A stretch of DNA of 63,802 bases, the filler included, from Octopus bimaculoides (Eukaryota): the NCBI RefSeq assembly GCF_001194135.2. It is 4 parts of 4 records of this genome, joined end to end, with 100 filler letters (N's around TTAATTAATTAA, not from the genome) between each part and the next. Parts side by side here need not be neighbours in the genome. Positions count along the whole stretch, not along the records: positions 27,515 to 46,047 come from NC_068995.1; 3 more parts are not named here. One strand, 5' to 3'. Made by a program: the position numbers and the translations under genes. The notes under the pieces are model-generated. The model was given only the letters and a program-made list of their open reading frames with translations. It was not told the origin of the DNA and made no database searches. This document shows, one piece after another, positions 1 through 63,802 of this stretch; positions within the stretch are counted from its first letter, which is position 1; every line of letters starts with the position of its first letter.

Positions 1-782
1 GTGTAAGGAGATGCATGCATATACGTATATAAATATATATATATATATGTATATACACATATATTTATGCACACACACGCACTCACACACATACATATAT
101 ATATGCACAGATATACACACACAGGCGCGAATGCACTTGCACATTCAGACACATCATATATATGCATCTATACATACACATACACAAACACATTCTTTTC
201 TGTCGATTAAAACTTTAGAATGTGGTATGTGAGAGATTTGGTCGCTGTTTCTTGCAAGTAAATCATTCACATAGCTGATAGCTTTTTGTGTCATTTTAGG
301 TTGTTATTGTGTTGCTGTTATTCTTCAAGCCCTAGGTCAAACATGTTCCACCATACCCATGACTAAAAGCTTTCCAGCCGTGACTTTCCTGGTTTTCCAG
401 CAGTAATCTAAGGCTGACATCAATTTTTTCATGATTTCTAAAGAGGTTGATGGTGTGATTTAAAGGAGATTTGGCTGTTATTTTTATGGACAAGGATACA
501 TGAGAGACCTGGCTGCTGCTTCCGCGGACAACGTTGGGATTCGCTGTGGTGCCTCGTGTTATTATGCAACACACAAATGCAAATGTAGCAACGAGGCTAT
601 ACCTGTCTTTGTCTTTAAAGTGTGTATTCCCTATCTGTGTTACGAGGACGTCTTGCAAAATTTATGACTATTTAAAATTATCTCATTAATGTGAACGTTT
701 TATATTAATGAATTATTGACTACTTAATTATGCTGTCTTATATGAATCACTACTGTAATATATGTTTAATGTTTTGTGACAG

Positions 783-829
783 GGAAGCACAGGAGATGAA
801 AGAGAAATGGCAAAAAATATTTCCGATGG
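783..829 (+). CDS. Villin/advillin-like (gelsolin family) gene, internal exon, domain G5 (GSTGDEREMAKNISDG)
   Basis: AG at 781-782 and GTATGT donor at 830; 47 nt, phase 0 to 2; matches the gelsolin/villin motif GxGSTGDEREMAK. Confidence 0.9.
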
Positions 830-2842
830 GTATGTGACATTTGCAAATACGTTCACGAACAAGTTATCTAACAAGAAAAAAAAAAAATTTTAATAATCAA
901 AAAGTGAATATTAATGTTATATATAAAAAAAGGAAAGGATGAAAACCAGGGATTGAGAAAGGCAGAAAGGCTAAAAGAAGAGAGGAAGGAGAGAGAAGGA
1001 AAAAGAGAAGAAGAAAGGGAGGGAGAGAAAGAAAGGGAAAATTAGAGAGAGAGAGAGAGAGAGAGAGAAAGTATCATCGATAGTGTTTCAGCTAGTATCG
1101 TACATTCGGACTATCAGTCGAAAGATCAGTAGTTCGTATGCTATAAATAAGACTTGTGTTTCAGGGATGACCGAGACAATTGACTTTCACTGGCTCTATC
1201 TATTGATTTGATACATTACCCTATTTAAGCATAGTTATGAGTTGCAGGAACACTAAATAATGAGTGATTTAGTGTTACGCTAGTTTGTAGCGAGCGTTGT
1301 TTCGAATTTCTCTTGTGTGCCCAGGCAATCACAAAAATACTGCTACAACAAAATTGCGAAACGTTCACACCGGCATTGGAAAATTCTTTTTTCCTAATAA
1401 GAAATTTTCATAATTAGATGAGATACTGTGATCCCATTAAAACGATAAAATAAATCACTATTATGAAGTAATTTCTCTGGTGATTTATTACTTCGTTACG
1501 AGAAATGCCATCACGTTGAAACTCAATTATGAATGATGTTAAAGGATAATAAAGCGGAGAATCTAATGGGAAACTGGAGAAAAAGAAGTTAATAAGTGCA
1601 TTATCAATTATCAAAACTACACGTTTTTGACTCTTGTTTGGAATGAATGTTACTAGTGCACACACACTCTATGCATGTGTCTTATGAACTAGTGACATTA
1701 TATAATTATATATCTCTATGTAATATAAAGTTGAAATAATTGCTAAACATATTTGTTTGTCCAGGTAGATTTATTATTTCACTCCAAGAAATAACTTGAC
1801 GTTGACAACTCAAAACAAAATTGTTGTTATAGATTCTTAAAACGGAAAAATCTGAGAAACTCGACTAAAACATGCTAATGAGTACATTGGCAATCATCAA
1901 AATAAATTAGTTTTGTCATTTGTTGCTTGAAATGTTATTAATCCACAGTGCATATACATATAGTGTATGTGCATTATGAATAAATAGCATTATAGACATA
2001 TTTATCAATTTGTAAAAATAGTGAAAATAATTTTAAAACCTAACTATTTCTTGTGTTCCTAATTACAAATCCTTACTACTTCAATAAGTGGAAACGAGCA
2101 GTTGTGATGTTCAGTCGTTTAAAAGAAAATGGGGAAATCGAGATTCGGACATCATGCTAATTTTTTGAAGTGACCGACCCTTGTTGTTGTCATCTCTGTC
2201 CATCTCGCTACTTGGGTTTTGGAGTACCTCGGTCAGTTGGTGATCTGTTCATTCTGTATAAATTTCTATCATATAATTTGTACACATATACAGAGATGAT
2301 GTATTGGAGCAGTTGTAGTTTACTGAATTGAATATAGTAAATATTTCCTGCACACTAATGCTGGAATAAAATGTAATGTCGAAGCTGACTGGCAAAATTT
2401 GAACCGAGGCATTAATCAACGAAATTGATTACTGCTTAGCATGTTAACATCTCTGCTACCCTTAAAAAACTTATAATATTACAGTAATTTGCTTTAAGGT
2501 AATAGTAATAATAATGGTTTCCAATTTTGGTGCGAGACCAGTAATTTTAGAGAGTTGGAGTTTGTTGCAGGGTTTAATATTTTTAAAGTTTGCATGCTTT
2601 CGAAATAATTAACGTTTTAAATAAAGCAAAGTTTTATGTAATATATTTGAGAATATTAATAAATTTCATTGACTGGTTATCATTATATGCGTTCGGGCAA
2701 CTGCTTGCAAGAAGTAAGCGAATTCTATACACGTTTCTCCAGCGCAACATAGCAAGTTCGCTTGCTAGTCAATCACTGTTCGTTAAACTCAGCATACGAA
2801 AAAGGAATAAAAAACTTAGTTTTCATTATTAGTAGCTAAGCT

Positions 2843-3540
2843 AAAGCGGCGAGCTGGCAGAGTCATTACCGCATCAGACAAAATGCTCTACAGCATTTCG
2901 TCCATTTTTATGTTCTGAGCTCAAATTCCGTAGATGTCGATTTCCTTTTCCTCCTTTCGGGTTGATAAAGAAAGTTCCAGTCAAGTCCCAGGAATGATGA
3001 AATAAATAGCAGTCAAGCACTGGGATCGAAGTAATCGACTTACCCCAACCTTAAAATTCAAGCATTGTGCCTACAGCAGAAAGGATTATTACTAGTAAAC
3101 CTAAGGCAGTGAGCTCGTAAAATCATTATTGTGCTGGACAAAATGGTCTGAGGCATTTCTTCCAGCTTTAAATTCTGAGTTCAAATGCCGTCGGGATCTT
3201 CTTTGCCATTTATAATTTCAGAAATCGGTAAATTAGGATCCAGTTGAGTACTGGGGTTGGTATAATTGACTAACTTTACCTATATTTCAGGTCTTTTAGA
3301 AGGCTCTTGTAGAAAAGATTCTTATTATCAAAGCTAGGGTGTAGGTTGGCAGAGTCATTAGAGCGTGGCAGACATCTCCACCTCTGAGTCTAAATAACAC
3401 CACGACCATCTTCCCCTTTTATTCTTTCAGAGTTGATAAAATAAAAGTTCTTGTCACATACTGCAGTGGATTAAAACAGCTAATCTGTCCCCCAAAATTT
3501 TAGTCTCCATGCTTTTGTTAGAAATAATTATTATTAGTAA
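2843..3540 (+). mobile_element. Three head-to-tail degenerate tRNA-like SINE copies (family B)
   Basis: Each begins with a GGCxxxGAGCTGGCAG-like head, most contain GAGTTCAAAT-like box B, and each ends in an ATTATT tail; similar to 11614-11819. Confidence 0.65.
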
Positions 3541-4329
3541 AATAACATCACCGAATTCCGTATTTTCAGAATTACTTCAACCAAATTCTCGGTGATGGAG
3601 TGTGTTCATTACCATTGAGAATTCGTTTATTGTATAAGTAAAAGGAACCACAGTTTTGTTCACAAAGTCTACCAAAAGACATGTATGAACTTAGTTGGCC
3701 TAAAGAGAAAAGATGAATTTTTTAGGACATGCATGTTATGTATATGAACGTTATAGAACAAGAATAGAAATTATACTTCAAACAAAATTCCACAAAACCA
3801 AAAGTAATGCGAAAGCAGTGCTTCATCCCGGCGCCAATTTGATAAACAACATAGTACCGGGAATCACGAAGAGTTTCGTGATAATATTGAATTATTATCC
3901 AGGGAAAATTCATTTCTTTCAGGCGTCTGCTATTGATGATTAGTCTGATAACGTGGTAGTTTTATTTCTTTTCTCCTTCATTTCCATCAATATATTTCGT
4001 TTTAAGGAATGGTCTGACGTCACTGCCAATGATTACCGATGAATTTACTTAGCTGTTGTCTTGACACAGTTGAGTTTGACAGAATGAAGTCGAAACTTAT
4101 TTCACTGTTATTGTTTCTGTATGTGTTCTTTCATGCCAAAGAACCACCTGACCATGAAATACCCATGTATTGAAACGAATAAAAAAGAGAAAGAAGGTGT
4201 TGTTGACTATCTCTAAACATGTGTGTGTGTGTGAATGTGTATGTGTGTATGTATGTGCATATGCATGTATGCATGTGTGTATACTTAAATATATCTTTAC
4301 AAACGCACACACATACACACACACATCTT

Positions 4330-4920
4330 AATTGCTGGTAGGAACACCGTATTTTGTTTGAAGCCATAATATACTACCAAGTATATAAGTCAATACTGTG
4401 GCCTATTTTTACATTAGCAGTGAATTGCAATCAGTTTTAAGTTATCTTCACAAATTTTCTATAGAATTTAAAACCAGCGTTGAAAGTGACGACGTTTCGT
4501 ATACGGATACGTTTATGTTAACAATGCAATCGATGATTGAAGAATAGGTAATGGGCGTATATACATATTTCAAGAGTTATTACTTCTTCAGAATCATATC
4601 CGACCCAATAATTATCCCCGGACAATTCTAAAAGCCACTAAGTTTGGTGGCGTAACACTGTTGAATAAACCGATTTACATATTAATCACATTCCTGGCAA
4701 CTGATACATATAAATTAGTTGCTTGTAGGGACAACATATATCATTTGCAAGCCTAATATGCTACAGAGTATATTAGTCAATACTATGTCTTACACTTGTA
4801 TTAGCAGTGTTACGTAATCACTTTGAGTTATCTCGTATTGTTTACATAGACGTATTCGTATACGAAACGTCGTGACTCTCAGTGCTGGCTCTAAATTCTA
4901 TAGAAAATCTGTGTAATGAG
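4330..4920 (-). repeat. Unclassified ~600-bp repeat, inverted homolog of 15388-15998, terminal ~85 bp flipped
   Basis: 4330-4830 aligns to the reverse complement of about 15500-15998; 4835-4920 aligns directly to 15388-15470. Confidence 0.75.
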
Positions 4921-4924
4921 GTTA

Positions 4925-5478
4925 ATGCTTTTTGTGGCTATTCGAGTCGTTGATTGTTTACTCTTATTTCAACCAACTGCCGGTACTACTTTGTACCCTT
5001 ATTTATTAACTTGCTTTTAGGTTTTAATTGCTAACGAGCCACCTATATTATAATGTACTTAATATAGTTCAATATATTAATATATTATATAATATATTAT
5101 TGTATTTATTCTATACACTTTGACCGTTTTGAATTTAGCGCTGGCTTTCAACGGTTTTTCTCATGAGTTGTACGAGGCGAGCTACCATTTTTAACCGGAG
5201 TATCAGTAAGATCCTCAGAAGAACTAAGATTATAATGATCAGAGTTCGAAATCACGCGAGAAGGATATGTCTGTTCACTTCATTTTACGAGTTTTAGCTC
5301 GCACCCTTGCTTTCCGTCAATTCATATGGTTAGTGCTTTGTGTGGCTATTCGAGTAATTTTTAAGACACTTATTTCTAGCAATTTCCGGTACTAATTTGT
5401 ACATTTGTTTATTAACTTATCTCTAGGTTTTAATTGCTAACGTGCCACCTATATTATAATGTATTTAATGTATTTTAT
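4925..5478 (+). repeat. Direct repeat of ~140 bp (about 4925-5070 and 5335-5478)
   Basis: GTGGCTATTCGAGT...GGTTTTAATTGCTAACGxGCCACCTATATTATAATGTA occurs twice, about 410 bp apart. Confidence 0.85.
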
Positions 5479-5480
5479 TG

Positions 5481-5510
<30 letters not shown>

Positions 5511-5511
<1 letters not shown>

Positions 5512-5700
5512 CTCTTTTACTTGTTTCAGTCATTTGACTAAAGGCTGGAGCACCGCCTTTAGTCGACCAAATCGAACCTTTGTAAGCCTAGTACTTATTC
5601 TATCGGTCTGTTTTGCCGAACCGCTAGGCTACGGGGACGTAAACACACCACCATCGGTTGTCAAGCGATGCTGGGGGGGGGGACAAACACAGACACAAAA
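5511..5700 (-). mobile_element. SINE family A, 3' part, running into a gap
   Basis: TTTTACTTGTTTCAGTCATTTGACT...GCCGAACCGCTA shared with 10328, 18461 and 57141. Confidence 0.8.
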
Positions 5701-6688
5701 ACATATACACACACACTTATATATNNNNNNNNNNNNNNNNNNNNNNNNNNNNNNNNNNNNNNNNNNNNNNNNNNNNNNNNNNNNNNNNNNNNNNNNNNNN
5801 NNNNNNNNNNNNNNNNNNNNNNNNNNNNNNNNNNNNNNNNNNNNNNNNNNNNNNNNNNNNNNNNNNNNNNNNNNNNNNNNNNNNNNNNNNNNNNNNNNNN
5901 NNNNNNNNNNNNNNNNNNNNNNNNNNNNNNNNNNNNNNNNNNNNNNNNNNNNNNNNNNNNNNNNNNNNNNNNNNNNNNNNNNNNNNNNNNNNNNNNNNNN
6001 NNNNNNNNNNNNNNNNNNNNNNNNNNNNNNNNNNNNNNNNNNNNNNNNNNNNNNNNNNNNNNNNNNNNNNNNNNNNNNNNNNNNNNNNNNNNNNNNNNNN
6101 NNNNNNNNNNNNNNNNNNNNNNNNNNNNNNNNNNNNNNNNNNNNNNNNNNNNNNNNNNNNNNNNNNNNNNNNNNNNNNNNNNNNNNNNNNNNNNNNNNNN
6201 NNNNNNNNNNNNNNNNNNNNNNNNNNNNNNNNNNNNNNNNNNNNNNNNNNNNNNNNNNNNNNNNNNNNNNNNNNNNNNNNNNNNNNNNNNNNNNNNNNNN
6301 NNNNNNNNNNNNNNNNNNNNNNNNNNNNNNNNNNNNNNNNNNNNNNNNNNNNNNNNNNNNNNNNNNNNNNNNNNNNNNNNNNNNNNNNNNNNNNNNNNNN
6401 NNNNNNNNNNNNNNNNNNNNNNNNNNNNNNNNNNNNNNNNNNNNNNNNNNNNNNNNNNNNNNNNNNNNNNNNNNNNNNNNNNNNNNNNNNNNNNNNNNNN
6501 NNNNNNNNNNNNNNNNNNNNNNNNNNNNNNNNNNNNNNNNNNNNNNNNNNNNNNNNNNNNNNNNNNNNNNNNNNNNNNNNNNNNNNNNNNNNNNNNNNNN
6601 NNNNNNNNNNNNNNNNNNNNNNNNNNNNNNNNNNNNNNNNNNNNNNNNNNNNNNNNNNNNNNNNNNNNNNNNNNNNNNNNNNNNNATA

Positions 6689-6723
<35 letters not shown>

Positions 6724-6816
6724 TCGTGTATATGTGTATGAGTGTGTGTGTGTGTGTATAAGATTTAGTTAAGATAAAGATTTGTACATTCACTTTTCTT
6801 TTGTTTTTGTCTTTAG

Positions 6817-6907
6817 AGCCACATTCATTCCAGAGGGTCATGAAAAGCCAGAATTTTGGAATTGCCTTGGTGGTTTCGAGCCTTATATGAACGATAAACA
6901 GATACAG
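6817..6907 (+). CDS. Villin/advillin-like exon (ATFIPEGHEKPEFWNCLGGFEPYMNDKQIQ)
   Basis: Pyrimidine tract plus TAG acceptor, GTACAA donor; 91 nt completes the phase-2 codon of the previous exon; EGxExxxFWxxLGG motif. Confidence 0.93.
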
Positions 6908-7617
6908 GTACAATATATTTTTATATAGCGAATGTTCATATAACACCCTACATTGCAAAAATGAAGTGACAGTTATGAAGCATTTTAAAAAGTCATTTCT
7001 TTATTTATTACACGTACAATATTATTGACTAAAATAAATGTTCCTAGTGAGGAGGAAGCCATAGTAAATCACTTATATTAGATTCAAAACAAAACAAGCC
7101 AACAATTTTATTTGACTACTCAATTTATTATCAGAACATAATATATAAAATAGATATGTACTGTAGAAATACATAATGCATAATCAATTATTAATCGATA
7201 TATTGTATCTACTTAATCAAAAACCAAAACAAAGTCTATTCAGCTGCGAAGTTTTCTTCCGACAGTAATTAATTTGTTGTTTATGTTTCATAAGGCTGAC
7301 ACTGTACGGAACATATTTTGACTTCATGTTGATATGAATTTCTTCTCCTAGCTTGTAAAAAAAGGAAGAACAGTAGCAACAACTATATTTGAAAGCAAAC
7401 CCACACCGCTAAACCGTTAAGGTATATTTTCGACTCATGCTTCAGTTCCTATCAACATAAATTACCGACCGAACAAACGAGAAATTTAAGCGGAAACTAA
7501 TTCTAGTGACGCGTTCGCTGGAACGCAAGTTCTAAAATAACAATATCACTAAAAAGACAATAATAATATGTTATGAATATTGAATTCAAGAAATCAATCA
7601 AACTATATTTCTTTCAG

Positions 7618-7707
7618 AATCTAAAGGCAGAACACAGGCCTCGACTGTTCTGTTTCAGTAAAATCTCGGAACCAATGAAAGTGGAAGAAATATATAACTT
7701 TGAACAA
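7618..7707 (+). CDS. Villin/advillin-like exon, start of G6 (NLKAEHRPRLFCFSKISEPMKVEEIYNFEQ)
   Basis: TTTCAG acceptor, GTGAGT donor; 90 nt phase 0-0; PRLF...EIxxFxQ motif. Confidence 0.93.
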
Positions 7708-10327
7708 GTGAGTTTTGAGTTTTAAATTTGTTTCAACAGGACGAATTGTGTATAATCATGGTAACTGTTTGTTAGTGTGTGAATACTGAAGAGAGGTAGT
7801 GCGTTAACCACGAATCAGATTTATGAGTCTGTTACATCTGGTATGCTGAAGTATTCAGTTATGTTTCCCAGATCCTTGTTTCTTTACATTATTTACTATT
7901 TAGAGTCACTATTAACTATACACTATTAATTATACACATTCGTATGTCGAGGATACTGTCAGTCAATTCTTGATAATCTTTTATGCATAGTCGTTGACCA
8001 CATCATTCTTAATCATATAATAACTAACAAATTGATAACATATGTTATCACATTAGCTACACATAAGTTGCCAAAACGACGGCGGTCACGAGAATCGACT
8101 GTCAAATGATGTAATGTATTTATGATGTAATGTTTCAAATCCGATCAGGATTAAAATAATATACAGTGAATAATACCTATTTATAAACATTCAAGTAATT
8201 CTCAACGTACTAACTTTTCTAACTTCTCTGTACATTTTAATACATACTATGTATTTGTTCAAATGATCGTTAAAAGCAAAGGGAATTAAAACGTAATTAA
8301 CAGGAGTTTTGTGAAAGTTAAATGAACGTAAAGAAACCTAGTTACCTACTAAAAAACGACCTGAAAAAACTTTTCGCAATCAATTACTTGAAATTATAAT
8401 CGGTTGAAATGTATGAGCATATTCTTTCCCAGTTGCAAGTAATTTCTATTCTGGACTCTATAGTATTTTGTTAAATTAAAGTATTTGAAAACCGAAAATA
8501 AATTTGGACTGATATTCAATAGCACATAATCATCACTTTTATAACTTCAAATATTTTGTATTACTAATTTAAGGTTTCATGATATTCTGTGAAGTATCTG
8601 AGGCAGAAATTTGATGTTAGGCAATTTAAGCAAATGTTATATAGGATGGTATTTAAAATATTTTGGAATAGTTTTTTTTTTTGTTTTTTGAGTGAGTGTT
8701 TTGACAATTTATCTGCGTCATATACATTTAATGAAACAAATATTCGTTTATAGCATTTATGCTTTGAATTTCTTTTACAAACATTTTTGAATTTTCATTT
8801 TAATTAAGTATAATATCGCTGTAGCTACAAGTGCAAAGTATCATTATTTTTCACTAAAGAATGAAAATAAAATAAAAAATAAACAAACTGAAAAATTGAG
8901 AGAAAAAACATTAGCATTAAAAAAAAATCAGTTATTAAGTATTAAGTGTGTTTGTACATTCAACAAAGTGCTATTAATGCCAGATATCTAATTGTAATTT
9001 GTTTTCTGTTAGCAATATCATTATTTAGATGTTTCCCCAAATATAAATTAATTTCGATTCAACATTAAATGACATTAACGAAACCTTCATATAATCGGTA
9101 ATAGCTTTTAAACTGGTTACATTTCAATATATTTCTCATACAGCTAATTTTCATAAGAATATATATGTATAAAATTTATGATTCAAATTTTGTTTGTAAT
9201 TGTCTCTGCTGTACAATAATTGAATTGATGAAATTATATTTACAATTTTAATACGCGCGTGCGCGTTTAAAGTATTTGAACTTGTTATAGAGTGAAAATC
9301 AAGAATTAAATGGTTTTCATTAAAGTTTTGATTTTTTACGAAATTATTTCTGATAATTGAATACACTTTTCTAGTGCATATTTAATAGTAGTCTTGCAGA
9401 TTTACATAACTCTATAAGTATATGGGAGAAATGTGCAGGATTGGATTCGCTCTCGGAGAACGTAGCTGCAGATTATATCAAACTGACGGTGAAGAAAGTC
9501 AAAGTTGACCTAACGGGACTTAAAACGAACATTAATTTGTCCTTTAATTAGGAAGGAATGTAATAGTCATGATCCATTACGGAGCCTCCAACACTATTGG
9601 TAGGAAGGAAGGGATCGTTAAGCCGAAAGTGTGGTCCAATATTTGTAACAAATTAAATTCCGCTAAAGTTACTTAAGGCCCAGGTTGCGGTGTTAAATTG
9701 GGTGACGAAGGAAGTTTACCATCCAAGTAGGCCATATCAAGATTTAAACTAAGAACACAAGGTACCGAAACAAATATCACCAGAACACTTAAGCTGAAAT
9801 AATACTAGATACACTGTCTCTCTCTGTAAATAGGTACGGTTGATCTCACCTGACACAAAGGCCTGCTTGATGAAAGCTGATATCGTGTTATATAAGGAGG
9901 ATACAGAAAGTTATCCAATTAATTTCATAGCAATTGCCAACAAGAATGTTACGATTGTTTTGACATCTATGTATCCATCTTATTATATATATAAGATACA
10001 TCGTACAGAATGACATTCGTCAGTCAAATAATATATTTGGTTATTTATCTTAGTTACTGAAATTCCTTTCGGTAACAGGAGCTTATTTGATTATGTGAAA
10101 TAAAACTAAGTGTAATATCGTCTAGTATAGAATATTAATTTCTATCAAACAGTTAATGAACGTATTCATGTCCCATACATGATTTGAACACGTTTCAAAA
10201 GGAAAATATACCATACAACGGAACAGTCATTAAGGTTTTAAACGTGTACGTATGATGCATTGTATTTGTCATTGCAGGTGTTACAGAGAAGAATGTATAT
10301 TAAATTGTAATTGATATCTTCTATCGT

Positions 10328-10738
10328 TTACTTGTTTCAGTCGTTGGACTGTGATCATGCTGGGGCACCGCCTCGAGCAGTGTAGTAAAAAAAACCTCTA
10401 GTACTGATGCTTTTTTTTCTTTGAAGCTTGTTACTTACTCTATTGGTGTCTGTTGCTGAACCGCTAGGTTATGGGAACATAAACAAACAAACAACGATTG
10501 TGAAGTGGTGGTGAGGGTGACAAATACAGACAGAAAGATGCACACATATATGCACGTTTGAATATGTATATATACGGGCTACCACACAGATTTCGTCGAC
10601 CAAATCCACTCACAATGCATTGGTCAGTACGGGGCTGTAGTAGAAGACAGTTGCCTAGCCTGCTGCGCGTTGGGACTGACCTCTAAACCAAGTGGTTGCA
10701 AAGCGGGGTTCTTAACCACACTGTCATACCTGCGCCTA
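10328..10738 (-). mobile_element. SINE family A, near full length
   Basis: Tail matches 5511 and 57141; head is the reverse complement of 37369-37467. Confidence 0.8.
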
Positions 10739-11613
10739 TTTAAAAAAAAACATCAATAGGATTTGATTGGCAACGACCAACGAAGAAAAATTTATTCTAC
10801 GTATGCAAGTGCTGCTAAGGGAAATACAATTACTATCATGTAAAGGACAGACTGTTATGATGGTTGCCCTTATCAATGTGAAATGTTTATGAAGTAGTCT
10901 GTGACAGAAACAATGTTCTCGAAAGTCAATGATATGTTAGCACAGAATAATATGCTGAAATCGATTATCTAGTGTAAGGCATGTTGTTGACTTATAACAA
11001 TATTGCATTAACTGGGAATGAATTCGATCGATAACATATTTCATATATCTTAATCTTGTGATTTGTTTCGTACTAGACAACCTGGCTTTGTTAAGACATA
11101 TCTCAATCATACCATATCTAATAGTATAAAGATGCACAGGTACACTAGACGTACTCTAGTTTCAGCAGTGAATATTCAGAAAAAAAACCTACGAAAGATA
11201 AAAAAGAAACTTTTAGTGTATTAAGGCATGTAGTATAGGTCCAGCTTGGCATATAAGTCTTGAGCGGATTCGTTGAGAATTTTTGTTTACAAAAATGTGC
11301 GTATTATATGCTATGAAATGTGGTGCTTATTTAATCTAGCTTTTTGTTTGAAATACATGAGATTTTTAAAAATAAAGATAATCTTCTATTTATGACCCAA
11401 CGGCCAATACATAAATTATAGACCATCAATAACATTTTGGGAAATTAACACTACTGGAATTCGAAATCGGCAATTAATCGAAATTACTGGTTTAGAGAGT
11501 TGGCTGAGTTGACAGTGTTAGCTAACAGAGCGGGAGGACGATATTCCTGTTGATTCATTTGGCCTTGTGTTGTGATAAATGTCAATAGATTTAATAATCA
11601 CTAGTTCAATGCA

Positions 11614-11819
11614 GAAGGCTGCCAGCTGGCAGAAACGTTAGCACGCCGGGCGAAATGCTTAGCAGTATTTCGTCTGTCTTTACGTTGTGAGTTCAAATTC
11701 CGCCGAGGTCGACTTTACCTGTCGGGGTCGATAAATTAAGTACAGTTGCGTACTGGGGTCGATGTAATCGACTGGCCTCTTTCCCCAAAATTGCAGACCT
11801 TGTGTCTAGAGTAGAAAAG
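11614..11819 (+). mobile_element. SINE family B copy with 18-bp target-site duplication
   Basis: AATCACTAGTTCAATGCA at 11596-11613 and 11820-11837; box-B-like GAGTTCAAATTCC. Confidence 0.88.
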
Positions 11820-12037
11820 AATCACTAGTTCAATGCAAATATAACAAGATGTCCGTTGATAGAACATGATGATAAATAATTTTTACTGCAGCGTTTATAG
11901 CAAATATTCCAATTTCATCACGAATTGAACTTCTGAGGTATGGAATTCGAGATAATTATAAAACTAAAGTTTTACCACGTTCATTAGTTACTAATTGTTT
12001 TCTTCATATTTTGATTTTTATGATTTTCTTTACACAG

Positions 12038-12151
12038 AAAGATCTTATTCCTGATGATATCATGTTAATAGACACATGGGATTCCATCTTTCTCTGGATT
12101 GGGAAAGACGTAAGGCACGATGATAAAAAACAAGCCAATATGCTAATTCTG
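12038..12151 (+). CDS. Villin/advillin-like exon, G6 core (KDLIPDDIMLIDTWDSIFLWIGKDVRHDDKKQANMLIL)
   Basis: CAG acceptor, GTAAGA donor; 114 nt phase 0-0; DLxxDDxMxxDxWxxxFxWIG motif. Confidence 0.95.
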
Positions 12152-13835
12152 GTAAGATGATATTTTCTTTCAATAAAATCGTATAAATCCCACAGAAACT
12201 TTAAAATCCGTGTGAACGTAAAGCTAACATACATAAACACACATGCAAATCTGCATTGGGTTGTCAGATAAATTCGTTCTATTTGGCACTCCATCTCATA
12301 TGTCTGAAAAGAGATAACATTTATTCAAATTTTAAAAATGATAAATAAAAATTGTAGAATGACAAAAAGTTGTGTTATATTTCTTGTACCAGTCCCAAAG
12401 GTTAGAATAAATGAGAAACAAAAACAGAAAGATTTTTTTTCTGACAACCTAATGTGTACGAGTCAACAGGAGAGCTCCTGACAGGTTTCTTTACCTCTTA
12501 AAAATGTCTGCAACAAGTCTCAAAAATCACAATGAGGTACATTTGGATGATGACATCCAGTATACATACCACATGAAAAAGCAGGCGATATGACCCCTGG
12601 TGGAATGCAGTCAGCTGTGTTAGGGCCTGTACCAAAAGCAAAAACAAAATATATTTGCTAAGACATACTATGACGTGAGATGTCATATAGACTTATGTTT
12701 ACTAATCTAAAAAGTCATTGCTATTTTGAGTTGGTATTCTACCATTGTACTTTATGTCTCATCAGTGAACATTCTCTAATATAAATACTAATTATGCATA
12801 ACGGCCAGTTTTAGAATCTGTTTTTATTTTAACAACCAAATTAATTATTTAGTTTAGAATTAAGGTTGTGTCAGGAACGTTTCTTTACACTTGGAGCCGA
12901 TGATAAAAGACTTCAAATAACCGCGCACGAGGAGCAACATAATTTTTAATGTGATAATTCTGTCATTGAAAGCAATGTAGAAGTGAAGGTTCGCACCCAG
13001 CGATTGCTTAAATGCATTTATATCACTGATTGTATATATCTAATTTCATTANNNNNNNNNNNNNNNNNNNNNNNNNNNNNNNNNNNNNNNNNNNNNNNNN
13101 NNNNNNNNNNNNNNNNNNNNNNNNNNNNNNNNNNNNNNNNNNNNNNNNNNNNNNNNNNNNNNNNNNNNNNNNNNNNNNNNNNNNNNNNNNNNNNNNNNNN
13201 NNNNNNNNNNNNNNNNNNNNNNNNNNNNNNNNNNNNNNNNNNNNNNNNNNNNNNNNNNNNNNNNNNNNNNNNNNNNNNNNNNNNNNNNNNNNNNNNNNNN
13301 NNNNNNNNNNNNNNNNNNNNNNNNNNNNNNNNNNNNNNNNNNNNNNNNNNNNNNNNNNNNNNNNNNNNNNNNNNNNNNNNNNNNNNNNNNNNNNNNNNNN
13401 NNNNNNNNNNNNNNNNNNNNNNNNNNNNNNNNNNNNNNNNNNNNNNNNNNNNNNNNNNNNNNNNNNNNNNNNNNNNNNNNNNNNNNNNNNNNNNNNNNNN
13501 NNNNNNNNNNNNNNNNNNNNNNNNNNNNNNNNNNNNNNNNNNNNNNNNNNNNNNNNNNNNNNNNNNNNNNNNNNNNNNNNNNNNNNNNNNNNNNNNNNNN
13601 NNNNNNNNNNNNNNNNNNNNNNNNNNNNNNNNNNNNNNNNNNNNNNNNNNNNNNNNNNNNNNNNNNNNNNNNNNNNNNNNNNNNNNNNNNNNNNNNNNNN
13701 NNNNNNNNNNNNNNNNNNNNNNNNNNNNNNNNNNNNNNNNNNNNNNNNNNNNNNNNNNNNNNNNNNNNNNNNNNNNNNNNNNNNNNNNNNNNNNNNNNNN
13801 NNNNNNNNNNNNNNNNNNNNNNNNNNNNNNNNNNN

Positions 13836-13893
<58 letters not shown>

Positions 13894-14105
13894 CTGTTGC
13901 AGCTGGCACCTCACATTTATCTGAATTTCACTTTTCCTGATCTTCAGATTGGATATGAAGTGTAATTTGTATTCTGTCTGTTGATCGTATATTTGAAAAT
14001 GGAATAAGTAGATGTAAGGTGACAACTACAATATCCAATAATATCTTCCACCCCATGATATTGAGTAACGTTTAGATGTTCTCACCTTGACCTTCATACA
14101 CTACG

Positions 14106-14157
<52 letters not shown>

Positions 14158-14700
14158 TGCATACACAAACGCACAAGATGCACCAACTAATAGATACCAC
14201 TTTCAATATACGTAAGAGAAGTGACAAGGAGAAAACAGAACTATAGTTAAGTTTCACTAATTTGAACACACAGGCTTTCTTTCAAATCGGTCAAACTGTG
14301 ATAAATAATAAAAATTTCATGTTGTATTAATCTTTGGTTCTATATGTATGATAATACAATATCTTACTCTTTGCCTTTATTTATTGACATCATCTTACGT
14401 ATTTGGTATAACTCATCATATACGTTGCTCAAAGGTTTTGCAAACATTAATGTCATTTACACATATTGCAAGGCTTCCAGCGAATACACTTTTACTTTTA
14501 TTATATTCTTACACAAAAGGCGGTTCACTATAAAACTAAGTGATCCCCCCTAAAGCTCTATAGTCTGTAATTTCTTCTAAATTAAGTGCAGCCTTTTGGC
14601 ATAATCAGTAAAATAATTGCGATATTTAGTCTCACATTATATAATCAAATTCTACCGGTGTAATCTATTAATGAATCTCTCCCGAGTGAAAAAAACACGT

Positions 14701-14801
<101 letters not shown>

Positions 14802-15387
14802 TGGAGAGAGAGAGAGACAGAGATGGAGAGAGAGAGAGAGATGGAGAGAGAGAGAGAGNNNNNNNNNNNNNNNNNNNNNNNNNNNNNNNNNNNNNNNNNN
14901 NNNNNNNNNNNNNNNNNNNNNNNNNNNNNNNNNNNNNNNNNNNNNNNNNNNNNNNNNNNNNNNNNNNNNNNNNNNNNNNNNNNNNNNNNNNNNNNNNNNN
15001 NNNNNNNNNNNNNNNNNNNNNNNNNNNNNNNNNNNNNNNNNNNNNNNNNNNNNNNNNNNNNNNNNNNNNNNNNNNNNNNNNNNNNNNNNNNNNNNNNNNN
15101 NNNNNNNNNNNNNNNNNNNNNNNNNNNNNNNNNNNNNNNNNNNNNNNNNNNNNNNNNNNNNNNNNNNNNNNNNNNNNNNNNNNNNNNNNNNNNNNNNNNN
15201 NNNNNNNNNNNNNNNNNNNNNNNNNNNNNNNNNNNNNNNNNNNNNNNNNNNATATATATATATATATTTATATACATCTATATAAATTCCATCCATGCAT
15301 TATTATTTTTACCGCTATATATATATGTGTGTGTGTGTATTTGTGTGTGCGCGCGCATGTGTGTATTACCTGCTTTTTATACCTTCG

Positions 15388-15998
15388 ATCGTATTGTTTA
15401 CATAGAAGTATTCGTATACGAAACATCGTAACATTCACTGCTTGCTCTGATTTCTATAGAAAACCTGTAGAGATAGACTTAAAAATTAGAATATCGCACT
15501 GCCAACACAACAGTAAGGCAAATTTTAACTGGTAAACGTATAATATACTTGGTATATTTTATAGTTGCAAAACGAAATACTGTGTCCTTGCTAACAATTA
15601 ATATCTACGTATCAGTTGCTAGGAATTTGTGTAAATACATATATCGCTCTATCTAATCGTATTACACTGCTAAAATTATTGGGTATTTATACAATGTTGC
15701 TGAAGGGTTGGACATGCTGCTGATGTAAAAGCAACTACTTTTGAAAAATGCATATACGCCCATCACCTATCTTTTTTAATCTTCGATCCCATTGTTTACA
15801 TAGACGTATTCGTATACGAAACGTCCTAACTTTCAGTGCTGGCTCTGAATTTTATAGAAAATCTGTAGAGATAAACCTTAAAAGGAGAACATCGCACTGC
15901 TAACACAAAAATAAGACACAAAATTGACTTATAAACATTTAATATACTTGATAGTATCTTTTGGTTGCAAAACGAAATACTGTGTCCTTACTAGCAAT
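15388..15998 (+). repeat. Unclassified repeat with ~400-bp period (about 1.5 units) and near-palindrome GACGTATTCGTATACGAAACGTC
   Basis: 15388-15600 repeats at 15790-15998. Confidence 0.8.
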
Positions 15999-16134
15999 TA
16001 ACACGCACACACACACACGCACACACGCACACACACACACACGCACACACACACGCANNNNNNNNNNGCACACACGCACACACACACACACACGCACACA
16101 CACACGCACACACACACAAACACACACACACACA

Positions 16135-16894
16135 TACGAGGGGCTACCCAAGAGAAACTAGAATCTTGCAATATTATTTTATTCACTTAATATTCTTCAT
16201 TTGAAGTACTCATTTGAAGCAATGCATCGATCCAGACGCGTTTTCTACCGTTCGAAACAGTGCTAGAACTCTTGCAAAGTAATACATTTTAACGCCTCCG
16301 TCTTTTTTTTCTTTTCCTCTTCTACATCTGTAAATTCTGTAGCACCACCTTTCGTCACTACTGATGACCTTCAAAAAAGGTCCGGATCACCTTCCAACTG
16401 CTCTTCCTGTTCACGACACGCATTCAGTCTTGACCACTTTTGATCTTCCGTGAGCAAGTGAAGCACACATTTTACTGCATCTCTTTTCATTCACAATTAC
16501 TCCCTCAAAATTCGTTGGGAGGAGCTCCAGGACACATCAGTCATATCAACACGTTTGTCAATTGTTCGGTGGTGGTCCTCCAAGATCAGTTCATTAATTT
16601 TCATGATGTTTTCTTTCGTTCAGGAAGTCGAGAGACGCTCTGAACCAGGTTGGTCTTCAAACAACAAATGACCATTCCTAAAGCGTGAAAACCACTCTTA
16701 AACTTGTAAGCTGTTTGAAGTATGACAACTGTTTCGGCCGCTGTTTTCACCAGTAGAAAATACAATTTCACGGAAGCACACTGTTCCTTCGTTTCAGCCA
16801 TCACAGAAATCGACGAACAGGGGAGAAGCACTGCAAAACAAAGACGCACCACATGAAAGTAGGACTACACTTGACGACGCCGGTCGGTATGCTC

Positions 16895-16897
<3 letters not shown>
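16135..16897 (-). mobile_element. Mariner-type transposon remnant, internally deleted
   Basis: EQCASVKLYFLLVKTAAETVVILQTAYK N-terminal motif; TACGAG and CTCGTA termini (only 6 bp of TIR match). Confidence 0.8.
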
Positions 16898-16961
<64 letters not shown>

Positions 16962-16999
16962 GTGACTGATACACATGTTTTATATGTGACCAGTGAACA

Positions 17000-17480
17000 A
17001 ATAAATTTAAATAAAGCTAGTAAAGTATTTGGACACTATATCCTAAGGAGACCAAGTTATTTATGCCAATATGTTGACGCTTTAAGTTCCTCAATAGGAA
17101 GAAAGCGATCAGGAGTCTTATCTCACAGAGTGTCTAATGAACATAAAGCGGTTATGAGTTTGATTAAAATTCTGTCTTAGCGTTTTGTTTAAAACGTTGT
17201 TGAATGTAACCTGAAGGTTTCTTGGCGTGATCACATCACAAATGATAAAGTGTTGAGAAGAGCTGACCTAAGTGAACTGCAAGACACCATCACAGCTAGA
17301 CGAAGGAAGCTTCTTGGCCATGTATTGCGCTCACCGCTGGAGAGACCGGCAAGGACACCCTATACACGGTTGAAGGAGAAAAGAAAAAGAGGGGCCGGTG
17401 AAGACAAATGTAAAGCACTGCACTGGGAGAATGACCGGGATGGGTGTCACTCAGGAAGCTAGTACAGTTTCATACCGCTT
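17000..17480 (+). mobile_element. RTE-type LINE 3' fragment, decayed
   Basis: ISWRDHITNDKVLRRADL...RRRKLLGHVLR resembles the RTE ORF C-terminus. Confidence 0.7.
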
Positions 17481-17744
17481 GGAAAATTCATTGCCCATGT
17501 TCTTTCAAATAACAACAATAACAAAATAAATTTTGGATGTTCTGATTACAACTAGTCAAATATTTAAATTTTAACCACTAACTAAAATAGATGTTAGTTC
17601 TTTTCAAAGCGAGCATGTAGTTAAATTTCACACACATACGCTTGCACACACACACATATACTCTCTCTTTTTTTCGCAGGCGCACGCGCGCACTGCAACA
17701 CCGACAGTATATGTGTACACATACGCACATATATTATGTGTGTA

Positions 17745-17792
<48 letters not shown>

Positions 17793-17828
17793 TGACTAAC
17801 AATCTCTAAGTATTTGTGTACAATATAT

Positions 17829-18800
17829 ATTAGGCGTACTGAAATGTAATGCATTTTCATACAAATGATCTGAAATCATACCACAAATAGTTTACAAGTC
17901 AATAAAAGTTGTCCTTGAAAGCAACCAGTTAGCATAGAGCTAATGGCCAAACTGTAACGTGGACACGCTCTGTGTCTGTATATGCTCTGTTTGAGACCTC
18001 TTCGGAGACGAGGTCTTTAGTAAGCAGCATATTCAGTGTTGCATGCTTTACAAATTTCATAAGATCTACAATGCAGAACATGAAAGAGAAAACATATGTA
18101 CCGTATATGGTGTTGTTTTGAGTTGTCGGATTTGTTAAAGGTGGTTTAGCAAATTCAAAACACGTAAATTTGATTTGTACTTGTGTATCGATGAGGAAGA
18201 CCAACAGTTGTCAATAGTGACATAGTGAAAGAAATTGAAGAAAATCTGTCAAAGTATCTGTGACATATCACGGAGGCTTAATAGAAATTGCTCACCCTTT
18301 CAAAATCGAAGTGTAACTAGTGATGAGAACTGATTAGTCTATACCAACACTAAACGTAAAATCAAAGTCCAGTTCACACACTCAAACTATCACTACACCG
18401 AAAAGAGATTTTGCTGTGCGTTTGGTGAAATACAATATTTTATTTTCCCTTTCTTTTTCTTTTTTACTTGTTTCAGTCATTAGACTGCTGGGGCACCACC
18501 CTGAAGAAATTGTAGTCGAATGCATCGATCCCAGTATTCATCTTGGGCAAGAGAAAAGTATCACCGTAGAACTTTAACAACTTGAAAGTGTTACTCAAGT
18601 ATTCGTCAACAACCAGCTCAGATCCACAGAGAGCGAATCAAGATAAATTCATTAGACTGGGGATCTCTTCTTCATCCTCCCTACTCACCAGACCTAGCAC
18701 CATCAGATTTACATTGTATATATATATAGTCCTATTAATTCGTTATGACGCTCTCAACAAAGGACACAACAATATTCTTGATGCTGTTAAACACGTTTTA
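17829..18800 (+). mobile_element. Mariner remnant with a SINE-A tail (18461-18541) in the middle
   Basis: TATTAGGCG start; VYG...RWFSKFK HTH remnant; LHPPYSPDLAPSD motif at about 18675-18710. Confidence 0.8.
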
Positions 18801-18835
18801 TTGTTTTAACATAAAAATGTGTTTGAATATTGCAA

Positions 18836-19911
18836 TTAATCAACGTACCCGTCCTCGGCGGTGAGCACGTGCTTCAAGTGAGACTTGAAGGCTGCGCACA
18901 CGTTGCGGACGACTTCCTTCCTCATGCTGGCCCACACGCAGTTGACGGAGGACTTTAGCTCGTCGACGTTGATGTCGCGGACCTCACAGGTCTTGCCGTC
19001 GACATGAACCGCACACTATGGTTGAGGGGGTTGAGGTCGGACGACTGCGGTGACCAAAAGTCGTTTGACCAGAAATTCATGTTCGACCCAACCACTCTTG
19101 CATGGCCATGACCGTGTGGGCTAAGGTTCTGTCCTGCTGAAAAATGTAGTCTGCCGCGGTGAGCTTGTAACCGCGAACCACACCGGCGGCATCTTCTCGT
19201 CATTCGAAGCCACGACTCCGAGCATCATCACAGAGGATAGGTGCTTGGTGGTGAACATGTAACGGACCTAAGAGGCGTCCTGGGCGAAGCTGACCCTGTG
19301 GTCTTTCTGCTTGTTGACGACTGGATCGACCATGAAATATCTTTCATCAGAAAAAATGAGAATTCGATTGCCATGACACTTCAAGTGGTTGAGAAGGTGG
19401 CGATAGCGCTCCCGACGTTGTTATCGCATATGGTCAGTGAGCAGAGGCCTTTCTACGCAATTCATGCTCCTGCAGCTCTCCTCCTTCACAGTCCTGGACA
19501 CCGTGGCTCCTGGAATATTGTTGTTCTTCTTGAGTGCAGTCATTTTGTGCTTCGGATCACTTTCGAAGGCCTTCCTCACAGCCATATGGTTGATAGCTTG
19601 AGGTCTGCTTGATCGAGATCGATCGTAAATATTTTTCCTGTTATTGAACCTCTCCGCAATTCTGTGGTCAGTCATCCGGATGACGTTGAACCGCTTGGCG
19701 ATGTCAGACTTCTTGAGGCCTGCGCGCAGGAGAGTAGAGATTTCGATTCCTTTCGCTTCCATCTCGATTCACCTACACGCAATGGAAAAGACGTTTTAAT
19801 GAAACGTACTAGAAAAGCAGAACTTTAAGCATGTTTGACGGTATTTGACTATCACACACGTTAACATCTCGAAAGATCAAAACCGAGTTTAGCAGGACTT
19901 TTGCAAAGTCC

Positions 19912-19913
<2 letters not shown>
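18836..19913 (-). mobile_element. Tc1/mariner element of probable maT (DD37D-like) type, frameshifted
   Basis: HTH (ORF 19421-19762), IFSDE, SVMMLGVV, FWSPQSSDLNPLNHSV motifs; TA-rich right end; left TIR not found. Confidence 0.8.
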
Positions 19914-19946
<33 letters not shown>

Positions 19947-20817
19947 CTCTGTTGTTACTTTTTGTATATTCTCCCATATATATATATATATATATATATA
20001 ACGTAGGCAGCTATGCACAATATAAAACCAAAAAGGAAAATTTCAATCGTCACTAACTGTGACTAAGGATGCTGGTTAGCACTTATATACTGCTAGTAAC
20101 ATGAGTTAAAACTCATAAAACTGCAAGAAAACTTCGTCTGTAAAATTGCAGACTCGTCAACAGTGAATACTACATCACCGAATCGTTTAGCCAAATCCAC
20201 ACTGTCAGTATGTATATTCACCATATAAATTTATGTGAATACACACATCACACATACACACACATCACACACTACACACATACATACACACGCACACACA
20301 CACACACAAACACACACACATAACATGATAATCTATTTTATGTAAGTAAATATAGTTAGACTTACTGTCAAGATTTTCCGGGGTTAAAGCTCAAATATAA
20401 ATCATGCTTATCTGAAACTTACTATTGCGATTTTTAATTCTTCTCAGAAACTCTTCAAACAAGTATACTGAATAATATTTAGTGCAAAAAAAGTATATAA
20501 AAAACAGAACAAAAAACCCCCCAAATATTGTGTTTGCAAACACAAAATGCATAAGAATTCTGTATTGCGATATGTGTATTAACATTAATCAACTTGTCAC
20601 ATGCGATTAAGTGGGATGTAGAGCAGACGCATTATTAAATGTAGTAATGTTTATACAAAGTAATGTTCACGAAAAAAGAAAAGTCTAGCGAGAAAGTTTT
20701 CGTTTGTTTTAAATTATCTGTAAAAAACAATTAATTATGCTTCTTTTTGTGGAGCAGATTAACGAATACGCTGTAAAAGCAGAAGATATAACACTATATA
20801 ATTTGTTTATTCTATAG

Positions 20818-20889
20818 AATGATACAACATTCGATCAGTTAGAAAAACAGCTGAAGTTGAACAATATGAATGTACCGTTGTTTGAAGTG
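20818..20889 (+). CDS. Villin/advillin-like exon, G6-headpiece linker (NDTTFDQLEKQLKLNNMNVPLFEV)
   Basis: TAG acceptor, GTAAGT donor; 72 nt phase 0-0; resembles the villin linker helix (SYEDLKAEL). Confidence 0.75.
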
Positions 20890-21849
20890 GTAAGTTATTA
20901 ATTTTTATTATGTTTAAAAGCGTTATATATTGTTTCCCGTTTCATCCTCATTCAGAAAAGCAGTTCACTCTTCTTGTGTTAAAACAAGGTTTTCGGAAAA
21001 TAAATAACAATTGTTAACGACTATGAATTACAGAAATTTTATATTCAGACGAACAGAAATCAATGCTTTGAGATTTTCTAAGGCAGCGAAATTAGTATAA
21101 AACGTCATAGAAATTTTAACCCCATCTCTCAGTTTTCAGTTCAAATTTCGACTGACGGTTTCTTTTATCACTTGCCTAGCTTAAAGAAGATTTATCTGAT
21201 TAAAAAAAACAAACAAAAAAACTAACTTATTGGTATTTACTCAGTTAACATTATTTGACTAATTAATGACATTTATGGCGTTTGAAAATTAATAAACATT
21301 TAATAACAACACCCAAAATGTCTCAATGTCGTAGTGTATAAAATCTTTCATTTCTCAAAGTTATGAATCAAAGATGGAAAATATTGAGAAACATAACTTT
21401 ATAATTTGAATGGATACACGTTTGACCGAGTTTTAATCTCTAAATCATATTTCAGTAATAAGTTATATCTCAAGAGTACATGACACGTGAGTTGTCATTA
21501 AACCAAAATGAGCTTTATTTCACTTGAAGTGATATTTATTAATATTTTTTTGTGTCGCTATAGCTATTAAAAAATGAACACTTTTATTCCTCTTCCCTGT
21601 GAATCATATACCATTTCCAAGTTAAAACGAATTATTTTCTAGTTTACAATGGAGAACTGAAGCTTTAAAAATCGAAAGCCATAAACATCCTTTACCAACT
21701 TTTCTCTATATGCTCTAACGGTACATGTGAAAAATAAGTACATCAATAGACACTAGGAATTTAACTCAATTTTATCAAACACTTTTGGCTCTGGCTACTA
21801 CAAAGATAATTGCTGAACATTCATATAATCACCTGCTTTTCTTGTGCAG

Positions 21850-21966
21850 CCTTCAGCTAAACACAGTGGTCAAACATTCAAGCAAGTACCAAAATATGCT
21901 TATTCCATGTTGGCTGGAAGATCTCCTGATATGCTACCCTCCGAAGTTGATCCTGCTAACAAAGAG
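21850..21966 (+). CDS. Villin/advillin-like exon, headpiece N-terminal part (PSAKHSGQTFKQVPKYAYSMLAGRSPDMLPSEVDPANKE)
   Basis: TGCAG acceptor; 117 nt; LPxxVDPxxKE headpiece motif; non-canonical GCAAGT donor at 21967. Confidence 0.9.
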
Positions 21967-23220
21967 GCAAGTATTTCTTCTTAAAAGTTAATGTTTTATT
22001 TTTTTTTTTGTATTTGTAAAAATTTACAGTTCTAACGTTGGTTTAACTGCATAACATTTCATGAATTAGTTATTGACTTAAACCTCGTTCCAAAGGGAGA
22101 GCTCAGTATATGAATCACACGACGGAAAGTTACTGGCGTAATGATGAGTGTGCTTACTAGTACACATTAACGACGAAGTAGAGTGGTACTCTTAACATTT
22201 CCATTTGAGAGAAATCCTGAACTAAAAGGTGTTTTCCAGATCCTATTCAAGGTTTTTATTTTATTAATAGTTGTGAAACATTTCTTAACGCATTTCAGTA
22301 TCAGATGAAAAGAAAACATATTCCTAATACAATAATTGAGTTGTCAACTCCTACAGGGTACTTAACAAAAGGCGAAACAACATCATTATAAAGGTGCTAG
22401 TAATACATAACAACTAATTGACCTTTTGGAGAGTGAACAGTTGCCTTCTTGACTCATCCAGTTATGACTCTCACGTCTGCCTGAGTCATTTTAGTAATTT
22501 AGGTTTCTTCAGATTTCGAAATGATGTCATTGTGTCGTACAGTAAGCCATCTACAGTTTATTGTTCTTTTTGTCGTATAATCCAAGATCAGACCGCTCTA
22601 GGCCAAAGTATCGATCGAATGACTTGGAGAATTCTGCAGATATCTTATATCAAATATTTTATATCTGAGACAGAGAACCCCACGGCACATTTCATATTGC
22701 AGCAGTTGTTTTTATGGAGTGATTTATACTGGTTTGGATATTTTCACACTCTCTGCAGTCTAGCTTAACTTAAAATGGTAGAAGCAACAATAGACGCAAT
22801 AGGGGACACAGGCAACTCAGTGAAAAGTCATGGGATGGATTGTAATAAGCTATATTTAGATAGCCTACTAGTATCGGGTACTGCGATACTTCAGTTAGGT
22901 CCAGTAGCATTATAGATTAAAAACTGAAAAAAAAAACTGAGTTGTTATAATCCCTTCTTATTTAACTTATATAACTTATTGTTATAATCCCGTCTTATTT
23001 AACTTAGCGGATCTACTGTTATCGGAAATGAAATAATGTGTATATGTGGGTGCATATTTGAGTAGTTACTTGAAAAAGGGTGTAATTAACGGAGAAAATA
23101 TTCATTGCCACAGGATAAATGACAAATTTAGAAAGGGGTATGGGAGCTGTCTGGTCTGTCAGAAATTTGAATATAAAATGCTATAATTCGTAAGGACACT
23201 TAATTTTCTTTTTCTTTCAG

Positions 23221-23334
23221 CGATATCTAACTGAACTGGAGTTTATGAGTGTCTTTCGAATGACATATGCCGATTTTTTCAATTTACCTCAATGGAGAAA
23301 AACAGACTTAAAAAAGAACCTTGGCCTTTTTTGA
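23221..23334 (+). CDS. Villin/advillin-like terminal coding exon, headpiece C-terminus (RYLTELEFMSVFRMTYADFFNLPQWRKTDLKKNLGLF*)
   Basis: TTTCAG acceptor; YLxxxEFxxVFxMxxxxFxxLPxWxxxxLKKxxGLF headpiece signature; TGA at 23332-23334; AATAAA at about 23449 and 23480. Confidence 0.97.
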   Translation, partial: RYLTELEFMSVFRMTYADFFNLPQWRKTDLKKNLGLF

Positions 23335-25437
23335 TAAAGCAATTAAATTTCGAACAGCAAATTATAATAGTTTAAAATATCAATGAAGGTGGTCAAGGAT
23401 CAGTGAAACCTCGAAAGTTACTGGTATTGAAATAAGATACCAATGACAAATAAATACATTTACCAGTTTGAAATGATTCAAATAAAATTTTAATGAATGT
23501 GATAAAGCCTAACAGTTACAGTTAAAAAGAAAATGTCTGTTAGCTTACGGTTTAACAAAGCCATTGTTTGAGAATTCAAAATGCAAGTTCTCTTATTTTT
23601 CCCAGCTCCTAGAATTCAAAATGCAAGTTCTGTTATTTTTCCCAGCTCCTAGAATTCTCACATTATTGGTGCTGATTTATTAGAAAAACTCTTCATACTA
23701 TCAAGGCAAGTGAGAAAATCGAATCTTTTAGTCGGATTGATAACATTCAAGCTAAATTCATGGACATTATAATCTTTGAAGTATTAATAGATGAGTGTAT
23801 CAAACAAAAGATGATGATTAGAATACCTATGCATATTCAATTTTACGTACCCAAAAGTTAGCCAGTTTGCTTCAAAGGAAACTTCGCATTTCACTGACTA
23901 ATTCTTATCATCTTCAAAGTACTAAAATAAATATTCATAGAGACGTAATGTCGAGATAAATACCGTCATAAAAACAAGCGCACATATATTACATTTGTAT
24001 GCATATAGATATTGGGTTATTTTTTACATTTCAACAGTGATATCATAAAGATATGTAGGGGGCATAACTTAAATCCATTCATGCAGACATTTGGTTCTAT
24101 TATTAAATCAACCAAGAAAAAACAGATGCAGTTAGATATTACATCTCTGACGCTAAAACGAAAATGCAATAAGAGTTATCACACCTAATTGATCAGATAA
24201 TAGTCGTTCTAGAATGGTGAATAATGATTCCAATGACAAAATTATACATAGCATGTCTCAGGAAAAATCAACTTGTTATTTGTATTAAAATTTACGTTGT
24301 CAGGAGTTTATTGTTTGATGTTTAAAGGTAAATGTGTTGATGTAAAATCTGGTATGGCTGACTAAAAGTTTTATAGTACTGCTGGTTCTGTACGAGGAAC
24401 CTAGAAATTCCACAATTAACGAATCAACGTCTATAGAATTGAAGTTAGATGAGCAAACTCCTTAAAAGTTAAATAATGCAGTTCAGTAACAGTGATAGAA
24501 GAAAAACTACAAACACTTCATATGTTAGTTCGGGAGAATATATTTATCGACCAACTCTGGTATTTTCAATGGTTACATTGTTTGTTTCTCAGATTGTAGT
24601 CTTGAAAAGCTTCCAGACATTATTGTAGAGTTATGAAACTTTGCCTGAATACTTCAATAGTGATACCAAAGACAAATCAGTGAACTTAATACAAACTATT
24701 CTCTTCTGGGAAGAGAAAAATAACTGCAAAATATTTCTTTTTATATGAGTAACAAATTGCAATACTTGACGTTTGCGAAATATAAATATTCACAAAATTG
24801 TTGCAGTTATAGGAAATCAGAAAACGAAACCAGCAAAAAACTATATAATCTCATTCAAATTTCTAATAAAATGTAGTCATTCCTAAGAAGACAAAAAGAA
24901 ATCGCAAAAATATATTCTTGTCTTTTTGACGAAAACAATACTTGCTGAAAATTTCTGATTTCGATATAAGAACTCGTAGAATAATACATAACATAAATAG
25001 AAGCAGTCAAACACCAAAGTCTAGCTTTAGTCTCTTGTTTGTATATATTTTCAAAATATATTTTATTGTATATATTGTAAATATTTTAAAACTATACCGG
25101 GAGATATGTGAATACGTAGCATTTTTACAATTTTATTGAAAGAAGTATAAATAGATATTATAGGGTGAATTCAGTAGGATAATCTCCAGATAAAAACCGA
25201 GATGCAACTGTTTATGGATGACGTGCACAGTAAACTACGAATACAATTCTATATATATAACAGTTTTCTAATGGCTGTTCGGTTAAAAAGCTCTATTTTT
25301 AACCACGATTCCGAAATCGATCGCACTGTATGGTACCTAGGACAAGTGACTTACTTCATGGTCTGGACAGTGTAGCCAGTGACCTTTATCATAGTGTCGT
25401 ATGAAATGAATATTTGATAGACAAAAATTCGAAGTAT

Positions 25438-25472
<35 letters not shown>

Positions 25473-25482
25473 NNNNNNNNNN

Positions 25483-25526
<44 letters not shown>

Positions 25527-26007
25527 GTATGTCTAAATCAGAAACCATTATTACTCCTATTGCCAAAGGAGATAGACACTACACGTAACAAATTCTCAGT
25601 ACACCTGTCACTCTCTCTCTAACACACATACGCACGCGCGCACACCCGCAGACATACACATACACACACAGATGAAAATACATTTCAATTGAAAAATATT
25701 TTGAATTCATTATTTTAAAATTACAAGTTGTTTCAAAAGTAGCGGAGATTAAAGTTCAATGAATTTCTATTTACATTTATCTCATAAAAGTAGTGAAATG
25801 TCAGAAAAGCTGTAAATGAATTGAAAATATATTCCATTCTAAACTATTTGATCATGTTTTAAAATTACAATCAGTTGTTTAGCTTTTTTTGTTTTATAAA
25901 AAAAAATCACTTTGTGTTAAGTTCCAACTTTGTTTTGCCAACGTGTCTTTAGATTTGTGGTCTAGAAGAATGTGCTGTATCATCTATCTATCTATCTATC
26001 TATCTAA

Positions 26008-26049
<42 letters not shown>

Positions 26050-26110
26050 GTCTGTCTATCTGTCTGTCTGTCTGTCTGTCTACATATATAAGTACATAAA
26101 AGTGTGTGTG

Positions 26111-26148
<38 letters not shown>

Positions 26149-26551
26149 GAGAATAGAGCAACAAATACAAGAAGAAGCAATTCTGTTGGGCTAGTTAACC
26201 ATTGTTTTATTATGTGGAGGTTATGTAATTAGTCATTTACGCACGTTTCAATCTGGCAAATGGTTTGGCAGATCTCTTCAGAATGTTGAGGAGTATGTTA
26301 AGAGTTCATGGTGTGAGAGATGTAGAAGTGATTAGTGGATATATTAATGTATATGGTGGTGTTACTCCATTCTCCACATAAATATAATTATAAACTACGG
26401 TTTAAGCAGTAAATTACCTGCCTCTGGATGCCCTCTAACCAAGACGGTACTCGCACAGGTGATTCCCAGGAGTGCCTCCGGATTTAAACATCCCCTGGTT
26501 GCTTGGATGCTTCAGACTACCCCTGAAGGATTGAGGCAAACCTATCATTTA

Positions 26552-26611
<60 letters not shown>

Positions 26612-26664
26612 TGTATGCGTATATATTTACATATATAAAGAAATACGTACACATATATGTATAT

Positions 26665-27365
26665 AGCCACCCTTGCTAGGTATGCAGATGACACAAAAGT
26701 CTCTCAGACAATGCAAAATCCTGGAAATATTCCACATCTGCAACGGGATTTGGACTCAATAAAGAGGTGTGCTGAGGACAACATGCAATTTAATATAGGA
26801 AAATTCTAGATCCTACGCTACCAGCACACAAATCTAAACGACATGCAGACAGGATACATTGGATCAGGAGGAATTGCAATGCCTGAATCGAAATCAGTGC
26901 GTGACCTGAGCATTAACATGAGCAATGATGCATCTTTTCAAGTGCGTATAACCAATTTGGTAATAAAATGCGGACGGCAAGCTGGATGGATCCTGCGAAC
27001 TTTCATAGCAAGGGAAAAGGAGACAATGATGGTCCTTTGGAGGACATACATTCTCAACCGCTTGGACTACTGCTTTCAACTATGGTCCCCACACAGTATA
27101 AAATTCACAGTGGAACTCGAAGCAATCAAGTGAAGTTACACTAAGAAAATCGTCTCGATACAACGTATCAGCCACTGGGAAAGACTGAAAGAATTAAAAC
27201 TTTTCTCCTTCGAACAAAGGCATGAAAGATATGCAGTGATATACATCTGGAAAAGCCTAGAAGACCTTATACCAAACTTTGGCACTAAAAGAAGTTACTC
27301 AAACTGCAGAACGGTGCGCCACTGCATAGTGCCAAAGATCCCAGTATCGCCATCAAAATACATAC
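26665..27365 (+). mobile_element. CR1/L2-like LINE, RT C-terminal fragment
   Basis: YADDTKV, LQRDLD, RDLSI, RLDYCFQLWSP motifs; stops and frameshifts; (TATG)n tail. Confidence 0.8.
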
Positions 27366-27414
27366 GTATGCATGTATGTATGTATGTATGTATGTATGTA
27401 TGTATGTATGTATG

Positions 27415-27514
27415 NNNNNNNNNNNNNNNNNNNNNNNNNNNNNNNNNNNNNNNNNNNNTTAATTAATTAANNNNNNNNNNNNNNNNNNNNNNNNNNNNNN
27501 NNNNNNNNNNNNNN
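27415..27514. other. 100-bp scaffolding pad (N44-TTAATTAATTAA-N44); same motif at 46092-46103 and 62655-62666
   Basis: Identical 12-mer with stops in all six frames, embedded in Ns three times. Confidence 0.9.
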
Positions 27515-28023
27515 GCTAGCACACAAAGGCGAAGGCTTACGTGGTATGTAAGCTAGCACACAAAGGCGATTACTATTTAACAGCTGTTTTGCTTTTAAGT
27601 TTTAATTAGAACTTGATTTTTTTTAATTTTAATGCCATCAACGATGATACAGAAGGGAAGAAAGTTTATGAATGTTATTAAAACGATAAAAATAAAGATG
27701 GGGCACTGATTCAGCAAAATTAGGTTGGGTGTGACTACGTATTGTACCCAAGTAAAGTCGTATAATACGGTTTCAGTTTTGTGCAGAGACCTGATTGGTG
27801 TTTTGTTTTTTTCCAGCATTTTCCCGTCATTCTTTGCCCTTCACACCTGCATCCGCGAAATTTCTCCAATCGCTTCTTAAACACTGTTTAAACATTTGGC
27901 ATACTTTTTTTCCATTACCAATTTTTAATAAAATTTTCGGTTTTTTTTTTTTGTGGGGCGGGGAATTCTTCATCTTTAAAATGTGGCCCGAGCAGACCCG
28001 AATGAAATCGGATTATAATACTA

Positions 28024-28079
<56 letters not shown>

Positions 28080-29056
28080 TTATATATATAATTGACAACT
28101 GACATTTACAGGAAGATGTTGCCGTTCCGTTAATATTCTCCAGTATTCAAATTGCTGCGTTTGAATGTAGGAAATATGAAATTGATGAAAATAGTAACGA
28201 AATCAATGTAAAGACAAAACAAATACAAGGCAATACTAATATTCAAATCCAACAACACAGTTTTTTGGTGGTTTTATAACTGTTATTAATGGGGAAGATG
28301 AAAAATTACTTGTTAGAAGGATTAACAAAGTGAGACATTTTATGAATGAACGAAAGGAAAGACAAAATGCTCTAGCTGATAGATATATTAGCTGGTAGAT
28401 ATATACATACGGAGATAGTGGCAATTGGTAGAAATGTAAAAGATGGTCCACCTGTAAAATTTGTGACTTAAATTTCTTGTCAGTACAGCGGAGAATCTTT
28501 TCTGAATGGCAGATGAGTAATGTGTCATAAAAATCAGAAATCTTGTGCTCAATGAATCCAAATTAAGGGCATAATGGCAACTGATTGACTCAAGAACACG
28601 ATTTATGGCGCGCGCGCGGTTGTGCGTGTGCGTGTGCGAGTGCGCGTGCGTGTGCGTGTAACGACCTCTGACATGAATACGAAACTGCATATTTAATCTG
28701 TTTATCGAACTTTTTCTACTTTCTATAATATATGTAACAAATAGCATATAACATATATAACTAATAATGGAATAATATTGTAATATAGCAGTGTAGTAAC
28801 ATAGTAATAGAGTAATTAACATAGTTCTATATTAATATAATAGCATAATATCGTAACATAAAATGTAGTAACATAGTAATATAGTAATATGGCAATATAG
28901 TAATATGGCAATATCGTAATATAGTAATAATTTAACATAGTAATGTAGTAGCCTCAAATACGATGACTTCAATATCTGAATTCTGTAAATGAAAATGATG
29001 AGACTAAATACCAAAAGGAATTTAGTCTGGTGCTCTCACATTTTTCATCTCACTCA

Positions 29057-29090
29057 CTAGTGTAACCGTGCCGTCAGAAATGACGGCATG
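29057..29090 (-). mobile_element. Helitron-like 3' terminus
   Basis: Minus strand reads CATGCCGTCA-TTTC-TGACGGCACG-GTTACA-CTAG|T: GC-rich hairpin 6 nt before CTAG, followed by T. Confidence 0.55.
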
Positions 29091-29184
29091 AAAATGATAC
29101 GGAAAATAAAAATAAAATTAAAAGATTACAACCTTTATCTTAGCAATTGCTTCAACAACGCGTTTCTAGTGAAAACCCTAACAC

Positions 29185-29480
29185 CAATGAGTTCTCCTTG
29201 TTTTGGATGGTCATTTACAAACATTTTAATATTACTGTTTCTACTTCTACTCAATGCAACATAAAGTTGTCCATGGTTGAGTACTGGTGATGGTAGGATG
29301 ATGCCAACATTATTGAAACTCTGTCCTCATTGCAAATGCTGGGATAACAGGAAACTGTCGTCTGCTCATACTAAAGGGAAGTTGATGCACGCAATAAAGG
29401 CCTCCTCTCCTTTATTACTTCCACTAAATATTTTTCCATGAATGAAAAAATCATTGATGGACAACACTAAGATCCGGATC
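29185..29480 (+). mobile_element. Pogo/Tigger-like (DDE_1) transposase remnant
   Basis: LVLDGH motif at about 29197-29214 in heavily decayed sequence. Confidence 0.4.
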
Positions 29481-30467
29481 CCATTGAATAAACCATTCAT
29501 TAGGTTCAGCTAAAATTATCAGTGAAATGATAACAAGCACTGTAAATACTGTAAATACGGTAAATACACACANNNNNNNNNNNNNNNNNNNNNNNNNNNN
29601 NNNNNNNNNNNNNNNNNNNNNNNNNNNNNNNNNNNNNNNNNNNNNNNNNNNNNNNNNNNNNNNNNNNNNNNNNNNNNNNNNNNNNNNNNNNNNNNNNNNN
29701 NNNNNNNNNNNNNNNNNNNNNNNNNNNNNNNNNNNNNNNNNNNNNNNNNNNNNNNNNNNNNNNNNNNNNNNNNNNNNNNNNNNNNNNNNNNNNNNNNNNN
29801 NNNNNNNNNNNNNNNNNNNNNNNNNNNNNNNNNNNNNNNNNNNNNNNNNNNNNNNNNNNNNNNNNNNNNNNNNNNNNNNNNNNNNNNNNNNNNNNNNNNN
29901 NNNNNNNNNNNNNNNNNNNNNNNNNNNNNNNNNNNNNNNNNNNNNNNNNNNNNNNNNNNNNNNNNNNNNNNNNNNNNNNNNNNNNNNNNNNNNNNNNNNN
30001 NNNNNNNNNNNNNNNNNNNNNNNNNNNNNNNNNNNNNNNNNNNNNNNNNNNNNNNNNNNNNNNNNNNNNNNNNNNNNNNNNNNNNNNNNNNNNNNNNNNN
30101 NNNNNNNNNNNNNNNNNNNNNNNNNNNNNNNNNNNNNNNNNNNNNNNNNNNNNNNNNNNNNNNNNNNNNNNNNNNNNNNNNNNNNNNNNNNNNNNNNNNN
30201 NNNNNNNNNNNNNNNNNNNNNNNNNNNNNNNNNNNNNNNNNNNNNNNNNNNNNNNNNNNNNNNNNNNNNNNNNNNNNNNNNNNNNNNNNNNNNNNNNNNN
30301 NNNNNNNNNNNNNNNNNNNNNNNNNNNNNNNNNNNNNNNNNNNNNNNNNNNNNNNNNNNNNNNNNNNNNNNNNNNNNNNNNNNNNNNNNNNNNNNNNNNN
30401 NNNNNNNNNNNNNNNNNNNNNNNNNNNNNNNNNNNNNNNNNNNNNNNNNNNNNNNNNNNNNNNNNNN

Positions 30468-31170
30468 ACAATGAAAGGGCGTTCGTTACTGTATATATAT
30501 TGTATATATTCAGATTGGGTAAAAGGAAAGATATACTGAATTTATAAAGGTAACAAATGAAATTGAGATTTGTCTTTGCAAAGATTTTCAGAAATGTAAA
30601 TGATGTAACTTATTTTCATATGAAAAGAGAAATAGGCACTCAATTCTCTATGCTTAACCCCAATAAATTCAAGCGTTCAAGAGAAACGTTCATATCCCTT
30701 ATAACCCTTCAGACTGCCTTCACTTAAGCCCAAGTGAACGACTTCTTATTCAACACTTAATTGCACAACTTTCCTAGAAATACCAGCGAAATTTCCTTCT
30801 CATCATACCTTACCGTGTTAAAAGTAGTTCAGACAATGTAGCCTCTGATATATAAAAAAAAATAAATAGAAAAGGAAAACCCTGGGAGGTCATAGTCGGA
30901 ACAATGTTTTTGTCGTAGATTTGTTTGAAAAAGACTAACTTGGTGCTGAACAACATTATATCGTCAATTCAGTCTTCTCTTATTATATCATTAATACTCT
31001 GATATAATCTTGTCACAGAACATTCTTTTATATATAAATAAATCAATAGGGATAATTTATACTTTCATTTTATTGAATCTGAATTATTATTAAACGTAAT
31101 TTATTGTACTGGTTATCGATATCTGATCGACAACCGTTAAGTCGATGCATTTGTCAAATAATTCGAATAA
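30468..31170. repeat. Downstream flank of ORF-A, duplicate of 42342-43032
   Basis: Direct alignment by eye: about 98% over the first ~385 bp, about 85-90% thereafter. Left end runs into gap 29573-30467. Confidence 0.97.
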
Positions 31171-31274
31171 CTTTATCTTTGTGTATTTCATTTTTTTTTT
31201 TTTTAGCTTTAATAATATTCTTGGAAGTCTCTAGGAAACTCTTTTGAACTCAACGTTTTCGAACGATGAGCTCC

Positions 31275-33518
31275 TTATATTCTTGGAGAACCCATACCAT
31301 ACGTTGATGTTCTTCGAGAACCCGTACCACGCGTTGATGTTTTTGGAGAACCCATACCATGCACTGGGCATCCAAGATATGAAGCATCTAATGAAATTTG
31401 TGAAGTCAGTGTACCTCGGCTAGGATACCGAGGATCTCTGAGTGATTCCACTGGCCGGTGCCTTTTTTCTCCTCTTTTTATTCTTACGGGTATTCTTGAA
31501 TATCTTCTTCGAGCTTCGTTGCTACGAAAATCTGGAATTGAAATTTCTGTGTGAGTTCTAGGAGATCCTTCCAACAGATCTCGAAGTTGTTGTCTTGCCG
31601 CACTTCTGATATTTCCCATCTCACGGAGAGCTTTCACCTCTCTAGCAGCTGTCGCCCCTTTCCTAGCACGTTCATCAATATATTCTCGTACAGTATTCTC
31701 TCTTGTTTCACTCCTTGGTGGTGATTTTGTGTCTTCCCATGGTTCTTCCCATAAGTCATCCCATGGTTCATCCCATGAGTCATTCCATGCACAGCTTGGC
31801 TTTAATTGTATGTCATAAGTTATCATTGGGTCTACGTCATAAACTGACTTTAAGACTTTATTGATTCCTGCAGACCTTATCCTTCCGAGAGCTTCTCTTC
31901 GTGCCTCCTCAGGGGTTGGTAGTGCATTCCTCCAAGCTTCCTTCACAAGTTCTTTTTGGATTTCTAATTCCCTCATCCTTTTGGAAGCTTTTTTTTGTGC
32001 CGCCATTACACCCTTTATCCTTTCGAGAGCTATTCTTTGTGCCGCCGTAGGGTCTAGTCTCTTCGTAGGGCTTAGTAGCGTTTCCTTCTTAGTAGCCTCC
32101 GCACGGTACATTGCGCTTATTGCATCCCTTCTACGTTTGGCTGCTTCTAAAGCTTCCGCCCGTTTTATGTCATAAAATGTACCACGTCTTCGAAGTTGCT
32201 GTGGATCTTGTAAAGTATGCAATCTTCTTTCCATACCCATTCGTAATGGTTTTGTACATGTTCGACTAGGAAGCTCTTCAAAACTTACAGACTTCATACG
32301 ACGTCTACGAGGTATTCTTACGGGTATTCTTGAAGGCATAGCACCAAATAAGTTTTCTCTTCCAGCGGGTTTTGTTGCACGTAACACACCTCTGTGAAGT
32401 ACGCGTTTTGTTCTTATGGGTATTCTTGAAGGTACCGTATGTCTTATGGGTATTCTTGAAGGCATCGTATGTCTTTTAGGTAAGTATTCTGTTCTTAGGG
32501 GTATTCTTGAAGGCGTAGCACCGATTTTACGGAAGTGTTCTAGTCTAGCGGGCATTCTTGGAGGTACCGCACGTCTTTTAAGTAAGCGTTCTGTTCTTAG
32601 GGGTATTCTTGAAGGCGTACCCATGGGTATTAGTGAAGACGACGTCTGAAGGTGAAGGGGAAAGTTTTTTATTCTTACGGGTAGTCTTGAAGGCTTTGGG
32701 CGCTTTCTTATGGGTATTCTTGAACGTTTAAGTATCTTTTGATTTGCAGGATATGCCTGCAATTCCGAATATGTGGATGGTACAACAGTTAATGGCATGT
32801 TTTCTGCTGCATTTAGATTACCCCAAAGTTCATCCATTGTCATATAATGGACTGGATTTGGTGGTGCCGACAAACCTATTATAGGGTTACTTAATGCATC
32901 TTCTTGTTCAGTGCTTCCTTTATGTGCTCTAGGTAAGATCAAATAACTCCATCCTCCTGTTACAGATGGAATCTCTTCTGTAAATTGTTCATATGATGTC
33001 ATTGGTACTGTTGAATGCCTTTGTAAGCTATGGGATTGACGTCGAGGTATTTCATATGCAGGTTTTGGTTTATACTGTTTATACTGTCCACCACTAATTT
33101 GTGGCATTCTAATTTGGAGTGGTGTACGAGGAAGTTGGTGATGCAAATAGGATTGTAAAATTCTTGATGTTTTTTCGTCTTCCGCCAAATCTTCATAAAC
33201 TCCCGCTTGAGATTCCTCGATTATTTTAAAGTATTTTCTCTCTTCTTCTGAAACCTCTTCATCGACTTTATTGTCAGTAGCCTCAGACCAGCTGAGTTGT
33301 TTCTGTGGCTGTTCGGGGTCTTTCGAACTTCTATGAAAAGTTTTGTCAACCAATCTTGAAATCATTACTTCAATTAGAAACTCTTCAAAAATTACATTGC
33401 TTTTTTCAAATTCGCACCATCCGCTTTGATCAGAAAGAAGCTCTTCAGAAGTTGTTTCGCAATATATCTCGAAACTTTCCCAGAATTTTTTAGCATTTGA
33501 AGACTTTAAGGCAAGCAT
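31275..33518 (-). CDS. Orphan ORF-A, 747 aa, no visible introns; acidic N-terminus, basic Ser/Arg/Pro region with multiple SxIP motifs, Trp-acidic repeat
   Basis: 2.2-kb stop-free frame in AT-rich DNA; internal repeats are multiples of 3 (12, 30 bp); minus-strand AATAAA at about 31070 and 31100. Start codon uncertain; no family recognised. Confidence 0.8.
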   Translation of the reverse strand: MLALKSSNAKKFWESFEIYCETTSEELLSDQSGWCEFEKSNVIFEEFLIEVMISRLVDKTFHRSSKDPEQPQKQLSWSEATDNKVDEEVSEEERKYFKIIEESQAGVYEDLAEDEKTSRILQSYLHHQLPRTPLQIRMPQISGGQYKQYKPKPAYEIPRRQSHSLQRHSTVPMTSYEQFTEEIPSVTGGWSYLILPRAHKGSTEQEDALSNPIIGLSAPPNPVHYMTMDELWGNLNAAENMPLTVVPSTYSELQAYPANQKILKRSRIPIRKRPKPSRLPVRIKNFPLHLQTSSSLIPMGTPSRIPLRTERLLKRRAVPPRMPARLEHFRKIGATPSRIPLRTEYLPKRHTMPSRIPIRHTVPSRIPIRTKRVLHRGVLRATKPAGRENLFGAMPSRIPVRIPRRRRMKSVSFEELPSRTCTKPLRMGMERRLHTLQDPQQLRRRGTFYDIKRAEALEAAKRRRDAISAMYRAEATKKETLLSPTKRLDPTAAQRIALERIKGVMAAQKKASKRMRELEIQKELVKEAWRNALPTPEEARREALGRIRSAGINKVLKSVYDVDPMITYDIQLKPSCAWNDSWDEPWDDLWEEPWEDTKSPPRSETRENTVREYIDERARKGATAAREVKALREMGNIRSAARQQLRDLLEGSPRTHTEISIPDFRSNEARRRYSRIPVRIKRGEKRHRPVESLRDPRYPSRGTLTSQISLDASYLGCPVHGMGSPKTSTRGTGSRRTSTYGMGSPRI
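32320..32730 (-). repeat. Coding repeat array GGGTATTCTTGAAGG (= PSRIP on minus strand) in ORF-A
   Basis: About eight variably spaced copies (one degenerate); one more at about 31485. Confidence 0.9.
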
Positions 33519-33583
33519 ATTTTATATATAAAAAAGCAGCAAATCAAAGTTGACTTTTTTATTGCTGATTCAGTGAATTTATG

Positions 33584-34085
33584 TCTTTGTGAAATATCCG
33601 ATGTTTGAATCGTGCAATCCTATATAATGTAATCTTAATTTAATATTACTTGTGCTCTTCACCTTTTAACCAATTGATCTAAGCGACCTAAAATGCTCCC
33701 GTTACACACACAGGGTTACTTGCTTTCATTTACGAATCCTATTGACATTGGTTTCAAGACTTGGTACGAAACATAATTAGTTTGATATTAAATTGCTTTC
33801 ATCCTTGGAGTAACATTTATATCAATGAGTAATCACAGTTAATGTTTTATGAATGTTCACCACACATATGGCAGTTGATTTTGCATTGAGCGTTTGCAGA
33901 AGTCCTCTGAAAGCCTATTGTGAATATTTTAAGATAAAAATATATTTTAGTTTAATATGATCAAATATAAGAATGTTTTATAGTTGCCATACATCAACAA
34001 CATAACAAACAATTACTATGCGTTCGGTATTTTATACATACAGCGGTTTTATGTAACAAACATGCATACACTTACATAAACACAC
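33584..34085 (-). promoter_or_regulatory. Upstream flank and putative promoter of ORF-A, homologous to 45216-45705
   Basis: About 80% similar by eye; shared AACCAATTGAT (CCAAT core at 33670). Regulatory role is inferred. Confidence 0.55.
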
Positions 34086-34189
34086 ACGAAATACCAGCAG
34101 ACACTCACCCACCCATGCATGCACATACATGCACATACACGCACATGCGCATATAACGATCCTGCGAGCTCGTCGTCTTAATAATAATA

Positions 34190-36492
34190 TCTAATACTCA
34201 AAGTGGCTTACAGAAGGGATTACATATCTCTTACCAAAAACAGAAGAAACTACTAACCCCGCCAAAATATTGACCCATAACATGCCTCACCACCATATAT
34301 ACATTATTAACGTCTATATTGGCGATTAGAGCATATGAATTCTTGGACAACAGGAAGTTATTTCCAGTGGAATAAAAAGGATGTAAAAGGAGTTCATTTG
34401 GATGTAAGGACCAATTGTTGATTGATAAAATAGTAATTGAAAATTGTAAATCCAAACACAGAAACCTTAGCACCGCTTGGATAGATTACAAGAAGGCTTT
34501 TGACAATGTTCCCCATGCATGGATCAACAAGGCCCTGGAAATTTACAAGATAGCTCCAAAAATTGTGAACTTTTTAAAAGTAATCATGAATCCGTGGAGA
34601 ACAACCCTCATTTTAAACCATGCACCAGGATATACCACCTCACCAGGATATACCACCTCACCAGGCATCAATACCACCTGAGGTATCTTTCAAGGTGACT
34701 CATTATCACTATTACTATTCTGCCTTGCTATGTTCCCTTTATCCACGCAACTGAATAATGCCAAGAGAGGGTATAAGGTCTTTGACCAGAAAATTAATCA
34801 TCTACTCTATATGGATGATCTAAAATTGTTTACCAAAGACGACAAAGAATTAGAAGAGTTCCTGAATATTGTCATAGAATTCAGCTCTGATATATGTATG
34901 GAATTCGGACTTGATAAATGTGCAAAGGCTACTTTCAAAGGCAGAAAACATAGAACTTGATACTACCACAGCTATTGGAAACCTAGACCAATCCGAAGTA
35001 TACAAATATCAGGGAACCAATGAAGGTGATGGTATCCAGCACTCTAAAATGAGAGAGAAAATCCACAAGGGAAGCTACCGAAGGTTAAGAATGGTCCTAA
35101 ACTCAGAATTAAATGCTGCTAACAGAATTAATGCGATCAATTTTTTAACCATACCAGTAACCATATATAGTTTCAGTATCATTTAAGTGCAGTCTCACTG
35201 ACATGCAGAATATGGATGGAAAGATCCATAAATTCCTTACAAGGTACCGAATGCACCATCCAAAATCAGATGTAGACAGGATTTTTCTCCCAAGAAAAAT
35301 AGGTGAAAGAGGCCTAATACAGCTCGAACAATCCTTCAAATCAGCAATAATAGGCCTTGAAACGTAACTTAATACAGCAAGTGATGTGCTCTTACGAAAT
35401 GCACTAAAGCATGAAGATTCCAAACAAGCTTCAATCATGAAGCTTAGTCAGAAATTTAAAAAATTTCTTGGCCTACAAATTAATAAGAATGACCAAATAC
35501 ACCCAAACACTGACAGACTTATCATTGCTTCTCCTGACATAGAAATTAACAACCAGAAAGACCGAAGAGATCCAAATAGTAATAAACCTATCATTGATGC
35601 AAAAAACATCAAACAAAAAGCCAAGAAGGTTTGCATGAATAATATCGAAGACAACTTGAAAGGTAAACTCCAACATGGAAAATATCCAAACCGCCTCTAC
35701 AAGCCAGATATTGATCAAAATCTAACACACCAATGGTTACAAGGGGCAGGTCTGAGAGAGGAAATAGAAGGTTTTGTTATTGCAGGGCAAGATCAGAGCT
35801 TACCTACCTGAAACTACCATACAAACGTCCTTAAAGATGGATCTAATCCCTCCTGCAGAAAGTGGGTAAAATTCACAGAGACATTTGATCATTTTTCTGA
35901 CTGCCCAGTCCTCGCTAAAAAGGAGTACCTCATAAGACAAAACAGACCACTGGAATGCTTGTAAATACCACAAAATTAAATCCCATGATAAGTGGTACAG
36001 GCACCATCCAGAGGTTGTAGTAAATGTCGAGGGCGTCATCATCCTTTGGAACTTCCCAATACAAACGGACAGAAAAAGGGACTTCAATCGACCAGACATT
36101 GTGATCAAGGACTACAACGGAGGAACTTGTCTTAATAGATATGTCTGTCTCACAAGATCAAAATGTCTCAAGGAAGGAATACGAAAAGCTTTCTCACTAT
36201 AAAGATCTGCAAATCAAAGTCACAAAAGTATGGAAGCTTAGTACTACGATAATACCAGTAGTAATTGATAAAGAAGGGTGCTGAGAGGTATATTAAGCAA
36301 CTCCCTGGTAATTCCAATCTCTGTGAACTACAAAAGATAACCTTGATGGGCTGCACCAGCCCATATACTACGAAAAGCACCCTCCATCTAAAATTGAATA
36401 AATGTGGTGGTAATTTTAGCATGCATCCTTCTTGGCCTCCGAAGGATGCCCGGTACTAAGGCAGCTAAAATGAAGATATAATGAAATGAAAC

Positions 36493-36496
<4 letters not shown>
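34190..36496 (+). mobile_element. R4/Dong-like RLE non-LTR retrotransposon, 5'-truncated, decayed
   Basis: [36 protein letters not shown] remnant, RPDIVI; 3' UTR hairpin at 36423-36449; ends in (TAA)n. Confidence 0.88.
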
Positions 36497-36561
<65 letters not shown>

Positions 36562-36640
36562 TAACAATAATAATAACAATAACAACAACAACAACAACAA
36601 CAACAACACTAATAATAACAACAACAACAACAACAACAAC

Positions 36641-36671
<31 letters not shown>
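36497..36671. repeat. (TAA)n/(CAA)n microsatellite; similar tracts at 37286-37368, 37939-38016 and 38214-38268
   Basis: Read directly from the sequence. Confidence 0.99.
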
Positions 36672-36674
<3 letters not shown>

Positions 36675-37290
36675 GATAAAGCACTGTATAAGAACTTGAG
36701 AATGAATGAAACTGAAAATAGGTGGATAAAGAAAAGAATGCATGGACAATTCCATAGGGATGTTGAAGATAAGACAGACAGAGAAAAAAGATGGCTATTT
36801 GGACTTGACAGAGCAAAAACGTGATACGAACATAAACCCGAAGGCACTGTCGAAAATGATAATGCAATGCTCCTATGGGGTTTTCAGTGCGACTATGAGA
36901 TAGGGAATAGGAAAATAGACATAGTGTTACTTGAGAAAGAAAGTAAACGATGCTGGATCATAGATATATCATGCCCAGCTGACAACAAAGTATGCGACAA
37001 GGAAGAAAGAAAAGTCGATAGATATGACAGGTTAGCTTGGGAGGTTAAGCAGTTGTGGTCGCTGAAAAAGTGGTAGTAGTACCAATAATTGTTGGAGCCC
37101 TGGGAACAGTGAATAAAAATCTTGAGAGGTACATAGAACAAACAGGAGCTGCAATAGGGGTGGAGCACTTGCAGAAAACAGCACTGCTTGGAATCGCTCA
37201 AATACTCCGGATAGTGCTCGAAAAATGAGCGATAGTGATCAGCTGTCACCGTAGTACATCTCCAGCGTTAGAAGCTGCACAAAGACAATA
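36672..37290 (+). mobile_element. Second R4/Dong-like 3' fragment with internal deletion
   Basis: MHGQFHRD joined to YEHKPEGTVENDNAMLLW; KIDIVLLEK...IIDISCPAD RLE motifs; bounded by (TAA)n. Confidence 0.85.
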
Positions 37291-37368
<78 letters not shown>

Positions 37369-37369
<1 letters not shown>

Positions 37370-37467
37370 TAGGCGTAGGAGTGGCTGTGTGGTAAATAGC
37401 TTGCTTACCAACCACATGGTCCCGGGTTCAGTCCCACTGCGTGGCACCTTGGGCAAGTGTCTTCTAC
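37369..37467 (+). mobile_element. SINE family A tRNA-like head, running into a gap
   Basis: AGGCGTAGGAGTGGCTGTGTGGTAA (box A-like) and GGTTCAGTCCCAC (box B-like). Confidence 0.8.
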
Positions 37468-37938
37468 NNNNNNNNNNNNNNNNNNNNNNNNNNNNNNNNN
37501 NNNNNNNNNNNNNNNNNNNNNNNNNNNNNNNNNNNNNNNNNNNNNNNNNNNNNNNNNNNNNNNNNNNNNNNNNNNNNNNNNNNNNNNNNNNNNNNNNNNN
37601 NNNNNNNNNNNNNNNNNNNNNNNNNNNNNNNNNNNNNNNNNNNNNNNNNNNNNNNNNNNNNNNNNNNNNNNNNNNNNNNNNNNNNNNNNNNNNNNNNNNN
37701 NNNNNNNNNNNNNNNNNNNNNNNNNNNNNNNNNNNNNNNNNNNNNNNNNNNNNNNNNNNNNNNNNNNNNNNNNNNNNNNNNNNNNNNNNNNNNNNNNNNN
37801 NNNNNNNNNNNNNNNNNNNNNNNNNNNNNNNNNNNNNNNNNNNNNNNNNNNNNNNNNNNNNNNNNNNNNNNNNNNNNNNNNNNNNNNNNNNNNNNNNNNN
37901 NNNNNNNNNNNNNNNNNNNNNNNNNNNNNNNNNNNNNN

Positions 37939-38017
<79 letters not shown>

Positions 38018-38033
38018 AAACAATGATAATGAT

Positions 38034-38213
38034 TTCTAACTTCGGCACAAGGCCAGCAATTTCGGGGAGAGAGTAAGTCGATTGCATCAAACCCAATACT
38101 CAACAGGTGCTTATTTCATCGAAAGGATGAAAAGCAAAGTCGACCTTGGTGATATTGGAACTCATCATATATCCGGAGGAAATGCTGTGAAGTATTTCGT
38201 CCCGGCTTTCCGC
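38034..38213 (-). mobile_element. SINE family B, degenerate
   Basis: Reverse-complement similarity to 11614-11819; (ATN)n tail at left. Confidence 0.65.
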
Positions 38214-38214
38214 C

Positions 38215-38267
<53 letters not shown>

Positions 38268-38289
38268 TTAATCAGCTATCATAAACCGA

Positions 38290-39320
38290 AAAGAAAGTGA
38301 TGAATATGAATACGAAGACACGGAAATTATTAACAGTGCACGGAACATTCCATCCCAAAGTGACACTCCAGAAGAAAGAGTGAGGGATGTCTGATCAGCT
38401 GTCAGGATTGTGTTGAATCAGAGGAGAACAGTTTAGGATGGTATATAGAAAAAAAATGTTGTGGAGCAATTGTTGATGCCTGTGAAGATGACTAGAATCA
38501 TCAAAATTGATAATTGTGTTAAGGAGGATAAATTTAAAGAGTAAAAGAACACGAAAAGAGAAATAGCATGAAAAGGAAAAATGTATGGTCAGTTTGTAGG
38601 AGATACGAGCACAAAAACAGATACCGTTGGTTATGGATGCAGAGTGACTTGAAGATAGAAATAGATGCACTTATAAATGCGCAGCACAGGAATAAGTTTT
38701 GAGGACAAACTATGAGAAGTGCAGAATTGATAGCACAAGTGAGAGAGACAAATACAGAATGTGTGGAGAGGGGAGAAACAGTGTAACATATTGTTAGTGA
38801 ATGCCCGAAGATGGCACAACGAGAATACAAAAGACAACATGACAATGCGCAAGAATGATCTATTGCGGGCTCTGTAGAAATTATGGCCTAGAAAGATCAA
38901 AGACTTAGTATAACGAAATCCCAGAATGAGGACTGCAAAATCCTGTGTGGTTCAATGATTCAGTGTGACTGTCAGATTAGATATCAGAAGTCTGATGCTG
39001 TGAACAGAAAAGAAAAAACATGCCTGATAACCGACAAAGCATGTCCTGGTGACAACAGGGTCAAAGAAAAAAAATGAACATCTATGATGAATTGAAGTGG
39101 GAAATATGCAGGTTGTGGTAATGAAGAGAGTGGTCGTGATACCAATAGTGACTGGTGCGCTTGGAAGTATAAGCACTCAATTACCAATGTGGCTAAAAAG
39201 AGATAGGTGCAAAGGGAAACTGCAAGAGTTCTCAGTAGGGTTCTATCACCTTAGTCTGCTGGCTGTGGGTAGCTGATACTTTCTCTGATACCCAGTAAAA
39301 TAAGCTGAAAGTTTTACATG
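38290..39320 (+). mobile_element. Third R4/Dong-like 3' fragment
   Basis: TRKLLT..G.FHPK, RMC...ETV.HIVSECPKMAQREYKR, IPIVTGALG; bounded by (TAA)n. Confidence 0.83.
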
Positions 39321-39910
39321 AAATAATAATAATTGCTGATGCAATACGAGGCAGTGACTCTCGTGCCTTCTTATATTAACTGATTGGAAGTGTTATGTAC
39401 ATGTTCTTTCTTGGTGTAAAAGCTGGGCTACAGTAAATATTCTGCTCAATACCACAGATTTCCTTGTCAATTGTCTGACCTTAACTAGCTGAGCATGTCC
39501 CTTGGTGGATGACGATATGTGCACCTCTGATCTTGAGCAGGAGTTGTTGGGTAACATCATAGTCATGTGTTGAGAGGAATTCTTTAGGGTTTGACTAATC
39601 CACCTCTGAAAATATGGGTGTTTCATTCATCATCATTAAACAACCCTTATTCAGGAACCTTTTGAGCGTGATGAACAACTAGACATGAAGAAAATTCTAA
39701 CAAGGCCCCACCTGCAAGGTCATGCGCTGATTATTTTGATATGAAATCATGTCACGCACATGTGGTTGTGATGCATGTGCCTGATGTACTATTATCAGAC
39801 AGGTAACCATGATGGGTATATTTGGTTTCATATATTTGTACCCCAGTGTCACTTTGATGGCATGAGCTGCTTTCTCCCTCAATAATAATAATAATAATAA
39901 TAATAATAAT

Positions 39911-40137
39911 CCTTTCTAATATAAACACAAGGCCTGAAATTCTGAGGGAGAGGACTAGTCGACTACATTGACTCCCCCCCCCCTCTTACCTACTGTTCAA
40001 TTTGTACTTATTTCATCGATCCCGAAAAGATAAAAAGCAAAGTTGACCTCGGCGGAATTTGAACTCAGAAAGTAGAGACGGACCAAATGCCGCGAAGCAT
40101 TTTGCCCGGCGCGCTAACGATTCTGCCAGTTCGTCAG
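39911..40137 (-). mobile_element. SINE family B; further partial copies at about 40160-40290 and 40515-40610
   Basis: GACCTCGGCGGAATTTGAACTCAG is the reverse complement of the box B region; (AAT)n tail. Confidence 0.8.
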
Positions 40138-40925
40138 CTGTTTCTAATTAAAGCACAATGAGTGGGGATAGTCGATGCTATCAGCCCTAATCTTTGACAA
40201 GTACTTTGTTTCTATCAATCGCGCGGGGAGTGAAAGGTAAAGTTGATCACGGCAGGATATGAACTCAGAAAAGAATCTCTGATAAATATCATTTAATATT
40301 AAACAGCAAGTAAAGAAGAAAAACAAAAGTAAAATGGAAATGATGGTGGTCTGGGCAAGCAAAAAATATTGTGAGATTGATGAATTTAGATAAATTTATA
40401 AAATGGTGGGAATAGAATCTAATGTTGTTGAACGAAACGTCAGGTTGCACTTCACCCCCTCGTCTTAGGAATTCGCCAGATGCCATATATTCCATGAGTA
40501 ATACAGATGAAAATTATTTCTAATATAGGTACAAGGCCTAAAATTTGGAGGGAGAGGCTTAGTCAATTAACATCGAATTCACAGAATGAAAAACAAAGTT
40601 GACCATTTGAGGTCGGCACTCAACCAACTTAAATATAAGATACACACATATTCATAAAGTAACACAGTTGCACATACATACTCAGGCACACATACATTTA
40701 TGCACGCTCATCGATACATGCATAAGTTTTAGGTCATCGCAGGAAGATGCAGATATTTCCTCACCTTCTATTACCAGCTATTACTTATTGTCATACATTA
40801 CTGAATACAATGTACAAGGGATAAGTGAAATAAGTGAAATGAATTGGATCAACTAAGAATCGAACCTTAACTTATCCACCATATCCATAGAAATGACTCA
40901 GTCACAAGTATGCATATACACACGT

Positions 40926-40961
<36 letters not shown>

Positions 40962-41851
40962 CACACCATACCACACACACACACACACACACTATTCAAC
41001 TTGTATATTGAGAAGTTGCGAGTAGTCACTTGGATTTCCCTGGTAGGTTATTTATATATACACACACCATGCGCGCGCGCGCACATACATGTAGAGACAT
41101 GCGCAAATAGCCAAATCCACTAATGCAAATATGTAGGCTTCCGTGCAACATTACCCTACTGGGGATTAAGAGGGACATCAACCACACCACTCTCACTAAC
41201 ACAGATGAACTTTAAAGGCCATTCTTACCTAATTACAAATATTCAAATTGAACACTAACCATATCAATTTCATCATCATTCACATCAGTAGGTTTATCAC
41301 TCAGCTATATCCACCCTGAACCAACGATGACGCTTCTATGTGTCTCAGGAACATAGAAATATCAGCTAAACCAATTTATAGATACTCAATGATTTAAAGA
41401 TGCTTTTATGTGACTAGAAATATATGGAAACATATTGTCTTTCGTTTATGTGACTAGAAATATATGGAAACATATTAGTCTTTCATAAATAGTCTTTCGT
41501 TATTTTTTTTTAACCTTCGTTCGTATTGAATAATATTTCTATCTCAGCATAACCACATCACCATTCGCTGGATTGGTATTTCATCAGTTGACTCACCAAT
41601 TATACTACTTCTTGTTTAGCACCAGATTAGCTGTGATTCAGTAATCCTATGATCATCGGCGCTCTAACCGTGACCATCTCGTCTTTTGTAATGGATGTAA
41701 TTCATCTAGAACTATCTATCAAATGTATTCTTTGTTTTAATTTGTCTGGTGGACTTTGCGGAAGATTTGAATATTATTTCTGATAAATTAACTGCACATT
41801 GGTAAAATATATATATATATATATACATTGGCGTGATATTCTAGCTCTACT

Positions 41852-42165
41852 AGAGGAGGAGGAGGGACAAGGAAGAGGAAGAAGACAAGGAGGAGAACGA
41901 GGAGGACGAGGACGAGGGGAGGACGAGGAGGAGGGGAGAACGAGAAGGAAGAAGAGAAAGAGGAGGAGGAGGAGGGGAGGTCGACAAGAAGGAGGGGGAC
42001 AAGGAGGAGGAGAAAGATGAGGATAAGGAGGAGGACGAGAAGGAGGTGGACAAGAAGGAGGTGGACAAGAAGGAGGTGGACAAGAAGGAGGAGTGCCACG
42101 ATATCGATGCCGACGACGCCGACAACAAGGAGGAGGTGTTGGTGTTGGTGTTGGTGGTAGTAGAG
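41852..42165. repeat. Purine-rich (GAG/GAA) low-complexity tract
   Basis: Read directly from the sequence. Confidence 0.95.
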
Positions 42166-42341
42166 GTAAATCTGCTTAACCTAACATATCGAAGTTTTTT
42201 ACTCAACATTCAGTTACAAAGAAAATTATTTAGGCTAAAATAGTGGAATCACAAAACTAACAAAAATTAACATACTGGCTTACAAAAATAGTTTCATTGA
42301 TGAAATGCAGATGGGTTGACATTTCCAAGGTGGTTATGTGA

Positions 42342-43032
42342 ACAATGAAAGGGCGTTCGTTACTGTATATATATTGTATATATTCAGATTGGGTAAAAGG
42401 AAAGATATACTGAATTTATAAGGGTAACAAATGAAATTGATATTGGTCTTTGCAAAGATTTTCAGAAATGTAAATGATGTAACTTATTTTCATATGAAAA
42501 GAGAAATAGGCACTCAATTCTCTATGCTTAACCCCAATAAATTCAAGCGTTCAAGAGAAGCGTTCATATCCCTTATAACCCTTCAGACTGCCTTCACTTA
42601 AGCCCAAGTGAACGACTTCTTATTCAACACTTAATTGCACAACTTTCCTAGAAATACCAGCGAAATTTCCTTCTCATCGTACCTTACCGTGTTAAAAATA
42701 GTTCAGACAATGTAGCCTCTGATATAAAAAAGAAGGGGGGGATCCTGGGAGGTCATAGTCGGAACGGTGTCTTCATCGTAGATTTGTTTAAAAAAGACTA
42801 ACTTGGTGCTGAACAACATTACATCGTCAATTCAATCTTCTCTCATTATATCATTAATACTCTGATATAGTCCTGTCACAGAACATGTTATATACAACTA
42901 AATCAGTAGGTGTAATTTATACTTTCATTTTATTGAATCTGAATTATTTATTGAACGTAATTTATTGTACTGGTTATCGATATCTGATCGACCACCGTTA
43001 ATTTCAATATATTTGTAAAATAATTCGAATAA
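42342..43032. repeat. Downstream flank of ORF-B, duplicate of 30468-31170
   Basis: Same alignment; includes shared polyadenylation hexamers. Confidence 0.97.
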
Positions 43033-43115
43033 TTGTAATCACGAGATTTAATTGTTTTTTCTTCTGACTCGTTGATATTGAAATATATCTGAATACACTT
43101 TGTTATTTCTAAATA

Positions 43116-45032
43116 TCAGTAGCGCCATGGTGGCCTACGTGTTAACTCTCCCAAAGTCGTTTTTTGTCTTGGAGTTACTTTTGGTCTTGATGTTGCGCGT
43201 CCTTCAGTCCTCGAAACCACCTCTTCACGTCTAGTACTTATTTGTCTTCCAGGTGCTGCACGACTTCCCATCCTCGATTCGCTCTCTCTACTTCTAGTAC
43301 TTACTTGTCTTGAAACCACCTCTTCACTTCTAGTAACTGGGCGTCTTCCTGTTCTAGAAGTGGTCTCTCCACGTCTAGTACTTACTTCTCTTGTAACCAC
43401 CTCTTCGCTTCTAGTAGTTGGGCGTCTTCCTCTTCTAGAAGTAGTCTCTCCACGTCTGGTACTTACTTCTCTTGCAACCACCTCTTCACTTCTAGTAGCT
43501 GGGCGTCTTCCTGTTCTAGAAGCGGTCCCTCCACGTCTAGTACTTACTTCTCTTGTAGCCAGCTCTACATTTCTAGTAGTTGGGCGTCTTCCTCTTCTAG
43601 AAGTGGTCTCTCCACGTCTAGTACTTACTTCTCTTGTAACCACTTCATCTCCTATCGCTTCATGCATAGCATGTGCTTCCAGAAAATCTTGTCTCATTCT
43701 GTCAAGTCTATCTTGACTTCTAGCAGATACGTAAAGAAAGCTTTCGGGTCTACTTGCAGCCCTGACTGCAGCGAGAGCTGATTCAGCTGTGGTATACATT
43801 GCAGTACTTGGATCAAAAGTAAAGGGATCATATGCCACTTCTTTTATCCTTGCTGAACGAGGAATTCCATGTACATCCCTATGTTCACCACATTTCTGGC
43901 AGAATAGGGGCTGTCGTAGGTGTCTTATACGCTCTTGTGCTTTCTGAGTTGCTTCTGCTGCTCTTTCATCTCTTGTAATCCTCAAAATACTTCTAGAAGT
44001 TATCCTTGGATAACCTGGGACATATTCTATAACGCGTGACATTTCTTCTTCGTCTGCGAACTGAGGTTCAAATATTTCCTGATCCGGATAAACCCCACCC
44101 CATGCTCCTCCTGATTCACCATCTTCGAAACGGTAAAATACATTTGCATAAGGAAAGACTGTATCGGGAGCTTCGCCTCCCGCTGCTCCCTCAATTTCAA
44201 ATAAGCTAGAAATTTCTCCAGCAGTTTCATTCCATATATCACGCAACTCTTCCTCTTCTGGGATTTCGTTAGTTGCTATTTCCTCTTCTGGGATTTCGTT
44301 AGTTACTATTTCCTCTTCTGGGATTTCGTTAGTTGCTATTTCCTCTTCTGGGATTTCGTTAGCTACTATCTCCTCTGCATCAAATCTGTCTATTATTATA
44401 GGTTCGAAACTGTCACTTTGTATTTTTGAATACAACTGGGTAGGATAGATTGCTTTATGCCTGTACAAATGCCTTCCTATCTCAGGTTGAACTTCAAGAG
44501 GCACTTGTACCACTTCTTCTTCAGGGTCTTCCGCCAATGGTGGGAGTGTGCGTGCTACCCCACCCCTTCTTCGCCTCTTTACAAAACCAAGAGCTTCCAT
44601 CTCCATCTTGCTTTTTAAATATCCAAGCGGGGCATCTATTAATTCTTTAATTGATTCTCCTCTCGATGGGATTATTTCTGTTTGCTTATCGGCTATTCGC
44701 TGCGGTATTTCATGCTCTTCTCCAAATGACCGACCTCGTTCTGGAATTACAGATTCTTCTCCGTCGTCTTCCTCTGCTGCTGCTGCTGCTGCTTCTTCTG
44801 CTTCCATTTCTTCTATCTCACTTTCTGTGAGATTTCCCATTATAATCTCTCGTAAAGTTTTTGGTCTTCCACTTGGACGAGTCTGTTCACGAGATGCATT
44901 TGGGTTTGACTCGACAGTTAAGCCTCTTTCATGTGGACTGTCACTGTCATCGTCTCCTGATCGTGGTGAAGTAACTGTTTCGGAACGCTCAGTTAACTCC
45001 ATGCCAACGCCACTTGAGGATGCACCTGCCAT
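43116..45032 (-). CDS. Orphan ORF-B, 638 aa, no visible introns; Glu-rich N half with 10-aa repeats, Arg/Ser/Thr-rich C-terminus with 27-aa repeats
   Basis: 1.9-kb stop-free frame; 30-bp and 81-bp in-frame repeats; TATATAAAAA about 40 nt upstream of the ATG; AATAAA signals at about 42930-42965. No family recognised. Confidence 0.82.
   Translation of the reverse strand: MAGASSSGVGMELTERSETVTSPRSGDDDSDSPHERGLTVESNPNASREQTRPSGRPKTLREIIMGNLTESEIEEMEAEEAAAAAAEEDDGEESVIPERGRSFGEEHEIPQRIADKQTEIIPSRGESIKELIDAPLGYLKSKMEMEALGFVKRRRRGGVARTLPPLAEDPEEEVVQVPLEVQPEIGRHLYRHKAIYPTQLYSKIQSDSFEPIIIDRFDAEEIVANEIPEEEIATNEIPEEEIVTNEIPEEEIATNEIPEEEELRDIWNETAGEISSLFEIEGAAGGEAPDTVFPYANVFYRFEDGESGGAWGGVYPDQEIFEPQFADEEEMSRVIEYVPGYPRITSRSILRITRDERAAEATQKAQERIRHLRQPLFCQKCGEHRDVHGIPRSARIKEVAYDPFTFDPSTAMYTTAESALAAVRAASRPESFLYVSARSQDRLDRMRQDFLEAHAMHEAIGDEVVTREVSTRRGETTSRRGRRPTTRNVELATREVSTRRGGTASRTGRRPATRSEEVVAREVSTRRGETTSRRGRRPTTRSEEVVTREVSTRRGETTSRTGRRPVTRSEEVVSRQVSTRSRESESRMGSRAAPGRQISTRREEVVSRTEGRATSRPKVTPRQKTTLGELTRRPPWRY
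43270..43645 (-). repeat. 81-bp coding tandem repeat, x4 plus partial copies (EVVTREVSTRRGETTSRRGRRPTTRSE) in ORF-B
   Basis: ACCACC anchors at 43315 and 43396 give an 81-bp period; 27-aa unit in translation. Confidence 0.95.
44251..44376 (-). repeat. 30-bp coding tandem repeat x4 (EEIATNEIPE) in ORF-B
   Basis: TCCTCTTCTGGGATTTCGTTAGTTGCTATT recurring every 30 bp. Confidence 0.97.
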
Positions 45033-45215
45033 TTCGAGTAATCCCTTTAGATTAGAAGGAAACTCTATAGACTTTTTATATATCTTATATTATACATACA
45101 CACACACATATATATATATATATACACACACGCACACACACACACACACACACACTGCAAATTTTCCTCTCTATGCAGTCCCAATGTTCAAAAACAGCTA
45201 TTATTTCATTGACGT

Positions 45216-45705
45216 TCTTTGTGAAATATCCGATGTTTGTATCTTGCAATCCTATATGATGTAATCTTAATTCAATATTACTTGCGCAGTTCACCTTTTA
45301 ACCAATTGATCTTAACCACCTAAAATGCTCCATTTACATACAGGATTACTTGCTTTCATTACGAATCCTATCGACATTGGCTTCAGGACTTGGTACAAAA
45401 CATTAGTTTGATATTAAATTATTTTCATCCTTGGAGTAATATTAATATCATTGAGTATGCATGATTAATATCTTTTGAATATTCACGGCAAATATTGAAG
45501 AAGGCTGTGCCGAGTGTTTGTAGAAATCCTTTCAGAGCCTACTGTGAATATTTTAAGATAAAAAATATTTTAGTTCCATGTGATCGAATACAAGAACGTT
45601 TTATAGTTTCCAGAATATCAGCGAATCGCTGTGCATTTGGTATTGCATATATACAGAAGATTTATACAACAAACACACGTATACACTTGCACACACATAA
45701 ACACA
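45216..45705 (-). promoter_or_regulatory. Upstream flank and putative promoter of ORF-B, homologous to 33584-34085
   Basis: Same alignment; CCAAT core at 45302. Regulatory role is inferred. Confidence 0.55.
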
Positions 45706-46424
45706 CACGCACACACACACATACGCATACACAAACACACACACATACACGCACACAGTATACGGCTGTCCATATACAGAGCTACACTTATAAACGTAAG
45801 CGGCCACGCACACAAACACAGCACCAGACACTTAAACAAATATACATGTACATTGGTACCAAATTATTCACACCTACACAAATATGTACAAATATGTTGG
45901 TACTCCCTCACGTACACATGCATTCGTAGATTAAATTGGATGCAAACGTGTGTATAAACACACACACATATAAATTAATAAATATATACATATATATGTA
46001 TGTATATATGTATGTATGTATAATATATATATATATATATATATATGNNNNNNNNNNNNNNNNNNNNNNNNNNNNNNNNNNNNNNNNNNNNTTAATTAAT
46101 TAANNNNNNNNNNNNNNNNNNNNNNNNNNNNNNNNNNNNNNNNNNNNATTTAAAATAAATATATTTTGGAAATGGCGATTTACGGTACAATACCTAGAAA
46201 CCTGAAAATCAGACCACATGGGTTTGTTTACATCAATTCGGCAGTTTCCATAAAAAGTGTTGGGTTAGGGAAGTGGGAAAGAACGCGAAAGAGATAGAGA
46301 GAGCACGATGTCCCTCTCTATCTCTCTCTCTCCCTTACACACATGCCAATTATCTCTTACCTTCTCGCTCTCCCTCCCTTGCACACATGCCAGTTATCTC
46401 TCACCTTCTCTCTCTCTCTCTCCC

Positions 46425-46657
46425 CCTCCCTTACACACATGCCAGTTATCTCTCTTTCTTTCTTTCTCTCTCTCCCTGTCTCACACACACAGCAAGATTA
46501 CACACACACATAATGCTCTCTCACACTAACAAAAGAACTTCACATACACACCACACTCTCTGTCTTGCATACTCACTATAAAAAGATAGCGTCTATTTCT
46601 TTTTGGCAACATGTGTTTTGTGTGTAATGTTGCTGTGTGTGTGAGAGAAGGAGAGAG

Positions 46658-46708
<51 letters not shown>

Positions 46709-46740
46709 GAGATAACTAGCATGTGTGTGTAAGGGAGAGA
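46425..46740. repeat. Foldback inverted repeat, MITE-like
   Basis: 46425-46510 is the reverse complement of about 46615-46740, with a (GAAA)n expansion in the right arm. Confidence 0.75.
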
Positions 46741-46897
46741 GAGAGATGGTATTTTTTTCTTTTTGCTTGTTGTTTGCTGCTTACCACACAACTGTTAAGA
46801 AATAGCACCCTCTCCTACTTTTTTTCTTTACTTTTTTTTGTTAGACGCTGGCAAACAATGTGTAACTCTCCTTCACCCTCCCTCTTACAAACATACA

Positions 46898-46928
<31 letters not shown>

Positions 46929-47599
46929 CTTCAGGCGCAAACTTCGAAATTGGTAAAAGTTATGGTTGAAAATCGATTTTTACAGGTATACGCGGGTGCC
47001 TCTAAGAGAAAAAGTTGACGAAATTGCACATAGGGTCATGACGAATCTCCTAAAATTGGAGCGACATGCGTGCTAATTTGTGGACGTGCATAAACTACAT
47101 TCACGTACAAACACACACACACATCTCGGCTTTTATAGATATGGATATACATACATATACACATATANNNNNNNNNNNNNNNNNNNNNNNNNNNNNNNNN
47201 NNNNNNNNNNNNNNNNNNNNNNNNNNNNNNNNNNNNNNNNNNNNNNNNNNNNNNNNNNNNNNNNNNNNNNNNNNNNNNNNNNNNNNNNNNNNNNNNNNNN
47301 NNNNNNNNNNNNNNNNNNNNNNNNNNNNNNNNNNNNNNNNNNNNATATATACACATGTATATATACTTATATATACATATATATATACATATATATATAT
47401 ACACACATATATATATATACACATATATACATACACACACACACACATATATATGCACACACACACACACACACACATATAAAACTGAAAAGAAAAATTA
47501 AGAAAAAAATTTTTTTTTCAACCTACGGAACTTTGATACGGGAAAAGCCTAAAACCTTCAACACCAATAAATAATTATTGTCATGAAAAATCCTATTTT

Positions 47600-47850
47600 T
47601 CATGCTCCTCAGATCAGGTTGCTTTCATCAAATGTCCTCCTTCAAACGCTTCAAACACACATTTCCAGGGGTAACATTCATAGCAGGTCTTCCAGATTGC
47701 TCATTGTCTTCCAGGGACATTCTTCCACATTTGAAGCACCTGTGCTACACAACCCATTGCCTCATCACCATAGCAAACTTCTCAAGATTAATGCAAAATT
47801 TACCATTGGCTCTTTGTTCCCCTTCATGATAAAATCGCAGACTACAGCAT
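47600..47850 (-). mobile_element. Mariner N-terminal remnant
   Basis: EQRANGKFCINLEK...FKCGRMSLEDNEQSGRP on the minus strand. Confidence 0.72.
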
Positions 47851-48064
47851 ATACATGTTCAGTATATATGTGTGTGATGGCAAATATACATGTACGCATA
47901 TAGTGTTTGTATGTGTATATGTGTGTGTATGTGTGTATGAATAAGTGTGTATGTAAATGAATATGTATTTGTGCGAATATGTATTTGTATATTTAGCTCT
48001 GTGTGTGTGACAGTATATGAGAGTGTGTTTGTGTATATATGCCTGTATAAATATATATATATAT

Positions 48065-49480
48065 CATCTTCATCATTTAACATCCATTGTCCATGCTGGC
48101 ATGGGTTGGATGGTATGACCAAGGCTGGTAAGCTGGAAGGCTGCACCAGACGCCAGTCTGTTTTGGCGTGGTTCCTACAGCTGCATGTCCTTCAACATCA
48201 ACCACTCTGAGAGTATAATTAGGTGCTTTTATGTGCCACCGGCGTGGGTGCCATTTGTGTGACACTGGTATCTGCCACAACTGTGGTTTTACTTGGTTTG
48301 AGGGTTCTTCTTCTCAAGCACAGCATAATGCCAAATGGACTCTGTCATTGCCTCTGTGAGGTCCAACGCTCAAAAGGTGTTTTTACACGCCACCGGCACA
48401 AATGCCATTTGCATGACACCGGTATCTGCCATGACTGCAATTTTACTTGGCTTGAGAGTTCTTCTCAAGCACAACATAATGCCAAAGGTCCCAGTTATTG
48501 CCTCTGTGAAACCTAACACACAAAAGGAGTTCAACCACTTTGCTTCCGTGAGGCTCATCCCAAGTCTTCCTTGATCTACCTCTAGCACAGGTTCCCTTCA
48601 CAATTAGGGATAGCACTTCTTTACACAGCTGTCCTCGTCCATACGCATCACATGACCATACCAGCACATTTGTCTCTCTTGCACACCACATCTGATGCCT
48701 CTTTTGCCTAACTTTTCTCTCAAGATGCTTACACTCAGTCGAACATGCACACTGACATTGCACATCCAGCAAAGCATACTGGTTTCATTTCTTTCAGGCC
48801 TATGTATCTCCTTGGCTGTGACAGCCCAGGTTTCACTCCCATGTAGTATAGCTGTTCACACACAGGCATCATACAATCTGCCTTTTACTCTGAGAGAAAG
48901 TCCCTTTGTTGCCAGTGGAGACAGGAGCTTTCTAAACTTTGCCTAGCCTAATCTTATTCTGACAGCCATGCTCTCAAAGCATCCACCTCTGCTACTAACT
49001 TGATCACCTAAGTAATGGAAGTTATCTACTACCTCTAGCTTACTCCCATGGCAGTTGATGGAGACTATTTTCTGTACATTTTCAGTGTTCATTGTACCTG
49101 TGTATCTACCACACACAAAACTATGACCCTGGTTTTTGCTAGGTTAAATCTAAAGCGCATCCATTTTAGACCTTGCTTCCACGCTTGGAACTTCTTCTCT
49201 AGTCCTGGTAGTGATTCAGCTATAAGAACAAGGTCATCAGCTTAGAGGAGTTCCCAGAGGCAGCCTGTCTTAAATTCCTCCGTTATTGCCTGGAGGACTA
49301 TGATGAACAGGAGAGGGCTTAGAACCAATCTTTGGTGACCCCCTACTTCTACCCTGAATTCTTTGCTGTACTCATTGCCAATCTTCACCTTACTGGTACA
49401 GCTCTCTTGTAAAGCTGTCACCAGTCACTTGTCTATCCCTAGTTTCCATACTGACCACCAGGTAAGGGATTGGGGGACCC
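48065..49480 (-). mobile_element. RTE-clade LINE, 3' portion (RT domains 4-7, C-terminus, 3' UTR)
   Basis: GVHQ..VLSPLLFIIVL, ELL*ADDLVL, GRSRKTWDE; same family as 59800-63710. Confidence 0.9.
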
Positions 49481-50476
49481 TGTCATACACACGCATACAT
49501 ACATACATACATATATATANNNNNNNNNNNNNNNNNNNNNNNNNNNNNNNNNNNNNNNNNNNNNNNNNNNNNNNNNNNNNNNNNNNNNNNNNNNNNNNNN
49601 NNNNNNNNNNNNNNNNNNNNNNNNNNNNNNNNNNNNNNNNNNNNNNNNNNNNNNNNNNNNNNNNNNNNNNNNNNNNNNNNNNNNNNNNNNNNNNNNNNNN
49701 NNNNNNNNNNNNNNNNNNNNNNNNNNNNNNNNNNNNNNNNNNNNNNNNNNNNNNNNNNNNNNNNNNNNNNNNNNNNNNNNNNNNNNNNNNNNNNNNNNNN
49801 NNNNNNNNNNNNNNNNNNNNNNNNNNNNNNNNNNNNNNNNNNNNNNNNNNNNNNNNNNNNNNNNNNNNNNNNNNNNNNNNNNNNNNNNNNNNNNNNNNNN
49901 NNNNNNNNNNNNNNNNNNNNNNNNNNNNNNNNNNNNNNNNNNNNNNNNNNNNNNNNNNNNNNNNNNNNNNNNNNNNNNNNNNNNNNNNNNNNNNNNNNNN
50001 NNNNNNNNNNNNNNNNNNNNNNNNNNNNNNNNNNNNNNNNNNNNNNNNNNNNNNNNNNNNNNNNNNNNNNNNNNNNNNNNNNNNNNNNNNNNNNNNNNNN
50101 NNNNNNNNNNNNNNNNNNNNNNNNNNNNNNNNNNNNNNNNNNNNNNNNNNNNNNNNNNNNNNNNNNNNNNNNNNNNNNNNNNNNNNNNNNNNNNNNNNNN
50201 NNNNNNNNNNNNNNNNNNNNNNNNNNNNNNNNNNNNNNNNNNNNNNNNNNNNNNNNNNNNNNNNNNNNNNNNNNNNNNNNNNNNNNNNNNNNNNNNNNNN
50301 NNNNNNNNNNNNNNNNNNNNNNNNNNNNNNNNNNNNNNNNNNNNNNNNNNNNNNNNNNNNNNNNNNNNNNNNNNNNNNNNNNNNNNNNNNNNNNNNNNNN
50401 NNNNNNNNNNNNNNNNNNNNNNNNNNNNNNNNNNNNNNNNNNNNNNNNNNNNNNNNNNNNNNNNNNNNNNNNNNNN

Positions 50477-50518
<42 letters not shown>

Positions 50519-50756
50519 TATAAATGTATTACTGATATGGCACAGAAAGTGTGTCAATAGCCAGCTGGAGGAGGTGTCCTCCTGGGGCTACATTCTACAG
50601 TAGCATCCACCCTTAAGGGTTAGCCACATTTAAGTGGCAAATATACTTCACAATGTCATGCAGCTACTGCTTATACCTCACTCAGAGATTTATTATAATA
50701 ACAACAACATCGAAAAATACCTTAGGAATGAGAACCCAGGTTCAAAATTTTCCTAA

Positions 50757-50802
50757 GACACCTGAAGAAGGCTGGAAGGTATATCAGCCAAAGCGTTGTG
50801 TT
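50757..50802 (+). ncRNA. Degenerate minimal hammerhead ribozyme motif, Penelope-type
   Basis: GACAC-CTGAAGA-A-GGCTG(loop)CAGCC-AAAGC (in place of GAAAC)-GTT-GTGTT. Confidence 0.5.
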
Positions 50803-51212
50803 AACAACAAACAAGATCAGAACAAATATCCGTCGAATGTAAATAATGTAAATAATGAACATTGGTATTATTCTAAAGGAATAAAATGGTGTAAAACAAT
50901 GTAGTCTTCTCATCAAGGAAAGAAAGAAACCAAACTCATCAATAAGACATTTTAACAGAATGTGATGGATGTGTATAATGATGAACAGCACGCTATTAAG
51001 TTTTTTTTCAAAAACCATTAGAAGATATGACATCAAAGGTAGTCTACAGAAAGAGAAGGTAAAGGAAAGAAATAAACAGAAAATTAATAAAGGGGAAATA
51101 TAGAGCGATATGTGAATTGAAATAAAAGCTTAAAGGGATGGAAATAGATATAGCTAATGGAAGTGAAATGTAAGAAGAAAATCAATGTTCAAATTATATA
51201 GAATGGTAGATA

Positions 51213-51960
51213 TCACTTATATGAACTAAAGGTATGTTTCTGCCAATGTTTACATCGATAAGCACACTCTATAATCATGTTTACAAGGGGTTTCCTAGAA
51301 AATAGAATATAAAGTAGTTCACTATTACAGAGTTGGCAGAATTCTTTGCCTTTATCATATGGGAATGAAATGGAGTGAATCAACCAATCTAAATCAAATT
51401 GTTTATTATAATCTTTTAGATACCAAATTAATTTACTAAGCCCTGTACTGTTGCATTTATTACTATCCCTAAATGTAGAGTAATGATTAGAAATTCTTTT
51501 AGATAACTGAGAAGAACTACCTATATAAAAAAAAGACATCGGTACTGGAAGTAATTTTACATTGGTATATAGAGTTTTTAGTCTTAGAATTACTAGACAT
51601 AAACTTAATTCTATAGGAATTGACTTCAGAGAATATAACCTTGTTGTTAATATATCTAGGGGGATGGTTAGTATTAGCTAAATTAATGTTAGTATTAGTA
51701 ATTGGACTCTTATTTAACAGACTAATATTATGTGGAGAGATAATTTGTGAAATATTTTTTGTGTTGGAAAAAACCAATCCTAACTGTGTATGAGTTGATA
51801 ATCGAGTAATACCTAGAATTCTTTGGAAAATTCTTAATAATAGCTTCACAAAACTGGAAAGGAAGATTAGATTTAATTTGCCTCCCATAAAAAATAATCA
51901 ACCAAATAGTTTTGCTAGTAGTTGCCTTATTTTTAGTGTAACTATCTTTAAAAGACATTG
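51213..51960 (-). mobile_element. Penelope-like element, linker plus GIY-YIG endonuclease remnant
   Basis: SIYQCKI..FFYIG...KRISNH...STGLSKLIWYLK...CQLC...RCKH; frameshifted. Confidence 0.85.
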
Positions 51961-54173
51961 ATTTACCTTTAGAATGAAAAAAGGGGTCTTAAATATGAAC
52001 ACTGACCTTTGAAATTTATTCTCTCTTTTTTGGTTTTATATTCCTGAGACTCATTTAGAGCACTAATTAGTTGTGCTGTATACGGGGATAATCATCCCAT
52101 TTATTTCTTCATTATNNNNNNNNNNNNNNNNNNNNNNNNNNNNNNNNNNNNNNNNNNNNNNNNNNNNNNNNNNNNNNNNNNNNNNNNNNNNNNNNNNNNN
52201 NNNNNNNNNNNNNNNNNNNNNNNNNNNNNNNNNNNNNNNNNNNNNNNNNNNNNNNNNNNNNNNNNNNNNNNNNNNNNNNNNNNNNNNNNNNNNNNNNNNN
52301 NNNNNNNNNNNNNNNNNNNNNNNNNNNNNNNNNNNNNNNNNNNNNNNNNNNNNNNNNNNNNNNNNNNNNNNNNNNNNNNNNNNNNNNNNNNNNNNNNNNN
52401 NNNNNNNNNNNNNNNNNNNNNNNNNNNNNNNNNNNNNNNNNNNNNNNNNNNNNNNNNNNNNNNNNNNNNNNNNNNNNNNNNNNNNNNNNNNNNNNNNNNN
52501 NNNNNNNNNNNNNNNNNNNNNNNNNNNNNNNNNNNNNNNNNNNNNNNNNNNNNNNNNNNNNNNNNNNNNNNNNNNNNNNNNNNNNNNNNNNNNNNNNNNN
52601 NNNNNNNNNNNNNNNNNNNNNNNNNNNNNNNNNNNNNNNNNNNNNNNNNNNNNNNNNNNNNNNNNNNNNNNNNNNNNNNNNNNNNNNNNNNNNNNNNNNN
52701 NNNNNNNNNNNNNNNNNNNNNNNNNNNNNNNNNNNNNNNNNNNNNNNNNNNNNNNNNNNNNNNNNNNNNNNNNNNNNNNNNNNNNNNNNNNNNNNNNNNN
52801 NNNNNNNNNNNNNNNNNNNNNNNNNNNNNNNNNNNNNNNNNNNNNNNNNNNNNNAACACACACCCACACACTCTCTCCCACTGGACAATGATGCCAACAA
52901 CTTTCTTCCAAACAATGCCACCTGGTTTTGCCATTTTTAAAGGCCAAGAATAAACTTGTCATTGAAAGAACTGACCAGCTGTAAACACAATTTTCTTTCT
53001 TCTTTCACCTTTCCTTCTCTTTCCCATTGACAATCCTTTCAGATACACAGGCGCACACACACACACACACACGCGCACAGACACCAGCACAAAAACACTC
53101 ACATACACACACATACACTCTCACTTTTCCCTCCATTCCTCACCCTTTTTTACTATCCTATATATCTCTCTCCACCCCTACACATTCAATAATACTATAA
53201 AAAGAGACAGATCCTCTGAAGTGAAATCATATTTAAAGAACCTACAAGCATAGGTGCAAGCGCTAATATTTATAAAACATGTGACATATTAATAAAAATC
53301 TGTAAATGTTCCATCTAACAGATCATAAGTCGATCTGGTCATATGTCGGATTTATATTTTCAATACCATTTTCATTTATGCAATTGATGCTTGAAAGCGA
53401 CTGAGTGGCAAGCAGTGGGTGCCTGGGTATGAGGAAGGCCTGTATTGCCAGATGCTGCCGTATTTATCAAACACACAGCTACTAATGACTGAATATCGAT
53501 TTTTTAACTTAATTATTTATTTACTTTTTGTGGTCGTAAGTGCTGATAGTCATAAGTCACATAGGTTGTAAGTCGAGGAGAAAGTGTATACACACACACA
53601 CGTGTGCGCGTATGTATGTATGTATGGGTGTATATTCATGTGTGTATTTCTGCATGTACATACTTTATGTATGGATATATATGTGTATGTTTGTGTATGT
53701 GAGCATATGAACTATGTCTATGTGCCTGTGTGTATATGTCTGCACAAATGTGTGTATAACTTTTTCTTTCTTTCATTAGGACTATCAGCGATGCTCCAGA
53801 TTAATATCTAAATATAAACACTTCATCCAAATATATTCTCATATAATAAAAAATTTTCTGTCGGACGATTTCTCTAATAAGAAACTCCTTACAGGTCTAT
53901 ATAACATGAAAATCTTTGTGATTCCTATTAAAAAATGAAACATATGTAATGAAGAATAATTAATACCAAAATGTTTCCATTTTCCTATTTTGTTTATTCA
54001 ACAACTCTGCAAATAATATTTCCATAATTCTCAATTTCGATGTGTGTTTTGATTTACATTCAAAGGGAATTATGGATACATATTTATTGTAATGGAATAA
54101 ACGGATGTGTTTCAAGAGGAAACAGCTGGAATTTACCCTAACTACCTATGTGTGTATATATATATATATATAT

Positions 54174-54218
<45 letters not shown>

Positions 54219-54252
54219 CAGACTGACTGACTGACTGACTGACTGACTGACT

Positions 54253-54286
<34 letters not shown>

Positions 54287-54288
54287 AC

Positions 54289-55105
54289 AGTACAAAAAGT
54301 CAAGTTCAAGGGCAGTGGTAACGGGGTAGGAAACGGGGCTGAGGGGAAGGTCATAGTGCTACTAAGAACAATGACACACACACAAACACAGATGCATGCA
54401 CATATAAGGATACACATCATAGAAAAACAGAATGGCTTAAGCAGAGCAAGAGTACACACAAATACTGAAAGTGTTGCTGAGGAGTTCAGCCAATAACATA
54501 GAGGTTAAAGTATTATCAACGCGACACTTAGGTCACAGAGGCTAAACACATAGCAATAGACAGCCCAAACCTAAACAGAAAACATGAATGGAATAATAAT
54601 ACCCACCACCACCACACCACACCACACAACATGACAACTAAAGACTGAAGGGAGAAAAAAAATTCATAGAGACATTAAAAATACTGTATAAAGGGTACGG
54701 ATACAAACAACATAGAAAGTGAACTCACAAACACACATACAGTAACTTCACTGATGGCTGCAACAATATCAACAACACGACTAACAACAACAGTAATGGC
54801 GTTAACAACAATGGCAACAATAACTACCACAATGGCAGCAGTGTGGGCAAACACACAAACAGTGAGTTACAAGAACAGTACAAAAAGTCAGATTCAAGGG
54901 CAGCGGCAGCGGCAATGGGGCTGGGGACAGGGGCTGAGGGGAGGGTCATAGAGCTACTAAGAACAATAACACACACACAAATGTATACACACACACACAC
55001 AAACACAGATGCATGCACATATAAGGATACACATCATAGAAGAACAAAATGACTGAAGTAGAGCAAGAGCACACAAGAAGACAGAAAGTGTTGCTGAGGA
55101 GGTCA
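54289..55105 (+). repeat. Direct duplication of ~200 bp (54289-54490 and 54878-55105)
   Basis: AGTACAAAAAGTCA...GATGCATGCACATATAAGGATACACATCATAGA...GAAAGTGTTGCTGAGGAG occurs twice. Confidence 0.9.
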
Positions 55106-55244
55106 CAGATGTGTGACAAAAGAGTTCCAGACAACAGACATGAGTTAGAATAAGAACAGTAATAAACAAGTGAAGAACGAATATATAGTGTGTTTGCTTA
55201 TTTGGCAGCAAAAAAAAAAAATGACTATCCCAAAATACAACAAT

Positions 55245-55460
55245 ATATGTTGGCACTCCGCAGCTTACGACGTCGAGGGTTCCAGTTGATCCAATCAACG
55301 GAACAGCCTGCTCATGAAATTAACGTGCAAGTGGCTGAGCACTCCACAGACACGTGTACCCTTAATGCAGTTCTCGGGGATATTCAGCTTGACACAGTGT
55401 GACAAGGCTGACCCTTTGAATTACAGGCACAACAGAAACAGGAAGAGTGAGAGAAAGTTG
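55245..55460 (+). mobile_element. SINE-like interspersed repeat, unclassified
   Basis: GC-richer block recalled as a common cephalopod SINE core; single copy in this window, not verified. Confidence 0.4.
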
Positions 55461-55599
55461 TGGTGGAAGAGTACAGCAGGGTTCGCCACCATCCCCTGCC
55501 AGAGCCTCATNNNNNNNNNNNNNNNNNNNNNNNNNNNNNNNNNNNNNNNNNNNNNNNNNNNNNNNNNNNNNNNNNNNNNNNNNNNNNNNNNNNNNNNNN

Positions 55600-55645
<46 letters not shown>

Positions 55646-56129
55646 ATAGATAGGGCTAATATATCCAGGTGGGGTATCATTTAACCACTCTCTTATGATC
55701 CAAGTTATGGCTAACTGCATCGAATGGTAAGGAACAACCTAGGACTATTGAAGGTAAACAATTCCAATGTATTTCATCTGATGAGTAAATATTGGGCTCA
55801 CTTTGTTGGATTACAAACAGTTTAAAGACAACTCAATGAATGCTATAAACATTAATTAGGTGAATCTACACAATTTTTTATTATTACAGTCAATTATACA
55901 GCATACTTAATATAAATCTGTCTGACATATGTTTCTGCTGAATGGATATCTTACAATGTGTTTTCATTTTGCATCCAGTTTGTTCGTCAGGTTAAGAGTT
56001 AAGATGTTGCACACTGTTGTAGTTTGAAGTGGACTAAATGCATGTTGGTTAGGTGGTATTATATTTAATAGGGGGCAATAGCTTTTGAGTGCAATGGATG
56101 AGAAAGGAACATTTAGAAACCTGATACAG

Positions 56130-58480
56130 TTATAAAAACAGCTATCAGAATGACCCTATAGTTTGAAATTTGAATTAACGAATGCTAGATCCTAAACTCA
56201 GTTAGACAATATTTCATCTACTAGCCCTCAGTAAAGTAAAAAACAAAAAATTTCAAAGATATAGACTGTAACCTATATCACTCTAATTAAAAAAGAAATC
56301 CTCAAAAACTACAAAGTAACACATAAAAATAACTAAATTAAGTCAAACTTACAAGCTAGATTTGCTATGAGAAACTCTAGTCTATCCAAACAAGTAGACA
56401 TATCAACAACGAGAAAATCTATAATTGAATTCAAGGAAAAATACTGGGTAAGAAAGGACAGGCTTGATATGTTCAAAATTACCATGGGGTCCAGTGATTC
56501 CACTCAGATAATGAACTTAGTAGATATCAATTAATATATACTATTTTGTACAAATAATGCATTTCCACTGATGGAGATGGAGCAGACTACACAGGAATGA
56601 AGCTCTATTTACATTATATAAATCCAATAACATGAACAAGGGAAAAGTTATTCAGATTTTTCAAGGGTCTAATCTATCTCCATTGAGGAAGAACACATTA
56701 AAGTTAACTTAGAAGTTAGCTTGGATATGAGTATGGGTGGATATCAACCGTGTCGCAAGCCCAATGATAACCTCAAGTATATTAATTTTACCTCCAATCA
56801 CCCCAAAAATATCACTGAATCTATAGTCAAAATTATTTCAACCTGCATCTCTAGACTTTCAGTGAACAAGGAGACCTTTTGATAAAATGAAAAGTATTAG
56901 AATAATGCACTGGCAGAAGCAGGATACAGGGAAAGGTTCATGTACAGCCCTGAAAACAAAATGAATGAACATATAAAGGCAAATAGTACCCAGAACCTAG
57001 CAGTTACAGATATCAGGAATAGTGTAAATAACTGGGAAACCTCCATAGGTGAAATGTGAAATCTACCTACAACACCCAGAATAGCTATAGTGAAAATAAT
57101 CACATATTGGACTGAGATAGAAACATAGACAATACTAATATACTCTTTACTCTTTTACTTGTTTCAGTCATTTGACTGTGGAGCACCGCCTTTAGTCGAG
57201 CAAATCGACCCCAGGACTTATTCTTTGGAAGCCTAGTACTTATTCTATCTATTTCTTTTGCCGAACCGCTAAGTTACGGGGACGTAAACACACCAGCATC
57301 GGTTGTCGAGCGATGTTGGGGGGACAAACACAGACACACAAACACATACATGTGGTTGGTAAGCAAGCTACTTACCACACAGCCACTCCTGCGCCTATAT
57401 AGGCAAACATAATAAAGAAAGTGCAGCTAAATCCCCTAACAAAACTGGTAATTTAAGCAATGTTCTGACAGGAACAAAAAATACAAACAACCCCCTTAAG
57501 AAAAGGAATATACTGAGTGCTACTAGTATAAACAAGTATTATAACTGAACAAAACAGATTGTTTCTATAAAAATAGGCCAACTTCTCATAATAATAATGA
57601 CCCCCACAAGAGAGTAAACATATCAAGGACTATATGGTGATAAAATGCAGTATTCAGTAAGCAAATAGATACTAACTTCCCAGCAAAATTTTTCACACTT
57701 TTAGATAGGCATTTTACTAAAATCAAATAAATGCAGTAGCATCTTCAACCAGCACATGATTAGTCACATTTTCAACTAGCAGAAATTTAGCCAAAATTAT
57801 CACAGCACAGAATGTTAGGAAAATATCTGAACTCTATAACAATAAACACTGTAGTAAAATAGATAATAAATACAATAATTATAATCAAAACAACTCTACA
57901 GGTAAAGAGGATTTTCAACATAGCACTTGTTGACAATTGAAGGGAAACATATAAGATACAAGAGGTGAGCAGTGTAAGGGAGGCAACCAATATGATACTT
58001 AACTCAGGTGAACCAAATGTGATAAACTTTGGGCAGAATAACACACAAACTCAGAAGTATAGCTTAAATGTAAACACTAGTAGCTCTTTAGATAAAGATA
58101 TGGAGGAGGTATCTAATCTTGATCCCATGTTCACAGGTTGAGCTAGTCTTTGTAGCTGTGGCAATAAAATGTGCCCTCTCAACACACAATGTTTAAAGAA
58201 AAATATAGTGCAGGAGTACATCAGGTGGAATTTCACATTTTTGTATTCGGGTGTGCTCAACTACTTTCAAGGCAAGATTAGCTAATCATCTAGTTTCCTT
58301 CAAGGATAGGGAGAAAATAAACAGCACAAGCTTGAGGATATAAACACTAACTTTGACACAGAATGGAAAATTACAGGTGGGGCAGAGCCTTACATAATCA
58401 GAGGTAAGAAATGCAATTTATGCTGGGAAGAAATATTCCATATTTTCATGTCTACCAGTTATTAAATAGTAAACTGAAAT
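56130..58480 (+). mobile_element. Penelope-like element, RT plus GIY-YIG, decayed
   Basis: FKITMGSSDS, RKPNDNLKYI..SNHP, NNALAEAGY, C.CG..MCPL..QCLKKNIV, KKCNLC. Confidence 0.85.
57141..57398 (-). mobile_element. SINE family A, internally deleted, inserted in the Penelope remnant
   Basis: Tail joined directly to a partial head; the middle present in 10328-10738 is absent. Confidence 0.82.
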
Positions 58481-59799
58481 TAGCCTGAAAATGTGTGTAC
58501 CTTTACTGAAAAACACTCAAATATTTCCCTCGGAAAGATTTTTAATTAAGTAAATACCACAGAGATTGAAGGCACCAGAGTTTACATAGTAAATATTAGT
58601 GCAATATCTAGTTTGCTTATATCCTAGTAGAAATTCTTTTCTATATAATTAGTATTCTTCCTATGTAAAACTTATCATATAGAATAATTTATTCTGTATC
58701 TCGGAGGATGTTGCCTACACGTAGATTTAAGGTTAATTTATATAATAAAAAATTTGAATTTCACTTTAGCTGAAAGTATTCTAACATATTGCTTAGAATA
58801 ACTTGGCCTTAAACATAAATTCTGCATATCTCATATTTCTAAATTATATTTGACTGAATGATTTTTAATTGTATACATCTATCACTGAATTTTTTTCCTT
58901 TTTACTTTACTTAGGGCTAGTAGACAAAATATACTCTGATTGAGTTTAAACCTTAGGGTGATAATTGGGTTATCATCATAACCATTTTTATAGCTGCATC
59001 AGGTTTCTAAATGTTCCTTTCTCATTCTTTGCATTCAAAAGCTTTTATCCCCAACCAAATATAATGCTACCTAATCAACATACATTTAGTTTACTTCAGA
59101 CGACAACAGTGTGCAACACCTTGAATAAAGCTGCATAGATGAACAAACTGGATGCAAATGAAACATTGCGAGATATCCATGCAGCAGAAACATATGCTGG
59201 ACAGATTTAAATTAAATATGCTGTAATAATAAAAAGTTGTGTATTATTCTCCTTATTCATTGAATTGTCTTTTATTTATATATATTATAAACATTTGTTG
59301 TCTCATTCAATTATGTTACCGAAAACCCAAAGAATATATTCCCGCGTGATGTAGTTACTGCCTGTCCCCCCTCTCTCTCTTCGATTACTACCTGACCTTA
59401 ACTCTATATAAACCAGTTCAATATCCGACTTTCTCCAAATCGACTTCGAATTTCTTCTGCTGACAGAATACGAAATCCAGAATATGAACAGCTAAGAATT
59501 TTCAACTTCCAACCTTTCATATTACTCCCATCTCAGCGCTGATCATAATCCCCACCCACCATCCGTTCTTTATTATCTATCTATTTCTTTTCCATGTAAA
59601 CATCGCCCGTTCTCTGTTTTGTCTTAAATTCATGCATTCTTTTTATTCGCCACACTTCACTTATTTATTTTTTCTTTACTTTATTCTTATCCTCTGTCAT
59701 CCTCGGTTGTCTCCCGCGAACACTCCTAGGGGCCTTATACCATCCCCTACCCTACCCTGGGTTTTATCGATCTTATAGTGCATAAAGATTATGTAGTGT

Positions 59800-62590
59800 A
59801 TGCAGGTTGTAGGCATTGTTTTGTTTATGAATTCTGCCAAATGCAAGCTTTCTTTTCTGGTACACAACACTGCTTTCCCCCATCCCAGGGTCTCACAGGA
59901 CCACACCTCCAGCACCCACACCTCCAACATCCACACCTCCAACACCCACACCTCCAACACCCACATCTCCAACACCCACGCCTCCAACACCCACGCCTCC
60001 AACAGCCACACCTCCAACACCCACACCTCCAACACCCACACCTCCAACACCCACACCGTCAGAATTGGCACTCTCAATGTCGGCACACTGAAAGGTAGGT
60101 CTGGTGAGATTGTTGAGATGCTTGAATGGAGACGTGTAGATTTGTGCTGCATCCAAGAAGTAAGGTGGAGAGGAGGTTCCGCTAGGTTCCTCACAGGCAA
60201 AGAACACAGGTACAAGATTTTCTGGGCAAGGAACACTGACGGGGTTGGGGGCGTAGGAATACTTCTAGCACAGAAATGGGTTGATAAGGTAATCGAAGTA
60301 GTTAGAGTATGTGACAGAGTACTTAAGATTAGACTAGTGCTTCACCATAGGTTAGCTACCATCATCTCGGCCTATGCCCCTCAACCGGGGCTACTGGATG
60401 GGCAGAAAGACCAATTCTACGACACTCTCTTGCAAACTACCTCAATGACGAATGACAGGGACCTTCTCTTTGTGGCTGGTGATATCAATAGTCATGTTGG
60501 ACGACATGCAGGGGGCTTCCATGGCGTACATGGAGGCTATGGCTTCGGTTCCCACAACGAGGAGGGAACCAGACTGCTGAAGTTCTGTGATGCAAACGAT
60601 CTTATGGTTTGCAAAACCAACTTCAGGAAACCTGCCTGTCACCTTGTCACCTACCGTTCTGGCAGACACACTAGCCAAATTGACTACATCCTCACCAGAA
60701 ATAAGGAAAGAGGGCGGTTTATAAATACCAAAATATTCCCTGGCAAAGAATGTACCCCTCAACACAGATTGGTAGTTAACGACTTCGGGATCAAGGCAAA
60801 GTGGATGCCCAGAAGTAGACCAGCTTGGAGGAGAAGGGTTTGGAAGCTTAAAGATCCTGCAAATGGACAGAGATTTAGAGATATACTACTTGAAGCATTT
60901 GACGAAATAGAAGGGGATATAGCTTCACACAATGTGGAAGACAACTGGAGGTTTCTAGGGTACAACCTGCTGAGGGCCAATGACCAGATCTGCGGATGTG
61001 CTAAGTTCCCTCTTGACCCAAAGTAACGTGGTGGTGGAACAAGGAGGTAGACAGGGCTATTAGACAAAAGAAACAGGCTTGGAAGGAATGGAAGAATGGT
61101 GACAGCAGGGAATTGTATCAGACTGCCAGAAGGGAAGTTAGGAGAGAGGTTTATTTAGCCAGAGGGGAAGCAGAAAAGAAAAACTTTGCCAATGTTCTGC
61201 GCTGTGAGGACCAAAAACTTGAGGTATTTCGTGTTGCAAGACAGTGTGTGAGAGAGAATCGTGATGTCGTAGGTGAGAAATGTGTCCGCTTGGATGATGG
61301 CTCACTTGCACTAAACGGGGCTGCAAAGAGAGAGGTCTGGAGATGCCACTATGAAAGGCTGCTTAATAAAGAGAATGAATGGGAGGAAGAGAGTCTGCTG
61401 CATGTCGACCCAACAGAGGGACCAGCTATCCTAATTGACAGTACCTTGGTAGATAAAGCGATCAAGAGTATGAAGACAGGGAAAGCCCCCGGCCCATCAG
61501 GAATCACTGCAGAGATGTTCAAAATCTATGCTGATGTCCTTGCCCTAATTGCTGAGTCACTATCAGAACTAGAGGAGAAGTTTCAGGTGTGGAAGCAAGG
61601 ACCAGAATCGAAGGGCCTTAGAGTCAACCTAGCTAAAACCAAAGTCCTAATAAGTAGGAAGGTAGACAAAACACAAACCCTTTCATGTAGATGGCTTGAT
61701 CTGTAGAAAAGGCGTAGGTAGAAACTCCATAAGATGTACCCAGTGTGAGCTATGGACACATAGGAGGTGCAGCAATATCAAAGGATGGCTAACTAGCAAG
61801 ATAGTCTTTGTATGTGGCAGATGATCAAGAGCAAAAAACACTGAAAATGTGCAGAGAACAACTTCTGTCACATTCCAGTGAGAAAAACTAGAAGTAGCTG
61901 ATAGCTTCCGTTACCTAAGTGACCAAGTTTGTAGCGGGGGAGGGTGCACTGAAAGTGTAGCTGCTAGAATAAGAATAGCCTGGGCAAAGTTTAGAAAGCT
62001 CTTACCTCTGCTGGTGACAAAGGGCTTCTCACTCACAGTAAAAGACAGACTGTATGATGCATGTGTACGAACAGCCATGCTACATGGCAGTGAAACATGG
62101 CCCGTGACTGCTGAGGACATGCGTACACTTGCAAGAAATGAAACCAGTATGCTCCGATGGATGTGTAATGTAAGTGTGCATACTCGACAGAGTGTAAGTT
62201 ACCTTGAGAGAAAAATTAGACCTAAGAAGCATCAGTTGTGGTGTGCAAGAGTGACGATTGCGCTGGTATAGACATGTGGCAAGAATGGATGAGGATACCT
62301 GTGTGAAAAAGTGCCACACCCTAGCAGTTGAGGGAACCTGTGGAAGAAGTAGACCCAGGAAGACCTGGGATGAGGTGGTGAAGCATGACCTTCGAACTTT
62401 AGGCCTGACTGAGGCAATGACCAGTGACCGGGACATTTGGAAATATGCAGTACATGAGAAGACCCGGCAAGGCAAGTGAGAGCATAATCTGTGATCTCTG
62501 CCAGAAGTGTAGCTAATCCGTATCTTTACTTCATTGGACACTAAAAACCCTGCTTGCGAAGACCTGTTGAGGCAAGTGAATTTGAAATTT
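59800..62590 (+). mobile_element. RTE-clade LINE: APE endonuclease ORF 59800-61026, then frameshifted with RT core deleted
   Basis: IGTLNVGTL, IQEVRW, AYAPQ, VAGDINSHVG, QIDYIL, PQHRLVV; KAPGPSGITAEMFKI fused to YADVLALIAES. Confidence 0.95.
59901..60056 (+). repeat. 15-bp tandem repeat x10 (HTSNT) at the start of the RTE ORF
   Basis: CCACACCTCCAACAC period, in frame. Confidence 0.95.
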
Positions 62591-62710
62591 GAAATCTGAA
62601 ATCGAAATCGNNNNNNNNNNNNNNNNNNNNNNNNNNNNNNNNNNNNNNNNNNNNTTAATTAATTAANNNNNNNNNNNNNNNNNNNNNNNNNNNNNNNNNN
62701 NNNNNNNNNN

Positions 62711-62749
<39 letters not shown>

Positions 62750-62756
<7 letters not shown>

Positions 62757-63710
62757 AAGAAGGCATCAGTTGTGGTGTGCAAGAGAGACGATTGTGTTGG
62801 TATGGTCATGTGGTGAGAATGGATCAGGATAGCTGTGTGAAAAAGTGCCACACCCTAGTGGCTGAGGGAACCTATGGAAGAGGTAGATCCAGGAAGACCT
62901 GGGATGAGGTGATGAAGCACAACCTTCGAACATTAGGCCTCACAGAGGCAATGACTAGTGACCGGGACCTTTGGAAATATGCTGTGTGTGAGAAGACCCG
63001 GCAAGCCAAGTGAGACCGTAATCTGTGGCCTCTGCCAAAAGTGTAGTCAGCTCACTTATTCGTATCTTTACTTCATTGGACACTAAACTCTGCTTGCGAA
63101 GAGCTGTTGAGGCAAGTGAATTTGAAATTGAAATCGAACCAACTTCGACGACTGGCACCCATGCCAACGTCTCCTTCATTGGACACTAAACTCTGCTTGC
63201 GAAGACCTGTTGGGGCAAGTGAAATCAAAATCGTAATTGAACCATATTCGATGACCGGCACCTGTGCCAGTGGAACACTAACAGCACCGTCCGAGCTTGA
63301 TCATTGCCAGAGCAGCTGTCTGGCTTCTATGCTAGTGGAACGTAAATAGTGCCATTTGAGCGTGATCGTTACCAGCGTCGCCTTACTGGCACTTGTACCG
63401 GTGGCACGTTAGAAAATCATTCGAGAGAGGTCGTTGCCACTGCCGCTGGACTGGCTCCTGTGCAGGTGGCACGTAAAAAACACTATTTTGAGCGTGGCTG
63501 TTGCCAGCACCACATGACTGGCTCCTGTGCAGGTGGCACGTAAAAGCACCCACTACACTCTCTGAGTGGTTGGCGTTAGGAAGGGCATCCAGCTGTAGAA
63601 ACTCTTCCAGATCAGATTGGAGCCTGGTGCAACCATCTGGTTTGCCAGTCCTCAGTCAAATCGTCCAACCCATGCTAGCATGGAAAGCGGACGTTAAACG
63701 ATGATGATGA
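62750..63710 (+). mobile_element. Second RTE 3' end with modular 3' UTR and (ATG)n tail
   Basis: About 85-90% similar to 62215-62590; repeated CTTCATTGGACACTAAA and GGCTCCTGTGCAGGTGGCACGTAAAA modules. Confidence 0.9.
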
Positions 63711-63802
63711 ATATATATATATATATATATGTTTGTGTATAATTATATAAAAAGAAAAATACGAACTACTACAGTAATCCTCCCTTCTCAACACATGAAA
63801 TT

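What the first reader, a model, noticed from the sequence alone, without database searches (positions are those of the whole stretch)
31480..32730. ORF-A carries nine SxIP/SxLP motifs: candidate multivalent EB1 plus-end tracking protein
Seen: SRIP x7 (KRSRIPIRK, TPSRIPLRTER, TPSRIPLRTEY, MPSRIPIRH, VPSRIPIRT, MPSRIPVRI, YSRIPVRIK), plus SRLP and SLIP, in an Arg/Ser/Pro-rich, acid-poor context. The array appears to have expanded by duplication of a ~15-bp core. Established: SxIP in basic disordered regions binds the EBH domain of EB proteins. Inference: an orphan gene gained microtubule plus-end avidity by motif amplification.
Basis: partly seen in the sequence, partly recalled or inferred. Interest (0 to 1): 0.8.

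Follow-up and report, generated by a model that had tools for sequence, protein, structure and literature searches.

The report
Octopus-only protein with conserved SxIP array
A fast-evolving gene found only in octopuses encodes a largely disordered protein with eight tandem copies of a short motif that normally docks proteins onto growing microtubule ends; natural selection has preserved the motif, but binding has not been shown.

Summary
ORF-A (window 31275..33518, minus strand, 747 aa, single exon) has nine S-x-[IL]-P motifs, seven of them SRIP. Shuffles give a mean of 0.77 and a maximum of 6.

Eight motifs lie in aa 256-410, a structure-less stretch with net charge +38. Eight of nine pass the published nine-residue EB-binding context rule.

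The repeat unit is 17-18 aa (51-54 nt, one 30-nt variant), not about 15 bp. Units share a 21-nt core.

An exhaustive profile search found only two relatives, both octopod: Octopus vulgaris CAI9734161.1 and one unnamed assembly.

The gene is real. All coding indels against O. vulgaris keep the frame, while flank indels do not. Most of the protein evolves at dN/dS of about 1 or more. The SxIP codons themselves are constrained (dN 0.06-0.08 against dS 0.46-0.51; linkers dN 0.38-0.50 against dS 0.43-0.44). So the motif is selected as a peptide.

EB binding is the best available reading: the consensus SRIP-hydrophobic-Arg matches published preferences, and SLAIN2 is the closest analogue. It remains an inference. 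Expression, binding and tip tracking were not tested, and motif-perfect proteins are known to fail.

Verdict: a plausible new candidate, of moderate interest.

The parts
31275..33518 (-). ORF-A coding sequence, 747 aa plus TAA stop. It is a single exon and the start (MLALKSS...) is shared by all three orthologues.
   Evidence: The O. vulgaris orthologue is also called as one exon (L001 10001-13018).
33099..33518 (-). N-terminal acidic region, aa 1-140. This is the best conserved part of the protein: 91% aa identity to O. vulgaris and dN/dS 0.46-0.65. Helices are predicted but with low confidence.
32289..32753 (-). Basic array of 17-18-aa units, aa 256-410, net charge +38. It holds eight S-x-[IL]-P motifs. 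The unit consensus is [RK]RHT[TM][PS]-S-R-I-P-[VLI]-R-[TI]-[EK]-x-L-[PL]. No secondary structure is predicted.
32712..32723 (-). SRIP, aa 266 (KRSRIPIRK); passes the nine-residue rule. It lies in an 11-aa stretch that is absent from O. vulgaris.
32679..32690 (-). SRLP, aa 277 (KPSRLPVRI); passes the rule. The motif is conserved in all three species, as SRLP in O. vulgaris and SRIP in the third species.
32625..32636 (-). SLIP, aa 295 (SSSLIPMGT); fails the rule because no basic residue is nearby. Both orthologues have SRIP here, so this copy has decayed.
32601..32612 (-). SRIP, aa 303 (TPSRIPLRT); passes the rule and is conserved.
32499..32510 (-). SRIP, aa 337 (TPSRIPLRT); passes the rule and is conserved.
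32448..32459 (-). SRIP, aa 354 (MPSRIPIRH); passes the rule. O. vulgaris has SSVP and the third species SQIP at this position.
32418..32429 (-). SRIP, aa 364 (VPSRIPIRT); passes the rule and is conserved.
32322..32333 (-). SRIP, aa 396 (MPSRIPVRI); passes the rule and is conserved. It is followed by the invariant PRRRR.
31839..32186 (-). Predicted long helices at aa 445-479 and 492-560 (pLDDT 70-90), a possible coiled coil or dimerisation region. This stretch evolves fast, at about 71% nucleotide identity to O. vulgaris.
31728..31784 (-). Tryptophan-acidic stretch WNDSWDEPWDDLWEEPWED (aa 579-597), produced by a 12-nt tandem repeat. It is absent from both orthologues.
31569..31712 (-). Predicted helix, aa 603-650 (pLDDT about 75).
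31488..31499 (-). Distal SRIP, aa 674 (RYSRIPVRI); passes the rule but is absent from the orthologues. Its 21-nt core TCAAGAATACCCGTAAGAATA is identical to the core of the array unit at aa 396. With four more bases (25 nt in all) it matches the aa 277 unit except for one base.
31280..31360 (-). 30-nt tandem repeat (2.7 copies) encoding GMGSPKTSTRGTGSRRTSTYGMGSPRI at the C-terminus.
31209..31277 (-). TAA stop at 31275-31277, where O. vulgaris has CAA (Gln). It is followed by 21 in-frame codons (31212-31274) that still read GAHRSKTLSSKEFPRDFQEYY, the conserved C-terminus of the O. vulgaris protein. The ancestral TAA is at 31209-31211.
33584..34145 (-). 5' flanking block with a CTATAAAAC element at 33975-33983. 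It is 91-98% identical to O. vulgaris. It is also present upstream of neighbouring ORF-B (45216-45755, 78.5%) and upstream of O. vulgaris gene C. It is probably a shared promoter and 5'UTR.
30468..31170 (-). 3' flanking block containing AATAAA. It is 92.5% identical to the block downstream of ORF-B (42342-43032). It is cut by the N gap at 30467. It is probably a shared 3'UTR.

Best explanation
ORF-A is a real protein-coding gene. It is intronless in its coding part, found only in octopods, and evolves fast.

The protein has four regions:
- an acidic, moderately conserved N-terminus;
- a strongly basic, structure-less central array of 17-18-aa units;
- helical, possibly coiled-coil segments;
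- a variable, repeat-prone C-terminus.

Each array unit is centred on S-R-I-P followed by a hydrophobic residue and an arginine. The most likely mechanism is that each unit is a microtubule tip localisation signal. [quoted passage not shown] The following hydrophobic and basic residues engage the EBH C-terminal tail and its acidic surface. Eight such sites on one flexible chain would give avidity for the dense EB population on growing microtubule ends, or for EB condensates.

Shown here: the gene is maintained, the motif is there, its context fits the published rule, and the tetrapeptide is selectively preserved.

Inferred: that EB is the partner, and that the protein tracks plus ends.
For: The gene is real:
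- The frame is open in three species at 747, 1005 and 1004 aa.
- Against O. vulgaris, 23 of 25 coding indels are multiples of three. The other two (56 and 10 nt) sum to 66. In the flanks only 6 of 20 indels are multiples of three.
- The loci are collinear.

The motif is non-random:
- Nine are observed against a shuffle mean of 0.77.

The motif is selected as a peptide:
- Against the more distant species, SxIP codons show dN 0.06-0.08 with dS 0.46-0.51. Linker codons show dN 0.38-0.50 with dS 0.43-0.44.
- Window versus third species: core codons are 17 identical, 8 synonymous and 3 non-synonymous. Linker codons are 45, 12 and 72. Fisher p = 1.4e-5.
- Synonymous variants occur in the core (TCA/TCG, AGA/CGA, CCC/CCT). 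The constraint is therefore on the amino acids, not on the DNA.

The context fits EBH ligands:
- 8/9 motifs (window), 5/6 (O. vulgaris) and 8/12 (third species) pass the rule 'X1-X2-[ST]-X3-[IL]-P-X4-X5-X6, one K/R in X1-X4, no D/E in X1-X6' quoted in PMC3649978.
- Across 26 units the x position is R in 20. The first residue after P is V, L or I in 21. The second is R in 21.
- This matches the reported preference for R/K at x and R/V after P (PMC3967968).
- It also matches the affinity gain from hydrophobic then basic post-SxIP residues (PMC12695022).

The region is disordered:
- pLDDT is below 50 with no secondary structure across aa 121-449.

There is precedent for tandem EB sites on an unstructured basic region:
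- SLAIN2 has four SxIP-like motifs plus RSLP (PMC3115796).
- Tandem SxIP regions were reported to make tip localisation more robust (Honnappa 2009, as cited in PMC3967968).
Against: - No binding, localisation or expression data exist. The O. vulgaris orthologue is only a 'hypothetical predicted protein'.
- Matching the motif rule is not sufficient. Three Theileria proteins with matching motifs and basic nuclear signals failed to follow EB1 and were detected in the nucleus (PMC3649978). ORF-A also has basic clusters (KRSR, KRPK, RRRR, KRRR).
- Four or seven tandem SxIP aptamers nearly abolished a two-hybrid interaction with EB1.
- An EB dimer binds only two motifs at a time.
- The invariant part of the unit is wider than SxIP: R at x and R two residues after P. 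EBH binding does not require R at x, since that side chain is solvent-exposed in the MACF complex. A different reader of the motif is therefore possible.
- Serine is scarce in the array (7%), unlike typical basic/Ser-rich +TIP regions.
- Some units have decayed in the window and O. vulgaris lineage (PPRMPAR, TKPAGRE, SLIP).
- Most of the protein evolves at dN/dS of 1 or more.
- The repeats are not independent data points, because units within a species share ancestry or are homogenised.
Confidence: 0.45

Rival explanations
1. The array is a functional repeat with a different job. The selected unit is the whole basic peptide ([PS]SRIP-hydrophobic-R), not SxIP as such. It might bind the acidic tubulin tails or the microtubule lattice directly, as classical MAP repeats do. 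It might bind nucleic acid in the nucleus or nucleolus. Or it might bind an unknown cephalopod partner.
For: - Conservation extends beyond S, I and P. R at x is present in 20 of 26 units and R at the second position after P in 21 of 26. L at +9 is common.
- The region has net charge +38 and several basic clusters that resemble nuclear signals.
- Motif-perfect basic proteins have been seen to go nuclear instead of tip tracking.
- There is no sequence homology to any known +TIP or MAP.
Against: - Purely electrostatic binding would not need invariant Ser, Ile and Pro. Yet those are the positions with the lowest dN.
- The extended consensus is what published work describes as favourable for EBH ligands.
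- No other motif class that I could recall fits the unit. I checked, from memory, the PP1 RVxF, calcineurin PxIxIT, SH3 PxxP and 14-3-3 patterns by eye and none matched.
Confidence: 0.33
2. The array is a by-product of a repeat-prone gene. Slippage and unequal exchange create and homogenise units, and the apparent conservation of SRIP reflects concerted evolution rather than function.
For: - The gene makes new coding repeats easily. Examples are a 12-nt repeat giving WDEPWDDLWEEPWED only in this species, a 30-nt repeat at the C-terminus, and roughly 43-aa repeats only in O. vulgaris.
- The core uses the same codons in nearly every unit, including CCC. CCC is rare elsewhere in the gene, at 4 of 53 Pro codons.
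- Copy number varies between species.
- dN/dS is about 1 or more over most of the protein.
Against: - Homogenisation should preserve linkers and cores alike. Here linkers diverge at the synonymous rate while core amino acids do not. Core synonymous sites diverge as fast as linker synonymous sites (dS 0.46-0.51 against 0.43-0.44).
- The array has persisted at the same position since the common ancestor of the three species.
Confidence: 0.14
3. ORF-A is not a protein-coding gene. It is a chance open frame or a dead gene.
For: - dN/dS is near or above 1 over most of its length.
- There is a TAA where O. vulgaris has CAA, 21 codons before the ancestral stop.
- No Pfam domain was found.
- No expression evidence was obtained.
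Against: - An open frame of 2.2-3.0 kb is kept in three species in AT-rich DNA.
- Every coding indel preserves the frame, while the flanks carry frame-breaking lengths.
- The N-terminal 140 codons and the SxIP cores show dN below dS.
- The stop removes only the last 21 residues.
Confidence: 0.03

Closest known systems
SLAIN2 / SLAIN1 (vertebrate EB-dependent plus-end trackers; PMC3115796)
   Same: - Both are largely unstructured proteins with a basic region carrying several tandem EB-type motifs. SLAIN2 has four SxIP-like motifs plus RSLP, and at least two separate fragments bind EB1.
- Both have a helical or coiled-coil segment elsewhere in the protein.
- The O. vulgaris orthologue also ends in an aromatic acidic tail (-FQEYY), reminiscent of the C-terminal tyrosine that SLAIN2 uses to bind CAP-Gly domains.
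   Different: - There is no detectable sequence homology: no Pfam hit and no hit in an exhaustive HMMER search.
- ORF-A has eight to ten near-identical 17-18-aa units, not a few scattered, dissimilar motifs.
- Its helical regions lie C-terminal to the array.
- The -QEYY tail is cut off by a stop in the window and is absent in the third species.
- ORF-A is restricted to octopods.
- No binding data exist for ORF-A.
The general class of SxIP-motif +TIPs (CLASP, APC, MACF, MCAK, STIM1, CDK5RAP2, Kar9 and others)
   Same: - ORF-A has [ST]-x-[IL]-P in a basic, disordered, acid-poor context that satisfies the nine-residue rule.
- Its SR[IL]P core and post-motif pattern of hydrophobic plus basic residues are like the high-affinity CDK5RAP2 peptide KKSRLPRILIKRSR (21 nM; PMC12695022).
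   Different: - Known members typically carry only a few motifs, and these are not tandem copies of one unit (from my own knowledge).
- Class membership is defined by EB binding and tip tracking, which have not been tested for ORF-A.
- The ORF-A array is Arg/Pro-rich rather than Ser-rich.
Engineered tandem SxIP aptamers (PMC3967968)
   Same: These are arrays of up to seven SRIP-containing peptides on one chain, and their x = R preference matches ORF-A.
   Different: - They are artificial, with 4-residue spacers.
- Only the two-copy 'Perfect' aptamer construct increased the two-hybrid signal with EB1. Every other repeat construct reduced it, and four or seven copies nearly abolished it.
- More copies therefore does not automatically mean more binding.

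Membership tests
SxIP-motif EB-dependent plus-end tracking proteins | Presence of [ST]-x-[IL]-P | tested here: met
   Nine copies are present against a shuffle mean of 0.77 and a maximum of 6.
SxIP-motif EB-dependent plus-end tracking proteins | Nine-residue context: at least one K/R among X1-X4 and no D/E among X1-X6 (Jiang et al. 2012, as quoted in PMC3649978) | tested here: met
   8 of 9 motifs pass in the window, 5 of 6 in O. vulgaris and 8 of 12 in the third species.
SxIP-motif EB-dependent plus-end tracking proteins | Motif embedded in an intrinsically disordered region rich in basic residues, Ser and Pro | tested here: met
   AlphaFold2 gives pLDDT below 50 and no secondary structure for aa 121-449. 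The array has 27% K+R, 15% P and net charge +38, but only 7% S. The model rests on only three sequences.
SxIP-motif EB-dependent plus-end tracking proteins | Motif conserved in orthologues | tested here: met
   Several motif positions keep S-x-[IL]-P in all three species. Seven motif positions align between each pair of species. Their core dN is 0.06-0.08 against linker dN of 0.38-0.50, at equal dS. Only three species were available.
SxIP-motif EB-dependent plus-end tracking proteins | Direct binding to the EBH domain of an EB protein, lost on IP-to-NN mutation | not testable with these tools
   The structure tool takes one chain from this window or its homologues only. No complex prediction or assay was possible.
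SxIP-motif EB-dependent plus-end tracking proteins | EB-dependent accumulation at growing microtubule ends in cells | not testable with these tools
   This needs live-cell imaging.
SxIP-motif EB-dependent plus-end tracking proteins | The protein is actually made | tested here: inconclusive
   Frame maintenance across three species argues for translation. No transcript or peptide evidence was available. The third-species contig includes sequence upstream of the TATA-like element, so it looks genomic.
SLAIN family | Sequence homology to SLAIN proteins (Pfam SLAIN family) | tested here: not met
   There was no Pfam hit at E <= 1 apart from a sub-threshold HAAS match. The exhaustive profile search found no SLAIN relative.
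Classical MAP repeat proteins (tau/MAP2/MAP4) | Tubulin-binding repeat recognisable by profile | tested here: not met
   There was no Pfam hit and no PDB sequence relative.

The most novel reading that the evidence does not exclude
Octopods carry a lineage-specific tandem cluster of intronless genes that reuse one promoter/5'UTR block and one 3'UTR block around coding sequences that are now unalignable. Within this cluster, ORF-A has become an unusually high-valency EB-binding scaffold, with eight to ten near-identical SxIP units. It would concentrate at, or cross-link, EB-decorated microtubule ends or EB condensates in a specialised cell type.
Probability: 0.15. Interest if true: 0.7.

Novelty: new member of a known kind. 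Interest (0 to 1): 0.45.

Why it matters
If the array binds EB proteins, ORF-A would be a young, lineage-restricted gene that joined the ancient microtubule plus-end network simply by amplifying a short linear motif. That would give a clean natural example of function arising through motif multiplication.

It would also be a natural test of how valency affects EB-dependent tip tracking. The three species carry different copy numbers, and engineered arrays have given contradictory results.

The selection contrast between the four motif residues and their linkers makes the hypothesis directly testable with a few peptides and one fusion construct.

If it does not bind EB, the result still matters. 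It would flag a conserved peptide repeat of unknown partner in a fast-evolving octopod gene cluster.

Tried and rejected
**Searches that found nothing useful**
- Pfam scans of the whole protein and of the N-terminal 255 aa gave nothing usable.
- A PDB sequence search with the three-protein profile gave only chance thermosome matches, E 0.1-0.8.
- The exhaustive profile search gave four extra hits (P0004-P0007). All match only the repeat region. They are a translated satellite-like repeat, a Monosiga reverse-transcriptase protein, a likely bacterial surface protein and a short metagenome protein with PSKVPVRTEG repeats. I rejected them as homologues.

**Structure**
- The AlphaFold2 model has mean pLDDT 42.9. 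A fold search would be meaningless and was not run.

**Ideas tested and dropped**
- Is the core conserved at the DNA or RNA level rather than as protein? The codons are nearly identical. I rejected this because core synonymous divergence equals linker synonymous divergence between species.
- Is the -QEYY tail a CAP-Gly ligand? I kept this only as a lead. It lies behind a stop codon in the window and is lost in the third species.
- Is ORF-B or O. vulgaris gene C a protein-level paralogue of ORF-A? No significant similarity was found.
- Is there an orthologue of gene C in the window piece, or of ORF-B in the O. vulgaris locus fetched? Neither was found.
- Is the + strand at 34.9-35.8 kb a retroelement fragment, as I recalled from similar sequences? 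Pfam gave no hit, so this is unconfirmed.
Full report
**1. What is in the sequence**

The finding lies in one long open frame on the minus strand, window 31275..33518. It is 747 codons long and is the longest frame in the piece.

- SRIP at aa 266, 303, 337, 354, 364, 396 and 674
- SRLP at aa 277
- SLIP at aa 295

In 20,000 shuffles of the protein, S-x-[IL]-P occurs 0.77 times on average and never more than six times. SRIP occurs 0.04 times on average.

Eight of the nine motifs sit in aa 256-410. That stretch has 31 Arg, 23 Pro, 11 Lys and 11 Ser, with only four Glu and no Asp. Its net charge is +38 over 155 residues.

One descriptive point is wrong. The array is not built from a ~15-bp unit.
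- Tandem Repeats Finder gives periods of 51 nt and 30 nt.
- The peptide unit across the three species is 17-18 residues, with consensus [RK]RHT[TM][PS]-SRIP-[VLI]-R-[TI]-[EK]-x-L-[PL].
- What repeats almost exactly is a 21-nt core, TCAAGAATACCCnTAAGAAyA, embedded in those units.

**2. Whose gene it is**

The word-indexed search of 5.8 billion proteins found only two relatives. The exhaustive HMMER profile search of 1.84 billion cluster representatives found the same two.
- An Octopus vulgaris 'hypothetical predicted protein': CAI9734161.1, 1005 aa, 54% identity.
- A 1004-aa protein from an unnamed sequencing-run assembly (SRR11869384).

Four further weak hits touch only the repeat region and come from unrelated sources. 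I do not count them as homologues.

The window and the O. vulgaris locus are collinear. Ungapped intergenic identity is 0.91-0.93. The window therefore comes from an octopus fairly close to O. vulgaris, and the third species is more distant (dS about 0.45-0.5).

There is no Pfam family and no solved relative.

**3. Is it a real gene?**

Yes, as far as sequence can tell.
- The O. vulgaris copy is called as a single exon, and all three proteins start at the same MLALKSS.
- In a nucleotide alignment of the whole locus, the coding part has 25 indels against O. vulgaris. Twenty-three are multiples of three. The other two (56 and 10 nt, in a poorly alignable patch) add up to 66. In the flanks only 6 of 20 indels are multiples of three.
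- That pattern means frameshifts have been removed by selection.

The protein nevertheless changes very fast. dN/dS is 0.46-0.65 for aa 1-140 and about 1 or more for most of the rest. Parts of the coding body are only about 70% identical in nucleotides, where neighbouring non-coding DNA is above 90%.

The gene also makes new coding repeats easily.
- A 12-nt repeat gives WNDSWDEPWDDLWEEPWED only in this species.
- A 30-nt repeat forms the C-terminus here.
- O. vulgaris owes its extra length to roughly 43-aa C-terminal repeats.

**4. Is the motif itself selected?**

This is the key test, and the answer is yes. Within the array I separated the four SxIP codons from all other codons.

| Comparison | Codon class | dN | dS |
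|---|---|---|---|
| Window or O. vulgaris vs third species | SxIP core | 0.06-0.08 | 0.46-0.51 |
| Window or O. vulgaris vs third species | Linkers | 0.38-0.50 | 0.43-0.44 |

For window against the third species, the 28 core codons are 17 identical, 8 synonymous and 3 non-synonymous. The 129 linker codons are 45, 12 and 72. Fisher p = 1.4e-5.

The near-identical core codons within a species had made me suspect a nucleotide-level constraint. One example is CCC, which is otherwise rare in this gene. That idea fails, because core synonymous sites diverge between species as fast as linker synonymous sites. The uniformity within a species is better explained by common ancestry or homogenisation of units.

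One caveat remains. Repeats are not independent observations, and only three species are available.

**5. How well does it fit an EB ligand?**

The rule attributed to Jiang et al. 2012 is quoted in PMC3649978. In X1-X2-[ST]-X3-[IL]-P-X4-X5-X6, at least one of X1-X4 must be K or R, and none of X1-X6 may be D or E.
- Eight of nine window motifs pass. SLIP fails, and both orthologues have SRIP at that position.
- Five of six pass in O. vulgaris and eight of twelve in the third species.

Beyond the rule, the unit has R at x (20 of 26), V, L or I right after Pro (21 of 26), and R next (21 of 26). Published work supports each of these.
- R/K at x and R/V after Pro are preferred by Drosophila EB1 (PMC3967968).
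- Hydrophobic and then basic post-SxIP residues raise affinity up to 100-fold. The natural CDK5RAP2 peptide KKSRLPRILIKRSR binds at 21 nM (PMC12695022).

The AlphaFold2 model (three-sequence alignment, mean pLDDT 42.9) predicts no structure for aa 121-449. It predicts confident helices at 445-479, 492-560 and 603-650. This agrees with a disordered motif-bearing region next to a possible dimerisation region.

**6. Reasons for caution**
- Nothing here shows binding, localisation or even expression.
- Proteins with textbook motifs plus basic nuclear signals failed to follow EB1 and went to the nucleus (PMC3649978). ORF-A has several basic clusters.
- Four or seven tandem SRIP aptamers nearly abolished a two-hybrid signal with EB1 (PMC3967968).
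- An EB dimer holds only two motifs at once (PMC3115796).
- The conserved R at x is not needed for EBH contact, because that side chain is solvent-exposed.
- Ser is scarce in the array.
- Some units have decayed in the window and O. vulgaris lineage (PPRMPAR, TKPAGRE).

**7. Verdict on mechanism**

I commit to the EB-ligand reading as the single most likely mechanism, at about 0.45. The array would be a multivalent microtubule tip localisation signal on a flexible chain.

The main rival, at about 0.33, is that the selected unit is the wider basic peptide with another partner. Candidates are the tubulin tails or microtubule lattice, nucleic acid, or an unknown reader.

A non-functional by-product of repeat turnover (about 0.14) is disfavoured by the core-versus-linker contrast. 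A non-gene (about 0.03) is disfavoured by frame maintenance.

**8. Comparison with what is known**

Functionally the closest case is SLAIN2. It is a largely unstructured protein with four SxIP-like motifs plus RSLP in a basic region, a coiled coil, and a C-terminal tyrosine for CAP-Gly domains.

There is no sequence relationship. ORF-A differs in having eight to ten copies of one unit.

It would be a new member of the functionally defined class of SxIP +TIPs. However, the two defining features of that class, EBH binding and EB-dependent tip tracking, could not be tested here.

**9. Surroundings**

ORF-A and the next long frame upstream, ORF-B (43116..45032, minus strand, 638 aa), are bracketed by homologous blocks.
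- About 560 nt on the 5' side (33584-34145 against 45216-45755, 78.5% identity). This block contains a CTATAAAAC element.
- At least 700 nt on the 3' side (30468-31170 against 42342-43032, 92.5% identity). This block contains AATAAA.

Their coding sequences cannot be aligned. A third gene, downstream of ORF-A in O. vulgaris, carries the same 5' block. ORF-B has the same three-species distribution as ORF-A.

The 5' block of ORF-A is 91-98% identical to O. vulgaris, somewhat above the intergenic level. This looks like a tandem family that keeps its regulatory and untranslated parts while its coding parts diverge beyond recognition. I did not pursue it further.

**10. The end of the gene**

The window has TAA at 31275-31277 where O. 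vulgaris has CAA. The next 21 codons still spell the conserved tail GAHRSKTLSSKEFPRDFQEYY before the ancestral TAA.

The third species has its own TAA directly after FPSDF.

The aromatic acidic tail, tempting as a CAP-Gly ligand, is therefore not maintained. It cannot be used as support for the +TIP reading.

Noticed in passing
window 31209-31277 (minus strand): There is a TAA stop where O. vulgaris has CAA. The 21 in-frame codons behind it still encode the conserved C-terminal tail ...KEFPRDFQEYY. This may be a recent nonsense change, a polymorphism or an assembly error. The third species (L002 about 3760-3785) has an independent TAA just before the QEYY-equivalent codons.
   Followed up: partly
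window 33584-34145 and 45216-45755; 30468-31170 and 42342-43032; L001 17027-17350: ORF-A and ORF-B are bracketed by homologous 5' blocks (78.5% identity, with a CTATAAAAC element) and 3' blocks (92.5% identity, with AATAAA). Their coding sequences are unalignable. An O. vulgaris neighbour gene has the same 5' block. This suggests a tandem gene family that shares regulatory and UTR cassettes.
   Followed up: partly
window 43116-45032 (minus strand): ORF-B is 638 aa, with an acidic N-terminal half containing 10-aa repeats (30 nt x 4.2) and a basic C-terminal half containing 27-aa repeats TREVSTRRGETTSRRGRRPTTRSEEVV (81 nt x 4.5). It has no Pfam family. Its only relatives are in O. vulgaris (60% identity) and one unnamed assembly (49%).
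   Followed up: partly
window 31728-31789 (minus strand): A 12-nt tandem repeat produces a tryptophan-acidic run (WNDSWDEPWDDLWEEPWED) that neither orthologue has. It resembles tryptophan-acidic motifs bound by kinesin light chain; that resemblance is from memory only. It is probably a recent neutral expansion.
   Followed up: no
window 31488-31512 (minus strand): The distal SRIP motif (aa 674) is absent from the orthologues. Its 21-nt core is identical to the core of the array unit at aa 396. With four more bases (25 nt in all) it matches the aa 277 unit except for one base. That suggests a small ectopic copy or conversion event rather than independent origin.
   Followed up: partly
L001 12100-12900 (O. 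vulgaris orthologue): The O. vulgaris protein is 258 aa longer, mainly through several copies of a roughly 43-aa unit (RTYPRVSIPDLN...REAANRQLQDLMEMRSRS). That unit occurs once in the window.
   Followed up: no
window 31800-32250 vs L001 11350-11780: This nearly gap-free coding stretch is only 70-72% identical between the two species, while nearby non-coding DNA is 91-93% identical. Both dN (0.37) and dS (0.22) are raised. Positive selection alone does not explain the raised dS. Conversion from a diverged copy or a local mutational process is possible.
   Followed up: no
window 34900-35800 (plus strand): Short frames here resemble, from memory, the tail of LINE-type reverse transcriptases. Pfam gave no hit, so this is unconfirmed. 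The stretch is shared with O. vulgaris.
   Followed up: partly
window 29573-30467 and 37468-37938: There are assembly gaps (runs of N) inside the piece. The first cuts the shared 3' block of ORF-A. Long (TAA)n, (ATG)n and (GAG)n microsatellites lie at 36496-36672, 37291-37369, 37939-38267 and 41853-42093.
   Followed up: no
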